A DNA stretch of 64,000 bases from an uncultured Candidatus Saccharibacteria bacterium (lineage in GTDB: Bacteria > Patescibacteriota > Minisyncoccia > Phycocordibacterales > DATDWN01): the NCBI GenBank assembly GCA_964469605.1, contig CAYXZA010000001.1, forward strand, positions 71,274 through 135,273, given 5' to 3'. Position 1 is the first letter of the stretch. Every line of letters begins with the position of its first letter. The notes under the pieces are model-generated. The model was not told the DNA's origin and made no database searches. It worked only from the letters and a program-made list of their open reading frames with translations. The position numbers were made by a program, and so were the translations under genes. Positions 1 through 64,000 of the stretch are shown piece after piece.

Positions 1-18
1 AAAACCTACAGAGAATAT

Positions 19-582
19 TTGGAAAATATGGGTCAAAGTGATGGTGGTTTATTTGAAAGTTCTCGTGCTAAAACCGATGTCAAAGAACTACTTGAACTAA
101 TAAAGATTATTCGAGAAGAAAGACCAGGTGTGGATTTTAAAAATTTTATTCCAGTAGCATCTTGTGACAACATTGAAGGATGGGCATTAACTAAAAAAAA
201 TGATCGGTGGCAAGTTGTTACAATTGACAATAATTTACCCGGGGATTATGTAGCAAATAGTTTTCCTGATTTGGTTTTTTATACTGCATTTAGTGAAAAA
301 GTTCATTTAGCATTACATCAAATACACTTTAAAGTTCCTAACAAAAAAATAAATTTAAGTGATATTAAAGAACAAACATCTTCTTTTGGTTTTATAGCTG
401 AATCATTTTGTGACGACATTTCATATTTTGGTGTAAAAAACAATAATATTTTACTTATGATACACACAGGAATAGCTATTGGTTTTGATGGTTTTATTGC
501 ATCTAATAATCTTGATGTTATAAAACAAGAAGCTGATAAGTTAATAGCGGTTTTTGAAGGGGTTATTTTATATGTTAGATAA
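19..582 (+). CDS. hypothetical protein
   Basis: Intact 187-aa ORF with AT-rich codon usage matching the genome; no motif recognised. Confidence 0.4.
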   Translation: MENMGQSDGGLFESSRAKTDVKELLELIKIIREERPGVDFKNFIPVASCDNIEGWALTKKNDRWQVVTIDNNLPGDYVANSFPDLVFYTAFSEKVHLALHQIHFKVPNKKINLSDIKEQTSSFGFIAESFCDDISYFGVKNNNILLMIHTGIAIGFDGFIASNNLDVIKQEADKLIAVFEGVILYVR

Positions 583-611
583 TAATATAACATTATCTCA
601 TTTTATTAAAA

Positions 612-2591
612 TTACGAATCAAAAACTCTTATCCATTTACCTATCCATTTATTTACATAAATTAGCCCGACTCCAAAATTATTTTTTATTTTCAAATAAT
701 CATCTTTAATTTTATTAAAATCTTCATTTTTAATAAATGGATTATTTTTATGTCGAAATTCAGAGATCATTTTAACTCCATTATCAGAAAATTGACCATT
801 ATTTGAAAGATAAAAATAGTCATTATTTATTTTTATATTGTTCATGATAGATTCTTTTTTATTTACAAATAAATCAGAATCAATGGAGACATTGTATAAA
901 ATAGGATAAGATGCAAAATTTGGACAAGGAAAATCACCTATATTATAGTTTTTGATCTTGTCTAAGTTTAATGTATACCAGCAACGTAAAGCTTTGTCAC
1001 CTTTTACTATTTCATAAGGATTTTTTAACTTTGCTTCATATTTAGTAATAAATTCATTATTTTTTTTATCATCTAATTCAACTTCATAAATAAAATCAGA
1101 CAAAACATCCTCAACTTTTCTTTTTACATGATACGAGAAATAATCTAAAACTCTAATATTTTGATCAATTAAATTATCTTCTTTACTTAAATTTTGGAAA
1201 TTTTCTCTCATAATATCAGCTGATGTCATTTTAAATATTTCTCTTATTTTTATAACACCTTCTTCTTTTTGAACTTTTATATCAATATTTCTTTCTATAT
1301 AATTTACATCAGCAAATTCTTTTAATTTTTTAGTTAAAAAACCTCCTAAATGTATAGGTAAATAATTAGTAAAAAGTTCTTCGCTTCTTTTTTCCAAAGT
1401 ACCATAACGATTTTTCACGGTTGGATCCACAAAATACTCTTGATTGTTAAAATTAATTTTAACAATAGCATGGTTGAAAATAAAAGGAGATGGTATATAA
1501 TTTGGCAAATGATAATCTGCACCATAATTAACTAAAATAACTTCAGAATGAACATCTATAACCTTCAATAGATGCACCAATAAAAAAGATTTTGCTTTAC
1601 AGTCTCCAGATTTAGACTCCAAAGTTTTTGATGGTAATTCTGGAATATAATTATGCATAAAATCAGCATCATATAGATAGATGATTTGGTTTTGAATATA
1701 CTCAATTACAGATCGTATTTTATCTTCAATCGGAAGACTGCTATTAAGTTCAAGAATTTCACATATTTTATGATCTTTTAAATCTAAAAGTTTTGGATTA
1801 ATATCATACATATCAAAAATTGATTTTACTATATCATCCCACGAAGCACTTGTAGCTATCTCTATATATGGATTATACATATTTGGAATAGATTTTGTTT
1901 GAAAATTTAACTTTTCAAATTTAAAAACCTCTCCTGTTTTAATAACAGTAGACTCATCATCTATTTTTTCACCAGATTCATTTATAAAGCATTTTTTTAT
2001 TATCTTTATATCCGTCTTTCTATTTTGAATCACAGTAAAATTGTATTCTTTATAAAACCAAAAACTACTTGGCATTGAATGTAAATATCTAAAATATTTT
2101 TTATCTAAAATATTTTTTTTATCAAAATCATTAAACACCGTTGATTCATAAATAAAAACATCCCCTAATCGTAAATCATTTATAATAATATTTACTTTTT
2201 TATTATTTGAAATTGAACCATTTATTGAATTCAACTCATCATCAATAACCCTGACAGTTAAATCTTTTATTTTATCTACAACAACTCCATCTCTAACCAC
2301 CAAAACCTTATTTATCTCTAAATATTCATTGGCACTTAAAAAATCTTCCGATACCGATGCTGATTGTAAAAAATCTGGTGTATTTAATGCCCACATTCTA
2401 AATAAATTCATCTGACTACTTTTGTCGGATGTGTTTATTGTGTTTCTGTAAAGATAACAAAAAGCCTTATCAACACCTTTTTCTTTAAAAACACTTTCCC
2501 CTTCAGAAACTATCTTTAAAATTTTTTCTTTAGAAATATCATCTACCCAATCAGGACTAGGTTTGATAAAATATCTTTTTTCACTTTCCAT
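612..2591 (-). CDS. large transglutaminase-like cysteine-protease-domain protein
   Basis: 659-aa ORF. Motif 'SGDCKAKSFLLVHLLKV..VNY' resembles the transglutaminase-core Cys region, with a downstream 'HAIVKI' candidate for the His of the Cys-His-Asp triad. The long N-terminal region is typical of DUF3857+TGase architectures. Confidence 0.55.
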   Translation of the reverse strand: MESEKRYFIKPSPDWVDDISKEKILKIVSEGESVFKEKGVDKAFCYLYRNTINTSDKSSQMNLFRMWALNTPDFLQSASVSEDFLSANEYLEINKVLVVRDGVVVDKIKDLTVRVIDDELNSINGSISNNKKVNIIINDLRLGDVFIYESTVFNDFDKKNILDKKYFRYLHSMPSSFWFYKEYNFTVIQNRKTDIKIIKKCFINESGEKIDDESTVIKTGEVFKFEKLNFQTKSIPNMYNPYIEIATSASWDDIVKSIFDMYDINPKLLDLKDHKICEILELNSSLPIEDKIRSVIEYIQNQIIYLYDADFMHNYIPELPSKTLESKSGDCKAKSFLLVHLLKVIDVHSEVILVNYGADYHLPNYIPSPFIFNHAIVKINFNNQEYFVDPTVKNRYGTLEKRSEELFTNYLPIHLGGFLTKKLKEFADVNYIERNIDIKVQKEEGVIKIREIFKMTSADIMRENFQNLSKEDNLIDQNIRVLDYFSYHVKRKVEDVLSDFIYEVELDDKKNNEFITKYEAKLKNPYEIVKGDKALRCWYTLNLDKIKNYNIGDFPCPNFASYPILYNVSIDSDLFVNKKESIMNNIKINNDYFYLSNNGQFSDNGVKMISEFRHKNNPFIKNEDFNKIKDDYLKIKNNFGVGLIYVNKWIGKWIRVFDS

Positions 2592-2687
2592 ATAAATAAA
2601 AATTAAAATTTAATGTGTTCCAAAACAAAAATACTTAATACTTATTTTACCATAGACTCTTTGATTTAAAAAAGTTAAAATAAATCT

Positions 2688-3152
2688 ATGAGCACAAAAA
2701 AAGAACTAGTTTGGACAGCACCTTTGTATATGTTTATACCGAAAACAACAGATTGGTATTGGATAGTTGGAATCATATCAGCAACAATCGCAATAGTCTC
2801 AACAATGCTAGGAAACATCACCTTCTCTATACTTATAATAATAGGTGTAATTGTTACCTTTTTAAATGCACATAAAGAACCTAAAACTGTAACCATAACA
2901 ATAAACTCCAAAGGAATAAAAATAGATGACAAGATATATTTTTTTGATGAACTAGAATCATTTTGGGTTGAAAATAACAATCTCTACCCTAGAATCATCT
3001 TTAAACAAAATAGAATAATATTCCCTTTTATGAAAGTTCTAATACACTCAGAGGATGCTGATGAAGCAAGAGAGTTTTTACGAGAATATTTACCAGAAGA
3101 GTATATGAATGAAAATATAATTGAAAAAATATTTATATATTTTGGTTTTTAA
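2688..3152 (+). CDS. hypothetical membrane protein
   Basis: 154-aa ORF with two or three hydrophobic helices near the N-terminus. Confidence 0.4.
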   Translation: MSTKKELVWTAPLYMFIPKTTDWYWIVGIISATIAIVSTMLGNITFSILIIIGVIVTFLNAHKEPKTVTITINSKGIKIDDKIYFFDELESFWVENNNLYPRIIFKQNRIIFPFMKVLIHSEDADEAREFLREYLPEEYMNENIIEKIFIYFGF

Positions 3153-3178
3153 GTATAAATATGCTAGTTTGTAAATAT

Positions 3179-3253
3179 GTCCTCGTAGTTTAATGGATAG
3201 AACACGAGTTTGCGGAACTCGTGATTGAGGTTCGATTCCTCACGAGGGCACCA
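3179..3253 (+). tRNA. tRNA-Arg, anticodon GCG by my reading of the loop, with encoded CCA
   Basis: Cloverleaf folds: acceptor GTCCTCG/CGAGGGC, D-stem GTTT/GAAC, anticodon stem CGAGT/ACTCG with loop TTGCGGA, T-arm TGAGG-TTCGATT-CCTCA, discriminator A, then CCA. Confidence 0.7.
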
Positions 3254-3307
3254 AGAATTTTACTAATCTGTTTTTTGTCTATATTAAAAACTACAACACT
3301 GAAAAAA

Positions 3308-4327
3308 CTATTTAGATGAGATATATTTTTTATTTAGATTGTATGCCATATATCCAATACCAATAATCAGGAACCCTACAATAATAAGTGCAATTGGCCA
3401 CCCAATTGAATCAACAAAATATTTTGATGTAATTTTTACCATATGAGCCATTAAGAACAAAGCACCAAAAGTTAGCATTGACTGACTTTTTAAATACACA
3501 CTTCCGTAAAAAGCAGCAAAAATGAAAGCAATGAAAATAAGATCAAAAAATCCTCCAATAAATATACCAGAACCCAAAACAATCAATGTTCCTAATCCAA
3601 ACAGTGCATTCCTTACTGCTTTCTTCTCTTTTTCATCAGAAGCATCAATGGCTACTGATACTAATTGATAACCACGAGCAATTAATATGTAAGAAAAACC
3701 TAAAAGCATTGCTGCCCATTTAATTATATTTGAACTATAATAATCAAGAGTAAAAACTTTTATCACCAACAAATAGTAAGCCCACGAAGCAAAACCTATC
3801 GTAATTAAAACAAGGATATTCTTTTTACTTACTAAAAGTGCATAACCAAAAATAACAGATAACACTAGTGCTGTGTAAAATGTATAAGGCCATGTAAATG
3901 ATATATTTGCCTCACTTATAATAACATCCACACTTAACGGAGCAAGTACACATGAAATAGTAAACATTACTTGAGAAATTACTCTCTGATGAGGTTTGTT
4001 GAGGAAAAAAGCACCGATGAAAGTTATCAAAGAAATTCCTAAAGTAACTAAGACACGACCCATAAATCCAATTTCAATCCAGTTTTGAACAACAAGTATT
4101 GCAACACCACCAAGTATAATAATTGCACCAATACCATAAAATGTATTAATAATATTTTTTGATGATTCTTCTTTATGCGAAATATCTACTGTGTTTGAAT
4201 TAAAAACCGGAGATGTATTGACCGATGGTGTAACTACATTATTAGCCAACGACAGCAAATCTTCTTTTGAAATCTTACCTGTGGCTATTTGCCCCTCTAT
4301 AAAATTAACAATTTGTTGTTTATCCAT
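3308..4327 (-). CDS. polytopic membrane protein, hypothetical
   Basis: 339-aa ORF with a soluble N-terminal ~60 aa followed by at least eight hydrophobic segments. Confidence 0.5.
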   Translation of the reverse strand: MDKQQIVNFIEGQIATGKISKEDLLSLANNVVTPSVNTSPVFNSNTVDISHKEESSKNIINTFYGIGAIIILGGVAILVVQNWIEIGFMGRVLVTLGISLITFIGAFFLNKPHQRVISQVMFTISCVLAPLSVDVIISEANISFTWPYTFYTALVLSVIFGYALLVSKKNILVLITIGFASWAYYLLVIKVFTLDYYSSNIIKWAAMLLGFSYILIARGYQLVSVAIDASDEKEKKAVRNALFGLGTLIVLGSGIFIGGFFDLIFIAFIFAAFYGSVYLKSQSMLTFGALFLMAHMVKITSKYFVDSIGWPIALIIVGFLIIGIGYMAYNLNKKYISSK

Positions 4328-4332
4328 AAAAT

Positions 4333-4866
4333 TTATTTTATCCAGCCTATAAATTTAAAGTTACCTACATTATAATAATTGTAAATACTAAAATTGATTC
4401 CATTTAATTTTTTTGAACGATTACCTTTTGATATAACATATCCATCTTGATTGTTACCAGAACTAAACAATTCAAATATACCAATATTACTATATTGATA
4501 TCTTACAACATACCCATCAGGAGAAGAAGGTCCTGGATCAATGTTCAAATTTTTTATCTCATTCCAATCAACTTGATGCGATGAATTATTTTTTACATCA
4601 TATAAATACAAAGGAGGATTTTCAATATTATACACAACTCCTGTAGTTGTTGGAAGCGGACTCAATAAAAGATGATTATTTTCTACAACATAGGTATTTG
4701 AATAACCATTTTTATAGTCATAATAAGTGTCATTATTTGAATATAAAAAATTATATTGAGGTTTTATGAATAAAGATGGTGTAAAAACTATTATTGAAAT
4801 TACTAAAATAAAAACAATAGGTAAAGAAATCCCAATCAACAGAGGAATATTTTTTGTTATTTTCAT
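4333..4866 (-). CDS. hypothetical exported protein with N-terminal signal/anchor
   Basis: 177-aa ORF with an N-terminal hydrophobic helix and an Asn/Tyr-rich body. It sits 5 bp downstream of the preceding gene on the same strand. Confidence 0.45.
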   Translation of the reverse strand: MKITKNIPLLIGISLPIVFILVISIIVFTPSLFIKPQYNFLYSNNDTYYDYKNGYSNTYVVENNHLLLSPLPTTTGVVYNIENPPLYLYDVKNNSSHQVDWNEIKNLNIDPGPSSPDGYVVRYQYSNIGIFELFSSGNNQDGYVISKGNRSKKLNGINFSIYNYYNVGNFKFIGWIK

Positions 4867-4896
4867 ATAAATTCATTATAGCATAAAAAAATTAAT

Positions 4897-5355
4897 TTGA
4901 TATGCTATACTATAAAAATGAGAAAACAAATTTTTTTTAAATTTTTTGATAAGTTGGAAGATGTTATAAGAGGAAGATTAAGCAAGATACCTATATTTTA
5001 TGCATTTTTAGGAGGAGCATCTGTTGTTTTGTTTTGGAGAGGTATTTGGCACACAGCAGATATGATAGTCCCCTACTTTTTCAGAAATTCAACACCTGAG
5101 ACTATGCAACTGGCTTTAAAATTAGATGCACCTGTAACAATACTTGTAGCATCTATTATGCTTTTACTAACAGGACTTGTTGTAAGTAGTTTTATAGGAA
5201 CAAATATAATTATCTCTGGTATAAAAAACGAGAAAAAACTGGAAGAAAAAGAAGCTGAAGAAATAGAAACTGAAGATTATATACTACACAGATTATCAAA
5301 CGAGATTAAAGAGATAAAATCAGACCTAGAAATTATAAAAACAAAAATCAAATAA
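4897..5355 (+). CDS. hypothetical membrane protein with C-terminal coiled coil
   Basis: 152-aa ORF with two TM helices and a C-terminal EEKEAEEIETE... charged helix. Confidence 0.45.
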   Translation: MICYTIKMRKQIFFKFFDKLEDVIRGRLSKIPIFYAFLGGASVVLFWRGIWHTADMIVPYFFRNSTPETMQLALKLDAPVTILVASIMLLLTGLVVSSFIGTNIIISGIKNEKKLEEKEAEEIETEDYILHRLSNEIKEIKSDLEIIKTKIK

Positions 5356-5413
5356 AAGCAAACATCTCGTCCAATCCTAGCAGTAAATTTGCCAGGTATT
5401 TCTGGAATAACAA

Positions 5414-5437
5414 AAAACCGCATTAAGCGGTTTTTTG
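5414..5437. terminator. bidirectional intrinsic terminator hairpin
   Basis: AAAACCGC-atta-GCGGTTTT with flanking A/T runs, lying between the convergent 4897..5355(+) gene and rpsT(-). Confidence 0.45.
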
Positions 5438-5707
5438 TTTAGCTCTTTTAATTAAAGCTGAGATTCTAGATTTCTTTCTAGAAGCTGTATTTGTTTTAAT
5501 AAATTTTGTCTTTGATGCTTTGTCAATAGCTTTTTGAACTATTGGGAACATTTTTTCAGCTCCAGAAATATCACCAGAAGTGATTAATTTTTTAATTTGT
5601 TTTACAGACTTCAAAACAGCATCTTTTCTTTTAAGATTAAATACTCTTTTTTTCTTTGAAGCCCTCAATGCTTTTTTAGCAGATTTGATAATTGGCATAG
5701 AAACCAA
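5423..5707 (-). CDS. rpsT: 30S ribosomal protein S20
   Basis: 'PIIKSAKKALRASKKKRVFNLKRKDAVLKSVKQIKKLI...' matches the S20 family (IKSAKKR..., lysine-rich, ~90 aa). The true start is probably the internal Met ('MPIIK'). Confidence 0.85.
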   Translation of the reverse strand: MVSMPIIKSAKKALRASKKKRVFNLKRKDAVLKSVKQIKKLITSGDISGAEKMFPIVQKAIDKASKTKFIKTNTASRKKSRISALIKRAKQKTA

Positions 5708-5772
5708 TCTACACTATTTTAGACAAAAAAGCAATAGTATAGCCAGAAGGTCAAAGAGTATAATAAATAAAT

Positions 5773-6321
5773 ATGATTGGTTATATAACAGGTCAAATAA
5801 TAGACATAAATGAAAAAAATATAATTATATTGGCTGGAAATGTTGGTTATAAAATCCAGACAAATTCATATTTTCAAAAAGATCAAAAAATTTCCCTTTT
5901 TACATATATGTCAGTTAGAGAAAATTCAATGGATTTATATGGATTTGAAGAAAAATCTGATTTGAATTTTTTTGAATTATTACTAACAATATCTGGAATA
6001 GGTCCAAAATCAGCAATGTCCATAACATCAAATTCAAAACCTAGATTTATTGCAGAGGCTATAAAAAAAGAGGATCTTAATTATTTAACAAAGATAGCTG
6101 GTATTAGTAAAAAAAACGCTGAAAAAATGATACTAGAATTAAAAAACAAAATCACATTAACAGGAGAAAAAGAAGAATCATCGGCAGTTGAAACAGATGT
6201 TTTAGATGCCCTACTTTCTCTTGGATATTCAGAAAAATCAATAAGAGAAGTTTTGAAAAAAGTTGAAGGTAAAAACACCGAAGAAAAAATTAAGTTAGCA
6301 TTAAAAGAGTTAAGTAAATAA
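5773..6321 (+). CDS. ruvA: Holliday junction DNA helicase RuvA
   Basis: N-terminal 'MIGYITGQIIDI...VGYKIQT' OB-fold signature and the central HhH motif 'LLTISGIGPKSAMSI'; ~180 aa length is as expected. Confidence 0.85.
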   Translation: MIGYITGQIIDINEKNIIILAGNVGYKIQTNSYFQKDQKISLFTYMSVRENSMDLYGFEEKSDLNFFELLLTISGIGPKSAMSITSNSKPRFIAEAIKKEDLNYLTKIAGISKKNAEKMILELKNKITLTGEKEESSAVETDVLDALLSLGYSEKSIREVLKKVEGKNTEEKIKLALKELSK

Positions 6322-6322
6322 T

Positions 6323-7222
6323 ATGCCAGAACTACCAGAAGTATACACAACAACAAAAGGTTTAAATGAAAAAACAAAAGGATTAACTATTTTAGATGTT
6401 TGGACTGACTATTTCAATAAAACAAGTGACAGAAAAAAAGATACTATAAAAAATAAAGGGTTTTTTCTAAAATTTAAAAAAGAGATAACTGGATCAAAAA
6501 TTTTAGACTGTCAAAGGAGAGGTAAAAACATATTGATACATCTAAACAACGAAAAAACAATCCTTATACATATGAAAATGACCGGACATCTTATGTATGG
6601 AAAATATTTTTTTGACGGAAAAAAATGGAGACCAAAAGAAGATGGGCCTCTTAAAGACCCATTCAATAGTTTTATTCATTTTTTAATACAATTTAAAAAC
6701 GGAAACTCTCTGGCTTTTTCTGATATGAGAAAATTTGCAAAAGTAACTTTATTTGAAACAAAAAACAATCACAAAGATCTAAATATTCTTGGCCCAGAAC
6801 CACTTGAAAAAAGTTTCAATTTCAAAAAACTAAAAGAGCAAATATTAAAAAAAGAAAATTGGCCTATTAAAAAAATACTAATGGATCAAAGTGTAATATC
6901 TGGTATAGGAAACATATATTCAGATGAAATACTTTGGGCATCATCAATATCCCCTTTTCGGAAACCTAAAGAAATAACTGATCTAGAATTTAAAAACATT
7001 TACAAAAATATGATAATTATATTAAACAAATCAATAAAATTAGGAGGAGACTCAATGTCAGATTATAGAAATATAAACGGAGAAAAAGGCGGTTTTCAAA
7101 ATACCCACAAAGTATACAGGAAACAAAAAACTATATGCTTAAAGAAAAATTGCGGTGGAATAATAGAAAAATCAATAATCGGTGGACGAAGCTCTCACTT
7201 TTGTAACAAACATCAAGTATAA
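6323..7222 (+). CDS. mutM: formamidopyrimidine-DNA glycosylase (Fpg/Nei family)
   Basis: Invariant N-terminus 'MPELPEV' and a C-terminal zinc finger 'CLKKNCGGII...GGRSSHFCNKHQ'. Confidence 0.85.
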   Translation: MPELPEVYTTTKGLNEKTKGLTILDVWTDYFNKTSDRKKDTIKNKGFFLKFKKEITGSKILDCQRRGKNILIHLNNEKTILIHMKMTGHLMYGKYFFDGKKWRPKEDGPLKDPFNSFIHFLIQFKNGNSLAFSDMRKFAKVTLFETKNNHKDLNILGPEPLEKSFNFKKLKEQILKKENWPIKKILMDQSVISGIGNIYSDEILWASSISPFRKPKEITDLEFKNIYKNMIIILNKSIKLGGDSMSDYRNINGEKGGFQNTHKVYRKQKTICLKKNCGGIIEKSIIGGRSSHFCNKHQV

Positions 7223-7231
7223 TATTTTTAT

Positions 7232-8056
7232 ATGGAAGACAAGTGGACACTAATCGGTTTTACAGCATTGATAATACTTTCTGTTATAAATGCAAAAAAT
7301 CCAGATCGTAAGATTCACGGGGTTTTTGAACTACCCGAACAAAACATAACTACTGAAAGAGAAATATCACAAGGAGTTGATACTTTAAATAAGTCAAAAA
7401 AATATTCTGAATATATGTATATAAACGGAGGTTATGGTTACGATGCAGACAGTGAATATATAGAAATACAAAACAATAGCGACAAGTATTCTGTTGATAT
7501 AACAGGTTTTACACTGGTTAGCACATCGACAAATGTATCTGTGACAATACCAAAAACTGTAAAATTATATTTTACCGGAATGGAAAATATTGAAGAAAAT
7601 GTCATTTTAGGCCCAGGAGAAAAAGCTTATGTTATAACTGGAAAATCCCCTATTGGATACGGAATGAAAATAAATAAATGTTCTGGATTTTTAACTCAAT
7701 ACAATAATTTTTCTCCATCTTTCTATACAAACTGCCCAGCACCAAGAAACGAGGATATTTCCAAAATACCAAAAACAGTCAATAATGATATTTGCTTTGA
7801 CCTTATAGACTCTTATCCATCTTGTAGAATCCAGAGCACACCACTATCAAATAACTATTCATCTGAATGTCAGGATTTTATATATAAAACAATTAACTAT
7901 CCTAGTTGTATAAATAACCATAAAAATGACTCTGATTTTTGGAGCAATAGTTGGTATGTATATTTAAAAAGAAGTGATAAATTATGGAAAGACAGAAGAG
8001 AAACAATCATACTATATGACAAATCAGGAAATGAAATTTCTAAGATAAAAAAATAA
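7232..8056 (+). CDS. exported protein with lamin-tail-domain-like segment
   Basis: N-terminal signal/TM, then 'YIEIQNNSDKYSVDITGFTL' resembling the LTD motif (EYVEI.N.g...dLsGw.L). Confidence 0.45.
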   Translation: MEDKWTLIGFTALIILSVINAKNPDRKIHGVFELPEQNITTEREISQGVDTLNKSKKYSEYMYINGGYGYDADSEYIEIQNNSDKYSVDITGFTLVSTSTNVSVTIPKTVKLYFTGMENIEENVILGPGEKAYVITGKSPIGYGMKINKCSGFLTQYNNFSPSFYTNCPAPRNEDISKIPKTVNNDICFDLIDSYPSCRIQSTPLSNNYSSECQDFIYKTINYPSCINNHKNDSDFWSNSWYVYLKRSDKLWKDRRETIILYDKSGNEISKIKK

Positions 8057-8183
8057 CCGGGCTAGCCGGTTTGACGAGAGGCGGAAGCTTGCCTTCGGTC
8101 TATGTAAGTGTGTAGGACACCCTTACTACCTCCACCAACTTCCACCTCTCTTATCTCAATTATATCAAATAATAAACAAAAAG

Positions 8184-8672
8184 TCAAATTGTAAAAACTA
8201 CTATCCCAAAAGCAGTTGATACATTTAAAGACTCTTTCTGTCCTGCCATTTCTATTTCAACAACATTGTCACTTTTGGATAAAATATCTTTTGATAGTCC
8301 CCTAACCTCATTACCTAGTATAAAAATCATTTTTTTCTCCTTTTTCAAATCCCTATAACTTATAGAGTCCTCATTTTGTTCAATAGAGTAAATTTTAAAA
8401 CCTTCTTTTTTTAATTTCTCGATAACCTTAAAAACATTTTCTTTTGACCAAGAAACTGAAAATTGGCCACCTAAAGCCGTTTTAGATATTTCTTTCCTTG
8501 GTCTACCAAACTTGTCGAGCGGTGCTGGTGTATAACCAGATATATAAATATGTTTTAATCCTCTACCATCAGATGTTCTAAAAATAGAGCCAACATTGTG
8601 AGCACTTCTTATGTTGTGCAGGACAACCCTTATATCAGATTCTTCTTTTATGATTTTTCGTTTGCTTTTCAT
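8184..8672 (-). CDS. SpoU/TrmH-family RNA 2'-O-methyltransferase
   Basis: 'VVLHNIRSAHNVGSIFRTSDGRG..HIYISGYTP' and C-terminal 'LNVSTAFGIVVF' motifs of the SPOUT class. Confidence 0.75.
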   Translation of the reverse strand: MKSKRKIIKEESDIRVVLHNIRSAHNVGSIFRTSDGRGLKHIYISGYTPAPLDKFGRPRKEISKTALGGQFSVSWSKENVFKVIEKLKKEGFKIYSIEQNEDSISYRDLKKEKKMIFILGNEVRGLSKDILSKSDNVVEIEMAGQKESLNVSTAFGIVVFTI

Positions 8673-8696
8673 TTGGCTATAATATACAATCTATTT

Positions 8697-9044
8697 ATGA
8701 CATTATCAATATTTCCAAATTTATTTACCTACTCTATTTTTGCAATAACACTTATTAGAATTTTTTCAGCTTTTATTTTTATTAAAATAGCATTAAGAAG
8801 AAAAAATAAAATTATCGGATGGATGTTTATTCCAGAAATCTTAATCTCACTTTTTCTTTTAGTTGGTCTCTATACTCAAATAGCAGTTATACTGATTTGG
8901 TTTTTAGTTATGTTTGAGAAATATTTTGATAAAAAAGAAGGTAAAAAAGAAACTAGCGGAGAAACACTTGCTCTTTTGGAAGTTTGTCTTATAGCCACAC
9001 TGTTTTTAGGTCCAGGAGCATTTGCTTTTGATCTGCCACTTTAA
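8697..9044 (+). CDS. small polytopic membrane protein, hypothetical
   Basis: Hydrophobic helices throughout. Start trimmed to an internal Met to avoid an antisense overlap with the SpoU gene. Confidence 0.35.
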   Translation: MTLSIFPNLFTYSIFAITLIRIFSAFIFIKIALRRKNKIIGWMFIPEILISLFLLVGLYTQIAVILIWFLVMFEKYFDKKEGKKETSGETLALLEVCLIATLFLGPGAFAFDLPL

Positions 9045-9095
9045 AAACAAAAAATTTGAATAAATATCTTTTTTCTGATATATTTTTCTAGTATT

Positions 9096-9168
9096 GCCCT
9101 TGTAGCTCAGTCGGTAGAGCAGCTCCCTTTTAAGGAGATGGTCGCAGGTTCGATTCCTGCCAGGGGCA
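9096..9168 (+). tRNA. tRNA-Lys, anticodon TTT, no encoded CCA
   Basis: Near-identical architecture to canonical tRNA-Lys: GCCCTTG-TA-GCTCAGTCGGTAGAGC-A-GCTCC-CTTTTAA-GGAGA-TGGTC-GCAGGTTCGATTCCTGC-CAGGGGC-A. Confidence 0.85.
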
Positions 9169-9544
9169 CAAAATTTTCGAAGTAAATTTTGTGCAACTGA
9201 GCAAAGCATAGCTTTGCGAGCAGGAATCGAAGGAATATGCGGTTTACAAAGTCAGCAGACTTTGTCGCAGATTCCAGTTTTATTTTTTATTAAGTGACGA
9301 CGAAATAAAAAATAAAAAGATTCCTGCCAGGGGCACAGAAAACGAAGTTTTATGTGACACTGGAGAAAAGTGATGTTATCACTTTTCGTCAGGAATCGAA
9401 CAGATTTCCGGTTGACGAAGTCAGCAGACTTTGTCGGAAATCTGGTGCCTAGAAAATTTTAGTTTGACGAAACTAAAATTTTCGAGGGAGATTCCTGCCA
9501 GGGGCACAAAATCTTCAAAGTAAATTTTGTCCAATTAAAAAACC
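9152..9544 (+). repeat. three direct copies of the tRNA-Lys 3' end with two ~170-bp hairpin-rich intervening units
   Basis: 'gattcctgccaggggcaca' occurs at 9152-9170 (within the tRNA), 9319-9337 and 9490-9508. Copies 1 and 3 share ~55 nt including the downstream 'aaat(t/c)ttc(g/a)aagtaaattttgt(g/c)caa'. The intervening units contain conserved nested hairpins (GAC(A/G)AAGTCAGCAGACTTTGTC). Confidence 0.8.
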
Positions 9545-10249
9545 TTAAATCTCCAAGATTAACTTTTCGAGCAAAACTTCACTTTCCCCTTCACCGCTTC
9601 TGGTCATATCTGATATTTCAACTATTTTATCTGAAAGCAGTAAAAGCTCTTCTTTTTTCCAATTTTTAGCAAACAAAATAGCATTTTTATAAGCAAAAGG
9701 AGAAATGGAAAACTCTTTTGGATCTTTTGTGTTTAAACAAAGAAGTATTGTTTTAATTTGCCAAAAAAGAACACCCAATATCTCTTCAGCTTCGACACCA
9801 AAAGAGGTGGCTTTAAAAAAGTTTATCCATAAGTTTTTTTTATCTTTTCTGCCGAGATCATTTGCAAGAGTAAAAACATTAAAAAACTCTTTACTCTCTT
9901 TTTTATCGTAAACTGTAACTTTTTCAAAAAACTTATCCAGAGATTTTCTATCAGAGTCATTTATTTTATCTTCTATAATAAAGAAAATATGTTCACTTTC
10001 TTTGATAGAATTTAAAAGAACATTATCTTTAATATCTATATTTTTTAAAAACACAGAATCTAAAACAACTATATATTTTTTTGAAAATAGTCCTTGAGAA
10101 TTTATCAGCTCTAAAAGTAAATCTAAACTAAAATTATCATCAGTTATCTTGAAAACTTCCGCATCCGGTTTTTTCTTTAACAAATTCTCTGTATTTTTCC
10201 TTACAGCTTCTGTTGTTTTTAACCTATCCCCTAAAAATACATATATCAT
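9545..10249 (-). CDS. holA: DNA polymerase III delta-subunit-like protein
   Basis: N-terminus 'MIYVFLGDRLKT...' and 'KKYIVVLD' fit the HolA pattern (iYlfyGed..; rlvvv). Short form. Confidence 0.45.
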   Translation of the reverse strand: MIYVFLGDRLKTTEAVRKNTENLLKKKPDAEVFKITDDNFSLDLLLELINSQGLFSKKYIVVLDSVFLKNIDIKDNVLLNSIKESEHIFFIIEDKINDSDRKSLDKFFEKVTVYDKKESKEFFNVFTLANDLGRKDKKNLWINFFKATSFGVEAEEILGVLFWQIKTILLCLNTKDPKEFSISPFAYKNAILFAKNWKKEELLLLSDKIVEISDMTRSGEGESEVLLEKLILEI

Positions 10250-10254
10250 AAAAA

Positions 10255-12606
10255 TTAAATTTCAATTTCTGTTGTTTGACCTAAAGATTTTCCAAAAGAT
10301 GCATTTGCTAAAACTTTAACTCCAAAAGTTTCTTTTGAAGATAAAACATTTTCCATTATAGGAATAACATTTTTTACAAACTCTTTGTAAAAATCTTCTG
10401 AAACTTCATAAACCAATTCATCATGAATCTGCATAATAAGAGAAGCTTTTGATGTAAGATTTTCTTTTTTAACAAATTCATCTATTTTTACCATAGCCAG
10501 TTTTATAATATCAGCTTCTGTTCCTTGTATAGGAGCATTTATAGCCATTCTCTCTGCTTGTGATTTTATATACGGAATCCTAGAGTTTATATCTGGAAAA
10601 AATCTTTTTCTACCAAACATTGTTTGTGTAAAACCAATCTGAGATGTTTGGACTTTTACAGATTCCAAATACTGTGCCAAACCAGAAAAAGTATTGAAAT
10701 AGTTATCTAAAAACTCCTCTGCCTCTTCTTTTGAAACTTTTAAATTTTGTTTTAAAGCCAAAACCCCCATACCATACATAACACCAAAATTTATAGTCTT
10801 TGCTTTATTTCTCATATCTTTTGTAACCTCTGATATTGGCACCGCAAATATTTTTGAAGCAACAGATGTGTGTATATCTTCTCCATTTTTAAAAATCTCA
10901 ATCATTTTAGAATCCTCAGACAAGATAGCTGCTATACGGAGCTCCATTTGAGAATAATCAAAAGAAACCAAAACCTTTCCTTTATCGGAAATAAAAGCTT
11001 TTCTTATTTGCCTACCCTCTGGTGTTTTGTTTGGTATATTTTGAATATTTGGATTGGAAGATGCCATCCTACCAGTTACAGCACCTATTTGAATAAATGT
11101 TGTATGTAATCTGTCACCATCATCAAGCATTTGAGGAATTGTGTCTATATATGTTCCGAGAAGTTTCGAATACTCCCTATATTCCAATATTTTATCTATA
11201 ATAATATGCTCATCTTTTAATTTTAAAAGTTCTGATTCTTTTGTTGAAAAACCACCTGTCTTATTTTTCTTTTGACCTTTTATTTTAAGACCCATCTTGT
11301 CAAATAAAACTTCTGAAAGTTGTTTTGGTGAAGATATATTAAACTGTAAACCAGAAAGAGAATATATCTCCTTTTCTAGATCAGAAAGTATTTGATGATA
11401 TTTTAAAGAAAGGTCTTTCAAAAACTCTTTATCAACTTTTACACCAGTTTTATTCATTTTATCTATTATTTCAATCAGAGGTTTTTCTATATTTTCCCAA
11501 ACAAAAGACAAACCTTCTTTTTTTATAAAATCTTCTAAAAATTTTTTTGCATCTTCTTTGTTTTTAGTTTTAGTAAAATCTAAAATAACAGAAATATCTT
11601 CTCCTATCTTGTCTGGGTTTACAACAGCATACATAACCTGTAAAACACTCAGTTCTTCTTTTGAAATATTTATACTCTCTACTTTAAAATTAAATATCTC
11701 TGAAGCTTTTGGTATAAGCGATTTAAAATCCAAACTTTTTAAAAAATCCAAAATTTTGTTTTGATCTACACCAGAAATAAAATCATTTTCAGGTAATGTA
11801 AAATATATAGGAGCATCAACCCTTATGGTAGCTAAAACTTTTGAAAACCTAGCATCATCTATATTTTCAATTATTTTTTCTGCCATTTTAGGACTTATAC
11901 CAATATTTTTCAATGCGACCTTGTCGTCTTTTATTTTTTGTAATCCTTTAAAAATACTTTCTATATCTCCAAACTCTTTTATCAAAGTTGTTGCTGTTTT
12001 TTCCCCAACACCAGAAATACCTATTATATTATCTGATGGGTCCCCTCTTAAACCTTTAAAATCTGGCAAAAGTTTCGGCTGAAATCCAAATCTTTTTACA
12101 ACCTCGGATTGATCATATAAAACAGTGTCATTTATACCTTTTTTTAAAGTATAAACTGTAACTTTTTTATCAGAAACAAGTTGCATAGTGTCCATATCGC
12201 CAGAAGCTATAATAACCCTCAACCCGCTGTCTTTAATCTGGGATATTATTGTTCCGAGCATATCATCAGCTTCAAAACCAGAAGAAGAATATATTGGTAT
12301 GTTAAAAGCATTGCAAATCTCTTTTGAACTTTCTAGCTGAACTTTTAATGCTTCCTCTGTCTCTGCCCTACCCGCTTTATAATCCTTATACGATTTATGT
12401 CTGTATGTCTCTTCTGGAAGATCATAACAGGCACAGATATAATCTGGGTTAAATTCTTTTATTAGTTTAAAAAGAAGTGTGCAAAAACCATAAAGAGCCC
12501 CAACTGGCTTGCCATCTTTTGATACAAAATCTGGCAAAGCATGATATGCCCTATGTAAAATAGCATGAGAATCTAAAAGTATTAATGTTTTTTCTTTTTT
12601 TGTCAT
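10255..12606 (-). CDS. polA: DNA polymerase I (5'-3' exonuclease + polymerase domains)
   Basis: N-terminal 5'-nuclease 'LILLDSHAILHRAYHAL' and polymerase motifs 'RRQIRKAFI', 'INFGVMYGMG', 'QIHDELVYEV'. At 783 aa, the 3'-5' exonuclease region is reduced. Confidence 0.9.
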   Translation of the reverse strand: MTKKEKTLILLDSHAILHRAYHALPDFVSKDGKPVGALYGFCTLLFKLIKEFNPDYICACYDLPEETYRHKSYKDYKAGRAETEEALKVQLESSKEICNAFNIPIYSSSGFEADDMLGTIISQIKDSGLRVIIASGDMDTMQLVSDKKVTVYTLKKGINDTVLYDQSEVVKRFGFQPKLLPDFKGLRGDPSDNIIGISGVGEKTATTLIKEFGDIESIFKGLQKIKDDKVALKNIGISPKMAEKIIENIDDARFSKVLATIRVDAPIYFTLPENDFISGVDQNKILDFLKSLDFKSLIPKASEIFNFKVESINISKEELSVLQVMYAVVNPDKIGEDISVILDFTKTKNKEDAKKFLEDFIKKEGLSFVWENIEKPLIEIIDKMNKTGVKVDKEFLKDLSLKYHQILSDLEKEIYSLSGLQFNISSPKQLSEVLFDKMGLKIKGQKKNKTGGFSTKESELLKLKDEHIIIDKILEYREYSKLLGTYIDTIPQMLDDGDRLHTTFIQIGAVTGRMASSNPNIQNIPNKTPEGRQIRKAFISDKGKVLVSFDYSQMELRIAAILSEDSKMIEIFKNGEDIHTSVASKIFAVPISEVTKDMRNKAKTINFGVMYGMGVLALKQNLKVSKEEAEEFLDNYFNTFSGLAQYLESVKVQTSQIGFTQTMFGRKRFFPDINSRIPYIKSQAERMAINAPIQGTEADIIKLAMVKIDEFVKKENLTSKASLIMQIHDELVYEVSEDFYKEFVKNVIPIMENVLSSKETFGVKVLANASFGKSLGQTTEIEI

Positions 12607-13043
12607 TTTTTTATTTCTATAATTCTAGCATTTTCATTTTCAGAAATAGGGTTTATAAAAACTTTAAGATCTTCGTTTATCAAATCAGATATTTTCTCTG
12701 GCCACTCTATAAAAACTATATTGTTTTTATCTTTCAAAATTTCACTTAAACCTAAAAAGGTTATTTCTTTTGAATTCTCTATTCTATAAGCATCTATATG
12801 AACCAAGTTTTTCCAATTGAGATTGTTTATCTCATAGATTTTCATAATTACAAAAGTTGGACTGATTATGTTTTCAGTTAAACCAAATTTTTTACAAACA
12901 GCTTTTACAAAAGCCGTTTTTCCTGCCCCAAGATTTCCGTAAAGACCAACCAAAAAAGCTCCATTTTCTTTCTTGTCCAGTCCGGAAACAAAATCAGAGA
13001 CAAAATCATTAAACTCATCTATATTTAAAACTTCTTTTTTCAT
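12603..13043 (-). CDS. tsaE: tRNA threonylcarbamoyladenosine biosynthesis protein TsaE
   Basis: P-loop 'GNLGAGKT' followed by 'SPTFVIMKIYE' and 'HIDAYRIE', the TsaE/YjeE hallmarks. Confidence 0.8.
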   Translation of the reverse strand: MKKEVLNIDEFNDFVSDFVSGLDKKENGAFLVGLYGNLGAGKTAFVKAVCKKFGLTENIISPTFVIMKIYEINNLNWKNLVHIDAYRIENSKEITFLGLSEILKDKNNIVFIEWPEKISDLINEDLKVFINPISENENARIIEIKK

Positions 13044-13101
13044 ATATATTTATATTAACAAAAAAGGGCCAAAAGCCCCATTTTTACAAATTTTAGATTT
13101 T

Positions 13102-13881
13102 TTATCTTACAATGATAATCCGATCGTGTAGACCGGTATTGTAACCCCAATTTCCTTCAATATACAAATCAGAAATCGTTCTATTAAATGAACTATCTCC
13201 TTGTTTGGTTATTAAAAGAGAAATGTATTTACCATTACGATCATCATTCATACCCAAATACAGATAAAATGTTACAGATCCTCCAGAACAAAGACCTTTA
13301 ATAATCGTCCCCAAAGAAGGAGAATTTACATCTATACTAGAATCTGTTTGGTTTTGTATCCTAACAGCAAGACCGTACCTATGGTATAATCCAAATTTTT
13401 TGATTTTTTGATATTTTAGATTTATGTAAACATCACTTAAAGAACAACCATCAAGATTTGAATTTGTTTCAACTCTTGCTTGTTCTTCTTTTTCTCTTCT
13501 TACTCTTTGGATCCTATTTTCTTGAGCTTTTCGAAATCTTTTATTTTTATCTTCTAATATGTTGAGAATTTTTTTCCAATACTTAATCTTTTTTTTCGGC
13601 TTCGGTTTTTGTTTCTCAAGACTATCCACAAAAACAGAAACTTCTTTTAAACAACTGGTGATTTTTGTTGAATTTAAAAAAGATTCATTCGCCGTTTGAA
13701 TACAACCACTTGGTTCATAATTAGAAATAGATTTTGACGAAGTATTGTTATCCATAACCGTAGCAGAATTGCTTTCTGTGTTTTTGGCATTCTTGGGTAA
13801 ATATTCTGGATTTATTCGCTGACCATATAAACTTATTTGTAAAAAAACAATAAAGAGAAAAATAGTCTTTCTCATATCCAA
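13102..13881 (-). CDS. hypothetical exported protein
   Basis: N-terminal signal, lysine/arginine-rich central coiled coil, small hairpin + T-run terminator downstream. Confidence 0.45.
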   Translation of the reverse strand: MDMRKTIFLFIVFLQISLYGQRINPEYLPKNAKNTESNSATVMDNNTSSKSISNYEPSGCIQTANESFLNSTKITSCLKEVSVFVDSLEKQKPKPKKKIKYWKKILNILEDKNKRFRKAQENRIQRVRREKEEQARVETNSNLDGCSLSDVYINLKYQKIKKFGLYHRYGLAVRIQNQTDSSIDVNSPSLGTIIKGLCSGGSVTFYLYLGMNDDRNGKYISLLITKQGDSSFNRTISDLYIEGNWGYNTGLHDRIIIVR

Positions 13882-13976
13882 CTAATCAATACCACAAAAA
13901 CAAATTTTTGTAAACAAAAGATGTCTCTTCAAACAACACAAAAGACTTTTTTAAAAAAACAAGTTATAATATCTAA

Positions 13977-15650
13977 ATGATAGATTTTAATGAAGACAAG
14001 CAAAATCAGAAAATATCTGATTTACACAAAATAGAAGAAGAAGAGCTAACTAGTAAAATGGCTGTTAAATATGGTCTTCCATATATTGACCTGTCTGTAA
14101 CTCCTATAAATATTGATTCTTTGAGATTTATATCAGAAATAGAGTCAAGATCTTCTCAAATAGCTGTTTTTGATCATGCAGATAAAAATGTAAACATAGC
14201 AATCATATCCCCTCAAAACACGGACAGCATTGATTCAATAAAAAAATTGCAAGAAAAAGGTTTTAACACAAAAATCTTTATGGCTTCACATTCCAGCTTA
14301 AATAAAGTTTGGGACAGATATAAAGATCTCTCATACTCTTTTGAAACAAAAAGTGGAGCACTCGATATTTCAAACGAAGAGATAACTGATTTTCTAAAAG
14401 AAGTTCATAGTATATCAGATGTTGCAACTTTGATAAAAGATGTTTTGGAAATGAAAAAAAGTTACAGAATATCAAAAATATTAGAAATAATCCTAGCCGG
14501 AGCAATAAGTATAGGTAGCTCAGATATACACATAGAACCAGAAGAAAACTATGTACGAATAAGATACAGACTGGATGGTATGTTATCCGACATAACAGAA
14601 TTTGATAAAGAAACTTTTAAACTTTTACTTTCCAGAATCAAACTAATATCAAACTTAAAATTAAATATCAACTCTGCACAAGATGGTAGATTTAGTATTA
14701 AAATTTCTAATTCTGAAATAGAAATAAGAACATCTCTTTTGCCTGGTGCTTATGGAGAGTCTATTGTTATGAGAGTTTTAAATCCGAACTCAATATCAAT
14801 ACCACTTGAAAATCTTTATATAGATAAAAAAATACTAGATACCCTACTAGAACAAATTCAAAGACCAAACGGTATGATACTAAACACTGGCCCAACAGGA
14901 TCAGGTAAAACAACAACACTTTATGCCTTCTTAAAAAAAGTTCATATCCCAGGTATAAAAATAATAACAATTGAAAATCCGGTTGAATACCACCTTCCTG
15001 GAATAGTTCAAACTCAAACAGATGAAAAATCTGGTTACAATTTTGCTTCTGGACTTAGAAGTGCTCTTCGTCAAGACCCTGATATTATAATGGTTGGTGA
15101 AATAAGAGACGAAGAAACCGCTGGTATTGCAATAAACTCTGCTTTGACAGGTCACCTAGTATTCTCCACCCTACACACAAACTCTGCAGCTGGAACTTTT
15201 CCTAGACTTATAGATCTTGGAGTAAATCCAAAAGTTTTAGGATCTGCAATAAATGTTGCAATGGCACAAAGACTTGTTAGAAAACTTTGTGATGATTGTA
15301 AAGAAAAAAATAAATTATCAGAAAAAGAATTGATAAGAGTTAAAGATGTTTTAAATGGTATATATGACAAAAAATATACAGAAAATATTTCATTTGAAAA
15401 TGTTTTTAAAGCCACAGGTTGTCAAAAGTGCAATAACACAGGATACAAAGGAAGAATTGGAATTTATGAACTGATTGTTATGGATGAAAAAGTTGATGAT
15501 ATTATAAAAAAAGGAGGTAGTGAAAGAGAAATTCAAGAGACAACAAGAGAGCAAGGATTTTTATCAATGTCAGAAGATGGTATTTTAAAAGTTTTGCAAG
15601 GATTAACAACAATGGAAGAATTGGACAGAATAATTGATTTAAAAGATTAG
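13977..15650 (+). CDS. pilB: type II secretion / type IV pilus assembly ATPase (GspE/PilB family)
   Basis: Walker A 'GPTGSGKTTT', the Asp/His boxes 'MVGEIRDEET...TGHLVFSTLHTN', and a tetracysteine motif 'CDDC...CQKC'. Confidence 0.85.
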   Translation: MIDFNEDKQNQKISDLHKIEEEELTSKMAVKYGLPYIDLSVTPINIDSLRFISEIESRSSQIAVFDHADKNVNIAIISPQNTDSIDSIKKLQEKGFNTKIFMASHSSLNKVWDRYKDLSYSFETKSGALDISNEEITDFLKEVHSISDVATLIKDVLEMKKSYRISKILEIILAGAISIGSSDIHIEPEENYVRIRYRLDGMLSDITEFDKETFKLLLSRIKLISNLKLNINSAQDGRFSIKISNSEIEIRTSLLPGAYGESIVMRVLNPNSISIPLENLYIDKKILDTLLEQIQRPNGMILNTGPTGSGKTTTLYAFLKKVHIPGIKIITIENPVEYHLPGIVQTQTDEKSGYNFASGLRSALRQDPDIIMVGEIRDEETAGIAINSALTGHLVFSTLHTNSAAGTFPRLIDLGVNPKVLGSAINVAMAQRLVRKLCDDCKEKNKLSEKELIRVKDVLNGIYDKKYTENISFENVFKATGCQKCNNTGYKGRIGIYELIVMDEKVDDIIKKGGSEREIQETTREQGFLSMSEDGILKVLQGLTTMEELDRIIDLKD

Positions 15651-15764
15651 ATAAAAACTGTAAAACAGCTTTGCTATAAAGAAAAGTTTAATGTTTAATA
15701 CAAAAAAAGCCTTGCAAGAGACTTTTATTTGTGAATAATTTATATATAGATCTTTTAAAAACAA

Positions 15765-15932
15765 GTTCAAGAGATAAATCTCTAAACGACACTTTAAATA
15801 TTTAAATAAATAAAGCAAAGTGATTAACTAAGGATAGTCACAGAGTACACAAAGTGTATCCAGAACGTCCTCGTGAATACACTCGTAAATCCGGAAGGGA
15901 TTCAGTCGTTTAGAGATTTATACCTTGAAAAC
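15765..15932. repeat. inverted-repeat-bounded element (17-bp perfect IR, ~25 bp with extensions); candidate small structured RNA or MITE
   Basis: 5' arm ATAAATCTCTAAACGAC (15774-15790) and 3' arm GTCGTTTAGAGATTTAT (15905-15921) are exact reverse complements. The ~115-nt interior contains GTACAC-aaa-GTGTAT and a GNRA hairpin AATCC-GGAA-GGGATT. Confidence 0.4.
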
Positions 15933-16012
15933 AAAATTATTTCAAAAAGCAAAATTAAAAAGCAGTCTTAAATCAAAGTGCTTTACCGTAAGTTTATCAT
16001 AAAATACTTTTT

Positions 16013-17029
16013 ATGTCAAGAACAGAACCTGAAAACAATTTAAACAATAAGACACCAGAAGACGGTCTTTTTTTAGATACAGCCCTTAGGCCATCTGTTT
16101 GGGACGAGTATATAGGTCAAGAAAATATAAAAAACAACTTATCTATACTATTGACTGCTGCAAAAGAAAGAAGTCACCCACCAGAGCATATACTATTTTA
16201 CGGACCTCCTGGACTAGGAAAAACTACACTGGCACACCTTATAGCAAAACACTTAAATGCACAAATGAAAATAACATCTGGGCCAGCCATAGAAAAAGTC
16301 GGTGATCTTGCTTCTATACTGACAAACCTTTCTTCAGGAGATATTCTCTTTATTGATGAGATACACAGGTTAAATAAAAATATAGAAGAAGTTTTATACC
16401 CCGCTATGGAGTCTGGTTCTCTTGATATAATAATAGGTAAAGGACCAAGTGCAAGGACAATACAGTTAGAACTACCACCATTTACCCTCATAGGAGCAAC
16501 AACAAAAATAGCATCTCTTTCCTCCCCTCTTCGCTCTCGTTTTTCTGGTGGAATATTTAAACTAGAATTTTATACAAACGAAGAAATACAAAAAATAATA
16601 GAAAGATCAGCAAAAATATTAAAAGTTAATATAGATAAAGAAGGATCTATGGAGATCGCAAAGAGATCAAGATTTACACCAAGAACAGCAAATTATTTTC
16701 TAAAAAGAGTTAGAGATTTTGGACAGGTTAATAAAAAAGATTTAGATAGAGAAATAGTCGATAATGCACTAAACCTTTTAGGAATTGATCAAAAAGGATT
16801 AACCTCAGCCGATAGAGAGATTTTAAACACAATAATAGAAAAATTTTCAGGTGGCCCAGTAGGATTAAACACCATTGCATCTTCTCTTTCAGAAGAAGAG
16901 GAAACAATAGAAGTTTTCAATGAACCTTACCTTATGCAAATTGGGTTTATAGAAAGAACCCCACGAGGAAGAATTGTTACAGAACACGGATATATTCATC
17001 TAGGTAAAACTCCTCCTCAGATTTTTTAA
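16013..17029 (+). CDS. ruvB: Holliday junction branch-migration ATPase RuvB
   Basis: AAA+ Walker A 'GPPGLGKTTLAHLIA', Walker B 'ILFIDEIHRL', sensor and C-terminal winged-helix region; ~338 aa. Confidence 0.9.
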   Translation: MSRTEPENNLNNKTPEDGLFLDTALRPSVWDEYIGQENIKNNLSILLTAAKERSHPPEHILFYGPPGLGKTTLAHLIAKHLNAQMKITSGPAIEKVGDLASILTNLSSGDILFIDEIHRLNKNIEEVLYPAMESGSLDIIIGKGPSARTIQLELPPFTLIGATTKIASLSSPLRSRFSGGIFKLEFYTNEEIQKIIERSAKILKVNIDKEGSMEIAKRSRFTPRTANYFLKRVRDFGQVNKKDLDREIVDNALNLLGIDQKGLTSADREILNTIIEKFSGGPVGLNTIASSLSEEEETIEVFNEPYLMQIGFIERTPRGRIVTEHGYIHLGKTPPQIF

Positions 17030-17106
17030 TTAACAAAATGGTAATTATATTTAACTTGATATTAATATTTAAATTTTGTAGTCTTAAATTATAATAATTT
17101 AAATAT

Positions 17107-17637
17107 ATGGCTGGACATAATAAATGGTCAAAAATAAAAAGACAAAAAGAAAAAACTGATGCACAAAAATCAAAGATTTTTGGCAAAATGGTTAGACTTA
17201 TAACAGTTGAGGCAAAAAAAGCTGGTGGCAACCTACAATCCCCTGGACTTAAAAATGCAATAGAAAAAGCAAGAGAAGCAAATGTTCCAAATGATAATAT
17301 AGAAAGAGCTATTAAAAAATCAACCGAGGCAGATGCTCAAATGGAGTCTATTATATATGAAAGTTATGGACCTGGCGGTTGTGGAATTGTAATAGAAGCC
17401 CTTACAGAAAACCGAAACAAGGCAGCACAGGAAATAAAACATATATTGTCTAAAAATGGTTTTTCACTTGCAGGTATAGGTTCTGTTACTTGGGCATTTC
17501 AAAAAAACTCGGATATGGAGTGGATTCCAACAACCACAATCCCTCTGTCAGACGAAGATGGTGAAAAACTTTCTTTACTTGTTGACGAACTAGAAGAAAA
17601 CGATGAAGTGCAAAATGTTTGGACTAATGCCGACTAA
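17107..17637 (+). CDS. yebC: YebC/PmpR-family DNA-binding regulator (short form)
   Basis: Invariant N-terminus 'MAGHNKWSKIKRQK...'. It lies between ruvB and ruvC as in many bacteria. 176 aa is shorter than the typical ~240 aa. Confidence 0.8.
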   Translation: MAGHNKWSKIKRQKEKTDAQKSKIFGKMVRLITVEAKKAGGNLQSPGLKNAIEKAREANVPNDNIERAIKKSTEADAQMESIIYESYGPGGCGIVIEALTENRNKAAQEIKHILSKNGFSLAGIGSVTWAFQKNSDMEWIPTTTIPLSDEDGEKLSLLVDELEENDEVQNVWTNAD

Positions 17638-17643
17638 TTTTAT

Positions 17644-18114
17644 ATGAAAATTATTTCTATTGACCCTGGGTTTGAAAGAGTAGGTATTGCAGTTTTAGAA
17701 AAAAATCAAAAAGAAAATCTTTTGTTTTCAGAATGTTTTAAAACAAAAAGTTCTGAAAAACACGAAGATAGGTTGTTTAAAATAGGACAAGAAATACAAA
17801 AAATAATAGAGGGATACAAACCAGAGTATTTGGTTATAGAAAAACTGTTTTTTAATACAAACCAAAAAACAATTATAGGTGTAGCAGAAGCAAGAGGAGT
17901 AATACTGTATCAAGCCAGTTTAAATGGTTTAAAAATAAGTGAATTTACACCACTTCAAGTAAAAGTCGCTGTTACAGGTTATGGTAGAAGTGAAAAAAAA
18001 CAAGTAGAAACTATGGTTTGTAAAATACTTAAAATAGAACCAAAAAAAACATCTGACGATGAGTTTGATGCCATAGCACTAGGTCTTACATTTTTTGCAC
18101 ATTTTAGGGTTTAA
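17644..18114 (+). CDS. ruvC: crossover junction endodeoxyribonuclease RuvC
   Basis: 'MKIISIDPGFERVGIAVLE' RNase-H-fold start with catalytic D7 and E66-like residues; ~156 aa. Confidence 0.85.
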   Translation: MKIISIDPGFERVGIAVLEKNQKENLLFSECFKTKSSEKHEDRLFKIGQEIQKIIEGYKPEYLVIEKLFFNTNQKTIIGVAEARGVILYQASLNGLKISEFTPLQVKVAVTGYGRSEKKQVETMVCKILKIEPKKTSDDEFDAIALGLTFFAHFRV

Positions 18115-18190
18115 ATATCCACATTTGCAAAAAATTTAGTTTTTTGATAAAAATTATTGAAATCAATTTTTAAAGATTTAAAATAAAAAT

Positions 18191-18469
18191 ATGAAGAAAA
18201 AAGACAACAAAAAAAATAAAAAAATAGAGGAAGATGAAGAAGAGGAAGGTGAAGAAAAACTTGATATGAGTGATGGGCCGAGAGATCCAATGGATAATGA
18301 TAATAATGATGATGACGATGATATAGATCCTAAAAAATTAAAAGATATTGGACTGCATATAGAAGAAGAACCAACTGATGATGATGTTGAATTTAAAGAA
18401 GTAGAAGAAGATGAAGAGGATGAAGAAGAGGGAGATTGGGATGATTTTGATGACGATGAAAGTTGGTAA
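18191..18469 (+). CDS. small extremely acidic (Asp/Glu-rich) protein
   Basis: 92 aa with more than 50% D/E over the C-terminal two thirds ('DNDNNDDDDDID', 'EEDEEDEEEGDWDDFDDDESW'). Confidence 0.5.
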   Translation: MKKKDNKKNKKIEEDEEEEGEEKLDMSDGPRDPMDNDNNDDDDDIDPKKLKDIGLHIEEEPTDDDVEFKEVEEDEEDEEEGDWDDFDDDESW

Positions 18470-18472
18470 AAA

Positions 18473-19654
18473 TTATATTATTTTAATAAATCTCCTTTTA
18501 CCAACACGATAAACACCCTTTTGGGTGTTTTCATTAAAATCAGAAACTATTCTTTTTTCATCAACAAAGAAGATAGCCTTCTCTGAAACTAATTTTTTAA
18601 ACTCCCCTTTTGATGAAACTATATTATTTTCAATTAAAACATCTGAAAGTTTTCCTTTTGAAAAAACCTCAATAACATTGTCTGGAACACCACCTTCTGT
18701 AAAAACTTTATGAAAATTTATAAAAGCTATATCTGCCTCTTCTTTACTATGATACATAGAAACTATTTCCTTTGCCAAAGCAACTTTAACATCTTTGAAA
18801 TTTGATTTTTCTTTTAGATCTTTTGATATTGATTCAATAACACCTATTGGTAAATCTGTGCATAATTTGTAATAATCAATAATCAAATCATCTCTAATAG
18901 ACATAACCTTACCAAACATATCATTTGGTTTATCTGTTATGTTTATAACATTACCCCAGGATGTAGACATTTTTCTACCATCTGTTCCTAAAAGCATTGA
19001 GACAGTTAATACATCTTGTTCTTTCATTCCATAATGTTTTTGGACTATCCTACCTGCTTTTAAATTGAAAAGTTGATCAAAACCACCAAGCTCAACATCT
19101 GATCTTACAGCAACAGAATCATATCCTTGCATAAGTGGGTATAAAAACTCTCTCAAAGAAACTTCTTCGCCTTTATCTAACCTATCTTTAAAATTTCTCC
19201 TGTTTGACATTTGTTGAACAGAAAAACTTTCAGCCAATTCGGTTATCTCTTGAAAACCAAGTTTTGAAAGCCATTTACTATTAAAATGAAATTCAGCTTT
19301 TTCTATATCTATTATTTTACCAACTTGTTTTTTGTAATCTTTTAAATTATTTTTTATAACATCTTTTGTTAACATTGGTCTTTTAGAAAGTTTGTCAGAC
19401 GGATCTCCTACTTGTGCAGTAAAATCACCAACAATAAAAACAACTTGATGTCCTAAATCCTGAAAAGCCTTTAATTTTCTTAATATAACAGCTCTTCCTA
19501 TGTGTATTTGTGATCCAGTGGGATCAAAACCTAGTTTAACCCTTAACTTCTCTCCTGAAAGCAGTCTTTTTTCTAAATTTTCTTTAACAAAAACATCTTC
19601 AACACCTCTTGTTAAAATTTCTTTTACTTTATTTATGTTTGTATCTATTTTCAT
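18473..19654 (-). CDS. tyrS: tyrosyl-tRNA synthetase
   Basis: Class I motifs 'GFDPTGSQIHIGRAV' (HIGH-like) and 'KMSTSWGN' (KMSKS), with a C-terminal S4-like segment. Confidence 0.9.
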   Translation of the reverse strand: MKIDTNINKVKEILTRGVEDVFVKENLEKRLLSGEKLRVKLGFDPTGSQIHIGRAVILRKLKAFQDLGHQVVFIVGDFTAQVGDPSDKLSKRPMLTKDVIKNNLKDYKKQVGKIIDIEKAEFHFNSKWLSKLGFQEITELAESFSVQQMSNRRNFKDRLDKGEEVSLREFLYPLMQGYDSVAVRSDVELGGFDQLFNLKAGRIVQKHYGMKEQDVLTVSMLLGTDGRKMSTSWGNVINITDKPNDMFGKVMSIRDDLIIDYYKLCTDLPIGVIESISKDLKEKSNFKDVKVALAKEIVSMYHSKEEADIAFINFHKVFTEGGVPDNVIEVFSKGKLSDVLIENNIVSSKGEFKKLVSEKAIFFVDEKRIVSDFNENTQKGVYRVGKRRFIKII

Positions 19655-19695
19655 TGTTATTGTTATTATAACATAAAAAATGCTATATTGATACT

Positions 19696-21840
19696 ATGTT
19701 AATATCTAAAAAACTAAAAATCAAAAATAATATTTTATACATATTATCTTCTTTACTAATTTTTTTGGGAATATTTTTTATTTGGATAGCAAATTTAGAT
19801 ATTCCAAATATAGACAATTTTAGTCAAAGAAAAACAGTAGAATCAACTAAAATATATGACCAAACAGGAAAAATACTACTTTATGATATTTTTGAAAACC
19901 AAAAAAGAACAATAATTCCTTTTGATCAAATATCACCTTTTATAAAACAAGCTACAATATCAATAGAAGACAAAGAATTTTATACACATAACGGAATAAG
20001 AATTAAAGCATTTATAAGAGCAATGTTTGTAAATATTTTTTCTTTAAGTTTTAGTCAAGGTGGATCTACAATAACACAACAAACTATCAAAAAAACTGTT
20101 TTAACAGATGATAAAACACCAACAAGAAAAATTAAAGAGTGGGTCTTGGCATTAAAACTAGAAAAAATAATGACTAAGGATGAGATTTTAAATCTTTATT
20201 TAAATGAAATACCTTATGGAGGTAGTTTATACGGAGTTGAGGAAGCAAGTTCTGCTTATTTTGGAAAAGAAGCGAAAGATGTTAGTTTAGCGGAAGCAGC
20301 CTATTTAGCATCAATACCACAAGCACCATCATTTTATTCTCCTTATGGAAAAAACAAAGATAAACTAGAAGACAGGAAAAATTTAGTTCTAAAAGAAATG
20401 AAAAATGATGGTTATATAAACGAAGATCAATATCAACAAGCATTATCTGAAAAAGTTATATTTTTACCAAAAGAAGATAAAGGAATAAAAGCTCCTCATT
20501 TTGTTATGTATATAAAAGATTATTTAGAGAAAAAATATGGCGAAGATGTTTTAACAAATGGAGGATTAAAAGTTACAACAACAATAGATTATGATATACA
20601 AAAAAAAGCAGAAGATATTGCTTTAAAATATGCATTAGAGAACAAAAAAAACTTTAATGGTGAAAATGCTGCTTTTGTGGTTATTAACCCTAAAAACGGC
20701 CAAATATTAACAATGGTTGGGTCAAGAGATTATTTTGACAAAGAGATTGATGGTCAATTTAATGTTGCTATCGCAAAAAGACAACCTGGTTCAACATTTA
20801 AACCTTTTGTTTATGCAGAAGCTTTCTTGAAAGGATACACACCTGATACAATTCTTTTTGATGTTCCTACACAATTTTCAACAAACTGTCCTGTTGATTT
20901 ATTTGATAATAAAGATGGTTGTTATAGTCCTGTAAACTATGACAATAATTTTAGAGGACCTATGACACTAAGAGATGCCTTGGCTCAATCAATAAACATA
21001 CCAGCAGTAAAAACATTATATTTAGCTGGTATTAATGATTCAATATCCTTAGCTGAAAATATGGGAATAACAACACTTGGAAATTCAAACCAATACGGTT
21101 TAACACTTGTTTTAGGAGGTGGTGAAGTTAGTTTACTTGATATGGTTTCTGCATATGGTGTTTTTGCAAACGAAGGAACAAGAAGTCCTTATAACTTTAT
21201 AATAAAAATAGAAGATTCTAAGGGTCAAATCTTGGAAGAACAAAAAAATAAAAGTTTTGATATTTTAGATAAAGAAGTTTCAAGAGAAATATCAGATATA
21301 CTATCTGACAACATCGCAAGAAGTCCCCTTTACGGAGCATCCTCACCTCTTCATTTTTCAAACAGAAGTGTTGCTGTAAAAACAGGAACAACAAATGACT
21401 ATAGAGATGCTTGGATTATTGGATATACACCTTCTATTGTTGTTGGTGCTTGGGTTGGAAATAACAACAATACACCTATGGAGAAAAAAGTTGCTGGACT
21501 GATTGTTGCTCCTATGTGGAGAGCATTAACAGATGAAATATTTAAAGGAAAACCTGTTGAATATTTCAATAAACCTATAAAGGAAGATTCTTATAAATTA
21601 AAACCTGTTTTGAGAGGAAAATACATAGGAGGAATATCAAATGTTACAGATGAAGATATATTAAACAAACCATACGAATCAATACAAGAAACACTTTCTG
21701 GTGGTATTCATAGTATTTTATATTGGTTAGACAAAGACAATCCAAGAGGAAACATACCTCAAAATCCAGAATCAGATCCTCAGTTTAAATATTGGGAATA
21801 TGGTGTTAGAAAATGGGCAACTGAAAAAGGTTTAAATTAA
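19696..21840 (+). CDS. bifunctional penicillin-binding protein 1A (glycosyltransferase + transpeptidase)
   Basis: GT51 motifs 'EDKEFYTHNGI' and 'GGSTITQQTIKK'; transpeptidase 'STFKPF' (SxxK), 'SIN', 'KTGT'. Confidence 0.9.
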   Translation: MLISKKLKIKNNILYILSSLLIFLGIFFIWIANLDIPNIDNFSQRKTVESTKIYDQTGKILLYDIFENQKRTIIPFDQISPFIKQATISIEDKEFYTHNGIRIKAFIRAMFVNIFSLSFSQGGSTITQQTIKKTVLTDDKTPTRKIKEWVLALKLEKIMTKDEILNLYLNEIPYGGSLYGVEEASSAYFGKEAKDVSLAEAAYLASIPQAPSFYSPYGKNKDKLEDRKNLVLKEMKNDGYINEDQYQQALSEKVIFLPKEDKGIKAPHFVMYIKDYLEKKYGEDVLTNGGLKVTTTIDYDIQKKAEDIALKYALENKKNFNGENAAFVVINPKNGQILTMVGSRDYFDKEIDGQFNVAIAKRQPGSTFKPFVYAEAFLKGYTPDTILFDVPTQFSTNCPVDLFDNKDGCYSPVNYDNNFRGPMTLRDALAQSINIPAVKTLYLAGINDSISLAENMGITTLGNSNQYGLTLVLGGGEVSLLDMVSAYGVFANEGTRSPYNFIIKIEDSKGQILEEQKNKSFDILDKEVSREISDILSDNIARSPLYGASSPLHFSNRSVAVKTGTTNDYRDAWIIGYTPSIVVGAWVGNNNNTPMEKKVAGLIVAPMWRALTDEIFKGKPVEYFNKPIKEDSYKLKPVLRGKYIGGISNVTDEDILNKPYESIQETLSGGIHSILYWLDKDNPRGNIPQNPESDPQFKYWEYGVRKWATEKGLN

Positions 21841-21851
21841 GTTTTTAAAAA

Positions 21852-21962
21852 AAAGCATTTTCATATTGTTTTTTAGAGACTTGCGAAGTTGACTGAACTG
21901 AGCACGAGGAATTTTTCAGTAGAAAAATATCCGTGCTCTAAAAAACAATATGAAAATGCTTT
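21852..21962 (+). repeat. palindrome-nested conserved element, copy A (core 21872-21943)
   Basis: Core 'TTTTAGAGACTTGCGAAGTTGACTGAACTGAGCACGAGG...ATCCGTGCTCTAAAA' flanked by exact ~24-bp inverted arms 'aaagcattttcatattgtttttt' / 'aaaaaacaatatgaaaatgcttt', followed by a T-run, directly 3' of the PBP gene. Confidence 0.75.
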
Positions 21963-21971
21963 ATATTATTT

Positions 21972-22217
21972 TTATTTAATATTATTTAAACCAAAACTAA
22001 GTAAATCTTTTAAAATATTATTTTTATTTAAAATAATTTTGTTTTTTTTAAGAGGTGTTGTTTTTAAAACAACAAAACCTTTATTTAAAGAAAATTCTTC
22101 TTGTTTTAGTAGTATATTTGTATGTTTTTTTACTGAAAAAATAACCATTTCAAACAAATCAAAATCATTTTTAATTTTATTTTGATGTTTTTTTAGATAA
22201 GATTCTATATTAAACAT
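21972..22217 (-). CDS. small hypothetical protein downstream of dnaN
   Basis: 81-aa ORF whose start abuts the dnaN stop. Function not recognisable. Confidence 0.3.
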   Translation of the reverse strand: MFNIESYLKKHQNKIKNDFDLFEMVIFSVKKHTNILLKQEEFSLNKGFVVLKTTPLKKNKIILNKNNILKDLLSFGLNNIK

Positions 22218-23317
22218 TATTTATTCATAGACATAACCAAGTATAGAAAACTTTTATCATTAACTCCTTTTATAACAACTGGTTTACTATTATCATTAAA
22301 AGAAAGTATTATCGAATCAGATTCAATAGACTGAAAACAATCTATTATATATTTATAATTAAAACTAATAGATTCAATACTATCCCCTTTTATAACAACT
22401 TCTACTTTGTTTTTATTTTCTCCAACATCTATATTTTTTGTTGTTATTTCAAAAATATTATCTTTTGGTAAAATTTTAAAATAAACCTGACTAAACTTAT
22501 CAGCAAAAATATTTGATATTTTTAAAGAATTTATAAGATCTTGTTTAAGTAAAACCACTTCTGTTTTAAATTCTTTTGGTATAAAGTTCCTATAATCAGG
22601 ATAAACACCGTTTATAACCCTAGAAACAAGATAAATATCCTCATAAACCAAACACATCTGACCATCATTTATAAAAAAACTAATATTACCAGAAACATCA
22701 TCAAAAGCTTTTATTATTTCATTTATATTTTTAAAAGGTATTAAAATCTGATTAAATTCATTATTTTTCTTAACTTTCAATGTTTTTTCAGCCAAACGAA
22801 AACCGTCAGTTGAAACAAAAACAATACTATCACCGTCTGGGTAAACCATAACACTAGAAAGTGTTGGTTTTATAGATGAAACAGAAGCAGAATAATAAAC
22901 ATTTTTTAAACCTTTAATAAAATCAGAAGCATTCATCTCAAAAATAACATCATTTTGAATTTTAGGTATTATAGGAAAATCATCAGATGAGACTGATTTT
23001 ATAACAGTATTCGTATGTTCAGTAGAAACAATGAGATTATTTGATGATAATTCAAGTGTTATATTTTTATCAAAAACATTTGAAACAAAGTTTGTTATAA
23101 CAGAACTAGAAACACAAACACTACCCTCTTCTAAAACTTTAACAGGTAAAGATATTTCTAAACCAAGATCAAGATTTGTGCTAGATATAAAAAGTTTACC
23201 AGAAGTAGCTTTTAGCATTATTGTAGATAAAATAGGTAAAGAAGCATTTTTAGCAGTCATTTTATCTGCTTTATTTAAAGCTTTAGCTAATTTATCTTTT
23301 ATACATTCTATTTTCAT
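22217..23317 (-). CDS. dnaN: DNA polymerase III beta sliding clamp
   Basis: 'MKIECIKDKLAKALNKADKMTAKNASLPILSTIMLKA', ~366 aa with a three-domain clamp pattern. Immediately downstream of dnaA. Confidence 0.85.
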   Translation of the reverse strand: MKIECIKDKLAKALNKADKMTAKNASLPILSTIMLKATSGKLFISSTNLDLGLEISLPVKVLEEGSVCVSSSVITNFVSNVFDKNITLELSSNNLIVSTEHTNTVIKSVSSDDFPIIPKIQNDVIFEMNASDFIKGLKNVYYSASVSSIKPTLSSVMVYPDGDSIVFVSTDGFRLAEKTLKVKKNNEFNQILIPFKNINEIIKAFDDVSGNISFFINDGQMCLVYEDIYLVSRVINGVYPDYRNFIPKEFKTEVVLLKQDLINSLKISNIFADKFSQVYFKILPKDNIFEITTKNIDVGENKNKVEVVIKGDSIESISFNYKYIIDCFQSIESDSIILSFNDNSKPVVIKGVNDKSFLYLVMSMNK

Positions 23318-23558
23318 ATTATTAATACTATTAGTCCTGTTTATTTGTGTAAAACTTATAAAAATGGCTTATTTTATGGTTTTTTTAATAAACAGTCTGT
23401 GGATAAATGTTGATTATATGTGTATATATTATGTCAATAAAAGATAATACACAAGTCTGTTTTTATAAATATTAACAAATCAACATATTATTCAGTTTTA
23501 AATCATAGGTTATTGATAACATATCCACATACATATACACATATATATCCACACCCAC
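23318..23558. promoter_or_regulatory. candidate oriC segment: DnaA boxes plus an AT-rich unwinding region in the dnaA-dnaN intergenic space
   Basis: Perfect box TGTGGATAA (23398-23406, reverse of TTATCCACA). Two 8/9 boxes ATATCCACA (23521-23529, 23545-23553). A ~80% AT stretch lies at 23440-23520. Confidence 0.5.
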
Positions 23559-23657
23559 CTTTTAAGTATGAAGTTTAGAACACGGATAAATTTTTGCTAA
23601 AATTTTCCTCGTGCTCGGTAGAGTCACTCGCAAGTTTCTAAACTTTATACTTAAAAG
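23559..23657 (-). repeat. palindrome-nested conserved element, copy C (inverted orientation)
   Basis: Reverse complement matches the copy A/B core with a compensatory G:C to A:T change in the terminal stem. Inverted arms 'cttttaagtatgaagtttagaa' / 'ttctaaactttatacttaaaag'. Lies 3' of dnaA, adjacent to the DnaA boxes. Confidence 0.75.
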
Positions 23658-23680
23658 AATATATATCTACATACCTATAA

Positions 23681-25021
23681 CTAAGCCAATATTGATCTAA
23701 GTTGGTTTATTTCATCGGCTAGATTTTGGTTTTTATCTATACCCTCTTTTATTTTGTCACAAGCATGCATAACTGTTGTGTGATCTCTACCTCCTAGTTT
23801 TTCACCTATTGATGGGTAAGAATTGTTGAATTCTTCTCTTAAAAGATACATTATAACTTGTCTTGGTTTTATAACCTCTTTTTTTCTTGTTTTTTCATAT
23901 ATTAACCCTTCTTCTATGTTGTAAAAATCAGAAACTGTTTTAACAATATCTTTTATTGATACTGTTTTTTTATTTTTTGCAGTGTTTTTTAGTAAATTTT
24001 TTACATCAGATATGGTTAATTCTTTATTTTTTAACTGTGCATGGCATATTATTGTGTTTAGTGCCCCTTCCAACTCTCTAATGTTTCCTGTTACAGAAAA
24101 TGCTATAAAATCAACTATTTCTCTTTCTAAATTGAAGTTATTTAAACTAGCTTTTGTTTTTATAATAGCTATACGAGATTCATTATCTGGTGCTGGTATA
24201 TCTATTATCATACCAGCAGAAAATCTTGATTTTAGTCTTTCTTCAAGATCTTGTATTAAAGAAGGATGTTTGTCTGATGAAAATATTATCTGTTTGTTAT
24301 TTTCATATAAATGGTTAAAAAGATGAAATAATTCTTCTTGTGTTTTCATTCTTCCTGATAAAAACTGAATATCGTCCATAATCAAAACATCATATTTTCT
24401 ATATTTTTCTTTAAAAAAGTTTGGTCTGTTGTTTTGAACAGCATTTACATATTCTTGTCCAAATTTTTCAGATGTGGTGTAAAAAACTTTTCTACCTGTG
24501 TTTTTAAGTGTGTTACCTATTGCTTGAATAAGATGTGTTTTTCCGTGACCTGTATTTCCGTGTATAAAAAGAGGGTTATAAACTATACCAGGTTTTTTTA
24601 TTATAGCTTGCGAAGCTGCATGAGCTAGTTCATTAAATGGTCCAACAACAAAATTATCAAAGGTATATTTAGGATTTAGATTGTCGTCTTTATTTATAAT
24701 AAAGTTCTCAATAGGAAGTTCTTTTGTGATAATAACAGGTCTTTCTTGCATTGTTTTCAGTATTTTATCGTCTTTTGAAACTATATAGTGTAGTGAATGT
24801 ATACTCGTGGTTATGTTTCTAAGTGATTTTAATATAATATTGTGAAATTTATTTTTCAACCATTCTTGAACAAAGTTGTTTGGAACTGATAGGTATATTG
24901 TTCCATCATCAAATTTAATTATTTTAGTATCTTTAAACCAAGTATTAAAGTTTGGTTTAGAAATAGCTAATTCTATTTCAACCAAAACTGTATCCCAAAT
25001 TTTTTTTAAATCCATTTCCAT
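23681..25021 (-). CDS. dnaA: chromosomal replication initiator DnaA
   Basis: AAA+ 'GNTGHGKTHLIQAIGN', 'VLIMDDIQFL', and a C-terminal DNA-binding helix 'GGRDHTTVMHACDKI'. Confidence 0.9.
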   Translation of the reverse strand: MEMDLKKIWDTVLVEIELAISKPNFNTWFKDTKIIKFDDGTIYLSVPNNFVQEWLKNKFHNIILKSLRNITTSIHSLHYIVSKDDKILKTMQERPVIITKELPIENFIINKDDNLNPKYTFDNFVVGPFNELAHAASQAIIKKPGIVYNPLFIHGNTGHGKTHLIQAIGNTLKNTGRKVFYTTSEKFGQEYVNAVQNNRPNFFKEKYRKYDVLIMDDIQFLSGRMKTQEELFHLFNHLYENNKQIIFSSDKHPSLIQDLEERLKSRFSAGMIIDIPAPDNESRIAIIKTKASLNNFNLEREIVDFIAFSVTGNIRELEGALNTIICHAQLKNKELTISDVKNLLKNTAKNKKTVSIKDIVKTVSDFYNIEEGLIYEKTRKKEVIKPRQVIMYLLREEFNNSYPSIGEKLGGRDHTTVMHACDKIKEGIDKNQNLADEINQLRSILA

Positions 25022-25093
25022 ACCAATAATTATATCTTGACTGTAAAAAGATAGAACTTGATAAAGATATTTAATTATGTTAATAATATATAT

Positions 25094-25252
25094 ATGTCAC
25101 AAACATATAAACCTAAAAAAAGAAAAAGAGCTAAAACTCACGGATTTCTTTCAAGAAAAAAATCTGTGAAAGGATCTAAAACTTTACTTAGAAGATTAAG
25201 AAAAGGAAGAAAGAGACTTTCAACTGTTAGTCAAAAAGCTAATAAAAAATAG
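25094..25252 (+). CDS. rpmH: 50S ribosomal protein L34
   Basis: 'MSQTYKPKKRKRAKTHGFLSRKKSVKGSKTLLRRLRKGRKRLS', divergent from dnaA. Start chosen at the internal ATG. Confidence 0.85.
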   Translation: MSQTYKPKKRKRAKTHGFLSRKKSVKGSKTLLRRLRKGRKRLSTVSQKANKK

Positions 25253-25257
25253 TTTTA

Positions 25258-25605
25258 ATGTTTTTTGCTAAAAACAAAATAAAAAGATCTGAATTTAAAC
25301 TTATAGAAAAGGTTAAACCATTTAATTTAAATTCAGATTCTTTTTATTTAAACATATATAACTATCCAGATCTTTTTAAATATCCAAAAATTGCTTTTAG
25401 TTGTTCAAAAAAGGTATCAAATAGTGCTGTTGTTAGAAATAAACTAAGAAGAAGAGGGTATTCTGTTTTAAGGGATTTTGTTGATAATATTAAAAATGGT
25501 TACTTTTTACATTTTTCATATAAAAAAAATTCAATAAATAAATCTTTTAAAGATTTAAAAATTGAGATTAGTCAGGTTTTAGAGCTTTCCAAAGTTTTAA
25601 ATTAG
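25258..25605 (+). CDS. rnpA: RNase P protein component
   Basis: Conserved rpmH-rnpA-yidC synteny and a basic 'VVRNKLRRRGYSV' RNR-like motif; ~115 aa. Confidence 0.6.
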   Translation: MFFAKNKIKRSEFKLIEKVKPFNLNSDSFYLNIYNYPDLFKYPKIAFSCSKKVSNSAVVRNKLRRRGYSVLRDFVDNIKNGYFLHFSYKKNSINKSFKDLKIEISQVLELSKVLN

Positions 25606-25622
25606 TTTAAAATATAATAATT

Positions 25623-26336
25623 ATGATATCAAATTTTTTTCACATAGTTTTTTATGATCCGCTTTATAATGGACTTATATTTATATTCAATATATTTCCT
25701 AGTTTAGATGCTGGTTTTGCTGTTATAGTTTTTACTATTATAGTTAAACTAATCCTCTTCCCTCTTTCCATAAAAGCAACAAAATCACAAATGGAAATGA
25801 AATCCATTGAAAATGATTTAAATTTTATAAAAGAAAAATACAAAGAAAATAAAGAAGAACAAGCTAAAAAAATTGTTGAACTTTATAAAGAGAGAGATAT
25901 AAACCCTTTTTCAGGTATTTTTGTTATCTTAATCCAACTTCCTATTATTATTGCTTTGTATAAGGTTTTTATGTCTTCTGGTTTACCAACAATATCATCT
26001 GATATATTATACTCATTTATACATATTCCAGATTATATAAATATGAAATTTCTAGGAATTTTAGATATTAGAAATAAAAATATTATTTTAGCTATATTAT
26101 CTGGAATATCAAGTTTTTTACAAGCTAAATATGCTCAAATCTCCACAAACACATCAACAGAAAAACAATCAGATTTTTCAAAAGCTATGAGTTTGCAAAT
26201 GAAGTTTGGTTTCCCTGTGTTAATGTTTATTATTTCCCTATCATTATCATCTGCTATTGCTCTTTATTTTATAACAAGCAATATTTTTACAATCTTTCAA
26301 GAGATTTATTTAAAAAGAAAAATTAGAAAATCTTAA
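25623..26336 (+). CDS. yidC: membrane protein insertase YidC/Oxa1 (short form)
   Basis: 'LILFPLSIKATKSQ..MK..Q..L..I.EKYK.N...Q.....LYKE...NPFSG' and five TM helices. Confidence 0.8.
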   Translation: MISNFFHIVFYDPLYNGLIFIFNIFPSLDAGFAVIVFTIIVKLILFPLSIKATKSQMEMKSIENDLNFIKEKYKENKEEQAKKIVELYKERDINPFSGIFVILIQLPIIIALYKVFMSSGLPTISSDILYSFIHIPDYINMKFLGILDIRNKNIILAILSGISSFLQAKYAQISTNTSTEKQSDFSKAMSLQMKFGFPVLMFIISLSLSSAIALYFITSNIFTIFQEIYLKRKIRKS

Positions 26337-27568
26337 TTTCCAATATTTAAACTCCATAAACTTCCACCATCTGCTTTGTTTTTAAATATTAAAAACAAGT
26401 TATCTTTATCTATATGTATCTCATCTATATCAATATTTTTACCAGATTCTTCTTTTAAAGAAATTATTTTCTCTGAAACATTTTCCTTTATGTTGTATTT
26501 CCATATTTCATCAACGAATCCAATAGTTCCAAAATACCAATTATCAATAGAGTTACTCTCTATATTACCTTCTGGAACAGCACAATAAACAACATCTTTT
26601 TCTTTAATACTAAACACACATTTTTCTGGAAAAGTTTTTGGATATAATGTTTTAATACTGTTTGCTTTAAAATTTAATACATAAAAATTAAATTCTGGAA
26701 GAGTTTCGTTAAATAGCATATTTTCACCTAATGAATCTGTGTTTGTGGTTAAACCATAAACTTCTCCTAAAATTTTCTTAAAATCACCTTTTGCTGATAG
26801 TCTGTATACATAACCAAAAGTTTGATAATTTGGTTTTGTTGTAAGTGTAATTAAATTATCATTTACAAATTGAGGAATAAGGTGTTTTAGTTTATCTGTC
26901 CAAATCTGAGTATTTTTATAATCAGGTGCTTTTGATATAAAACCATAAGAATCACCTCTTCTTATGAAATAAAATAAATTTCCATTATTTTGTCCAACTG
27001 AAACACTTTCTATAAGCGGACTAAGTGTTTTTACAGATAAAGATGACTCTGTTGAGGATGAATTTAAAATACTAATAAAACTATTTTCAACAGAATCATC
27101 ATCTTTTAAGTATTGTGCAACAAAAGAATTTCCTTTGTTTGTAAAATAAACTTTTTGAGTATTTAGTATTGTTTTATTTGATATTCTATCTTTTTTTTCT
27201 GAAAAAGTTGACGAGTCGTATATATGACCTGTTCCCTTTTCAACATATCTTATATAAAGACCATCATTTTTGGCAACAAAAGTAAATCCAGATACAGGAT
27301 CTTTTGATATGAGTCTAAGTTTTTGTTTATAATCCTCAACCTCTATTTCTGGCTCCTCTGGTTTAAATATTGGTTTTTCTGTATCCACTACATTTTCTGT
27401 TTGTCCAAAAGGAAAAAAATCTGTAATAGAAACTTTTTTACCACTTGCGGTTTTCTCGTCAGATTTGATTAAAAAATAATACAAACCAAGAGAAATGGCT
27501 AAAAGTGTCAATATTATTCCCGATATAATAAGTATTTTTTTCATATTATTTAAAATTGTACATGCCAA
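26333..27568 (-). CDS. exported hypothetical protein (last gene of T4SS-like operon)
   Basis: N-terminal TM anchor, 411 aa, start overlapping the upstream pilin-like gene. Confidence 0.5.
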   Translation of the reverse strand: MACTILNNMKKILIISGIILTLLAISLGLYYFLIKSDEKTASGKKVSITDFFPFGQTENVVDTEKPIFKPEEPEIEVEDYKQKLRLISKDPVSGFTFVAKNDGLYIRYVEKGTGHIYDSSTFSEKKDRISNKTILNTQKVYFTNKGNSFVAQYLKDDDSVENSFISILNSSSTESSLSVKTLSPLIESVSVGQNNGNLFYFIRRGDSYGFISKAPDYKNTQIWTDKLKHLIPQFVNDNLITLTTKPNYQTFGYVYRLSAKGDFKKILGEVYGLTTNTDSLGENMLFNETLPEFNFYVLNFKANSIKTLYPKTFPEKCVFSIKEKDVVYCAVPEGNIESNSIDNWYFGTIGFVDEIWKYNIKENVSEKIISLKEESGKNIDIDEIHIDKDNLFLIFKNKADGGSLWSLNIGN

Positions 27569-28365
27569 TGATTTCCAGTTGCAGTTCCATTTGCTCCAAT
27601 GACTTCATAAACAAAAATAACATCTTTACCGTTTATTTTTTTAGTTACTTTATCATTGTTTTGAGGGGTCGGTTTACCTAAAAATTTATTTAAATCATCT
27701 GATGGTTTCAAATCAACCTGACCTCTACCTACTGCATGTGTTTGATGGCCACCTTCTGTTCCGCCTGTTACCTGCACAAAACAACCAGAGCAATCTTTTT
27801 TTAATTGTATCAATCCGTCAATAGCACTTTTAGGCATACCTCCAACAGATGTACAACCTTGTGTCTGTGCTCCTATACAAGGGTTGTCGTGGTTTATTGA
27901 AATACCTCCATTTGTGAGTGATTTTCTAACATCTTCTTCACTATCTCCCCAACCTACAAAAACAAGATCGGCAGCTCTTTGTATATTTGGTTTTATGATC
28001 TTTAAATTTAAATTCAAAGAATTTGGATTTATTTCATAAATAATTGCATAAGATACCAGTATAAAAAATAATCCTTTTAGTGTGCTCCATATTTTATCTT
28101 TAATATCTGTCTTGGCAGAAGGGTTCAGACCTTTGGTTGCATATAAAAAACCTTGATAAACTAGCAATAAAAACGACCAAGTTATTCCTAATCCTAAAAT
28201 AAAGTAAAAGATTCTTGGAATAAATTTCTCTAAATCAACAGATTGACCTTTTTCATATACACCAGGCAGTGATGTTAGTGTTCTGTATTCTAGTTTAGCA
28301 AATGCAAAAGCTGGTATTGTTAAGAATATTACAAACATTATTATTTTAATATAGTTTTTTTTCAT
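27550..28365 (-). CDS. VirB2/TrbC-pilin-like N-terminal module fused to a Cys/His-rich C-terminal domain
   Basis: Signal peptide (…PAFAFA) plus two hydrophobic helices separated by a short basic loop gives the VirB2 topology. This is followed by a ~150-aa domain 'NHDNPCIGAQTQGC...GGHQTHAVGRG'. Confidence 0.4.
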   Translation of the reverse strand: MKKNYIKIIMFVIFLTIPAFAFAKLEYRTLTSLPGVYEKGQSVDLEKFIPRIFYFILGLGITWSFLLLVYQGFLYATKGLNPSAKTDIKDKIWSTLKGLFFILVSYAIIYEINPNSLNLNLKIIKPNIQRAADLVFVGWGDSEEDVRKSLTNGGISINHDNPCIGAQTQGCTSVGGMPKSAIDGLIQLKKDCSGCFVQVTGGTEGGHQTHAVGRGQVDLKPSDDLNKFLGKPTPQNNDKVTKKINGKDVIFVYEVIGANGTATGNHWHVQF

Positions 28366-29426
28366 TATATTGAACTATTATTTTTATCTTCTTGTGGTTT
28401 TTGAAAATCTACTGTGATTGAACTTTGTGCACCTTGCATAATATTGGAGCGGTTTATGAAATTAACATCAATTCTAGATACTCCGAATGTATCACCTACT
28501 TTTTTAAAAATTCTATTTACGACATTTTGGTTATCATTAACTCCTAATCCATTTATAGACCAGGATATTTCAAGATCTGTTGGTTTTTGAATGCTGAAAA
28601 AATATGGAATGGAGTATATTTCTTTTTCCAAATTATCATTTACTTTCATTACATTCAGTGCTTTTTCTGTTTTTATACCTAAAAGAGGATCTTTTTGATA
28701 TATATAAACAACTGGATCTGAAGGAGATAAAACGACTGATCCGTGTGCTATCTGGTTTGTTTTAGGATCTTCTGCTTCAACTTCTATTTCCATATCTCTA
28801 CCTAGTATACTACTTTTTATTTGTATAAAATATTTACCATAACCACTTACATTTTGTATTGCATCGCCATTATTTGACCATCTGTATATCATTTTTTCTC
28901 TGGGTATTTCCTCTGTGCCGTTATATATATGCGGTGTTGCATATATATAAACCAATGATTCCCTTGTGTATAGTGGTTTTCCTTTAAAAAATGGTGGTGT
29001 ATATGTATCAGCTTCCCATATTAGATCAAGAGATGTTGGTTTTATGTTAAAATCTTTTTGAACAAATCTCCCGTCTCCTGTATTTATTTTTATGGAAATA
29101 GATGTGCTATCTTTTTTTAAAATAAAATTTAATTTAGTTTTTCCTGTGCCTTTCAGTACAGTTTTACTATCTATAATCCACTCTATATATGCTTCGTTTA
29201 AATCTGTTGCGTAGCTTTCAAGAGATATAAAAACATTATTATTTTTTTCTGGATATTCTGGGTCTATATTAACAACTATACTATTATCTAATTCATCAAA
29301 TTGTGCATAAGAAATTTTAGAAAATGTCAGTATAGATATTGTTATTAAAAATATTAAAAATAAGTATCTAAGCATTAAAATTATTTTAACATAAAAATTA
29401 TCTTTAATTAAATAATATACACACAC
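28365..29426 (-). CDS. exported hypothetical protein
   Basis: 353 aa with an N-terminal anchor, beta-rich, translationally coupled to the downstream gene. Confidence 0.5.
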   Translation of the reverse strand: MCVYYLIKDNFYVKIILMLRYLFLIFLITISILTFSKISYAQFDELDNSIVVNIDPEYPEKNNNVFISLESYATDLNEAYIEWIIDSKTVLKGTGKTKLNFILKKDSTSISIKINTGDGRFVQKDFNIKPTSLDLIWEADTYTPPFFKGKPLYTRESLVYIYATPHIYNGTEEIPREKMIYRWSNNGDAIQNVSGYGKYFIQIKSSILGRDMEIEVEAEDPKTNQIAHGSVVLSPSDPVVYIYQKDPLLGIKTEKALNVMKVNDNLEKEIYSIPYFFSIQKPTDLEISWSINGLGVNDNQNVVNRIFKKVGDTFGVSRIDVNFINRSNIMQGAQSSITVDFQKPQEDKNNSSI

Positions 29427-29430
29427 TTAT

Positions 29431-29533
29431 CCTATAAAGATATAATTTTAGAGACTTGCGAGGTTGACTGAACCGAGCACGAGGAAAATTTTAGCAAAAA
29501 TTTATCCGTGCTCTAAAATTATGTCTTTATAGG
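29431..29533 (+). repeat. palindrome-nested conserved element, copy B (core 29446-29517)
   Basis: Core is near-identical to copy A. Inverted arms 'cctataaagatataatttt' / 'aaaattatgtctttatagg'. Sits inside the T4SS-like operon between the 166-aa gene and the 353-aa gene. Confidence 0.75.
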
Positions 29534-29595
29534 ATAAACTTCAATATACATAACTTATAAAAATCACAACTTTAAAATGTAAATACACTTGCTCT

Positions 29596-30096
29596 TTAAG
29601 GGTTTTCTACCATTTCTTGATTTTGTCTACTGAATATAGCTTCCCTACTCTTATTTGATAGATATTGAAGTGATTTGTTTTTAATTTCTGTCTTTTTCTC
29701 TTGCCACTTCTTTTTTACTTCTCTTTTTACAAGAGCTTTACCAGCTTCTTTAACACTTGTTACACCAACCAATTCTTGTGCTTCAACTTCGGCTATTCTC
29801 TTTATAACCATTGCTGTAAATGTTGGCAGTGCATTTATAACCGGTATAAATTCAATAGCTGAACATATAATACCAGTTTTATTGAAAACATTTACACCAT
29901 TTAACATAAACCAAAGATAAAAAATAAAATAAACCACAACATCTATAATTTCATTTGCAATTTCTCCAAACGGTGGAGCGAAACTTAAACCAAATTGTAA
30001 TAAATCAATAAAACCAGCAAAAGATATCATTAAAAATTTATGTTTAAATTTTTTTTCACCCCCACCATCTTCCTTTTTTGGTTTATTGTTGTCCAT
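29596..30096 (-). CDS. small polytopic membrane protein
   Basis: 166 aa with three or four TM helices, overlapping the VirB4 stop. Confidence 0.5.
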   Translation of the reverse strand: MDNNKPKKEDGGGEKKFKHKFLMISFAGFIDLLQFGLSFAPPFGEIANEIIDVVVYFIFYLWFMLNGVNVFNKTGIICSAIEFIPVINALPTFTAMVIKRIAEVEAQELVGVTSVKEAGKALVKREVKKKWQEKKTEIKNKSLQYLSNKSREAIFSRQNQEMVENP

Positions 30097-31891
30097 TTGA
30101 TTCTGATTTTGCTTTCTGAATAGCCAGTATTTGAGACGGATCAGATGTTATTATTTGATCTTCTGTATATGAAGCAATGATTTTTATTGCCACATGTTTA
30201 AGACCTGCAAAAAATATACCCTCCCCTACACTAGATTCTAGTAAAAGGTATTTTTCTTCGTCAGTAAGGTTAAATGTTTGTTGTAGTTTGTCTATAGATG
30301 TTGGACTTTGTTTCAAAAGAAGTTGAAGTGAAGAGTTTGTGATAATAGGCATACCGTATGGTGATTTTAGGAAATCATCAACATCTTGAGTTATTGTTGC
30401 TAGTCCCAAGAAATATTTTCTACCTCTTTTTGCAAGTGATAGTAAAAACGATGCTGTATCTTCGGATTTCATCATCCACCAAGCCTCGTCTATAACTAAA
30501 AGTCTTTTTCTTAGATCTTTTCTTATTTCAGCCCATATAAAGTGAGTTATGATATACATAGCTATTGGTTTTAATTCATCTTCCATATCTCTTACAGAAA
30601 AGACAATTAGTTTTTTATTTATATCTATGTTTGATGGCCTGTTTATAAAACCAGCCCAAGTTCCTTTTGTGTATTTTGTTAGTCTCTGTGCCAAAGATTC
30701 CCCTCCTTCCATACCAGATAAGACAAGTTCAAAATCTGACAAAAGTGGTGGTTCTATGTTTGTAAAATCTGAATCAGGAGTTATGTCTTTAAGAGCATAA
30801 GTTTCTGTTATTGCTCTGTCTATGATGGCATCTTCTTCTGGACTTAAACCTCCAAGCATTATCCTAAAAAGACCCACAAGGTTTATAATATTGCTTCTAA
30901 GTATATTTGCAAAAGATTCTCCTTCTGTTGGTTTTGGTAGATCAAAAGGGTTTATATGATGTTCTGAGTTTAGAGATATGTTGAAATGTCTTCCTCCAAC
31001 AGCTTCGGCCATATATTGATACTCATTTTCTGGATCAAGAATAATAATATTTGTATCAAACATCAAAGATCTTAGTATTTCTAGTTTTGTTGCATAAGAT
31101 TTTCCAGAACCGGATTTTGCAAATGTTATAGAGTTGTAGTTTTCAAGTGAAAATCTATCAAACAAAACAAGCGATGAGTTGTGTCTGTTTATTCCATACA
31201 GTATACCTTTATCAGATGTTAGGTCAAAAGAGACAAACGGAAAAAGACTTGAAAGTGGTGATGAGTTTAGTTTGCTATAAACAGAAAGTGAATCATTTCC
31301 TGTTGGGATGATTGTTTTAAATGCTTGTTCTTGTTGAAAAAGTGTAGGTTTAACATATACTAATTTGGATTCAAGTATGGATTTTATTTCAGATTCTACT
31401 TTATCGAGTTCACCGTCTGATTCTCCGTATATGGTTATATAAAGTCCAACATTAAATAGTTTTTCTTGTGCTTGTTGCAGTTGATCCCTAAGGTTCTCCA
31501 AATCTTGATATGCTGTATCTAACATAGGGTTTCTAACCAAACCTTTTTGTTCCCTTACCATTATTTGACTTTGAACCTCGGCAACTTTTTTTTGAAAACT
31601 TTTTAATGCTTGTGATGTTTCGATTGGTTCTACATATATAGCAACATCAAAAATTTTATCAAGGTTTATTATTGGTGCAAACCAACTTTCTGCCAAATAT
31701 CTAGGATATGATATAACAAAAAAACTTCTTGCTATTTTTTCACCCAAAAGTAGCTGTTTTGGTGTTATTTGTAAGGCACTAGGAGCCATAATATCTTGAA
31801 GCTCTAATGTTCCAGATTTATATATCTCTTGTGGTAAGAGAGACTCATTTTCCTTTACTTCTTCTTTTTTAAAAAAATCAAATATTGACAT
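30083..31891 (-). CDS. virB4: VirB4/TraE/PrgJ-type conjugative ATPase
   Basis: Walker A 'FAKSGSGKSY', Walker B 'RLLVIDEAWWMM'. 602 aa matches the Gram-positive-type VirB4 size. Confidence 0.8.
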   Translation of the reverse strand: MSIFDFFKKEEVKENESLLPQEIYKSGTLELQDIMAPSALQITPKQLLLGEKIARSFFVISYPRYLAESWFAPIINLDKIFDVAIYVEPIETSQALKSFQKKVAEVQSQIMVREQKGLVRNPMLDTAYQDLENLRDQLQQAQEKLFNVGLYITIYGESDGELDKVESEIKSILESKLVYVKPTLFQQEQAFKTIIPTGNDSLSVYSKLNSSPLSSLFPFVSFDLTSDKGILYGINRHNSSLVLFDRFSLENYNSITFAKSGSGKSYATKLEILRSLMFDTNIIILDPENEYQYMAEAVGGRHFNISLNSEHHINPFDLPKPTEGESFANILRSNIINLVGLFRIMLGGLSPEEDAIIDRAITETYALKDITPDSDFTNIEPPLLSDFELVLSGMEGGESLAQRLTKYTKGTWAGFINRPSNIDINKKLIVFSVRDMEDELKPIAMYIITHFIWAEIRKDLRKRLLVIDEAWWMMKSEDTASFLLSLAKRGRKYFLGLATITQDVDDFLKSPYGMPIITNSSLQLLLKQSPTSIDKLQQTFNLTDEEKYLLLESSVGEGIFFAGLKHVAIKIIASYTEDQIITSDPSQILAIQKAKSESNGQQ

Positions 31892-31893
31892 GT

Positions 31894-32532
31894 TTATTGT
31901 GTTTTAATTGGTTTTTCTGTATCCCCTGGATTAAATATCTTATAAAATAATTCTATAAGCTCTTCTGTTCCAAGACTTGCAAGTCTTAGTCCGCATCTTG
32001 ATAATCCTTGTGATACGGAGCTTATTCTTTGTTCTAGTTGAGATTTGTTTTCTTCAAAATTTTCCAACTTTCTCTTAATATCCTCTGCTGTTTCTTTTTT
32101 ACCTATTAGTGATGCTATTTTCATACTTCCACCTTGTATAATTGCTGGATTGTATTCAATAACAACAAAAAAACTTTTAGTCATTATGTTTGTTGATTCT
32201 GTAAAACTTTTTATAAAAGAAATGTATTCTTGTGTTTGTATTTTTAACAAATCATTTACCTGTTCTTTGTATCTTTCTTCTAGTAGTGCTATATACGGTC
32301 TTATATCCAGTCTTCTTGATTGTATATATATCTGCACAGGAAAATCGAGTGAGTTTAAAAAATCTTGAAATTGATAGATTATAGCCTCTCTTTCACCGTC
32401 TGATTTTAAAGAGAAGTTTAAAGATGATACTAGTAAAATAGAACGGATAGATCCGTCTTTTAAAACCAATACTCCGTCACGAACTTCTTTTATTGGTATA
32501 AAATCTTGAGTTGGTTTAGAGCTGTTTGCCAT
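31894..32532 (-). CDS. hypothetical cytoplasmic protein of the T4SS-like operon
   Basis: 212-aa ORF tightly packed between the VirB4 and PrgI-like genes. Confidence 0.5.
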   Translation of the reverse strand: MANSSKPTQDFIPIKEVRDGVLVLKDGSIRSILLVSSLNFSLKSDGEREAIIYQFQDFLNSLDFPVQIYIQSRRLDIRPYIALLEERYKEQVNDLLKIQTQEYISFIKSFTESTNIMTKSFFVVIEYNPAIIQGGSMKIASLIGKKETAEDIKRKLENFEENKSQLEQRISSVSQGLSRCGLRLASLGTEELIELFYKIFNPGDTEKPIKTQ

Positions 32533-32570
32533 AAAAAAATTATAACATATTTATTTTTTTATAAATATGT

Positions 32571-33005
32571 TTACAATTTATTTGATAAATCTTTTTTGTT
32601 TGTATTGTCTTGTTGTTTTATATCAAGACTCCAAGACAGCTCTTTTAACTTACTATCTGAAAGTTTTGGAACATAAATATCATTTGTAGATGTTTTACTT
32701 TGCTGATTTGTTACTATTTCAATTTTATCTTCTTTTTTCCAAACATATAGTTTTTTATTGAGATAAAATTTTACAGCAGACTCCAAAAGATCTTCAAACG
32801 GTTTGTCGTTGAATCTATAAAAAGCTAGTGATAGTGCTAAAACAGTTATTAAAACAAGTGCAATTAGTCCAAATATTGATGGTAATAGCTTATAAAAGAC
32901 AAAACCCATTCCAGCACCTCCTGCTAGGTAAATAAATTGCTTAAATGTTAAATTTGCAATAAGTTTGTCTTCTATCTCTATAAATTGTGGAACTTGAAAT
33001 CTCAT
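32571..33005 (-). CDS. PrgI/VirB3-like small membrane protein
   Basis: 'FIEIEDKLIANLTFKQFIYLAGGAGMGFVFY' matches the PrgI-family start (k.e.kl.g.fT.rQl..l..g), followed by two TM helices. Confidence 0.55.
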   Translation of the reverse strand: MRFQVPQFIEIEDKLIANLTFKQFIYLAGGAGMGFVFYKLLPSIFGLIALVLITVLALSLAFYRFNDKPFEDLLESAVKFYLNKKLYVWKKEDKIEIVTNQQSKTSTNDIYVPKLSDSKLKELSWSLDIKQQDNTNKKDLSNKL

Positions 33006-33014
33006 TTTTTTAAT

Positions 33015-33692
33015 TTATTCTAACGGTTCTCTATAAGGGTCGCTTGTGTATGTTTTTTGAATAAAAGGTTCTTTTGATGTTGTTGTGATGTTGTTTAGTT
33101 TTTGATTGAAATCAAAAGGTTTTGGATTTTCCTGTTTGGTCTCTGGTTTGGTTGTTTGCTGTGTGTTGTTTGTATAAACCGCATCCAATTCCCCATCTTT
33201 TTTTCCAACCTCTTTCAAAATCTCTTGCGGTTTTGTTTCTGTGGTCGGCATATCCTCCTTCTCTACTATCTGATTTTCTTTTTCTGTGAAAATTTCATCT
33301 GTAGGTAGGTTATCTGGTGGAACATCAAGAGAATTGTATACAAAATTTTCATTTTCTGAAACATTTTCTTCTTTTGGTTCTAGTATTTCTTCTATTTTTA
33401 CCAATATTGGTTTTATTATTCTTTCATTTATTTCTTCGTATAACTGGTTTGCAAGAACAGAAGAAATAACCAAATCATCTTTTAATTCATTTTTTAATTC
33501 TTCTATTTCTCCACCACCGATTAAAGTTATCCATATTTGCCTTATCATAGACTCTCTTTGGGTGTTTGATAAAGAGTATTTTAAAGCTATCTGACCTGCT
33601 GTTTGTTGCCATTTTGAAGATGTTAAAATCCTCCTGTTTTCCTCGGGTAATTCTTCTAAATATTGGTTTATAAGTAAATCAAATTCGTTCAT
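33015..33692 (-). CDS. hypothetical acidic protein
   Basis: 225-aa ORF in the operon. Confidence 0.5.
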   Translation of the reverse strand: MNEFDLLINQYLEELPEENRRILTSSKWQQTAGQIALKYSLSNTQRESMIRQIWITLIGGGEIEELKNELKDDLVISSVLANQLYEEINERIIKPILVKIEEILEPKEENVSENENFVYNSLDVPPDNLPTDEIFTEKENQIVEKEDMPTTETKPQEILKEVGKKDGELDAVYTNNTQQTTKPETKQENPKPFDFNQKLNNITTTSKEPFIQKTYTSDPYREPLE

Positions 33693-33697
33693 TTTGT

Positions 33698-36094
33698 TTA
33701 TTTATCTTTTTTACCACTGTCACGAAGTGCATCCTTTGCAGCTTTCCTCAATGCTTTAACTCTATCTTCTGATCTCATAAATACCCTACCTAATCTACCT
33801 GCTCCACTTAGATCATCGGCTTTTTTTGACAAATATCGTTGACCAGGAGTTTCTACACTACTTTTAATAATATTTCCATACCTATCCTTCTCCTCTTTTT
33901 GACCAATAACATTAAGAGCCTCTATTTCTTTTACTGTCAAAAATCTATCGGCAACAGATTTAATTTTTGCTTCTAGTTCTCTATAGCCTGATTCAGCTTT
34001 TGTTTTTGCGATTCTCTGTTCCTCCTCTGTATCTTGAAGTTCTGTTAGCTTAGCTTCTATTTCGTTCATTTTTTCTGCTGTTCGGTATATCTCTATATCT
34101 TGAAGCCTTTGTGTGATTTTAGCTATTTTACTTGTAGTTTCTCTTCTCTTATCTTTTTTCTTTGACAGTGATTGACGAAGTGCTTCTCTTTCTTGTCTTA
34201 TATTAGCTGGCATTAGTATTTCATCATATTTTGAGCTTATTTCATCTATTTGTTTTTGTATTTCCGCTATTTCAGTAGTTTGTTCTATTTCTGTAGCTTT
34301 AGTTTCTTTTAGTGTATCTGGAAGGTCATCCAAATCTTTTTTAATTTTATCAACCTCTCTTTTCTTTTCAAGAGCAGCTCTTCTTGCTGTATTAAAATCA
34401 TCTGTTGCTTTTCTTGCTTTTGCTTTTTCTACTTCAAGTTCAGCAGCACTTTCTTTCCTTAATCGTATAGCTTCAAGTCTTCTAGCTTCATCACCTTCCT
34501 CTTTAGCTTCTTTTAGCTTCTTTTCAGCTTCTTTTTTCTCTTCATCTGTTGGTTCTAGATAATCTCTAGCAAATGCTATATCCCCTTTTGTTCCCATAAT
34601 TCCTGTTCCTAAGATTCCATTTCTTTCAATTCTTCTTTTTTGTTGACCAGCAAATCCACCTTCACCAAACTTACTAAATCCTAAAACATTTCCCGCTTTG
34701 CCAAACTCAATTTCACTATAACTCTCAATATTTTTGGCGGTTGCTGTATTTCGCATATCAAATTGAGTTTCTGATGCCGTTTTCCCTAGTTTAAGCATAT
34801 TTTTTGAAAGAAAACCTTTAAAACCACCACTTTCAGCACTCCTTTTAAGTGAGTCGCTCTCCGATATAGATTTTCCAGCTCTTCCAACTGTATTTGTTAA
34901 AGCTGTGCTATAAGCACCAGCTATGGCACCACCTGCAACCCCACTGCCAAATGCAGTTGCTTTGGATATTGATTCACCTACTATTTTATGTCCTTTTTTT
35001 GCAATCTCTCTTGACTGTTTAAGTGATGTTGTTATTAAACTTATAATCATAATATAGTTTATAAGAACAGAGAGTGTTGATCCTGTTGGTTTTTCCGCAA
35101 TTTTAACAAAATCAGCACCACCATTTTCCGGTTGAAATAAAAATCCAGGAGCACTCATTATGGTAAGTATGACCCAAGTTAAAAGGAAATAAACTATTGG
35201 CCAAGTTGCTTGACCTTGTAGTGTTCCCCAAAATTGTTTGGAATATTTATCGAATGGTTTTATAAAAACAAACCCAATTGGCGATACTGCAAGTAAAACT
35301 ACGAAAGTGATGTATCTGATAATAAACATCATAGATATAACAAAAAATATAACTGCAACTATAAGCATAAGTATTGCTCCCATAACATAGATAGCTATTT
35401 GTTGTCTATTACTGATTAAAACTTTTGCTGAATCTTCTACTGAAGCTATAATTGTTTTTAGGTTTAGAAGAGATGCAAACATATTTGATATGCTTTGTGT
35501 TCCGTTGTTTGTAATAGCATTGTATAAAAATACTGTAAATATGTTTGAGATATCTATGGCAACTTTTGTAATAAATAAACTAAAATTAACCGAAAGAGCG
35601 GTCAATATAATATGGCCTATTGTTTCTGTAACATTTCCACCTAAACCAAAAATTGATTTAAAACCTTCATATAAAAGTAGGAAAATAAAAGAAAGGTTTA
35701 TAAGGTTTCTAATCATATTCCATACTGCTATTATTCCACTGGCTCCATTTTCAATATTTGAAGATATCCACTGATTATTGTTTTCTGATGTTGACCCTAT
35801 TAATGTATATTTCAATACCCAATCAAGAATTCCTCCGGATGCAACCAATATCCAATTTGCTGGTTTGAAGACTAGGAAGTACATAGTTTGGGATGATAAA
35901 AATCCAGGTAAATCTAATAATTTACTTGCGGTTGGTGAACCTTTTGCTGCCATAACCCCATTGGTTATTATTGAACTGATAAATTCAGCCTGGGCATTTG
36001 TATTTTTTGGTTGAATTAAAAAAATATTTGATGCTATGAAAAATATTATGAAAATGTTTTTTAAAAATTTTTTCATTTTGATTATGGTGTGCAA
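33698..36094 (-). CDS. VirB6/TrbL-like polytopic membrane protein with long C-terminal charged coiled coil
   Basis: Signal peptide, seven or more TM helices over ~400 aa, then a K/E/R-rich helical tail (~300 aa). Confidence 0.5.
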   Translation of the reverse strand: MHTIIKMKKFLKNIFIIFFIASNIFLIQPKNTNAQAEFISSIITNGVMAAKGSPTASKLLDLPGFLSSQTMYFLVFKPANWILVASGGILDWVLKYTLIGSTSENNNQWISSNIENGASGIIAVWNMIRNLINLSFIFLLLYEGFKSIFGLGGNVTETIGHIILTALSVNFSLFITKVAIDISNIFTVFLYNAITNNGTQSISNMFASLLNLKTIIASVEDSAKVLISNRQQIAIYVMGAILMLIVAVIFFVISMMFIIRYITFVVLLAVSPIGFVFIKPFDKYSKQFWGTLQGQATWPIVYFLLTWVILTIMSAPGFLFQPENGGADFVKIAEKPTGSTLSVLINYIMIISLITTSLKQSREIAKKGHKIVGESISKATAFGSGVAGGAIAGAYSTALTNTVGRAGKSISESDSLKRSAESGGFKGFLSKNMLKLGKTASETQFDMRNTATAKNIESYSEIEFGKAGNVLGFSKFGEGGFAGQQKRRIERNGILGTGIMGTKGDIAFARDYLEPTDEEKKEAEKKLKEAKEEGDEARRLEAIRLRKESAAELEVEKAKARKATDDFNTARRAALEKKREVDKIKKDLDDLPDTLKETKATEIEQTTEIAEIQKQIDEISSKYDEILMPANIRQEREALRQSLSKKKDKRRETTSKIAKITQRLQDIEIYRTAEKMNEIEAKLTELQDTEEEQRIAKTKAESGYRELEAKIKSVADRFLTVKEIEALNVIGQKEEKDRYGNIIKSSVETPGQRYLSKKADDLSGAGRLGRVFMRSEDRVKALRKAAKDALRDSGKKDK

Positions 36095-37533
36095 GGTGTT
36101 CCAGAACCATCGCTTAGAGTTCCGTCAGGGTTACATACAACCTTTTGTCCGTTTCCTGATGGGTCGGTTGCAACACCAAGATTGTATTTTTGTTGAGTAT
36201 TTGCAACTTCTTCATCAACCATTTCATCTATCTGTGTTCTACTGATATAGTTTCCAGGTCTAACATTTCTTATGTCTGTTACATCTGTTGTTACTGTTCC
36301 ATCTGCATTTGTCACTGGTTTTATAAACTCATCTACACCAGCTGGGATGCTGTTATCTATTCTTTCTAGGTTTCTTGCATCTTCTCTTGTCCCAAGCGAA
36401 TCTTCATCTTTGCTTAAAATTTCAGAAAGAAGTGATTTTCTTTCATCTGGTTTTTTCTGTGAGAGTCCACGAAGACCACTTACTGCACCTCCTATTGCTC
36501 TTCTAAACATTTGATTCATAAGGGCACTGGCTATTTCATTTATCTCATCTGCTATTTCTAGTTGGCTTATACTAGAACCCAAAACTTTACCAAGTTGCCC
36601 TTCTATGATTGATCCAGGTGTCACTATCTCCTTTTGATCTTCTGGACAATACTCTTCTGATGGATCATAGATGTCATAAGCTGTTATAGATGTTGTTGCT
36701 GCGGTATTTGCACCTATAAAATTACCATTATCGTCATATGGAGACCCTTGGGCCCCTGTTTCAGCTGGTTTTTGATCAACAGCATTAGGATTAGCTTCAG
36801 TTATTGTTCTCCAGCCACTATGCATACCGTCTTTTTTACATCTTTCAAAAGACATAAATCCCTTTCCCCATCCTTGCTTTTTCTCATTATTTTTTTGGTT
36901 TGATGTTATTTGGGTATAAATAAAATCTTTTGACTGATAAAATGCACCATAAGGGTTATTTTCGTCATTTTGTGTTATTTCAAACCAATCATCCCAATTA
37001 TCCATAGCATTTTCACCTATATTTTCATAATTTTTCTTTATTTTTTCAAAAGTACAAACAGGAGGCCTTGGTCCTTGAAGATATGTTTTTATAAGTGCTA
37101 TTCTAACTTGTAGTTCAAATGGTCTACAAAGTCCTATCAATTGTTTTCCAACAACATTTTCCATAAGTAGATCTCCTTGATTTATAAAAAATCTCTCCGG
37201 GTTTGTTATAAATGCAGGATTTCCTTTAAAACCATTGTTTATCCAGTTGACAGTTTCAGCTGTCATACCTTTCAATATATTTTTTGCCAATACATAAGCT
37301 ATTCCATCAAGGAAGTTATCTTTTCCAACTTGGACAACTTGACCTGTTGCTATAATAGGTTGTGTTCCAAAAGATGTTACCGGTTGTGCTATTGCGCTTA
37401 TGGTGTTTTGAGATAAGTTTGCAGGATCAATAAATACCCAAAAAGCTTCTGTTTTTTTGTTTGGATATATTAAAATAATCACAAGAAAAACAATAAAAAA
37501 TATTTTTTTTCTAAAAAAAGGATTAAAATTCAT
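36082..37533 (-). CDS. exported hypothetical protein
   Basis: 483 aa with an N-terminal anchor, overlapping the VirB6-like start. Confidence 0.5.
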   Translation of the reverse strand: MNFNPFFRKKIFFIVFLVIILIYPNKKTEAFWVFIDPANLSQNTISAIAQPVTSFGTQPIIATGQVVQVGKDNFLDGIAYVLAKNILKGMTAETVNWINNGFKGNPAFITNPERFFINQGDLLMENVVGKQLIGLCRPFELQVRIALIKTYLQGPRPPVCTFEKIKKNYENIGENAMDNWDDWFEITQNDENNPYGAFYQSKDFIYTQITSNQKNNEKKQGWGKGFMSFERCKKDGMHSGWRTITEANPNAVDQKPAETGAQGSPYDDNGNFIGANTAATTSITAYDIYDPSEEYCPEDQKEIVTPGSIIEGQLGKVLGSSISQLEIADEINEIASALMNQMFRRAIGGAVSGLRGLSQKKPDERKSLLSEILSKDEDSLGTREDARNLERIDNSIPAGVDEFIKPVTNADGTVTTDVTDIRNVRPGNYISRTQIDEMVDEEVANTQQKYNLGVATDPSGNGQKVVCNPDGTLSDGSGTPCTP

Positions 37534-37600
37534 AAAATATATATAAAATTATATAACAATCAATAATTTTTATCATCAAAAACTGTTGAAAACCAAAAAG

Positions 37601-38476
37601 TTATTTTTTTGAAAAATAATCAGACATTTTAATCATAATAATAGATATTTTCTGAGCATTTAACTCATAACTGTTTAGATATATATATGATTTCAATGGA
37701 TCATCCAAGATGTATTTTAAATTTTTAATATCTTCTTTTAGTGAATTTATAGTATTTAGATAAACTAAGTGAAGCCCGACATTATCCTCTGGCACAACTA
37801 CTTTCAGTGTCTCGTCTACCACTTTTTGATATGAGTCTATGATCGGATCAAGTTTTTTCAGTTCGTCTCTGTTACCACTTTTTATGGCATTTTGAGCTAT
37901 TTGCATTTCATTTTCTTGTTTTTTTATTGTAGCTGAGAAAAATGCTGTGTCTATCTCTTTCTCATACTGTTGTTTGGTTTGGTTTTTTGATATTTTTATG
38001 TCGTTTATATCAAACGGAACTGGTTTTGTCATTGCGACATTTTCTGTTGCATTGTTTGCTATTTGGGTTATCTGATCTGCTGTTAAGGATGTGTTGTTTT
38101 GTTTTGCATAAAGATAGTTTGTAAAAAAAGATTTTGCAAAGTTTTCTGTCATTGAGGTGTTTTCCGGCGGATTATCAGATTCTGTATTTTTTTGTGTAAA
38201 AACAAATTGGTCATTTTTCTCATTGCTGTCATCTGTCCCGTCTCCGTCGGTATCTTTTTTATTTGGATCAAATCCTAAAAGAGATTCCTCCCAGTCTTTT
38301 AAACCATCTCCGTCGCTATCTAACTCTGTTTCTCTTGCTATTTGAGTCTTGATCTCGGTTACTTTTGTTTCTTGTTTAAAATTTTGTTGTTTTTTGTATA
38401 TTAGAGTTGAAACAATAACTGCCAAACAGATTATAAAAATGGCTATAACTTTTGAATGAGTGTAAAACATATACAA
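37601..38476 (-). CDS. membrane-anchored protein with calcium-binding (thrombospondin-type-3-like) Asp repeats; first gene of operon
   Basis: N-terminal TM, then 'DSDGDGLKDWEE...DPNKKDTDGDGTDDSNE' DxDxDG repeats. Confidence 0.5.
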   Translation of the reverse strand: MYMFYTHSKVIAIFIICLAVIVSTLIYKKQQNFKQETKVTEIKTQIARETELDSDGDGLKDWEESLLGFDPNKKDTDGDGTDDSNEKNDQFVFTQKNTESDNPPENTSMTENFAKSFFTNYLYAKQNNTSLTADQITQIANNATENVAMTKPVPFDINDIKISKNQTKQQYEKEIDTAFFSATIKKQENEMQIAQNAIKSGNRDELKKLDPIIDSYQKVVDETLKVVVPEDNVGLHLVYLNTINSLKEDIKNLKYILDDPLKSYIYLNSYELNAQKISIIMIKMSDYFSKK

Positions 38477-38532
38477 ATAAATTCTAACATAATATATAAT
38501 GTAAATATACTTATTTTATTAACAATTTTTCT

Positions 38533-40611
38533 ATGAAAAAAATTATTTTATTTATTTTTATTTTGTCTGTGTTTTTTGGTTCGAAAGTTTATTCAGAATC
38601 CTGCACAGGAGATATTTTCGGTAGTGCTGATGCATCTAAAACTTGTGCAGAACTTGCAGAAAAAGAGGCAAGAGACAGAGGTTACTCTGCTAGTTGTTCT
38701 GTCAGCACCCAAGGTGCTCCAAACGGTTCAACTCTGTATTCCCCCGTTTGTACTATAAACGGTGTAGATGGTTTTGGTGCAAATCTTCTTTCTGGTTGGA
38801 ATAGTTCAAATGGAACAGTTGTAAATTCTGGTTGGAATACTCTAAGCACAGAAATGAGAACTTTTAATAATTCTCCTAGGGGTTCTTCTATAACCTCAAC
38901 ACTTTTAGCCACTTCTTCTAGAGCAACAACAACTGACTCTATAAGAGAGATAGAAAGAAGAATCGAACAGATAAGACAGCAAACTTTTTCTGTTTCAAGA
39001 GCAATGTATAAAAATCAACTTGAAGAGTTGGTTAAACAAAATCCAAGTTTAAGGTCAACTGTTGATACGATTTTGTCAAAACCTGCTTTGGGCAGTATTG
39101 GAACACTGGATTTTAATCCAAGTGAGGTTAAAAGAGGAACAACAACAACTTCTTCCTCAACAGGTTCTGGAAAATCTTGCTTTAATTTTTCTAGAAATCT
39201 AAAATCTGGCGATTCTGGAGATGATGTTTCTGCTTTGGCTGATATTTTATACGAAGAAGGTTTGTATAGTGGAAATGATACCAAAACTTTCAATAATGAA
39301 ATACAAGAAGCTGTAAATGATTATCAACTTAAATACAAAGCTGATATTTTAGACAGGGCAGGACTAACTTCACCTACTGGGGTTGTTGGAAATCTAACAA
39401 GAGATCATCTAAATAACAGATGTAGGACAGGTTCAGCTTCAACTGTTGATGATCCTATAACAAATGCTCCTGTAAGCATAGATCCAAATAATATGTTGTT
39501 TAGGTTTGTTAAAATATCTACAAAAGAAAACGGTTGGGTATCTTGGAGAGAGATAGAACTTTATGAAAAGAAGGTTGTATCAACAACTTCACCTGCAACT
39601 GTTGGAACTTGTTATGTTTTACCAAATGGTAGCACAAATTGTAATGGTGGATCTTCTGTTTCAACCACAACTATTGAAACAAAGATCAATATATTGCCTT
39701 CAAAGATTACAGCTCAATCTTTTATATTCTCTGGTAGTCCTGCAGATGTTGCACCTTCAAAAGCTGTTGATGGAAATATTGAGACCGCTTGGAATGCTGG
39801 CGAAACAAATATTCCTTGTAGAACTCCGGGTACAAGGGGCTGTCCTGGTGCTGTAAGGGAAGCTGATTTTGTTATTGATCTAGGAAAGATAAAAAATATT
39901 TCTAGAATCCGTTTGGTTGAAAATGGAGATACTATTACCGAAGTTGCAACTGTTTATGTAAGCAACAATGGCAAAGATTATACAGAGTTAACAAAGTTCA
40001 TCGCCCCTACTGCTGATAGACAAAATTTGGATTTTCCAAAGAAAATAAATCCAAATGCAAAACCGCCAGTTATAGCAGGAGCAGTTGTTTCAAAACAACT
40101 CCCTACTGCTGACAATCCAAATATAAACTCAATAAGATCTGGTATTGTAAACGAGCTTTACAATATGGCCCTGTCCTTACCGGCATCTACTACTGGACAA
40201 GCTGTTTTAAAGTTGAAACCAACAATGTATGGATACTCACCTGCTGGAAACTTCCAATATGTTTGGAGGGTTGAAAATGCAGATTATATAAAAATTGAAA
40301 AGAGTATAGAGGTAGATCCTTCTTTGGGAGTATTAACAGAAACTGAAAGTGGTGGTGGTTGCAAGATTGATAAAGATGCAAGAGATGCCTCTATGTTCCC
40401 AATGCTTGATTCTAGCATATCCAGTTTAAATATGTCCCCACTCGTGTTGTTTGGTTATAGATTTACAAATCCATCTTTGGTTTATGCTCCTATATCAGAG
40501 TATGCAAATACTTGTAATATTGGTAAAAGATACATATCAACTATGACTGCATATAAATCTGATTCAAATAAGGTTGCAACATTTAAGTTTATAATAGAAG
40601 TCAGTAAGTAA
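38533..40611 (+). CDS. large exported Ser/Thr-rich protein with peptidoglycan-binding-like and discoidin (F5/8 type C)-like domains
   Basis: Signal peptide; 'GDDVSALADILYEEGLYSG...FNNEIQEAVNDYQLKY' resembles PG_binding_1; 'AVDGNIETAWNAGE' resembles the discoidin motif. Confidence 0.6.
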   Translation: MKKIILFIFILSVFFGSKVYSESCTGDIFGSADASKTCAELAEKEARDRGYSASCSVSTQGAPNGSTLYSPVCTINGVDGFGANLLSGWNSSNGTVVNSGWNTLSTEMRTFNNSPRGSSITSTLLATSSRATTTDSIREIERRIEQIRQQTFSVSRAMYKNQLEELVKQNPSLRSTVDTILSKPALGSIGTLDFNPSEVKRGTTTTSSSTGSGKSCFNFSRNLKSGDSGDDVSALADILYEEGLYSGNDTKTFNNEIQEAVNDYQLKYKADILDRAGLTSPTGVVGNLTRDHLNNRCRTGSASTVDDPITNAPVSIDPNNMLFRFVKISTKENGWVSWREIELYEKKVVSTTSPATVGTCYVLPNGSTNCNGGSSVSTTTIETKINILPSKITAQSFIFSGSPADVAPSKAVDGNIETAWNAGETNIPCRTPGTRGCPGAVREADFVIDLGKIKNISRIRLVENGDTITEVATVYVSNNGKDYTELTKFIAPTADRQNLDFPKKINPNAKPPVIAGAVVSKQLPTADNPNINSIRSGIVNELYNMALSLPASTTGQAVLKLKPTMYGYSPAGNFQYVWRVENADYIKIEKSIEVDPSLGVLTETESGGGCKIDKDARDASMFPMLDSSISSLNMSPLVLFGYRFTNPSLVYAPISEYANTCNIGKRYISTMTAYKSDSNKVATFKFIIEVSK

Positions 40612-40615
40612 GAGT

Positions 40616-41377
40616 TTAAAGTGGCTCAGATAGTTTTTGCCAATCATCTATTTTCAAATCTTCTGCACGAGAGTTTAGATCAATACCTAGTTTTTCAAAA
40701 GCCAGAGCAATCTGGTTTTTTGAATATAAAGAAAGTAGATTTCCAGAGAGTTTTTTTCTCTTGTGTGAAAACCCTAGTTTCACCAACTTAAAGAAAATAT
40801 CCATATTTTTAGGGCTTTCTTTGGAAATTTGACTTATTTTTAAAATAGCTGAATCAACTTTTGGTTTAGGATTAAAAGAACCTGCTTTAACTATTTTTAG
40901 TATCTGAGGTTTACCAAAAAACTTAACAGAAAGTGACAATATACTTTCTTTATCGTTTTTCGCTATTATCCTTTCAGCCACTTCTTTTTGAACAAGTAAA
41001 ACTGCTATTTTTGGTTTGTTTTTATTTTCTAAAAATTTTCTCAGGATTTCCCCTGTTATGTAGTAAGGAATATTTGCAATTAGTTTATAATCTCCAATAT
41101 CCCCTGTGTTAAAATCTAAAACATCCATTTGCAATATTTTTAATTTTTTAGCCTCTATCTCTTTTTGAAATTTTTCTTCAAGTAGAGAGATCATATCGGT
41201 ATCTTTTTCAATAGCTAAAACATTTGCTTTTTTAAGTAGTTTTTCTGTTAATACACCTTTTCCCGGGCCGATTTCAACAACTAGTTCATTTTCTTTTAAC
41301 TCACCAGCCTCAATCATTGAAAAAACAGCAGATTTTGAGGTTAAAAAGTGTTGACCTAATGATTTTTTAGCTTTCAT
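40616..41377 (-). CDS. rsmA: 16S rRNA (adenine1518/1519-N6)-dimethyltransferase
   Basis: 'SLGQHFL' start and SAM-binding 'VVEIGPGKGVLTEKL' motifs of KsgA/RsmA. Confidence 0.85.
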   Translation of the reverse strand: MKAKKSLGQHFLTSKSAVFSMIEAGELKENELVVEIGPGKGVLTEKLLKKANVLAIEKDTDMISLLEEKFQKEIEAKKLKILQMDVLDFNTGDIGDYKLIANIPYYITGEILRKFLENKNKPKIAVLLVQKEVAERIIAKNDKESILSLSVKFFGKPQILKIVKAGSFNPKPKVDSAILKISQISKESPKNMDIFFKLVKLGFSHKRKKLSGNLLSLYSKNQIALAFEKLGIDLNSRAEDLKIDDWQKLSEPL

Positions 41378-41444
41378 TTGTTATAAAAGGTAGCATATTT
41401 AAACAAAATCTGCCAAATGGCAGATTTTTGTTTAAGCTTCCGTA

Positions 41445-41777
41445 TTAGTCAAATCTTTTTCTTTTAGGTGGGTTTGTATTTACACCTCTGAGTTTATTAG
41501 GGTCACCACCAAGATCCCATCCTATTTTTTGAATTTTTCTAAATTGTTCTTTAGATATTGTTCCAAATCCACTTTTGCGACTTACCTTAACATCATTTTC
41601 TCCAATACTTAACACTTCCCCAACTTCTGTAGTTGTTGATTGTTCTGTTGAACCAGGACTTGTCATCCAACATTTGTCACCTTTTCTAAAGACAAGCGGT
41701 CCGTCTTCTTTTGGGTGTTTCATAGAAATAATATCTGTCGGTTCTCCTGGTGTATATTCAAATAAATTTTCTCTCAT
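41445..41777 (-). CDS. hypothetical protein
   Basis: 110-aa ORF with typical codon usage. Confidence 0.45.
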   Translation of the reverse strand: MRENLFEYTPGEPTDIISMKHPKEDGPLVFRKGDKCWMTSPGSTEQSTTTEVGEVLSIGENDVKVSRKSGFGTISKEQFRKIQKIGWDLGGDPNKLRGVNTNPPKRKRFD

Positions 41778-41801
41778 ATTTTTTAATTATATTATAACTT
41801 T

Positions 41802-42203
41802 TTAAACTACAATAATTTCATCGTGGTCTTCTGCTCCTTGAATTTCTCCCTCTTTAAATACACCATGCCAATTTTCATCAATAGGTAATTTATTTGGTAA
41901 GAATTCAAGAAATTTATCATATGTAAATATGGTTGTTCCATTAGTAGATTCAATACCTCTAACTAATATATGTGTAATTTTTCCGTTTTCATTTATTGCG
42001 AATTTATCAATTGTTATTTTATTATTTTCATCATATTCAAGTACCCCATGTTCATTTCTTTTGGTTGGTATAGCATCGCCAACTTTTAAATTTATTACAG
42101 ATCCATTTTTACTTGTAATTTGAATGGATAAACCTCTACTTTCTTCGTTATTTAACCAATGTGTTTCTGTTTCTATTTTTTCCATAATAATTAAATTATA
42201 CAC
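41802..42203 (-). CDS. hypothetical protein
   Basis: 133-aa ORF. Confidence 0.45.
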   Translation of the reverse strand: MYNLIIMEKIETETHWLNNEESRGLSIQITSKNGSVINLKVGDAIPTKRNEHGVLEYDENNKITIDKFAINENGKITHILVRGIESTNGTTIFTYDKFLEFLPNKLPIDENWHGVFKEGEIQGAEDHDEIIVV

Positions 42204-42211
42204 CTACTATT

Positions 42212-44167
42212 TTAAAAGTCTATTTTAAAATAACTACCAGTGTTGAAAGATATTAAATTTTTCTTTTCATATTCTTTCAAATCCTCATCTATCTCCTCTA
42301 TAAACCTAGATGGACTGTTTATTTTTTTCTCTCCAAATATCACCCTGGTTTGACTATGACAAAGGTAAAGCTTTTTCTTTGCTCTGGTTATGGCAACATA
42401 ACAGAGTCTCCTTTCCTCTTCCTCATCTTTTTTATCCTTTTGTTTTCCAAATCTTTGGTGAGGAAAAAGATCTTCTTCAAGTCCTGATATGAAAACCGTA
42501 TCAAATTCCAAACCTTTACTTCCGTGAACTGTCATAAGTTTAACCCCTTCTTTTTCTTTTTTCATCTCATCTTCATCTGTCAGCAAGGAAACTTCTGTTA
42601 AAAACAATTCCATACCATCTTCACCAAAAGTAGAGTCATAATATGTTCCAAGAGAAACAAGCTCCATTATATTCTCTAACCTCTCAAAATCCTCCTCTTT
42701 TTTGCTCTCTTGAAGTTCTTTTTTTAATCCAGATATCTCTATTGTGTATCTTATGGAGTCTGAAACTTTATTTGTTTTAATAAAATCAGCTATTTTTTCA
42801 AGTATTTTTCTAAAATTCTCTATTTTTTCTTGTGTTTTAAATGGTAGTAAATTTTCTTCTCCGCTTTTTATTTTTAAAATACTAGTCTTGCCTATTCCTC
42901 TTGCGGGAACATTTACAACTCTTATAAAATCACCAAAATTATCTTTATTTAAAGATGCTTTGATATAGGAAATACAATCTTTAACCTCTTTTCTTTCAAA
43001 AAATTTTGTCCCAATCATTTGATAAGAAACTGCATAGGCTAAAAATGCCTCTTCAAGTATTCGCGATTGAAAATTTGCTCTGTATAAAACAGCAATTTCA
43101 CTAGGTTTTTTGCCAGCTTCTATGAGTTCTTTTGACTTTTGAGCAATAAAATGAGCTTCATCGGCTTCTGTAAAACCCTCAAATATGCTTATTTTCTCAC
43201 CTTCATTGTTTAATGTGAAAAGATTTTTATCTATTCTCTGGTTATTTTTTTGTATGATTTGGTTTGATGCAGATATGATGTTTTTTGTTGATCTGTAATT
43301 TTGTTCAAGTAGTATGACTTTGCATTTTTCGTATTTTTTTTCAAAAAGAAGCATATTTTTAATATCAGCACCTCTCCAAGAATAAATATTTTGATCACTA
43401 TCCCCTACAACACAAATATTTTTATATTTTTCTGCTATAAGTGAGACTATTTTATCTTGAACTTTGTTTGTATCTTGATATTCATCTACACTTATATACC
43501 TAAATCTTTCTTGATATTTATCTAAAACATCCCTGTTTTTTTCTAGCAGTTTAAGTGTTATCAAAAGTAAATCGTCAAAATCCAAAGACCCTTCTTTTTT
43601 CTTTGTTTTTTCATATATATCCCAAACTTTTTTAGTTAAATCTATTGAAAAATCATTAAAACTCTTGTTTGAAAACTCTTCTAGATCAACTCCAAGGCTT
43701 TTTTCAGAGCTTATTATTGCTGAAACTTTATCTAGGTGTTCTTTTGGGTCATAAGAGAGCTCTTCAAGTGCCTTTTTTATAATTTTTTTTGAGTCAGATT
43801 TGTCTAATATACTAAAATGTCTGGGTATTTTTAAAATATCAGCATTTTCTTTAAGTATCAAAACTCCCAATGAGTGAAATGTTTTAATTGTTGGAAATGT
43901 CTTTTGTGACTTTAAAAAAAGTTCCTTGTTTTCTAAAAGCATACTCTCTATTCTATTTTTCATTTCTTTACCAGCTTTGTTTGTAAAAGTTATAGCTAGT
44001 ATTTCAGATGGAGAAACTCCATTTTCAATAATCTTCATTATTCTGTGGGTTATGGTTTTTGTTTTCCCAGCTCCGGCTCCGGCAACTAAAAGCAGTGGTC
44101 CCTCTGTGCAAAGGACAGCTTCTTTTTGTTTTTCATTCAATCCTTCTAAAAATTTACTATTCATCAC
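42212..44167 (-). CDS. pcrA: ATP-dependent DNA helicase, UvrD/PcrA/Rep family
   Basis: Motif I 'LLLVAGAGAGKTKTITHRI', 'ILAITFTNKA', 'VDEYQDTN', 'VGDSDQNIYSWRGA'; 651 aa. Confidence 0.85.
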   Translation of the reverse strand: MMNSKFLEGLNEKQKEAVLCTEGPLLLVAGAGAGKTKTITHRIMKIIENGVSPSEILAITFTNKAGKEMKNRIESMLLENKELFLKSQKTFPTIKTFHSLGVLILKENADILKIPRHFSILDKSDSKKIIKKALEELSYDPKEHLDKVSAIISSEKSLGVDLEEFSNKSFNDFSIDLTKKVWDIYEKTKKKEGSLDFDDLLLITLKLLEKNRDVLDKYQERFRYISVDEYQDTNKVQDKIVSLIAEKYKNICVVGDSDQNIYSWRGADIKNMLLFEKKYEKCKVILLEQNYRSTKNIISASNQIIQKNNQRIDKNLFTLNNEGEKISIFEGFTEADEAHFIAQKSKELIEAGKKPSEIAVLYRANFQSRILEEAFLAYAVSYQMIGTKFFERKEVKDCISYIKASLNKDNFGDFIRVVNVPARGIGKTSILKIKSGEENLLPFKTQEKIENFRKILEKIADFIKTNKVSDSIRYTIEISGLKKELQESKKEEDFERLENIMELVSLGTYYDSTFGEDGMELFLTEVSLLTDEDEMKKEKEGVKLMTVHGSKGLEFDTVFISGLEEDLFPHQRFGKQKDKKDEEEERRLCYVAITRAKKKLYLCHSQTRVIFGEKKINSPSRFIEEIDEDLKEYEKKNLISFNTGSYFKIDF

Positions 44168-44380
44168 AGTATTTTAACATAGTATTTTTATTTTTAATTA
44201 TAATTATAAATAATAATAAAAATGTTTGGTTAAAAATACTCTATAAATAATTGACATGTTGTCATGTATTATTGTATAATATGTGTGTTATTAGTAGCCA
44301 GTGGCAAAAGCCTTAAATTTCCAAGCTGGTATCTATAACAAGCCCTTTGCTACGGCATTGGGTTCTCTACGGAGAAAAAA

Positions 44381-44989
44381 ATGACACTTTTTGTGATAGT
44401 CACGGCGGTGATCTGCTCGTGGTATTACTTCTCAGTTGTGGTGCCTCGGCGTAAGGAACGAGAGAGGTTCGACAAGGCTCTCGGGGCTTACAATACCGAG
44501 CGGGATCGGGTTGAGGCTCTGCCAAGACTCGACACTCGTTGGCTGATGCGTGTACCGGGGGAAATAATGGACAAGAATTCGATTTGCCGCTCCTACGGGA
44601 CGCGATATGATCGGATTTTCATCGTCGATGAATGCGGTAACGGGTGGGTTGGATTGGTCACCCCGGAAATTCTCAAAGACTTAACAGCTGGAGAGTATAT
44701 CCGTTGTAACTACTTCATTCCCTTTCGGGGTGATGGTGAATCCAGTGCTGGAAAACCAGTGACTGTCGACAACCAGATAATCTATGTTTATCCTATCTGG
44801 ATGAATGAGGGAGTCAACACCCTAGACTGGAGTCTGTGGGCACGAATCGAGAAAAACTTTTACAAGCATTTGCAGCAATGGAACTATCAGTCTGGTCTCG
44901 GCGAGCTCAACGGGCATATGCAGGAGTTTTGCGAGAAGCGGGATCATTTCAACAGACTCGCTGCTGTGGTGGGGATTGAGGTGAAGTAA
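44381..44989 (+). CDS. foreign-composition (GC-rich) membrane-anchored protein of unknown function
   Basis: ~52% GC against the ~30% background. N-terminal TM 'LFVIVTAVICSWYYFSVVV'. GC-rich codons (CGC, CTC, GGG). Confidence 0.55.
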   Translation: MTLFVIVTAVICSWYYFSVVVPRRKERERFDKALGAYNTERDRVEALPRLDTRWLMRVPGEIMDKNSICRSYGTRYDRIFIVDECGNGWVGLVTPEILKDLTAGEYIRCNYFIPFRGDGESSAGKPVTVDNQIIYVYPIWMNEGVNTLDWSLWARIEKNFYKHLQQWNYQSGLGELNGHMQEFCEKRDHFNRLAAVVGIEVK

Positions 44990-45507
44990 TGAAAATTATC
45001 TCAATTCTCACTGCTCTGTTTCTTGTTGGTTGTGGTGGTAAGCAAAAAAAAGCTGAAAGCCACAAAGACACACCGATCAAAACAACAATCCCAGCACAGG
45101 TGGTCCATGAGGTGAAGAAGGTGGGGCCTGGATTCTGGAAAGAGTTCGGGGTCTCTAGTTCTGTGTATCGCCCTGATGTTGAACATGGAAGTGTATATGG
45201 TGTAGATGGATCGTTACTTGCCTTCAAGACCATTGATGGTGTGGTCTGGTTCGGAAACTTCGAGCCACGAGACAACAAACCTCCGCTCGAAACCCGCAAG
45301 GTGTACCTTGTGTGCATAAGTGGCAACCCTGCAAAAGGTTGTGGTTACGCAATGCGCAACTTGGCCGTCGCTCCGCCACAATGTGTGCTGGAGGAAAGAG
45401 TCGTGGGTTGGAAGGAAGCCCGAGGCTTCCTGGAGCCCAGGACTCCAAATTCAGAACTCTTTTGGCTGAATATCGAGGACTTTCTTCGATCTAGAGAATG
45501 GAAGTAG
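44989..45507 (+). CDS. foreign-composition lipoprotein of unknown function
   Basis: Lipobox 'ALFLVGCGG'. The ATG overlaps the TAA of the upstream ORF. Same GC-rich composition. Confidence 0.55.
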   Translation: MKIISILTALFLVGCGGKQKKAESHKDTPIKTTIPAQVVHEVKKVGPGFWKEFGVSSSVYRPDVEHGSVYGVDGSLLAFKTIDGVVWFGNFEPRDNKPPLETRKVYLVCISGNPAKGCGYAMRNLAVAPPQCVLEERVVGWKEARGFLEPRTPNSELFWLNIEDFLRSREWK

Positions 45508-45541
45508 AGTGTAAGTAAAAGTCTCGCTACTATGCGAGCAT

Positions 45542-45571
45542 AGCCCGCTCTTCGGAGCGGGCTGTTTTTTT
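45542..45571 (+). terminator. GC-rich intrinsic terminator ending the foreign cassette
   Basis: AGCCCGCTC-ttcg-GAGCGGGCT followed by T8. Confidence 0.65.
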
Positions 45572-45740
45572 AAATAAAGACTTTCAGTTTAATTTTGTAT
45601 TTTACAGTTTGCTGTTGACAATCTCATTTGGTTTTGGTAATATATAGAAGTCAGATTGTTTAGTTTCGCCCGAAAGGCGAATAATTTTTTACCAAAATTC
45701 AAGTAAATTTTAAAAATATTTAACAGTTAAATTATATATT

Positions 45741-46907
45741 ATGTTTGATCTAAAAATAATAAATTCAGTAATGACTCAACTTCAAGAGGAAAGAGGTATT
45801 CCAAAAGAGAAAACACTTGAAGCTATAGAGATGGCTCTTGCTACTGCTTATAGAAAAGAATATGGCAAAAAAGGCCAGATAATAAAGGCTAAATTTGATC
45901 TTAATTCTGGAAAAACAGAGTTTTTTCAAGTGAAAATCGTTGTTGATGAAACAATTGTTTTGATGGATTTTCCAGATGGTGAAGCTCTTCCGGAGGGTAA
46001 GGTTTTGTATAACCCAGAACATCATATGATGATCTCTGATGCTAAATTTATAAAAAAAGATGCTTCTTTGGGTGAAGAAATAGTCTTCCCTCTTGAAGAT
46101 AAGGCAGATTTTGGAAGAATTGCTGCTCAAACTGCAAAGCAAATAATTATGCAAAAGATAAGAGAAGCTGAAAAAGTTTCTGTCTTTGGTGAATATGGCA
46201 AAAGAGAAGGTGAAATTGTCTCTGGAACAGTTCAAAATATTGAGAGAGGAACGGTTTTTATTGATATGGGTAGAGCAACAGGAATACTGTCTTATGATGA
46301 ACAAATACCAGGAGAAAGATTCTCACAAGGTGAAAGAGTTAAAGCATACTTGTTTCAAGTTGATGAGTCTCCAAAAGGTGTGTTTTTGAAACTATCAAGA
46401 TCACATCCTAGATTTTTGGAAAAACTTTTTGAAGCAGAAGCACCGGAGCTTGTAAACGGCACCGTGATTATAAAATCTGTTGCAAGAGAAGCTGGTTCAA
46501 GAAGTAAAGTGGCTGTTTTTGCTTCCGATTCTCATATAGACCCTGTTGGCTCTCTAGTTGGTCAAAAAGGTGTTAGAGTTTCAACTGTTATGTCAGAGTT
46601 AGGTGGTGAAAAAATAGATGTAATAGAATACAGTGAAGATCCTACAAAATTTATAGCAGAAGCACTCTCTCCTGCTAGAATATTAAATATTGATGTAAAT
46701 GAAGATGATAAAATTGCAAAAGTTGAAGTTTCAGAAGATCAACAGTCTCTTGCTATCGGAAAAGGTGGTCAAAATGTTCGTCTTGCTGCAAAATTGACAG
46801 GTTACAAGATAGATATATCATCTTCTGGTGCATCTTCTGAGGATTCAGAAGATGAAGGTTTTATAGATTTAAAGACTGCTATGGAAAATACTGATTTTTC
46901 AGAGTAA
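45741..46907 (+). CDS. nusA: transcription termination/antitermination factor NusA
   Basis: N-terminal 'MFDLKIINSVMTQLQEERGIP', an S1 domain, two KH domains ('IGKGGQNVRLAAKLTGYKIDI'), and an acidic C-terminus. Confidence 0.9.
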   Translation: MFDLKIINSVMTQLQEERGIPKEKTLEAIEMALATAYRKEYGKKGQIIKAKFDLNSGKTEFFQVKIVVDETIVLMDFPDGEALPEGKVLYNPEHHMMISDAKFIKKDASLGEEIVFPLEDKADFGRIAAQTAKQIIMQKIREAEKVSVFGEYGKREGEIVSGTVQNIERGTVFIDMGRATGILSYDEQIPGERFSQGERVKAYLFQVDESPKGVFLKLSRSHPRFLEKLFEAEAPELVNGTVIIKSVAREAGSRSKVAVFASDSHIDPVGSLVGQKGVRVSTVMSELGGEKIDVIEYSEDPTKFIAEALSPARILNIDVNEDDKIAKVEVSEDQQSLAIGKGGQNVRLAAKLTGYKIDISSSGASSEDSEDEGFIDLKTAMENTDFSE

Positions 46908-46945
46908 TTTTAAAATATAGGTATAAAAAAGCGACTCAGGATATG

Positions 46946-47062
46946 TACCTATCCCTTAAAAGCATAATATTTAGAACACGGATAAATTTTTACTAAAATT
47001 TTCCTCGTGCTCGGTAGAGTCACTCGCAAGTTTCTAAACATTATACTTTTAAGGGATAGTGT
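46946..47062 (-). repeat. palindrome-nested conserved element, copy D
   Basis: Core 46970-47038 is near-identical to copy C. Inverted arms 'atcccttaaaagcataatat' / 'attatacttttaagggat'. Directly 3' of nusA. Confidence 0.75.
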
Positions 47063-47194
47063 ATCAAGAACCAAGATATACACCGAAAAGACTCTTTTAA
47101 AGAGTTTTTTGTGATATAATTTTAGGTAGTGATACGATGTTATCACTACTTTGTAATCAAGTATAATCTAAATTATTTTTTAACTTTAAAACAT

Positions 47195-47899
47195 ATGAAT
47201 AAAAAATTATTGATGTCAATTATGGTATTTGCATTTTTGCCAATATCTTTAACTTTTGCAGAAGATGGTAGTTCTTCGTCTACAACACCCAAACCTCCTA
47301 TAAGAAGAGAAGAAATGAGAGAGTTTAACAATGGTATAGGAGATCAAAGAAAAGAGATGAATGAAAAGATAAGGAATGAAAGAAAAGAGATGAACAAGGA
47401 TTTTGTAGAAAATATGAAAAATGCATCTTCTTCAGATCAACGAAAAACTATTATTGATCAAAGAAAAGAAGATGGTCAAAAAATGAGAGAAAATGCCAGT
47501 TCAACAAGAAGAGAATTTAATGAAAGAGCTAAGGATATGAGGATTCAAGAGAGAATGAAAGCAAATTTCAGAGTAAATTTAATGAAAATTGAGGCTAATA
47601 TAAATAGAATATCTAAATTGATAGAAAAACTTGATTCTAGGATAGCTAAACTAAAAGAAGTTGGGGGAACATTTTCAACAGCAGAAGGATTATCTGCTGA
47701 GGCAAAACAACATTTATCTGATGCTAAGACTTCATACGAATCTCTAAAAACAATGGAACCAAAAGAAGAAAATAAAGAAACTATAAAAAAGAGTATGGAA
47801 TCTATTAAAACTCACCTAGAAGAATCAAGAAAAGCAATAGATCTTGCTGTTAAGTCTTTGAAAAAACCAGTTACTGCTTCAACAACAAAAACAAATTAG
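47195..47899 (+). CDS. exported Lys/Glu/Arg-rich coiled-coil protein
   Basis: Signal peptide 'MNKKLLMSIMVFAFLPISLTFA', then repetitive 'ERKEMNEKIRNERKEMNKD'. Confidence 0.5.
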   Translation: MNKKLLMSIMVFAFLPISLTFAEDGSSSSTTPKPPIRREEMREFNNGIGDQRKEMNEKIRNERKEMNKDFVENMKNASSSDQRKTIIDQRKEDGQKMRENASSTRREFNERAKDMRIQERMKANFRVNLMKIEANINRISKLIEKLDSRIAKLKEVGGTFSTAEGLSAEAKQHLSDAKTSYESLKTMEPKEENKETIKKSMESIKTHLEESRKAIDLAVKSLKKPVTASTTKTN

Positions 47900-47928
47900 T
47901 TAAATTATAAAAATAATAAAAAATAAAA

Positions 47929-48258
47929 ATGGAAAATCAAACTCAAAATCCTAACCCTGTAAATCAACCTAATGTTGTTTTAAATCAGGTTGCTTCACAA
48001 CCATCATCATCTACTGGTTCTATTATGGCTACTATTATTGTTATAGCACTTCTCATTTTAGGAGGACTTTATTTTTGGGGTAAAAGAATCGAGACTCAAA
48101 GAGAAAACCAAAAAGCTCTTTTAGAAATCTCAAATATGGAAAATGCGGCTGCTGTTGAGATTTCAAATATAAACAATATCAGTGCAGATGATAGTCTAGA
48201 TTCTCTCCAAAAAGATATAAATTCTACAAATATTGATTCTATAGATTCAAATATATAA
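47929..48258 (+). CDS. small single-pass membrane protein
   Basis: 109 aa with one TM (IMATIIVIALLILGGLYFW). Confidence 0.4.
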   Translation: MENQTQNPNPVNQPNVVLNQVASQPSSSTGSIMATIIVIALLILGGLYFWGKRIETQRENQKALLEISNMENAAAVEISNINNISADDSLDSLQKDINSTNIDSIDSNI

Positions 48259-48337
48259 GAAATTTCTTTATATGATGCGTTCTGAAAAAATCCACAAAAA
48301 GTGGATTTTTTCTTTTTTTTAAGATAGACTGGGTTTT

Positions 48338-49429
48338 ATGAAAAAAGAAGATATTAAAAATTTAAAAAAAGAAGATGTTGGGGATAAAAAAATCTCTGTT
48401 ACGGGAGAGATCGATAAAGATGTTTTAAACAGTGCTTTTAACAAAGCTCTTAAAGAGATAAAGATTACATTTGAAGCAGATGGTTTTAGAAAAGGTTTTG
48501 TTCCTGAAAGTGTTATTTTATCTAAAATTGGTGATATGAAAGTTTTACAGGCTGCTGCTGAGGATCTGCTAAATGAAGCATATAAAGTTATTGTTGATGA
48601 GTTTAAAATAGATCCAATTGGTAGACCAGAGATATCTATAAACAAGATTGCAAAGGATAATCCTCTAGGATTTTCAATGGTTTTTTATTTAAGACCTGAT
48701 GTTAAATTGGGAGACTATAAATCAATTGCTGGTGTGGAAAATAATAAACCAGAAGAAGATTTTGTTGTATCTGAAAGTGAGGTTGATGATGTTGTAAAAG
48801 AGTTAAGATATCAGATTGCTCATTCTAAAATGCACAATGAAAGTGGTCTTTCTGAAAATGATCATAGTCACAAAGAGATAAAAGATGAAGATTTACCGGA
48901 GGTTAATATGGATTTTGTTAAACTATTTGGATCATTTTCTAGTGTTGATGATTTTAGAGAAAAGATAAAGTTAAATATTAAAGAAGATAAAGATTTTAAA
49001 GCAAAAGATAAAAAAAGAACCTCTCTTTTAGATGCTGTTGTTGAAAAATCAAAAATTGAAATGCCTGAGATTGTTATTTCAGGTGAGGTTGAAAAGATTA
49101 GAGCTCAATTTGAAGATGATCTAAAAAAGACAGGTCTTTCTTTTGATGGTTACCTATCTCATATAAAGAAAACAGAAGATGAAGTTTTGGAATCTTGGAA
49201 ACCTTTGGCTAAAAAAAGAGCAGAAACTCAACTTGTATTGTCTGCTATCGCCAGAGAGGAAAAAATAGAACCAAAAGAGGAGGATATTAAAAGAGAGGTT
49301 GATAATATTGTGTCATCTGTTAAAGGTGCTGATAGATTTAGAGCCAGAATGTATGTTGAAAATTTCTTGACTAATGATCTGGTTATAAAATTTTTAGAAT
49401 CTATAAAAACAGACTCAAAGCAACAATAG
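48338..49429 (+). CDS. tig: trigger factor (short form, PPIase region reduced)
   Basis: Ribosome-binding N-domain 'GFRKGFVPESVILSKIG' (the GFRxGxxP signature). Lies upstream of clpP as in many bacteria. 363 aa. Confidence 0.7.
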   Translation: MKKEDIKNLKKEDVGDKKISVTGEIDKDVLNSAFNKALKEIKITFEADGFRKGFVPESVILSKIGDMKVLQAAAEDLLNEAYKVIVDEFKIDPIGRPEISINKIAKDNPLGFSMVFYLRPDVKLGDYKSIAGVENNKPEEDFVVSESEVDDVVKELRYQIAHSKMHNESGLSENDHSHKEIKDEDLPEVNMDFVKLFGSFSSVDDFREKIKLNIKEDKDFKAKDKKRTSLLDAVVEKSKIEMPEIVISGEVEKIRAQFEDDLKKTGLSFDGYLSHIKKTEDEVLESWKPLAKKRAETQLVLSAIAREEKIEPKEEDIKREVDNIVSSVKGADRFRARMYVENFLTNDLVIKFLESIKTDSKQQ

Positions 49430-50099
49430 GTGCAGTTTCAGCTCTAAGTATTTGAGGTCCAATAGAAAAACCATAAACATTGTATTTCTCAAATATTTTT
49501 AGATCATTTTCTCCGAAACCACCTTCTGGGCCTATAAATATGGCTATTGATTTTTGATTGTTATTTGATTTTAAGTATTCTTTGATAGGTGGTCTGTTTG
49601 GGTCAAGAAATATTTTTTCTTGTGGCAAAATACCGCTTTCCAATAGTTTTTCAATATCGTATATATCTAAAATATTGGTCAAATCCCCTCTTCCAGACTG
49701 TTCACTTGCTTCTTTGATAATTTTCTCTACTCTTTTAGTATTTAGATTTTTTTTCTCACTTCGCTCTGTTTGTATTGGGACTATTGTGTTTACCCAAAGT
49801 TCTGTTGCTTTCTCGGTTACAAATTCAAATTTATCTTTTTTTATCATTGACATACAAAGCCAAATACTTTTTTCTGATTTTTGGATCTCTCTGCTTTTGA
49901 TGATTTCAAGTGTTGCCCCTAGATTTCTAAGTGATGTTATGACAGATAAATACTCTAAACCACTTCCATCAAATACTATAACCTGACTACCAACATTGTA
50001 TCTGAAGACCTTTTTCCATTGAAAAACAAGATCTTTGTCGTCTATATCAAATTTTTTACTCTCTATTTTTTTGTTTATATAAAACCTGTGAAGTCTCAT
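49401..50099 (-). CDS. rsmE: 16S rRNA (uracil1498-N3)-methyltransferase RsmE
   Basis: 'MRLHRFYI' PUA-like start and SPOUT C-terminus 'FIGPEGGF...LGPQILRAETA'. Confidence 0.8.
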   Translation of the reverse strand: MRLHRFYINKKIESKKFDIDDKDLVFQWKKVFRYNVGSQVIVFDGSGLEYLSVITSLRNLGATLEIIKSREIQKSEKSIWLCMSMIKKDKFEFVTEKATELWVNTIVPIQTERSEKKNLNTKRVEKIIKEASEQSGRGDLTNILDIYDIEKLLESGILPQEKIFLDPNRPPIKEYLKSNNNQKSIAIFIGPEGGFGENDLKIFEKYNVYGFSIGPQILRAETAPIVALSLFL

Positions 50100-50180
50100 T
50101 GATATATTTAAACATATTTGCCTTTTGTTTACTATGGTGATACAATAGTTAACATATTAACAATTAAATTTTGAAATTTT

Positions 50181-50759
50181 ATGAGTATATTGATTCCAAC
50201 AGTTATTGAAAAGACAAATCTTGGAGAAAGAGCTTATGACATCTACTCTCGCCTACTTAAAGACAATATTATATTTCTAGGTGGCCCAATAGACGATCAT
50301 ACAGCAAATCTAGTCATAGCACAGCTACTTTTCTTGCAATCAGAAGATCCTAAAAAAGACATTTCCCTATATGTAAACTCTCCTGGCGGTTCCGTGACAG
50401 CTGGACTAGCTATCATAGACACAATGAATCATATTAAAAACAATGTTTCAACTGTTTGTGTTGGTTTAGCTGCTTCTATGGGAGCAATGATTTTATCTAG
50501 CGGAGAAAAAGGAAAAAGATATAGTCTTTCTAATGCAGAGATTATGATTCACCAACCTTGGGCAGAGGGTATAGGAGGACAAGCAACAGATATAGAAATA
50601 AGAGCAAAACATATTTTAAAATCAAGAGAAACTTTGAGTAAAATATTGGCTAAAAATACAGGACAACCGCTTTCAAAAATAGAAAAGGATGTTGACAGAG
50701 ACTTCTTTATGTCAGCAGAAGAAGCTAAAAAATACGGCATAATAGACAAAGTTCTATAA
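50181..50759 (+). CDS. clpP: ATP-dependent Clp protease proteolytic subunit
   Basis: '[24 protein letters not shown]', catalytic Ser '[11 protein letters not shown]', and 'MIHQP'. Confidence 0.9.
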
Positions 50760-50899
50760 TTCTTGTATATTTATATTGTAGGCCTGTTTAGGCTTTACAA
50801 ATTTGTCAAATTAATTTTTAACTACTGTTTTGGACTTTAATATACTGAAATCCTGAATCTTAAAACATAAAACATAAAATTTAAATCTAAAAACGGCAG

Positions 50900-52441
50900 T
50901 TGCAAACCTATATGTCACTTAAAATAGTTTTAGCCCTGCTTTCTGGGGCAACAGTTATAGGTGTGCTTTTGGGATATTATTTAAGAGTTATTATATCTTT
51001 GGGTAAAAAAGGTTCTATGGAGCTTGAATTAAAGCAAATGGAACTTTCTGCAAAAAATAGAGAAAAAGAGATAATCAATGAGGCAGAAGAAAAGGCTGAA
51101 AAAATACTATCTGAGGCTCGCCTTGAGATAAAAGAGAAAGAAGAAAAAAACAAAAAAACAGAGGAAAGGCTTATTAAAAAAGAGGAATTTCTAGATAATA
51201 GACAACTTGATATAGACAAGGAAGTTGAAAATATCAAATCTAAGATATTGGAAATAAAGAAAATCAGAGAAGATGCTGATTTGATTTTGCTTGAAAGAAA
51301 AAATCTACTTGAAAAGGTGGCTTCCCTAACCAAAGATCAGGCAAAAGAGGAGATTTTGAAAACAGTAGAAAAGGAGTATGAAACTGATATATTAAACAGA
51401 ATAAATAAACTTGAGAAAAATGGAGAGGAAAGACTTTTAAGAAAAGCACAAGATATTTTAGCTACAACCATACAAAGACTTTCAAATTCTGTATCTGCTG
51501 ATATGTTAACTACTGCTGTATCTATATCTTCTGATGAAATAAAAGGAAAGATTATAGGAAAAGAAGGTAGAAATATAAAAGCTTTTGAGAGAGTTACTGG
51601 TGTTGAGCTTATTGTAGATGATACTCCTGGATTTATAACAATATCATCTTTTGATCCTGTTAGAAGACAGGTAGCAAAACTTGCACTTGAAAAACTTATA
51701 GCCGATGGGAGAATACAACCAGCAAAGATAGAAGAGATAGCTACCAAAGCCGAACAAGAAATAGGAAAAATAATAAAAGAAAAAGGAGATGAAGCTGTTT
51801 ACGAATGTGGAATACTAAATCTTGATCCAAAACTTGTATCTATAGTTGGAAGACTTCATTTTAGGACAAGTTATGGTCAAAATGTTTTGGCTCACTCTGT
51901 TGAGATGGCTCATATTGCGGGGATGTTGGCACAAGAGCTTGGTGCAAATGTCTCTGTGGCTAAGGCTGGTGCTTTGCTCCATGATATAGGAAAAGCTCTT
52001 GATCATGAGGTTTCTGGAACTCATGTTGAAATAGGCAGAAGGATACTTCAAAAATTTAATGTAGATGAGGAGGTGATAAAAGCTATGCAGGCACACCACG
52101 AAGAGTATCCTTATGAAACAGTAGAGTCAATCATAGTTCAATGTGCCGATGCTATCTCAGGTTCTCGTCCGGGAGCTAGAAGAGATTCTGTTGAAAACTA
52201 CTTAAAGAGACTTGCAGATTTGGAATCCGTTGCAAATTCATTTAAAGGGGTTGAAAAATCTTATGCCCTTCAAGCTGGTAGAGAAATAAGAGTTTTTGTA
52301 ACACCGAGCGAAGTTTCTGATTTGGAAGCTAAAAATATAGCATTTGAGATGGCTAGAAGAATAGAAGATGAGCTGAAATACCCAGGAGAGATAAAAGTAA
52401 ATGTTATTAGGGAAAACAGGGTTATTGAATATGCAAAATAA
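50900..52441 (+). CDS. rny: ribonuclease Y
   Basis: N-terminal TM, coiled coil, KH 'IIGKEGRNIKAFERVTG', HD 'HSVEMAHIAGMLAQELG...LHDIGK'. Confidence 0.9.
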   Translation: MQTYMSLKIVLALLSGATVIGVLLGYYLRVIISLGKKGSMELELKQMELSAKNREKEIINEAEEKAEKILSEARLEIKEKEEKNKKTEERLIKKEEFLDNRQLDIDKEVENIKSKILEIKKIREDADLILLERKNLLEKVASLTKDQAKEEILKTVEKEYETDILNRINKLEKNGEERLLRKAQDILATTIQRLSNSVSADMLTTAVSISSDEIKGKIIGKEGRNIKAFERVTGVELIVDDTPGFITISSFDPVRRQVAKLALEKLIADGRIQPAKIEEIATKAEQEIGKIIKEKGDEAVYECGILNLDPKLVSIVGRLHFRTSYGQNVLAHSVEMAHIAGMLAQELGANVSVAKAGALLHDIGKALDHEVSGTHVEIGRRILQKFNVDEEVIKAMQAHHEEYPYETVESIIVQCADAISGSRPGARRDSVENYLKRLADLESVANSFKGVEKSYALQAGREIRVFVTPSEVSDLEAKNIAFEMARRIEDELKYPGEIKVNVIRENRVIEYAK

Positions 52442-52452
52442 TAAACCTATCC

Positions 52453-52551
52453 CGTTAAAAGTATAATTTTAGAGCACCGATAAATTTTTGCTAAAATTTT
52501 CCTCGTGCTTGGTAGAGTTACTTGAAAGTCTCTAAAATTATACTTTTACGG
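52453..52551 (-). repeat. palindrome-nested conserved element, copy E
   Basis: Core 52467-52537 (divergent copy). Inverted arms 'ccgttaaaagtataatttt' / 'aaaattatacttttacgg'. Directly 3' of rny. Confidence 0.7.
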
Positions 52552-52716
52552 TAATATAATTAAGATAGGGTATTATTTTATATTTTTCTTCAATTAAAAT
52601 TAAAATATTAAAAAGTAAAAATATAATAGAGTCAACATTTGCCATAGAAAAAAGCTTTATATATAATGTTATTATAGTAGATAAGCTATAAATTATTAGT
52701 TTTAATCAGTTTAAAT

Positions 52717-52989
52717 ATGAATAAAGCATCGATAGTAGATGAGGTTCATAAAAAACTTGGCGGAACAAAAGTTCAAGCTGAGGAAGTTGTAGATACTGTT
52801 ATAGATCTTATAGTAGGAACTTTAAAAAAAGGAGACGAAGTTTCTATTGCTGGTTTAGGTATCTTTTCAACAAAAACAAGAGCTGCTAGACAGGCTAGAA
52901 ATCCTAGAACAGGACAAATGGTTTCTGTTCCAGAGATGAAAGTGCCAAAGTTTAGACCAGCAAAGGCCTTTAAAGAGGCGGTTAAATAA
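52717..52989 (+). CDS. hup: DNA-binding protein HU
   Basis: 'MNKASIVDEV...GDEVSIAGLGIFSTKTRAARQARNPRTGQMVSVPEMKVPKFRPAKAFKEAV'; 90 aa. Confidence 0.9.
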   Translation: MNKASIVDEVHKKLGGTKVQAEEVVDTVIDLIVGTLKKGDEVSIAGLGIFSTKTRAARQARNPRTGQMVSVPEMKVPKFRPAKAFKEAVK

Positions 52990-53082
52990 TCGCTTTACCT
53001 TTAAAACAAGAAACACCACTAAGGTGTTTTTTGTTGTCGTAAAAAAGTCCCGAAGCCGAAGCTCCGAGACCTTTGTTGTGAC

Positions 53083-53937
53083 TTACGTCGCTGATTGTTC
53101 TTGAACCGATTGTTTTGCGAGCCAACGTGAGAGATACCATGCTCCGCAGAGCGCGATTCCTACGCCGACCCACTGAACGGGCGTGAGATGTTCGCCAAGC
53201 ATGACACTTGCGCCAAGGATGACCGCAGGGGTTTCTCCTTGGGCAAGGACACTCGCTTCCGTCGTGGGCAAATTCTCGAACGCCATCAGATTCGCAATCC
53301 AATAGAGGAATCCTCCGACGAATGCGAATCCGAGAACGAGCATAATCAGTTTCGGTTCGGCGATGGCTGACCACGACGCACCAGCACTCATCACGAGGCC
53401 GAGCGTTCCCATGCCGATGCAGGCATAGAAACACTTTTGGAGCGAGTTCCCCTTCGCGCGAGCAAAAAATTCGTAGATGATTCCGTTCATGATGGTTCCG
53501 AACAGCGTCCATCCGAATCCTGCCCACTGAAAATGTCCGCCCCAACGAGCCATCACTACACCGCCGAGCATCAACACCAGTCCAATGATGGACGCTGGAG
53601 AAATTCGCCGGCCTAAGAAAGCGCCGATCACGAGGTTCACCAGCGGGGTCGCGGTAATGATGATGATTGTCGGTCCCACGCCCCAGTGCCGAATTCCCTC
53701 GAAAAGTCCGAGTGTGGCGAACGGCATGGTCAGTGCAATAAGATACGTATACTTGTCCACACGTCCGACGACTCCACGAAGTCCGATGAGTGCCATTCCG
53801 GCAGTTAGGAATCCGCGAAAGACCATCAGTTGCGTGGGCGTGAACACACTTAGAACGTTGACGAAAGGCAGGGCCAACCCTGCCGTTAGCCAAATGCCCA
53901 TGACCCCGAAGAGTCCCAGCATGGTTTTACGATGCAT
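53083..53937 (-). CDS. EamA/DMT-superfamily transporter, foreign GC-rich composition
   Basis: Ten hydrophobic helices in two 5-TM halves. ~58% GC. The alternative 303-aa Arg-rich frame (52982..53893) was rejected. Confidence 0.65.
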   Translation of the reverse strand: MHRKTMLGLFGVMGIWLTAGLALPFVNVLSVFTPTQLMVFRGFLTAGMALIGLRGVVGRVDKYTYLIALTMPFATLGLFEGIRHWGVGPTIIIITATPLVNLVIGAFLGRRISPASIIGLVLMLGGVVMARWGGHFQWAGFGWTLFGTIMNGIIYEFFARAKGNSLQKCFYACIGMGTLGLVMSAGASWSAIAEPKLIMLVLGFAFVGGFLYWIANLMAFENLPTTEASVLAQGETPAVILGASVMLGEHLTPVQWVGVGIALCGAWYLSRWLAKQSVQEQSAT

Positions 53938-54121
53938 ACAAAATCCTTTCTGATTGGAAAAATCGTTTTTTCCTAAATATATTATATCATTTTATAATAT
54001 ATTGTCAATGATTATAATCAAAATATTGCTATTTTATAACTATAAATATGATTAAAATTTATTTATATAAATTTTGTTGATATATATTGACAAAAAATTA
54101 ACTATAAAATACAATATATTT

Positions 54122-54895
54122 ATGAATAATGAAAATTTTGATCTATCAAAATCACTAGAGTTAATAGGTTTTAGTCAAAAAGAAGTTTTGGTGTATTTGT
54201 CTTTACTTTCTTTAGGAAAAGGAACTGTTTCTCAAATAGCAAGAAAAGCCGGTATAAATAGGCCTAGTGGTTATCATATTTTAACTTCTCTAGAGTTAAA
54301 AGGGGTTATAAATGCTTCTGGTAAAGAGCCGAAAAAGGAATATGTTGCCAATTCTCCAGACGAAATAGAAAAACTCTTATTGAAAAAAAGAGATGATTAT
54401 GAAAATTATATAAAAGAAGCTAGAAAAATTATTCCCGAACTAAAGTCTATGCACAATATAAACAACAGGCCAAAGATATCTTTTTATGAAGGTAAAGATG
54501 GTTTACAGAAAGTCTATGAGGATACTTTAACTTCAAAAGAGGATATTTTGGCTTATGCTAGTGTTGAAGACGTTCACAGTACCCTACCAAATTATTTTCC
54601 TCTTTATTACAAAAGAAGGGCTAGAAAAAATATAAATATCAGAGCTATATTTCCAGGTTCCGAAGATGCAAAAAAATTAAAAAAATTTGATCAAGAGGAA
54701 AAAAGACAATCAGTACTTGTTCCTATTGATAAATTTAGTTTTCATCCGGAAATAAATATTTATGATAACAAGGTTATGATAGCTTCTTGGAGGGAAAAAC
54801 TCGGAATTATTATTGAAAGTTCTGAAATAGCAGATGCAATGAAAAAAGTTTTTGAGTTGGCTTGGCTAGGTGCAAAAGGGATTGAGGAGAAATAA
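54122..54895 (+). CDS. TrmB-like HTH transcriptional regulator (paralog 1)
   Basis: N-terminal winged helix 'LIGFSQKEVLVYLSLLSLGKGTVSQIARKAGINRPSGYHILTSLELKGVI'. Start set at the internal Met. Confidence 0.5.
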   Translation: MNNENFDLSKSLELIGFSQKEVLVYLSLLSLGKGTVSQIARKAGINRPSGYHILTSLELKGVINASGKEPKKEYVANSPDEIEKLLLKKRDDYENYIKEARKIIPELKSMHNINNRPKISFYEGKDGLQKVYEDTLTSKEDILAYASVEDVHSTLPNYFPLYYKRRARKNINIRAIFPGSEDAKKLKKFDQEEKRQSVLVPIDKFSFHPEINIYDNKVMIASWREKLGIIIESSEIADAMKKVFELAWLGAKGIEEK

Positions 54896-55042
54896 GGTTG
54901 TTTCTATTTTTTAAATTTCTCAAATATGTATTTTCACTGTGCGGGATATTAAATGACGTTAGAACCTGTTTTCTAGGGTCTAACTCCATGTTCTATATCC
55001 CAAGTTTGTCTCTAACAGAAGTGAAAGTCAATTAAAACAAAT

Positions 55043-55068
55043 GGGCACCCTCCTGTTGAGAAGTGCCC
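55043..55068. terminator. intrinsic terminator hairpin after HD-hydrolase gene
   Basis: GGGCAC-cctcctgttgagaa-GTGCCC flanked by A/T runs. Confidence 0.45.
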
Positions 55069-55087
55069 ATTTTACACCTATCTACTA

Positions 55088-55723
55088 TTACACCCGAAGA
55101 TGAGCAAGTGACCGAGCAATGTTTGCTCTGGCTTGCGTTTCATACTTGTTGCGGAAGGATTGCGTCGAGTAGATATTCGGTCGATCTAGAAACGCCTTCA
55201 GGATCGCCAAACGTCCGGCAATAAACTGATCTTCCGGTACCCACTCATACTCCTTACGTACTTGCTTCTCATATTCATCGAATCTTTCCTCAGGTTGACC
55301 TAGAATTGAGAGATCGATGTCAACAATAAGTTGAACATCTGAATCGGTGGGAGTCGCTGAATGCTTCGTTGCTATGATGAGATTTGCCACCGATTGTCCG
55401 AGGTTGTCGGGCAACGAAGCATTTCGCACCATTTCCATGGCGAGTGCTGCACTTCGCTCCTCACTGTCCTTGGTTTTGGTATCGTAGATTGCGTCATGAT
55501 ACCAGAGAGCCAATTCAACAGTATCAGGATTTGTTGCGAGGTGTCGGCCACGCTCGAGTTCGTCGAGGCAGAGTCTGATGTGTTGGAGTGTGTGGTACAC
55601 TCGGTGCGGTTCAGAGTATCGCACAACAAGCTCGTTGTAGACCACGCTTGCGTCTCCTTGCGCACCGAGGTGTTGCCACAACGCTTGCCATTGTTGTTCA
55701 TTTCGATTTAGCATTGTAAGCAT
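55088..55723 (-). CDS. HD-domain metal-dependent phosphohydrolase (small ~200-aa family), GC-rich
   Basis: 'YHTLQHIRLCL...WYHDAIYD' His/Asp metal ligands. ~50% GC. Confidence 0.6.
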   Translation of the reverse strand: MLTMLNRNEQQWQALWQHLGAQGDASVVYNELVVRYSEPHRVYHTLQHIRLCLDELERGRHLATNPDTVELALWYHDAIYDTKTKDSEERSAALAMEMVRNASLPDNLGQSVANLIIATKHSATPTDSDVQLIVDIDLSILGQPEERFDEYEKQVRKEYEWVPEDQFIAGRLAILKAFLDRPNIYSTQSFRNKYETQARANIARSLAHLRV

Positions 55724-56204
55724 CCTTCAGTTTCTCAAACACTGGTTCGGGGAGATAATTCTTCACTATTGTCGCCCATCCTTCAGGACCTATCAACCTC
55801 TTCACCATGCTTGAACTGACTTCGGCAATTCCACGTGGTGGCATCAGAAAAACTGTTGTGATGCCAGAGTTTAAGTCGCCGTTGATATTTCTCATCACCC
55901 GCTCGTATTCGTAGTCACTTTCGGTTCTGATGCCACGAAGTATGAATTGTGCACCTACCGATTGAGCGTAGGTGATAAGAAAATGATTGGTGAAACTACT
56001 GACTTCGACATTCGGAAACTGTTTTGTTGATTGTCGAAGCATTTCAAGTCGCTCATCAACCGAGAACATACAGTGCTTCTCTGGATTAATACCAATTGTT
56101 ACGAAAAGTTTGTCGAACAAAGCCGACCCTTGCTTGATCATCCAAATATGACCGACAGTTGGTGGATCAAATGTTCCAGCATAAACCGATGTCTTCTTAG
56201 TCAT
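55698..56204 (-). CDS. coaD: phosphopantetheine adenylyltransferase
   Basis: 'SVYAGTFDPPTVGHIWMI' (T/HxGH nucleotidyltransferase) and 'ILRGIRTESDYEYE'. Start trimmed to the Met before the motif. GC-rich. Confidence 0.8.
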   Translation of the reverse strand: MTKKTSVYAGTFDPPTVGHIWMIKQGSALFDKLFVTIGINPEKHCMFSVDERLEMLRQSTKQFPNVEVSSFTNHFLITYAQSVGAQFILRGIRTESDYEYERVMRNINGDLNSGITTVFLMPPRGIAEVSSSMVKRLIGPEGWATIVKNYLPEPVFEKLKDAYNAKSK

Positions 56205-56375
56205 CACCCTTTCTTTTTTTGGAAAATCACCCTTTGAATCAAACATTTCTTCAGACAACGATTCGTTAAGTTCAGAGAATAAATTCATACTTCCTCCTAG
56301 TTAAAGAACTTTCTCCCTATATTATGTATTTGTTGACAGAAATGTTCAATTATGTATAATAGAAACTATACAACT

Positions 56376-57137
56376 ATGAATAAAGAGAATTTGCCTGACA
56401 TATTAAAAGATATTGGACTTCCACCAGCTGAGGCCTCGGTTTATATTGCTTTATTAGATGGACTAAAATCTGTCCAAGAAATAATAAAAACTACTGGAGA
56501 AAAAAGACCAACGGTATATTACTCACTTAACTCCTTAGAAAAAAGAGGTTTAGTTAGCAAGACTGGAAAAGAATACGGAAACAAATTTCAAGTTGAACCG
56601 ATAAATAAATTATCAGAATTAGTAGAAAGAAATATACGAAGACAAAATTCTCTTTTAGAAAAGACAAAGAAACTAAAGGATTACTATCCAAACAAAAGAA
56701 CCAACAAAAAAATTTTAGTGTCTTACTTTGATAGTCTTGAGTCGATTAAATCAGCTATATTTTATAGTCTTTATAGTAAAGATAAAAAAATCAGAACCAT
56801 TGTGCCTGGAAGTAATTTTTTTCATCAGATTGGCGAGAAATTTGTTGAAGAGTATGTAAGTCAGAAAATTGAAAAAGGTATAAAAACTCAGGCTTTATGG
56901 GAAGATGTTCCTAATAAAAAAACTATAGATAAATATTATAGTGATTCAGTAATAAGACAATTGCCTTTGGACATGCATAATTCCTTTGAAACCACAATCT
57001 TCATATTTGACGACAAAACACTTTATATCGCTCCTAAAAAAGAGCATTATGCTGTGTTAATTCAATCTCATGAACATTCTAAAATGATGAGATCATTATT
57101 TGACGTAATTTGGAAAAATTCAATTCAAGTCGATTAA
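56376..57137 (+). CDS. TrmB-like HTH transcriptional regulator (paralog 2)
   Basis: 'LKDIGLPPAEASVYIALLDGLKSVQEIIKTTGEKRPTVYYSLNSLEKRGLV' is parallel to paralog 1. Confidence 0.5.
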   Translation: MNKENLPDILKDIGLPPAEASVYIALLDGLKSVQEIIKTTGEKRPTVYYSLNSLEKRGLVSKTGKEYGNKFQVEPINKLSELVERNIRRQNSLLEKTKKLKDYYPNKRTNKKILVSYFDSLESIKSAIFYSLYSKDKKIRTIVPGSNFFHQIGEKFVEEYVSQKIEKGIKTQALWEDVPNKKTIDKYYSDSVIRQLPLDMHNSFETTIFIFDDKTLYIAPKKEHYAVLIQSHEHSKMMRSLFDVIWKNSIQVD

Positions 57138-57142
57138 ATCTG

Positions 57143-57214
57143 TGCGGGATGGGAGAATCGAACTCCCGTATGCACATTGGAAGTGTGCCATTCTACCACT
57201 AAACTAATCCCGCA
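57143..57214 (-). tRNA. tRNA-Gly, anticodon TCC
   Basis: Reverse complement GCGGGAT-TA-GTTTAGTGGTAGAAT-GGCACA-CTTCCAA-TGTGCA-TAC-GGGAGTTCGATTCTCCC-ATCCCGC-A. Confidence 0.8.
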
Positions 57215-57229
57215 ATAATAGACAGTATA

Positions 57230-57892
57230 TCACAAAACTTTATTTATCCAAGCCATTATTCTTCTGTGTAAATAAACACCAAATTCTTTGTTTCCTAAAC
57301 TTTTTATTGTCATATGAGCTGTTCCATATGGAAGTTTGTTTATATTTCTTATTTTTTTATCTGTTCTTTTGTCTATTGTGCATTTATAAAACTGATCTCT
57401 TGGTATTTTGGTTTCTTTTGACCAAAAATTAATGCAATCTTCTTCTTTGTTGTCTGGGTATATATGTAATCTAATAGCAAAGTTTTTATTTTTTATACCA
57501 AAACAAGTTTTAAACCATTTAATTGTAAATTTAATCACTTTTGGGTCTGAGTTTATAATCCTTGTTAAGTTTATGGTTTTACTTCCCTCTCCTATGTATA
57601 TACCAATTCCAATCATCATAATATCTCTTTTTGTTAAATAGTTTATGTCTTTTTCTGATTGTTTTTTTGCTTTTTCAATATTTTCAAATTTTATTTTAAT
57701 TTTATGTAATGTTGATGCTAATCTAGCCTCTTTTATTTTATCCAAGGTATATTCATTTGGTTTAAATTCAATATCAGATAACCATTTACTCAATGTGCTT
57801 TTTGATAATGCAAATTTTGTTTTTATATAACTGTATGAATAGCCTAATTTTCTTAGTTCTATTACTTTTTTCTTTATTTCTGTATTATACAT
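57230..57892 (-). CDS. HTH-domain protein with possible LAGLIDADG-like motif
   Basis: N-terminal 'ELRKLGYSYSYIKTKFALSKSTLSKW' HTH; central 'IGIGIYIGEGSK' loosely resembles the LAGLIDADG/GxxDGEG motif. Confidence 0.4.
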   Translation of the reverse strand: MYNTEIKKKVIELRKLGYSYSYIKTKFALSKSTLSKWLSDIEFKPNEYTLDKIKEARLASTLHKIKIKFENIEKAKKQSEKDINYLTKRDIMMIGIGIYIGEGSKTINLTRIINSDPKVIKFTIKWFKTCFGIKNKNFAIRLHIYPDNKEEDCINFWSKETKIPRDQFYKCTIDKRTDKKIRNINKLPYGTAHMTIKSLGNKEFGVYLHRRIMAWINKVL

Positions 57893-57975
57893 TTTTGTAT
57901 ACTTGTTATTATATCATACAATATATATTTAGATATACGATTTTATAATAAATTTAAAATGCTATAATAACTCCA

Positions 57976-59172
57976 ATGAAAAAGATTTTGTTTTTAGTAT
58001 TTTTTTGGGTTTTTTCTATAATTATCTTTGTTTATAATTACCAAAGTAGTGGTTTTCAAGGTGTTAATAATAATAATAATAATAATTTAAATACAATCTC
58101 CCCTGCTTTACCGTCCAATAATAATCTAGAAATCAAAGATCAGGAAAATAACCAAATATCATCTAAAAATACAGAAACTATACTCTCAAAAGCTAGTTCG
58201 ACTAAACCTGTTTCTGCTACCACATCAACTGTAAATATTAAAAAAACTAGTCAGACTGCAACAAACATAAAAACACAAACATCAAACGAGGCGACTTCTG
58301 TTGTTGTAAATAAAAATGTTGATTTTTCTTTGGTAAATGAGCAAGTTAGAAAATCTCTTGTAAATATAATGTGCTCGGTCTCATCTAGTGGCACCATATC
58401 CCCCATAACAGGAAGCGGAGTTTTTGTTTCAAATGATGGTGTTATACTGACAAATGCACATATTGCTCAGTATTTTTTATTGAAAGATTTCAATGGTCAA
58501 AAAGATTATTTAGACTGTGTGATAAGGACAGGATCCCCTGCTTATCCTACATACAAAGCCAAATTAGTTTATATTTCTCCTGATTGGATTTTTAATAATA
58601 AAAAACTTTTGTTGGAAGAAAAACCTCTTGGAACTGGGGAATATGATTATGCTTTTTTGAAAATAACAGAAAGAGTTGATAAATCAGATCTAAAAGCTGT
58701 TGATTTTATCTCATTAAATACAGATGATTCTAATCTAAAAAAAGGTAATCCAACTATTTTAGTCTCCTACCCCGCTGGTTTTTTAGGTGGGATTGAAATT
58801 TTACAATCTTTGTATCAGTCTAGTGCAGAAACTTTTATAAAAGATGTTTTTACATTTAAAGAAAATACAATAGATTTGATCTCTGTTTCCGGTACGGTAA
58901 TTTCCCAAAAAGGTTCTTCTGGTGGAGCGGTTGTTGATTCTAAGTCAAATCTTTTGGGTATAATATCAGTTAGTAGTGATGATTTTTTTACAAAAGATAG
59001 GGATTTGAGGGCTATTACAGTGGCATATATAAATAGGGATCTAGAAGCTAAAACTAAAACAAATATTAGAAATCTGATATTAAATGCTGATTCTGTTTCA
59101 AATGTATTTGAAATTTCCCTATTCTCTTTACTGAAAAAAACACTAGAAGACAGTATTTTGGGTAAAAATTAA
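57976..59172 (+). CDS. exported trypsin-like (S1) serine protease
   Basis: Signal/TM, Asn/Ser/Thr-rich linker, 'GSGVFVSNDGVILTNAHIA' (His box) and 'ISQKGSSGGAVVD' (Ser box). No PDZ domain. Confidence 0.6.
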   Translation: MKKILFLVFFWVFSIIIFVYNYQSSGFQGVNNNNNNNLNTISPALPSNNNLEIKDQENNQISSKNTETILSKASSTKPVSATTSTVNIKKTSQTATNIKTQTSNEATSVVVNKNVDFSLVNEQVRKSLVNIMCSVSSSGTISPITGSGVFVSNDGVILTNAHIAQYFLLKDFNGQKDYLDCVIRTGSPAYPTYKAKLVYISPDWIFNNKKLLLEEKPLGTGEYDYAFLKITERVDKSDLKAVDFISLNTDDSNLKKGNPTILVSYPAGFLGGIEILQSLYQSSAETFIKDVFTFKENTIDLISVSGTVISQKGSSGGAVVDSKSNLLGIISVSSDDFFTKDRDLRAITVAYINRDLEAKTKTNIRNLILNADSVSNVFEISLFSLLKKTLEDSILGKN

Positions 59173-59191
59173 ATTTTTTAAATAAAAAAAA

Positions 59192-59556
59192 CACCTCGGG
59201 TTGGTTACCGAAGGTTGTTGGCGAGGGGTCGGGGGACGAAACTGCCCCGAACACCCCTCGCCTTGGGCACCCCTCCTCTGTGAGGAAGGGGTTGGCAATT
59301 TTCCGAGGTTTGGCCAAACCTCGGAGTCGAAAACCTTATCATGCATCTTGCCAAAGAATGCACTTATCTCCTCGTCCCGTTTTGGGATTTAGAGAGGGTT
59401 TTCCAATCTGGTTTTAGAGTTGCGCGCAAACTCAAAACCAGAAAAAAATCCACCGGATCCCGGCAGGGACTCCGGCGAAACCTCCCATGGCAGGATCTCC
59501 TTTCGGAAATCGTGCCAAGTGCGAAGATGATTGGGAGGCAAAGATCATCTCTAGTT
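59192..59556. other. GC-rich non-coding block with dense stable hairpins (candidate structured RNA or decayed foreign DNA)
   Basis: ~55% GC. Contains GGCGAGGGGT...ACCCCTCGCC enclosing CGGGGG-acgaaact-GCCCCG; CCGAGGTTTGG/CCAAACCTCGG; GAGTTGCGCGCAAACTC. Only short mutually overlapping ORFs. Confidence 0.35.
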
Positions 59557-59714
59557 AATATATTACTACATTATCATCTTTTTGTCAACTAAAAATATTG
59601 ATTTTTTCAAAAAAGTTTTTTTATTGTATAAAAAATGGCTTAAATAAAAGATATTTTTGATATTATTTAAAAATGTATAAATCCCATTTTGTTAAAAATA
59701 TTTTTTAATGTAAT

Positions 59715-60239
59715 ATGATATCTATGTTAAAAAAAATTTGGGATAGATTTTGGAATTTTTATGATGGTCACTATAATCTAACACTAGGTATTACACTTTG
59801 TTTATTTTCACTTCAAATCGTTCATTTATTTTGGCTCTTTACAAATGTTATTTGGTTTAAATTGTTTTCTTATAACCTGTATACTTTCGGATCAACTTTT
59901 GAAAAATTGTTGGTTTTAGTGGATTTTACAGAAATCCCTGCCCTACTGGCTGCTTCTTTGGTTTATATAGATGATCTTCGTAATAATTTCAACTATAAAT
60001 CAGTTATTTTTCTAATTCTTTTAAATAGCCAATGGTTGCACCTCTTTTGGATTACAGATGAGTTTGTTGTTTCAGAATTTACAGAAAAAGTTTTATTCCC
60101 TTCTTGGCTTGCTTGGCTAGCCATACTTATAGATTATCTTGAAGTTCCTGTTATCCTAGATACTTTATCTAAATTTTTAAAACATTTAAAAGAAGGTCAA
60201 ATAAAAACCGCTTTAAATGTGATAAAGGAAAGAGACTGA
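59715..60239 (+). CDS. hypothetical polytopic membrane protein
   Basis: 174 aa with four hydrophobic helices. Confidence 0.45.
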   Translation: MISMLKKIWDRFWNFYDGHYNLTLGITLCLFSLQIVHLFWLFTNVIWFKLFSYNLYTFGSTFEKLLVLVDFTEIPALLAASLVYIDDLRNNFNYKSVIFLILLNSQWLHLFWITDEFVVSEFTEKVLFPSWLAWLAILIDYLEVPVILDTLSKFLKHLKEGQIKTALNVIKERD

Positions 60240-60269
60240 TTATTTACAAAAATATCTCTATTTTTAAAT

Positions 60270-60995
60270 TTATTTAGTTTCTATTGGTTCAAATGTATCT
60301 GGGTTGTAGTAGATCCTGTCGTATATTTCAAAAGGTTTTCCTATAAATCCTTGTTCCTCTATTGGAACATCTAAATCCCATTTATCATAATATGAAATGT
60401 AATGCCCTTTTTCATCTTCCCCTTTTGTCCAAGTGTAATTTCCCATTATCTCATCCGCTAATACAGAGCTTTTCCCGTTACCATATTCTATCTGTGAAAT
60501 AATATTTTTTATTGGATTTTTAAAACCAATAAATCTTTTCTCAAACATATTATTTATCTTAAAATAATATTTATCATCTTTACTGTTTTTAGGTTTAAAA
60601 TCTGATATTCCAAATGTATCATATAGTTGATTTAAGCCAAGATATACTCTAAAAGCATCTTCTCTTTCATTACTATCTAATTCTCTTCCTGAAATAAAAT
60701 TTGGAATAAGTTTTTTTATTTTTTCATCCGCATAATACATTCTTGGCTTAATTGTTTTATAAACAAGTTCACTTATTATCGGCTTATGTGCCTGACTTTG
60801 TTCTCTTGTGTTGCCAAGTTCTGCCAATTCTTGTTTTGCTCTGTCTTTATCTTCAAAAGTATCAGTTTTCATCTCCTTGTGACCTGCATTTAAAGATAAA
60901 AGTCCAAATACTAAAGCTTTGGAAAATTTTCTTTTTATTTTATCCAATATAGCTGATTTCTTTTGCTCTCTTTGGTTGGGGTTTTCAAAACTCAT
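60270..60995 (-). CDS. hypothetical protein
   Basis: 241-aa ORF. Confidence 0.45.
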   Translation of the reverse strand: MSFENPNQREQKKSAILDKIKRKFSKALVFGLLSLNAGHKEMKTDTFEDKDRAKQELAELGNTREQSQAHKPIISELVYKTIKPRMYYADEKIKKLIPNFISGRELDSNEREDAFRVYLGLNQLYDTFGISDFKPKNSKDDKYYFKINNMFEKRFIGFKNPIKNIISQIEYGNGKSSVLADEIMGNYTWTKGEDEKGHYISYYDKWDLDVPIEEQGFIGKPFEIYDRIYYNPDTFEPIETK

Positions 60996-61015
60996 ATAGT
61001 TAATTTTATCAAAAT

Positions 61016-61318
61016 CTAATGATATTTACTATTTTCTAAGGCAATTTGCAAAACAGTATCAAAGTTATCTTCTTTTTGACATTTATTTGTCTTTTCATAG
61101 CCACATTTAATGCATTTGTGTATCAAAGAGTATTCCCTACCATTTTTTATTACATTCACAGGTTCCATAAGACCACCACATTTTGATAGTCTGTCGCCAG
61201 GATTTATATCTACATGTTTAGAATACAAACAATCAGGGCAATGATTTGTAAATCCATCACCTAAAACCTCTCTACCACAATTTTGACATTCAAAGTTCTC
61301 TTTTGTTTTTTTGAACAT
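61016..61318 (-). CDS. RNHCP-domain zinc-ribbon protein
   Basis: 'CQNCGREV...FTNHCPDCLYSKHVDINPGDRLSKCGGLMEP...CIKCGYE' has four CxxC pairs and the eponymous (R/T)NHCP motif. Confidence 0.55.
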   Translation of the reverse strand: MFKKTKENFECQNCGREVLGDGFTNHCPDCLYSKHVDINPGDRLSKCGGLMEPVNVIKNGREYSLIHKCIKCGYEKTNKCQKEDNFDTVLQIALENSKYH

Positions 61319-61598
61319 ATGTTTGAATATAAAAACTCTGTTTTTCAGAGTTTTTATATAATCTTAATTTCCACCAGTTCCTGTATTTGAATCTGGCCAT
61401 CCATCAGCTCTAACTGTAGAAAAACTAAATCCAAATATTGAAACTAATATAAACAAAGCAATAATTAACTTGTTCATCTTTATTTGTTAAATTTATCGAA
61501 TAAATAATAGTGTAAATGTAACAAATAGATTTTTTAAAGTCAAAAGTTATAAGTTGTTTGATTTATATTTTTTGTGTTATAGTATCTTTTGTAAGTTT

Positions 61599-61671
61599 CG
61601 GAGTGTGGTGTAACGGCTAACATTCCTGTTTTGGGAACAGGCGACTCCGGGTTCGAATCCCGGCACTCCGA
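61599..61671 (+). tRNA. tRNA-Pro, anticodon TGG, no encoded CCA
   Basis: CGGAGTG-TG-GTGTAACGGCTAACAT-TCCTG-TTTTGGGA-ACAGG-CGAC-TCCGGGTTCGAATCCCGG-CACTCCG-A. Confidence 0.8.
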
Positions 61672-61704
61672 CAAATATTTTAAGTTAGTCTGATAAATTT
61701 TTTA

Positions 61705-62106
61705 TTAAAAGACAATATCTTCTATAAAAGACACAGTAGCTATTCTTTCGGACATATTTATTTTAACAATAGCTATATCACATTGCCAATTCGTATCATC
61801 GTCTATTTCTTTGTCTAACAGATATGTTTCGATAACCCTTCTCAATCTTTGGGTTTTATATAGGTGTATATTATCCTCTGCTCTATATGTTTCTTGTGAA
61901 CCAATACCATGTTTTGTTTCTCGTGTAACAGATTTTACTTCTATAAAGTGAATAATACTGTTCTTTTTGGCAACAATATCTATCTCGCCCCATTTTTTTA
62001 AATAATTTCTATCTAAAATAACAAAACCTTTGTTTTTTAGATATTTACAAACACTATCTTCCCCTATTTTACCAACCATCTGCTTATTTGTTGGGTTTTT
62101 GATCAT
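61705..62106 (-). CDS. yraN: YraN-family (UPF0102) endonuclease-like protein
   Basis: 'GKIGEDSVCKYLKNKGFVILDRNYLKKWGEIDIVAKKNSIIHFIEVKS' matches the UPF0102 pattern. Confidence 0.6.
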   Translation of the reverse strand: MIKNPTNKQMVGKIGEDSVCKYLKNKGFVILDRNYLKKWGEIDIVAKKNSIIHFIEVKSVTRETKHGIGSQETYRAEDNIHLYKTQRLRRVIETYLLDKEIDDDTNWQCDIAIVKINMSERIATVSFIEDIVF

Positions 62107-62632
62107 ATTTATAATATCTATTTTATTAAATTCTATTTACAAAACAAGCAAGTTAAAGAATATTCAACATTTTCAAATGTTTCGTGTGACACATAAAACT
62201 AAATGTTTCTAAGAAACATTTAGTTTTATAACAGACTGTTATATTAGAATCTTTATTTTAAGCCATATTTTGATTTGGATAGAAATGTTTCTCGTGAAAT
62301 CTTTTTAAAAAGTCATTAAATTAACTTAAAAAGCTAATAATCAAAGACTGTCTTTAATACACATCTCCACAGAGTTATCCACAGTTTTGTTTAAAAATAT
62401 GGGTATTATTGTGTATATAAGTCGAATCTTTAAATTAAAGAAGACATTGTAAATAATAAGTCTTTTTGTTTTTATAAGTCATTTTATTCGAGAAATACAT
62501 GGCAACTTTGCTGCGAGGATTGGACGAGGTGACTGCTTTTATATTAAAAAACCCACAGACTGGTGTCTTTGTGTGGTAAATTAGCCCATTGATTTGCTTT
62601 TTGATTATTAAATGTATAATATTTACTATATT

Positions 62633-62703
62633 GCGGGTATGGTTTAGTGGTAGAACACTTCCTTGCCAAGGAAGAGACGCGGTTTCGATTACCGCTACCC
62701 GCA
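62633..62703 (+). tRNA. tRNA-Gly, anticodon GCC
   Basis: GCGGGTA-TG-GTTTAGTGGTAGAAC-ACTTCC-TTGCCAA-GGAAGA-GAC-GCGGTTTCGATTACCGC-TACCCGC-A. Confidence 0.85.
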
Positions 62704-62722
62704 CAGTTGATAAGCAAGATTG

Positions 62723-62795
62723 TGTGTCCGCTAGGACTTGAACCTAGATGGGCGGTTCCGAAGACCGCTACTCTATCCAATTGAGCTACGGACAC
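62723..62795 (-). tRNA. tRNA-Arg, anticodon TCG
   Basis: Reverse complement GTGTCCG-TA-GCTCAATTGGATAGAGT-A-GCGGT-CTTCGGA-ACCGC-CCATC-TAGGTTCAAGTCCTAG-CGGACAC-A. Confidence 0.8.
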
Positions 62796-62878
62796 AGTTT
62801 TCCTATATAATAATAGAAAAAGACTATTTTTCCAAATTTTTCATATTATTTTGATCAATTGTGATATTATTTAAAAAT

Positions 62879-64000
62879 ATGGACATAGATTTATCTAAAA
62901 TACCAAAAGAAATATTTTTTATATCTCAAACACTTGAAAGTGCGGGTTTTGAGGCTTTTTTGGTTGGTGGATGTGTTAGAGATCTTATCTTAGGAAGAAA
63001 ACCAAATGATTGGGATATAACAACCAATGCTAAACCACAGCAGATAATTGATTTATTTCCTCATACTTTCTATGAAAATGATTTTGGAACAGTTGGTGTT
63101 GTAAATGATAATACTGATGACTTGTCTTTAAAGAAAATTGAAATAACACCTTATAGATTAGAAGGGAAGTATTCTGATAATAGAAGACCTGATGATGTTT
63201 TTTTTACAGATAACATAGATGATGATTTGAAAAGGCGAGATTTCACTATAAACTCTATGGCTTTGTCTTTATCTTCTGGACTATATGATCCTCATTTTGG
63301 ACTAAAAGATTGCAAGGAGGGGATTATACGAACTGTGGGAGTGGCAAATGATAGATTCTCTGAGGATGCTCTTAGGATTTTAAGAGCTGTTAGATTTTAT
63401 AGTCAATTAGGATTTGTTGTTTCACACGAAACAGAAAAGGCTATTATTGAAAATGGTCATCTTTTATTAAATATATCAAAAGAAAGAATAAGAGATGAGT
63501 TTGTAAAGATAATAATGTCTGATATGCCTATGGAAGGAATAATGCTTTTGAAAAAATTAAATATTCTTCAATATGTTGTTCCTGAGCTTATGGATGGTAT
63601 TGGAATTGATCAAAATAAAGCTCATAGTTTTGATGTTTTTGAGCATTTACTTAGGTCGCTATCACATAGTGCAAATAAAAAATATTCATTAGAGATTAGA
63701 TTAGCTGCTTTGTTTCATGACATATCAAAACCGGAAACAAGAAGAAAAGGGGAAAATGGGGAGTGGACTTTCTATGGTCACGAGGTTTTAGGAGCTAAAA
63801 AAACCAAAAAAATACTTCAAGATCTTAAATTTTCAAGTGAAATAGTTTCAAGGGTGGAAAAACTGGTTCGTTGGCATATGTTTTTTTCTGACACAGAGCA
63901 AATAACACTTTCTGCTGTAAGGAGGATGATAGTAAATGTTGGTAGGGAAGATATATGGAATCTTATGGATGTTAGGATTTGTGACAGAATAGGCACAGGA
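62879..64000 (+). CDS. cca: CCA-adding tRNA nucleotidyltransferase (5' portion; runs off window)
   Basis: Head domain 'FLVGGCVRDLILGRKPNDWDITTNAKPQQ' and 'RRDFTINSMAL'; later HD motif 'LFHDISKPETRR'. No stop before the window end. Confidence 0.75.
   Translation, partial: MDIDLSKIPKEIFFISQTLESAGFEAFLVGGCVRDLILGRKPNDWDITTNAKPQQIIDLFPHTFYENDFGTVGVVNDNTDDLSLKKIEITPYRLEGKYSDNRRPDDVFFTDNIDDDLKRRDFTINSMALSLSSGLYDPHFGLKDCKEGIIRTVGVANDRFSEDALRILRAVRFYSQLGFVVSHETEKAIIENGHLLLNISKERIRDEFVKIIMSDMPMEGIMLLKKLNILQYVVPELMDGIGIDQNKAHSFDVFEHLLRSLSHSANKKYSLEIRLAALFHDISKPETRRKGENGEWTFYGHEVLGAKKTKKILQDLKFSSEIVSRVEKLVRWHMFFSDTEQITLSAVRRMIVNVGREDIWNLMDVRICDRIGTG

Follow-up and report, generated by a model that had tools for sequence, protein, structure and literature searches.

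Phage morons (Hendrix/Juhala 2000) are reportedly autonomous promoter-gene-terminator units of atypical composition. Among leaders that sequester the Shine-Dalgarno sequence, guanidine-II (mini-ykkC) riboswitches comprise two tandem hairpins with identical conserved tetraloops, the second of which is located at the ribosome-binding site. Non-specific DNA/RNA endonucleases of the NucA/Serratia type (PF01223; PDB entries 1ZM8 and 2O3B) have a beta-beta-alpha-metal core with a GY-DRGH strand and a metal-binding helix. Within Patescibacteria, horizontally acquired islets have been described, and an analysis of 125 genomes attributed 83% of the inferred transfers into Patescibacteria to other Patescibacteria (PMC12455944).

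The cassette described here, which resembles each of these systems in part, is located in the genome of an uncultured Candidatus Saccharibacteria bacterium, within the 64,000-nt stretch of DNA that was analysed as a whole (hereafter, the window). It lies between the genes for a UvrD/PcrA-type helicase (minus strand) and NusA (plus strand). The GC content is ~50% at positions 44290–45570 and ~30% in the flanks; along the profile it rises from 0.27–0.31 to 0.46–0.52 at about 44290 and returns to 0.29 after 45570. The GC3 values of the two genes of this segment, ORF1 (0.58) and ORF2 (0.49), likewise exceed those of the adjacent genes (0.17–0.21). A promoter at one edge and a terminator at the other form the exact bounds of the GC-rich stretch. 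A reading made from the sequence only had pointed out this GC-rich two-gene unit of atypical composition with its own terminator between pcrA and nusA, and the segment is indeed real and makes up a self-contained transcription unit. The same reading had raised the possibility of a chimeric assembly. L006, a sibling genome that was assembled independently, shares both junctions, with pcrA, promoter and leader on the left and ORF2, terminator and nusA on the right, which rules out a chimera. The first reading had missed the promoter and the leader of the unit. It had also missed two more GC-rich islands elsewhere in the window; the covariance model of the leader described below (R1) did not find the leader in either of them.

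All elements of the unit are located on the plus strand. A sigma-70-type promoter, TTGACA-18-TATAAT (44251..44280), agrees with the consensus at 12 of 12 positions, and the predicted transcription start, at about 44287–44290, coincides with the onset of the GC rise. Both assignments are predictions from the motif; a perfect TTGACA/TATAAT pair is also found upstream of the leader in nine other loci. The promoter is followed by a ~90-nt leader (44290..44380), ORF1 (44381–44989) and ORF2 (44989–45507). The 3′ end (45523..45572) comprises a small hairpin, CTCGC-TACTAT-GCGAG, and, downstream of it, an intrinsic terminator, AGCCCGCTC-TTCG-GAGCGGGCT, with an 11-bp stem and a T-run (45540–45572); both hairpins are kept in L006. 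ORF1 and ORF2 are real coding genes, as evidenced by substitutions occurring mostly at third codon positions. They encode, as the first reading had stated, a membrane protein of 202 aa and a lipoprotein of 172 aa with the lipobox LVGC, the ATG of the second gene overlapping the TAA of the first (TAATG).

The leader of ORF1 is a previously undescribed folded RNA, recognized by sequence identity, covariation and predicted folds. It consists of four helices (P1–P4), which are recovered in the minimum free energy folds of single sequences. The P1/P2 domain (44292–44335) is joined by the linker CUAUAACAA to the P3 hairpin with a UACG loop (44342–44363), followed by the P4 hairpin UCUC-UACG-GAGA (44364–44375), and the Shine-Dalgarno sequence GGAG (44371–44374) is placed inside P4. 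Pairwise identity of the leaders over 11 loci, a sample of 11 distinct leaders only, is 67–95%, while the corresponding proteins are 26–57% identical; this comparison shows a much stronger constraint on the leader sequence than on the coding sequence. In the leader alignment 90.6–92.3% of cells are paired, versus 31–47% when it is slid, and 11 base pairs carry compensatory changes, the observed values being reached by none of 500 shuffles. Covariation is found in P1 and P3, whereas P2 and P4 are invariant, so that covariation is uninformative on these two helices. The P4 stem is only 3–4 bp long, and it may be that P4 merely damps translation or stabilizes the mRNA. Features expected of a riboswitch-type element are present, namely a conserved covarying structure, a constant place in the 5′ UTR and the GGAG inside P4.

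The covariance model R1 finds one copy of the leader per locus, with scores of 78–103 bits, each time directly upstream of an ORF1 homolog and with 6–10 nt between the leader 3′ end and the start codon. ORF1 homologs at 39, 42, and 26% identity are also preceded by the leader; the distant subfamily represented by L024 and L025 is without it. The leader thus moves together with the ORF1 homologs, which occupy many different places in the chromosomes. Nothing in Rfam matched the leader when the whole window was searched at the gathering threshold, and a search of 44230–44420 at E up to 10 returned only noise (12–13 bits, snoRNA and miRNA models). A scan of 185,579 species genomes with the leader pattern gave four matches, assigned by their record titles to three MAGs of Patescibacteria lineages and one uncultured Candidatus Saccharibacteria MAG. 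Among viral contigs there were no matches to the 5′ leader pattern; 20 matches to the 3′ pattern were all rejected by the covariance model (best score 18 bits). In the database entries P0007, P0016, P0018, and P0022 the leader has been translated by gene callers, and in several entries of the family the annotated start codon lies within it.

The product of ORF1 has an N-terminal transmembrane helix, followed by a helical basic stalk and by a conserved domain of ~150 aa. The positive-inside rule predicts a cytoplasmic location of this domain (N-out/C-in) in 83 of the 86 members; ORF1 is predicted to be tethered to the membrane, with a domain of no recognised fold on the cytoplasmic side. Its homologs (eight close and about 82 deep clusters) are ~180–260 aa long, and none is annotated. 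Consistent with the earlier remark that neither protein resembles anything nameable, no convincing match to ORF1 or ORF2 was found in Pfam, NCBIfam, PADLOC, PHROGs, and PDB; a PDB sequence search with a 64-member ORF1 profile returned only spurious matches to the transmembrane segment. The two ORFs are unrelated to each other and are not paralogs.

Every ORF1 homolog with a readable context is located on a Patescibacteria-type contig, and no member of the family was found in IMG/VR, INPHARED, and BFVD. The distribution is patchy and the genomic contexts vary among genomes. They include khpA/trmD, inside the rpsP-khpA-trmD operon, and msrA/ndh, and a decayed copy is located at rplE/rpsN, within a ribosomal-protein operon. 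The copy in L020 adjoins an rve-type gene, perhaps by coincidence. In at least nine other genomes ORF1 occurs alone, without ORF2 (loci L001, L003, L008, L010, L011, L013, L019, L020, and L021).

The N terminus of ORF2, MKIISILTALFLVGC, carries a signal peptide and the lipobox LVGC with Cys15, also kept in P0011, suggesting that ORF2 is a bacterial lipoprotein for which lipidation is predicted. ORF2 also contains a disordered linker of ~30 aa. A tblastn search for ORF2 relatives in the other ORF1 loci found none, and ORF2 probably represents a lineage-specific, separable surface lipoprotein. The C-terminal ~85 aa show a faint likeness to the nuclease core of NucA: this enzyme (1zm8/2o3b) is the top PDB match for both ORF2 copies (E 0.023, 0.0044, and 0.028), while Pfam searches at E up to 10 returned nothing, including Endonuclease_NS (PF01223). 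For the metal-ligand Asn and the conserved Glu of the metal-binding helix, the pattern P-TP-N...W..(I/L)ED..R can be aligned, but with an ambiguous register near the Asn; the AF2 model (pLDDT 45) is too poor to use. Where NucA has its catalytic general-base His124, the window copy has Asn and the L006 copy Asp; nor is the DRGH Arg conserved. ORF2 may contain a nuclease-like domain that is catalytically degenerate.

The sibling genome L006 gives an estimate of the age of the island. PcrA and NusA of the two genomes are 91 and 92% identical, respectively, with a dS of ~1.0, and their ORF2 proteins are 64% identical, with a dS of 1.34 and a dN/dS of 0.17. In BLASTN comparisons window positions 42179–44346 correspond to 1548–3717 of L006 and 44974–45569 to 3718–4304, leaving 627 nt of the window (44347..44973) without a counterpart. 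The deletion is exactly contiguous and comprises the 3′ half of the leader and nearly the whole of ORF1. The alignment shows that L006 evidently lost ORF1 after the split by this clean deletion and retained ORF2. As the sibling carries the island at an identical site, it is older than a split at a dS of ~1, and the purifying selection on ORF2, alone in L006, indicates that the two genes are separable.

The first reading had interpreted the segment as recently acquired from a high-GC donor, and had seen in it a host- or phage-derived membrane module of two components, a candidate for toxin/immunity, surface exclusion or host interaction. We consider this improbable. A recent acquisition is not supported, since the island shared with the sibling has diverged by about 1.0–1.3 at synonymous sites, and an outside donor finds no support in the exclusively Patescibacteria-type contexts or in the phage and viral collections; no donor lineage was identified among the homolog contexts read. 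The sharp GC contrast with GC-ending codons, the overlap of the ORF1 stop with the ORF2 start, the patchy distribution of the family and the two other islands, which suggest that this genome takes up GC-richer genes, all favor such a module. Against it, ORF1 stands alone in so many genomes and ORF2 alone, yet constrained, in L006; the ORF1 domain and ORF2 are predicted to face opposite sides of the membrane, and the ORFs are unrelated. A toxin-immunity pair in particular would be expected to be obligate and to share a compartment, whereas this pair is not obligate and its predicted compartments differ. The order of a transmembrane protein and an overlapping lipoprotein gene also recalls the phage-type spanin pair, an i-spanin followed by an o-spanin, and ORF2 has a weak PHROG match to "Rz-like spanin" (E 0.017). 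This match, however, spans only residues 1–39, that is, the signal peptide and lipobox, and the predicted N-out/C-in topology of ORF1 is the opposite of that of i-spanins, which have an N-in/C-out anchor and a coiled coil in the periplasm. Neither a holin nor an endolysin nor any other phage gene is present nearby, the neighbors being pcrA and nusA, and elsewhere ORF1 occurs without any lipoprotein gene. Spanins disrupt the outer membrane, which is generally considered absent from Patescibacteria. Topology and context effectively rule this pair out, and we regard it as the least probable of the readings.

Two further explanations concern the leader and the mode of inheritance. It is very improbable that the upstream region is no regulatory RNA but is translated as an upstream ORF, or acts on the level of DNA, for instance as an operator or recombination site. 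The window leader does contain a GTG-initiated frame of 27 codons whose TGA overlaps the ATG of ORF1, and gene callers have translated the leader in the four entries named above; but there is no Shine-Dalgarno sequence ahead of this GTG, indels of 1 and 2 nt among the leaders break any shared frame, and P1 and P3 carry compensatory changes. Moreover, the conserved stretch starts right after the −10 box, which places it within the transcript. An old, vertically inherited gene of Patescibacteria, intrinsically GC-rich and lost from most lineages, is a more serious alternative, though still an unlikely one. GC would then be no signature of transfer, and the ~50% level would be kept by codon or mRNA selection or by GC-biased gene conversion. 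The gene GC of the ORF1 family is 0.43–0.55 regardless of a host GC of 0.30–0.47, exceeding that of the host in nine of ten loci, and the leaderless distant subfamily is also GC-rich (0.47 versus 0.34 in the host). The first reading had named homologs of ~30% GC, common among relatives, as evidence that would speak against horizontal acquisition; the reverse was found, the homologs in relatives also being GC-rich. A GC-rich source pool was not found among the homologs of ORF1. Vertical inheritance is further indicated by two syntenic pairs: the islands of the window and L006, and the distant-subfamily members P0092 and P0099, which are 47% identical and share a neighborhood with PilM, RuvX, and DUF5652. 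On the other side, closely related copies occupy unrelated contexts, even inside the rpsP-khpA-trmD and rplE-rpsN operons, homology between L001 and L003 extends from promoter to terminator and not beyond, and the leader pattern is present in only 4 of the 185,579 species genomes. Between the copies synonymous sites are saturated, which gives no sign that the mRNA of the coding region keeps a structure. For ORF2, active maintenance of GC need not be assumed, as in a simple decay calculation neutral amelioration from an ancestral four-fold GC of ~0.67, with no selection, fits equally well. Patchy distribution at differing sites, even in ribosomal-protein operons, fits horizontal movement, and the syntenic pairs indicate that vertical inheritance takes place too. 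Horizontal acquisition is thus supported by the patchy spread, the varied contexts and the foreign composition, whereas its recent date and its outside donor are not supported. Most probably, the cassette is passed between Patescibacteria rather than coming from hosts or phages. No flanking direct or inverted repeats or target duplications were found around it, and neither an integrase nor a consistent linkage to tRNA genes was seen at the loci.

We conclude that the segment probably represents an autonomous accessory transcription unit belonging to a cassette family that is specific to the ultra-small Patescibacteria and consists of promoter, leader, ORF1 and terminator, here with ORF2 added. 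In such a unit transcription would be strong and constitutive, and expression would be set at translation initiation, as suggested by the retention of the Shine-Dalgarno GGAG in the C(UACG)G hairpin P4. A trans-acting factor could recognize those nucleotides of the P1/P2 domain that are unpaired and never vary, together with the two identical tetraloops, and shift the equilibrium. This factor might be either a protein, perhaps the basic cytoplasmic domain of ORF1 itself, or a small ligand. ORF2 would be translated by coupling through TAATG, which would place it, in this genome, under the same control as ORF1. The family is patchy in its distribution, its genes can act singly as autonomous units and its proteins are anchored in the membrane, which hints, very tentatively, at an accessory or conflict-type gene, for example one for phage exclusion or defence; the PADLOC search for defence systems gave no match with either protein.

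It is possible, though we propose this only tentatively, that the leader represents a novel class of sensor RNAs. It might act as a riboswitch, or else supply the RNA component of an RNA-protein pair that regulates itself; the cassette might then be a new kind of self-contained, portable element that moves between the chromosomes of Patescibacteria and keeps ~50% GC regardless of host composition. If so, the leader would serve a single family of membrane-tethered proteins that is restricted to Patescibacteria. Very few regulatory RNAs have been described in Patescibacteria, and the leader is compact, conserved, covarying and tied to one protein family. The GC-rich genes in genomes of 30% GC also offer a clean case in which repeated transfer, codon selection and biased gene conversion can be set against each other. 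Lipoproteins of the ORF2 type, in turn, may be degenerate surface relatives of nucleases in organisms reliant on scavenged nucleic acids.

Compared with the known systems, the cassette is like the horizontally acquired islets of Patescibacteria (PMC12455944) in being atypical in composition, patchy and apparently exchanged mainly within Patescibacteria. Unlike them, it is only 1.3 kb long, lacks an integrase, a tRNA target and repeats, and belongs to a family that is GC-rich across the sampled hosts, a constancy for which a single simple transfer does not account. With phage morons it has in common its own sigma-70 promoter, intrinsic terminator and deviant composition, as well as the placement between unrelated genes and the content of one or two accessory genes, often for membrane proteins. 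It differs from morons by its location in Patescibacteria chromosomes in a housekeeping neighborhood, with no phage genes near and no relatives in phage collections, and by the conserved structured leader, which is not typical of morons. ORF2 can be aligned with NucA for ~83 residues, through the GY-DRGH strand and the metal-binding helix; the motifs W-GN-E--DN, GxGY, P-TP-N, and W---ED--R are common to both, and in the secondary structure of the low-confidence AF2 model the elements follow one another as they do in NucA. In contrast to these nucleases, ORF2 is a lipoprotein of 172 aa that includes a linker and lacks the catalytic His and the DRGH Arg, and its matches have E values of only 0.004–0.03. 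The leader differs from guanidine-II in its C(UACG)G loops, which are of the UNCG type and not ACGR, in its additional P1/P2 domain, in having no Rfam match at E up to 10, and in a regulated gene unrelated to guanidine biology. Guanidine-II is nonetheless its nearest architectural analogue among translational riboswitches and Shine-Dalgarno-sequestering leaders: here, too, two tandem hairpins carry identical conserved tetraloops and the second is located at the ribosome-binding site, and, like riboswitches, the leader combines a place in the 5′ UTR, a covarying structure and invariant unpaired nucleotides with attachment to one gene family.

Between the minus-strand gene of a UvrD/PcrA-type helicase and the plus-strand nusA gene, the GC content in 300-nt windows rises from 0.27–0.31 to 0.46–0.52 within approximately 44290–45570 and then drops to 0.29. 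This island contains two plus-strand genes: ORF1 (44381–44989), encoding a 202-aa protein with an N-terminal hydrophobic helix, and ORF2 (44989–45507), encoding a 172-aa protein with the N-terminus MKIISILTALFLVGC. The TAA stop codon of ORF1 is overlapped by the ATG of ORF2 (TAATG). The GC3 values of ORF1 (0.58) and ORF2 (0.49) compare with 0.17–0.21 in the neighbouring genes. A promoter matching the consensus at 12 of 12 positions (TTGACA-18-TATAAT, 44251–44280) lies directly ahead of the rise in GC, and a terminator at 45540–45572 combines a GC-rich stem of 11 bp, closed by a TTCG loop, with a T-run; the GC-rich stretch coincides exactly with a single transcription unit, as delimited by these predicted signals. 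The concentration of differences between homologs at third codon positions in both ORFs, together with a dN/dS of 0.17 for ORF2 relative to its sole ortholog, indicates that both are genuine coding genes. The GC profile, the two coding ORFs and the dedicated terminator thus bear out the GC-rich two-gene segment described in the sequence-only reading. No direct or inverted repeats flanking the unit and no tRNA genes near it were found.

The intervals on both sides carry features of their own. An AT-rich 32-nt inverted repeat whose abutting arms are 81% complementary (44172–44235) lies between the start of pcrA and the promoter of the cassette and may represent a pcrA promoter or operator region. 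At 45615–45690, nusA is preceded by a promoter-like site (TTGACA-17-TAATAT, 10 of 12 positions) and a leader hairpin (TTCGCC-CGAAA-GGCGAA) with a T-run, kept with a G-U change in L006, a contig of a sibling genome; this hairpin resembles an attenuator or terminator placed ahead of nusA.

The principal new result is a conserved leader RNA of about 90 nt located upstream of the ORF1 homologs with readable DNA, except for the distant P0099 subfamily (23% identical), which has no leader. In the readable loci it is preceded by a perfect TTGACA/TATAAT promoter, except in L020, where the leader is present and no obvious promoter was seen upstream. The leader is kept ahead of homologs with only 39% (L019), 42% (L020) and 26% (L021) identity; pairs of leaders are 67–95% identical (mean 79%), whereas the genes themselves have reached saturation at synonymous sites. 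The two-part helix P1, with a conserved 2x2 internal loop, encloses the short hairpin P2 (GGC-AAAA-GCC) together with an unpaired strand that never varies (UUAAAUUUCA). A linker (CUAUAACAA) leads to P3, a hairpin of about 9 bp with a C(UACG)G cap, while P4 (CUC-UACG-GAG) includes the Shine-Dalgarno sequence GGAG, 6–10 nt ahead of the AUG.

This architecture was recovered in 9–10 of 11 leaders when each sequence was folded singly, and the folding energy of the window leader is −29.5 kcal/mol (z = −2.6 vs shuffles). Paired cells make up 90.6% in the MAFFT alignment vs 31–44% with the partners slid, and 92.3% vs 32–47% in the model-fitted alignment. Compensatory changes occur in 11 pairs, including eight of the nine in P3; P2 and P4 are invariant, compatible with the structure and contributing no covariation signal. 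None of 500 shuffles reached any observed measure. Each locus gives a single covariance-model match (78–103 bits), in every case immediately 5' of the gene, and no family of Rfam 15 matches the leader. A translated upstream ORF is an unlikely alternative, since 1–2-nt indels destroy any common frame.

Eight ORF1 homologs with 45–64% identity emerged from a word-indexed search across 5.8 billion proteins; all are unannotated, and those with names belong to Paceibacterota or Patescibacteria MAGs. When the homolog profile was run with HMMER against all 1.84 billion representatives, the family grew to 82 clusters, all of about 180–260 aa and with one common single-domain layout; ORF1 has no match in Pfam, NCBIfam, PADLOC or PDB. 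Lys/Arg residues are concentrated on the C-terminal side of the transmembrane helix (mean 4.6 vs 0.57 ahead of it) in 83 of 86 members, so the conserved domain is predicted to be cytoplasmic by the positive-inside rule. The start codons of the database proteins P0007, P0016, P0018 and P0022 are miscalled within the leader RNA (L019 1213–1242; L020 4001–4045), adding 9–25 spurious N-terminal residues, e.g., ...VAITTPYYGLGSLRRK.

The history of the island is revealed by L006, whose PcrA and NusA are 91% and 92% identical to those of the window (dS about 1.0). In its pcrA-nusA interval, the same promoter is followed by the leader as far as nt 57 (53 bits with the covariance model), then directly by an ORF2 ortholog (64% identity, dS 1.34) and the same terminator. 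BLASTN shows L006 to be contiguous exactly across window positions 44346/44974, lacking 627 nt that comprise the 3' half of the leader and nearly all of ORF1. Since the full leader accompanies ORF1 everywhere else, the difference arose by deletion from L006 and not by insertion into the window. Judging from this deletion, ORF1 is dispensable and the retained ORF2 works without it. Both junctions, the check proposed for an assembly chimera, are present in this independent assembly, and the island is no chimera.

Elsewhere the ORF1 homologs are single genes, each at a different site: between khpA and trmD downstream of rpsP (L001), between msrA and an NDH-2 gene (L003), in three more unrelated neighbourhoods (L008, L010 and L011), next to an rve-type gene and rpiB (L020), and between the S6-SSB-S18 operon and ychF (L021–L023). 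A decayed cassette in the rplE-rpsN interval of a Parcubacteria MAG (L014 746–1400) retains an intact leader (99 bits) and an ORF reduced to 37 codons; downstream are an unrelated 92-aa ORF and a short inverted fragment resembling the YP-W region of the family. A strict scan for the leader pattern in a single genome from each of 185,579 species gave four matches, by record title three Patescibacteria-lineage MAGs and one uncultured Candidatus Saccharibacteria MAG. The scattered single-gene contexts and this distribution fit movement between genomes; most transfers into Patescibacteria come from Patescibacteria themselves, according to a published survey (PMC12455944).

Several cassettes share, by eye, a 3' UTR hairpin motif (GAGAGUCC..ACUCUC-like; L001 6649–6800, L003 6649–6800, L008 1821–1930, L011 6643–6700) and a TTTCAATTTGT motif directly past the terminator, a candidate for the right-hand boundary of the transferred unit. 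The only mobility-type gene observed beside any copy is the divergent HTH_38/rve (integrase or transposase-like) gene directly upstream in L020 (2935–3888). The distant leaderless subfamily (L024 3604–4401; L025 1787–2584) has a PilM, tRNA_bind, RuvX and DUF5652 neighbourhood conserved across two genomes, with a tRNA-Ser gene about 125 nt away. On the 255-kb contig carrying P0092, the ORF1-type gene is followed by an overlapping gene (187 aa) of unknown type, so a second gene in this position may not be limited to the window.

The GC content of the family genes is hardly ever lower than that of the host and is not predicted by it: 0.50 in the window (host 0.31), 0.55 in L001 (0.33), 0.51 in L003 (0.38), 0.48 in L010 (0.34), 0.49 in L008 (0.43), 0.49 in L011 (0.44), 0.51 in L019 (0.47), 0.55 in L020 (0.47), 0.47 in L024 (0.34) and 0.43 in L021 (0.41–0.43). 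At 4-fold sites with a conserved residue, ORF2 is only 52% identical between the window and L006, much as native genes are (55–63%), yet its GC4 is 0.48 and 0.38, respectively, vs 0.09–0.18 in native genes. Neutral amelioration from an ancestral GC4 of about 0.67, modelled as simple one-parameter decay, fits these ORF2 values, and active GC maintenance is therefore not proven. The 47% identical P0092/P0099 pair, sharing a common neighbourhood with at least P0099 still GC-rich, counts against simple decay. The high family GC could stem from selection on codon choice, from biased gene conversion or from recurrent transfer out of an unsampled pool of mid or high GC.

Two further GC-rich islets lie in the window, each adjoining a TrmB-family regulator gene. 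One (53083–53937, minus strand; GC 0.55, GC3 0.61) encodes an EamA-family transporter, is bounded by intergenic DNA of about 0.2 GC, contains no leader and adjoins a regulator gene of native composition (54074–54895). The other (55088–56288, minus strand; GC 0.41–0.54; regulator 56352–57137) comprises two overlapping genes, one for a 211-aa protein without a Pfam match and one for a cytidylyltransferase-like protein of 196 aa. The presence of three such islets within 64 kb suggests a genome in which GC-richer accessory genes are a recurrent feature.

The sequence-only reading, which saw here a recently acquired two-component module from a high-GC host or phage, is only partly supported: the recent arrival, the high-GC host or phage donor and the two-component module all failed when tested. 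The island was already in place before the L006 split and is not recent; the named homologs are from Paceibacterota or Patescibacteria, with no relatives found in IMG/VR or INPHARED; and the two genes are separable, ORF1 homologs being single genes and ORF2 persisting alone in L006. The find combines an islet of accessory genes with an orphan cis-regulatory leader and an uncharacterised family of proteins. Transcription would be strong and constitutive, with control exerted at translation by the P4 hairpin holding the Shine-Dalgarno sequence and tuned by a factor that reads both UACG loops and the unpaired nucleotides that never vary; ORF2 expression would be tied to that of ORF1 by coupling. 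The autonomy, patchiness and membrane anchoring of ORF1 lead us to guess, with low confidence, at an accessory or conflict role.

The sequence of ORF2 marks it as a lipoprotein in which about 30 linker residues precede a C-terminal domain. It has no relatives beyond the L006 ortholog in the databases searched or the other loci; its AF2 model is unusable (pLDDT 45). It does not match Pfam PF01223. The top PDB match of both ORF2 copies and of their profile is the Anabaena nuclease NucA (1ZM8/2O3B; E = 0.023, 0.0044 and 0.028), spanning residues 86–168 approximately, opposite the beta-beta-alpha-metal core. ORF2 could be a degenerate nuclease-like surface lipoprotein, a lead that we hold tentatively. 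Motifs common to ORF2 and NucA include GxGY, P-TP-N and W---ED--R, whereas the general-base His of the NucA DRGH motif is replaced by Asn in the window and by Asp in L006, and its Arg is lost.

Follow-up and report, generated by a model that had tools for sequence, protein, structure and literature searches.

The window, i.e. the whole 64-kb stretch of DNA that was analysed, contains a GC-rich block at positions 59192-59556, located between two plus-strand genes. The gene on its left codes for a trypsin-like serine protease (57976-59172) and the gene on its right codes for a conserved Patescibacteria membrane protein (59715-60239), whose true start is likely the ATG at 59724. The promoter of the latter gene, of the TG-extended -10 type and located beside this ATG, is intact. 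A LAGLIDADG-like ORF is also present among the neighbours, and no transposase, TnpB or IscB gene is found nearby. In the two closest relatives, whose neighbouring proteins are 87% and 78% identical to those here, both flanking genes are present and the block is missing. The intergenic gap between the flanking genes measures 542 bp here versus 46 bp in relative L001 and 38 bp in relative L013. Since the flanks are kept and the gap is so short in both relatives, the locus carries a lineage-specific insertion of ~510 bp; alignment to L001 and L013 places the DNA without counterpart at approximately 59176-59685. The inserted DNA comprises the block and ~130 bp of AT-rich DNA that holds a predicted promoter. 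Within this AT-rich part, the native intergenic sequence is present in an additional copy that resembles that of L001. In the more distant relatives L002 and L014, the same slot is occupied on the minus strand by toxin-antitoxin (TA) pairs (RelE/ParE-like and YafQ/RelB). The block has no similarity to these TA proteins by tblastn, and the idea of a remnant of the TA modules of the slot was rejected.

The GC content of the block is 53.2% as compared with 30.7% across the window. An earlier reading, made from the letters alone and referred to here as the sequence-only reading, had described a block of 55% GC without a credible ORF. Apart from the slightly lower GC value, this description is accurate: the block holds only short overlapping ORFs and the GC content per codon position is flat (0.51/0.52/0.56), without codon periodicity. 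The ORFs are short and mutually overlapping (45-83 aa) as had been stated, but they number seven and not four. The longest stop-free stretches reach 102 codons, on the plus strand. The concatenated six-frame translation of the block gave zero matches at E <= 1 against 5.8 billion proteins, and a HMMER search with its longest frame against 1.84 billion representatives returned just two tandem-repeat-protein artefacts. By exact look-up, none of the seven ORFs had previously been called as a protein. A decayed coding sequence had also been considered in the sequence-only reading; the translated search gave no pseudogene match, so that the block displays neither translated similarity to a protein family nor residual codon-position bias. 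The block is non-coding.

The foldability of the block is exceptional. Its minimum free energy (MFE) ranges from -159 to -166 kcal/mol versus -118 to -123 kcal/mol for dinucleotide shuffles, with z-scores of -5.6 to -6.4 on the plus strand and -7.2 to -8.1 on the minus strand (MFE of -165.6 kcal/mol), and none of 100 shuffles folded equally well. Equal-length pieces from the GC-rich coding islands of the window only reach z-scores of -0.4 to -3.0, and AT-rich coding DNA stays at ~0. The structure is thus specific to the block and not a by-product of GC content. All the stems named in the sequence-only reading are found in the block. The stem GGCGAGGGGT/ACCCCTCGCC pairs at 10 of 10 positions and encloses CGGGG/CCCCG, TCCGAGGTTTGG/CCAAACCTCGGA is a perfect palindrome of 24 nt and the arms of the TCTGGTTTTAGAGTTGCG/CGCAAACTCAAAACCAGA stem are 18 nt long. 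The predicted fold contains nine G.U pairs on the minus strand versus three on the plus strand, a small asymmetry (one-sided binomial ~0.07), and the minus-strand fold displays a GAAA tetraloop.

A promoter of the sigma-70 type is predicted on the minus strand at 59588-59560 (-35 TTGACA at 59588-59583, 17-nt spacer, -10 TAATAT at 59565-59560). It points into the block, ends 4 nt short of it and would initiate transcription at ~59553. Sites with a perfect TTGACA, a spacer of 16-18 nt and at least 10 of 12 matches occur 10 times in the window (both strands, 128 kb); a rough estimate of the probability that one falls 40 nt or less from one or the other edge of the block is ~0.006. Two terminator-like sites were identified in 58900-59900, both on the minus strand and both within the block. 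The first would be reached ~113 nt into the predicted transcript and would yield a short RNA of ~113 nt. The U8 tract of the second stops 12 nt from the stop codon of the protease gene and would end a full-length non-coding transcript of ~365 nt (59553-59185), predicted from the promoter, the terminators, the minus-strand fold and the G.U count. An upstream promoter and a terminal terminator are therefore found on one strand, rightly placed for an independent small or non-coding RNA unit, as consensus-level motifs; these calls rely on agreement with a consensus, in an AT-rich genome where A/T runs are common, and the terminal hairpin is weak. A plus-strand promoter was not detected inside the block.

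Along the minus strand, near-perfect local hairpins succeed one another in the predicted fold, and no long-range helix closes it. The 5' domain (59539-59480) is made of H1 (59539-59532/59487-59480), which encloses H2, a 12-bp hairpin with a GAAA loop (59517-59488). Its pair probabilities are 0.96-1.00 and H1 and H2 together reach -29.7 kcal/mol. An alternative 7-bp stem (59550-59544/59531-59525) is predicted that would form a pseudoknot with H1. The internal terminator-like element (59479-59442) follows, composed of H3, a 13-bp hairpin of -19.7 kcal/mol (59479-59449), and a U7 tract (59448-59442). An antiterminator fold was sought by blocking the 3' arm of this element and no competing pairing was found. 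Further downstream are H4 (59442-59407), a 14-bp hairpin CUGGUUUUGAGUU...AACUCUAAAACCAG; H5 (59403-59329), a three-way junction with a 7-bp closing stem and two inner hairpins (-21.9 kcal/mol, pair probabilities 0.86-0.99); H6 (59325-59302), a perfect 24-nt palindrome with a 10-bp stem and a GGCC loop; H7 (59292-59269), a hairpin ACCCCUUCCUC-ACA-GAGGAGGGGU; and H8 (59262-59220), with a perfect 10-bp outer stem and a 5-bp inner stem (-30 kcal/mol). The terminal terminator-like element (59215-59184) consists of H9, a weak hairpin of -7.3 kcal/mol (59215-59193), a G and a U8 tract (59191-59184). The ends of the block are not complementary, and only a 3-bp contact joins them in the MFE structure (P = 0.41). 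Such a chain of local hairpins is no less typical of terminator clusters, palindromic DNA elements or young DNA than of ornate functional RNAs.

Known RNA families were searched with Rfam at gathering thresholds over the whole window and at a permissive E <= 10 on both strands of the block and of its two halves. At gathering thresholds, the window contains tRNAs only, and no credible family was obtained for the block or its halves. The best match, RAGATH-7-assoc, scored 29.6 bits for a cut-off of 88.5 and lies mostly in AU-rich sequence of the protease gene. A match to the H/ACA RNA Pab19 (20.5 bits, E = 0.69) merely reflects a long GC hairpin. The sequence-only reading had found no convincing tmRNA, RNase P RNA or riboswitch, and none emerged here. 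For tmRNA, characterised by a tRNA-like acceptor/T-arm domain with a CCA end and a tag reading frame, ARAGORN detected none in the window and Rfam none either. No RNase P family was matched at E <= 10 on either strand, the P4 boxes (GGAAAGUCC / ACAGAA-type) are absent from both strands by inspection and there is no P1 end pairing. No riboswitch family was matched at E <= 10. A cis-regulatory leader was rejected on the minus strand, where the next gene is convergent, only junk ORFs lie downstream and no antiterminator pairing was found, and on the plus strand, where the block sits upstream of the promoter of the next gene. The 6S and SRP RNAs were rejected on the lack of a Rfam match and on the fold, a chain of local hairpins, and group I and II self-splicing introns on the lack of a Rfam match and the intergenic position. 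In Rfam, the RNA associated with IscB corresponds to the family HEARO. A guide RNA of IscB or TnpB (HEARO, omega RNA) or an IS200/IS605 element was discarded, with no Rfam match, no adjacent iscB, tnpB or tnpA gene and a single copy in the window. The plus-strand hairpin GGUUUUAGAG...CUCAAAACC evokes a CRISPR repeat/anti-repeat fusion, but no ORF of Cas9 size lies near the block, and neither an array nor a plus-strand terminator was found. A CsrB-like GGA sponge was rejected by inspection, GGA being only mildly enriched and mostly located in stems. None of the large RNAs ROOL, GOLLD, raiA, OLE and HEARO was matched in Rfam, including at the permissive E <= 10. The suggestion of an unclassified structured RNA in the sequence-only reading is in keeping with the lack of Rfam or tmRNA matches, the exceptional folding and the frame of promoter and terminators on the minus strand.

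The other GC-rich islands of the window help to place the block in context. They are intact coding cassettes equipped with promoters, each inserted singly between conserved host genes. With 47-56% GC, they stand out from a genome of 31% GC, and they have many homologues in Patescibacteria at 70-92% identity. The EamA transporter cassette (53083-53937) is 85-86% identical in DNA sequence to Patescibacteria contigs of 47-48% GC, where it occurs in unrelated contexts with a conserved terminator hairpin. Island genes are located behind canonical -35/-10 promoters; native genes and tRNAs use a TG-extended -10, and 37 of 39 native genes lack a Shine-Dalgarno sequence. The islands are gene cassettes exchanged among Patescibacteria and not decayed DNA. 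In GC content, the block is like the GC-richer Patescibacteria from which another island came. The sequence-only reading had proposed, as an option, the decayed remnant of foreign DNA like the other islands. The foreign character is consistent with the absence of the block from the two closest relatives and with its donor-like GC content. The decay and the likeness do not stand, as the islands are intact and fold unlike the block, and the block gave no coding match.

No homologue of the block was detected. Neither blastn against plasmids and phages nor six exact k-mers (20-22 nt) from the block against viral contigs returned one, and back-translated scans of viral contigs with two of its stop-free frames were negative. 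One 20-mer gave three chance matches of 21-22 nt inside unrelated genes of metagenome contigs, and one 19-mer a single chance match of 21 nt, in a Desulfonatronovibrionaceae MAG, among GTDB species genomes. These k-mer scans are low-powered: at 85% identity, the level of the EamA cassette, no more than 5-7% of 20-mers remain intact, and the source genome itself gave no match in either of the two large collections scanned by k-mer. Comparison of the block with the other islands, the remainder of the window and the donor-like contigs L016-L019 revealed no similarity. Because no homologue was found, the RNA reading is without support from covariation or conservation and rests on one sequence.

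The best explanation, held tentatively and at slightly less than an even chance, is that a small self-contained gene, acquired horizontally and located on the minus strand, has the block as its body and specifies a structured non-coding RNA that belongs to a new family. We infer that the block is transcribed, that the minus strand is the one used, that the DNA came from a CPR donor and that the RNA may have a function. The promoter at 59588-59560 would start transcription at ~59553 and the RNA would fold as a chain of very stable local hairpins. A first 5' domain, with its GNRA-capped hairpin and possible pseudoknot, would be followed by the strong hairpin and U7 tract that would release the short form of ~113 nt. 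Upon read-through, five further helical elements would be transcribed before the hairpin and U8 tract at ~59185 released the long form of ~365 nt. On the minus strand the next gene is convergent and hence no ORF lies downstream, so that the RNA would act in trans or just be a stable RNA, rather than serve as a cis leader. The unit would have entered a hypervariable intergenic slot that holds TA pairs in more distant relatives. Its donor was probably a GC-richer member of the Patescibacteria, as for the neighbouring GC-rich gene cassettes. If the acquisition dates back no further than the EamA island suggests, the intact stems would not imply selection in this host. A bolder version of this proposal, which we regard as a long shot, is that the block is the first RNA-only mobile cassette seen among Patescibacteria, i.e. 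a promoter-to-terminator unit for a new class of highly structured RNA (~113 and 365 nt) with the slots and behaviour of TA modules, for instance in RNA-based addiction, defence or counter-defence.

The most serious competitor, although unlikely, is an inert passenger: a fragment of DNA from a GC-richer CPR bacterium brought in by recombination and non-functional in its host. Such a fragment could be a non-coding region, an RNA gene or a cluster of untranslated regions and terminators of the donor, whose role there would be reflected in the structure. In favour of this reading, the block is absent from the closest relatives, and GC-rich DNA of other Patescibacteria has demonstrably been acquired by this genome without being ameliorated in composition. 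Neither homologues nor evidence for selection at the level of the host were found, and the extra native-like intergenic copy in the AT-rich part suggests a messy recombination. Nevertheless, a near-consensus promoter abutting the block and two hairpins with U-runs on the same strand represent more order than a random fragment should have, and the other imports of the window are not debris but complete cassettes that look functional.

The hairpins could alternatively matter in single-stranded or cruciform DNA, in a non-autonomous mobile element (MITE or palindrome-associated element of the IS200/IS605 type) or a REP/BIME-like cluster. Several stems are perfect palindromes, including the 24-nt one with its symmetric GGCC centre, hairpins are present at both ends of the block, the insertion is lineage-specific in an AT-rich intergenic site and the fold z-scores are strongly negative on both strands. 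This origin is distinctly improbable. No second copy was found in the 64 kb (blastn, word size 7), and the hairpins are all different, mutually unrelated except for short shared arms, and form no repeated unit. There are no terminal inverted repeats and no clear target duplication beyond AT-rich low-complexity matches of the flanks. The lack of a nearby transposase, TnpB or IscB gene and of HEARO among the listed Rfam matches also argues against it, as does the strand bias of the G.U pairs, which is unexpected for DNA palindromes.

The block might also be expressed as a strongly folded mRNA that codes for a tiny hydrophobic peptide, like those of type I toxins, which would make it an RNA-based selfish module in a TA slot. 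The minus strand contains an ORF of 18 codons, MGGFAGVPAGIRWIFFWF (59488-59432), which would code for a hydrophobic peptide and is preceded 8 nt upstream by AAGGAG. Its Shine-Dalgarno sequence and AUG are buried in H2 and H1, a disposition typical of type I toxin mRNAs, and RelE/ParE-like and YafQ/RelB modules are located on the same strand in the slot of L002 and L014. This ORF is probably due to chance, and the proposal as a whole is very unlikely. The ORF crosses the terminator hairpin and the U7 tract, its F-rich tail being a translated U-run, and GGAG-like strings are expected in purine-rich stems. In addition, the search for an antisense promoter on the plus strand of the block was negative, the peptide has no detected homologue and 37 of 39 host genes do not use a Shine-Dalgarno sequence.

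An assembly artefact, in which a chimeric join or collapsed foreign reads produced the block, was considered since the source is apparently a metagenome assembly. No independent conspecific contig spanning the slot was found: the neighbouring proteins led only to short contigs, and the conspecific Logan and NCBI contigs L020-L024 all stop before it. The same organism is apparently present in runs SRR10036056-65 or in GCA_013558375.1. Yet both flanks are syntenic with the relatives, AT-rich sequence with the promoter and terminator accompanies the block, and an internal chimera of 365 bp between collinear host flanks would be an unusual error, so that we consider this highly improbable. Finally, the block could be what is left of a GC-rich protein-coding gene after frameshifts, as the coding nature of the adjacent islands and plus-strand stretches of as many as 102 codons without a stop could evoke. 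This pseudogene reading is largely refuted and hardly credible given the empty protein searches, with only two tandem-repeat artefacts, the flat codon-position GC, the dissimilarity to the TA proteins of the slot and fold z-scores far beyond those of real coding islands.

Patescibacteria (CPR) are reduced, episymbiotic bacteria with tiny genomes, and to our knowledge almost nothing is known of their non-coding RNAs beyond the universal ones. If the preferred reading of a structured RNA gene is true, the block would represent a new family of structured RNA, horizontally mobile between CPR lineages and residing in a slot otherwise used by TA modules, and its RNA would be a concrete target for metatranscriptomics. 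Even an inert block would, together with the neighbouring cassettes, illustrate how an AT-rich CPR genome imports promoter-equipped units from GC-richer CPR bacteria, which bears on gene exchange among such reduced, episymbiotic organisms. As a single-sequence orphan, the block constitutes a moderate lead and not a discovery.

Several known systems resemble the block in part. According to the studies devoted to them, long GC-rich intergenic regions (GC-IGRs) of AT-rich genomes are enriched for structured non-coding RNA genes, and a motif is named only if several homologues support a consensus structure (PMC6429828, PMC8632094, PMC11109978). Like the orphan candidates of these screens, the block is intergenic, non-coding and strongly folded, with a GC content far above that of the genome and no known family. 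Contrary to the motifs named there, it is one sequence without covariation, in a Patescibacteria (CPR) host, and a recent insertion rather than a conserved locus. Stand-alone small RNA genes, including those borne by islands and prophages, share with it a promoter, a structured RNA, a hairpin with a U-run, a position between protein genes and lineage specificity. In contrast, its RNA would be much longer and more structured than typical base-pairing small RNAs, with no target or chaperone that could be inferred, and it contains an internal terminator followed by ~250 nt of further structured sequence. The type I TA systems of the hok/sok or ibs/sib type also combine a folded RNA, a buried Shine-Dalgarno sequence and AUG and a tiny hydrophobic ORF, here in a slot used by TA modules. 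The block differs from them by the lack of a detected antisense promoter and of detected homologues, by the overlap of its ORF with the terminator and by a host that appears not to use Shine-Dalgarno-led translation.

ROOL, GOLLD and HEARO are often tied to mobile or variable regions, a situation comparable to that of the block. With these three families, raiA and OLE, it shares a length of hundreds of nucleotides and numerous helices, as these families are commonly known, but it has no long-range closing helix, it offers no conserved core for comparison and its helices are nearly perfect local hairpins. Closer at hand are the EamA-type cassettes of the window. Although these fold like ordinary coding DNA, and the block has neither an ORF nor a detectable homologue and an extreme foldability, both are built alike, with a -35/-10 promoter directly upstream, a terminator at the end, a GC content above that of the genome and a single insertion.

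The block at 59192-59556, a hairpin-rich non-coding stretch, has a G+C content of 53.2% against a window average of 30.7%. It sits between two plus-strand genes, one for a trypsin-like protease (57976-59172) and one for a conserved Patescibacteria membrane protein (59715/59724-60239). The stems that the sequence-only reading had named are all present, and its view that there is no credible ORF holds as well: the seven ORFs are short (45-83 aa) and mutually overlapping, and GC is evenly distributed over the three codon positions. The block folds with a minimum free energy of about -160 to -166 kcal/mol versus about -120 for dinucleotide shuffles, none of which equalled it (z = -5.6 on the plus strand and -8.1 on the minus strand). 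Seven equal-length pieces of the window's GC-rich coding islands, each folded on both strands, gave z values of -0.4 to -3.0, and AT-rich coding DNA gave values of about 0. Since these controls fold far less, the strong structure belongs to the block itself, not to this genome's GC-rich DNA in general.

Several known RNA families were tested against the block and failed, and no known family fits. Rfam 15 at gathering thresholds returned six tRNAs and nothing else in the whole window, and at permissive cut-offs neither the block nor its halves gave a credible match on either strand. ARAGORN likewise found no tmRNA. The RNase P boxes are absent from the block, the two ends of which do not pair.

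Putative signals for expression lie on the minus strand. The promoter there is of sigma-70 type (TTGACA-17 nt-TAATAT, 59588-59560), ends 4 nt before the block and is directed into it; only ten sites in the whole window, counting both strands, have a perfect TTGACA, a spacer of 16-18 nt and 10/12 or more matches. From a predicted RNA start near 59553, nine structural elements are predicted, numbered from the 5' end. H1 (59539-59532 / 59487-59480) encloses H2 (59517-59488, 12 bp with a GAAA loop), and an alternative 7-bp stem (59550-59544 / 59531-59525) would make a pseudoknot with H1 if formed. H3 (59479-59449, 13 bp, -19.7 kcal/mol) is followed by U7 at 59448-59442; together they resemble a classic intrinsic terminator, placed about 113 nt into the predicted RNA. 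Beyond it are a 14-bp hairpin (H4, 59442-59407), a three-way junction (H5, 59403-59329), a perfect 24-nt palindrome (H6, 59325-59302), a hairpin (H7, 59292-59269), a long hairpin of -30 kcal/mol (H8, 59262-59220) and a weak one of -7.3 kcal/mol (H9, 59215-59193). The last is followed by G and U8 (59191-59184), and between the end of U8 and the stop codon of the protease are 12 nt. A terminator scan of 58900-59900 gave two terminator-like sites, both on the minus strand and both inside the block. The predicted fold has nine G.U pairs on the minus strand versus three on the plus, a bias in the direction expected for a minus-strand RNA, the counts being small. No antiterminator pairing was found for the internal terminator-like element and no ORF lies downstream of the block on the minus strand, so the 5' domain is not obviously a riboswitch.

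The intergenic gap holding the block, or slot, serves as a hotspot for accessory modules. More than a thousand homologues of the membrane protein occur in Patescibacteria, and contigs carrying the closest ones keep the gene order of the window and differ in slot content. The slot measures 542 bp here, 46 bp in L001 (neighbour identity 87%) and 38 bp in L013 (78%). In L002-L009 (65%) it holds a two-gene RelE/ParE-like module on the minus strand, in L002 a type II toxin-antitoxin pair of a RelE/ParE-like gene and an antitoxin at 3358-3871, and in L014 (63%) a minus-strand type II YafQ/RelB pair with a 53-aa ORF (1414-2120). Because the closest relatives have short gaps, the block is read as a lineage-specific insertion into a hypervariable slot; an ancestral block lost twice would be less parsimonious. 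The block bears no similarity to the toxin-antitoxin proteins of the slot. In alignment, the extra DNA spans about 59176-59685, that is the block and about 130 bp of AT-rich sequence; the AT-rich part holds the promoter as well as a further copy of intergenic sequence resembling the native one. The downstream membrane-protein gene retains its own TG-extended -10 promoter. On the right side of the block there are two copies of the 46-bp native intergenic/promoter sequence of L001 (59590-59636 and 59668-59716, about 75-78% identity each), which could reflect a duplication tied to the insertion or recombination from a related strain, the significance of such AT-rich matches being uncertain.

The sequence-only reading had likened the block to other islands of decayed foreign DNA, and these turn out to be intact ORFs: two in island 1 (44381-45507), an EamA transporter (53083-53937), and a 211-aa ORF (55088-55723) together with coaD (55698-56288), at 47-56% GC. 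Among the window's long genes, Shine-Dalgarno-like sequences occur only at 44381 and 53937, both in island genes; native genes are without them in 37 of 39 cases, and a TATAAT immediately preceding the ATG is typical of these genes. Island 1 and EamA, like the block, are immediately preceded by canonical -35/-10 promoters, and 8 of the 10 perfect-TTGACA promoters fall within 44-60 kb, in the region of the imported cassettes. Patescibacteria supply more than 100 homologues of the EamA protein (67-92% identity). Its gene recurs on two CPR contigs, L016 (48% GC) and L018 (47% GC), where its DNA is 85-86% identical, the neighbouring genes are unrelated and the 3' terminator hairpin is conserved; by this distribution it looks like a cassette moving between CPR lineages. 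These contexts indicate that the genome imports cassettes from GC-richer relatives; the GC content of the block fits such a donor, and its foreign origin is likely. On both contigs the EamA gene is found just downstream of an 84-85-nt tRNA gene.

No relative of the block was found by blastn against plasmids and phages, in viral contigs scanned with six exact 20-22-mers and with two back-translated patterns, by the protein route, or in the donor-like contigs and the rest of the window. One 20-mer in the metagenome collection and one 19-mer in the species-genome collection matched only stretches of 21-22 nt in unrelated coding DNA, put down to chance; both collections lack the source genome. Such searches could easily miss a few diverged homologues, only 5-7% of 20-mers being shared at the 85% identity of EamA.

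Other features of the window were recorded. Many gene starts (e.g. 57976, 7232, 25021, 19654, 32532) have TATAAT or TGnTATAAT within about 10-15 nt of the ATG, which suggests mostly leaderless or very short-leader mRNAs, and at tRNA genes the -10 boxes are TG-extended and no -35 accompanies them. A second copy of the 3' end of tRNA-Lys (9096-9169) lies about 340 bp farther downstream (9152-9196 vs 9490-9534, 93%), with another match between the two (9221-9272 vs 9390-9441, 83%) and a local GC bump of 38%; an element that integrated at the tRNA may have left these as att-like scars. A 220-aa minus-strand ORF (57230-57892) adjoining tRNA-Gly (57142-57213) has an N-terminal HTH-like region, a LAGLIDADG-like 'IGIGIYIGEGS' motif and only a weak B277 match in Pfam; similar LAGLIDADG-like ORFs lie beside the EamA cassette in L016. 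An intergenic element of about 100 nt is dispersed in five copies over the 64 kb, directly after gene ends in either orientation (plus, 23558-23657, 46954-47053 and 52452-52551; inverted, 21871-21943 and 29446-29518). Its core hairpin is conserved (GAGCACGGAUAAAUUUUUGCUAAAAUUUUCCUCGUGCUC), with three compensatory pairs in one copy, and its long outer stem varies from copy to copy but remains complementary. It folds at z -4 to -9, has no Rfam match at gathering thresholds, and could be a small mobile hairpin element or, alternatively, a complex terminator active in both directions.

The best-supported reading, held tentatively, takes the block for a gene, imported as a self-contained unit, whose product is a structured non-coding RNA read from the minus strand. 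Two forms would arise, a short one of about 113 nt and one of about 365 nt made by read-through, and the RNA would act in trans or be simply a stable RNA. Composition, the missing coding signal, the exceptional folding, the places of the motifs and the block's absence from close relatives are observed, and transcription, strand, donor and function are inferred from them. The main rival, itself rather unlikely, is that the same foreign DNA lies inert in this host: given cassette import from GC-richer relatives, the stems could be intact without any selection acting here. A palindromic or mobile element acting at the DNA level is improbable. A type I-toxin-like mRNA encoding a hydrophobic 18-aa peptide is quite improbable. 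There is little chance of an assembly artefact, though the independent conspecific contigs (L020-L024) all end before the slot and give no second view of it. A pseudogene is the least probable reading: the concatenated six-frame translation had no match at E <= 1 among 5.8 billion proteins, and none of the block's ORFs has ever been called as a protein, so that the decayed coding sequence earlier proposed is very unlikely. When the longest stop-free frame was compared by HMMER with 1.84 billion representatives, the only proteins to come back were two with tandem repeats, discarded for scores inflated by summed weak repeats.

As a single sequence with no covariation, the candidate RNA gene is a moderate lead and not yet a discovery. 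The block is alike in kind to the orphan candidates of GC-rich-intergenic-region screens in AT-rich bacteria (PMC6429828, PMC8632094, PMC11109978).
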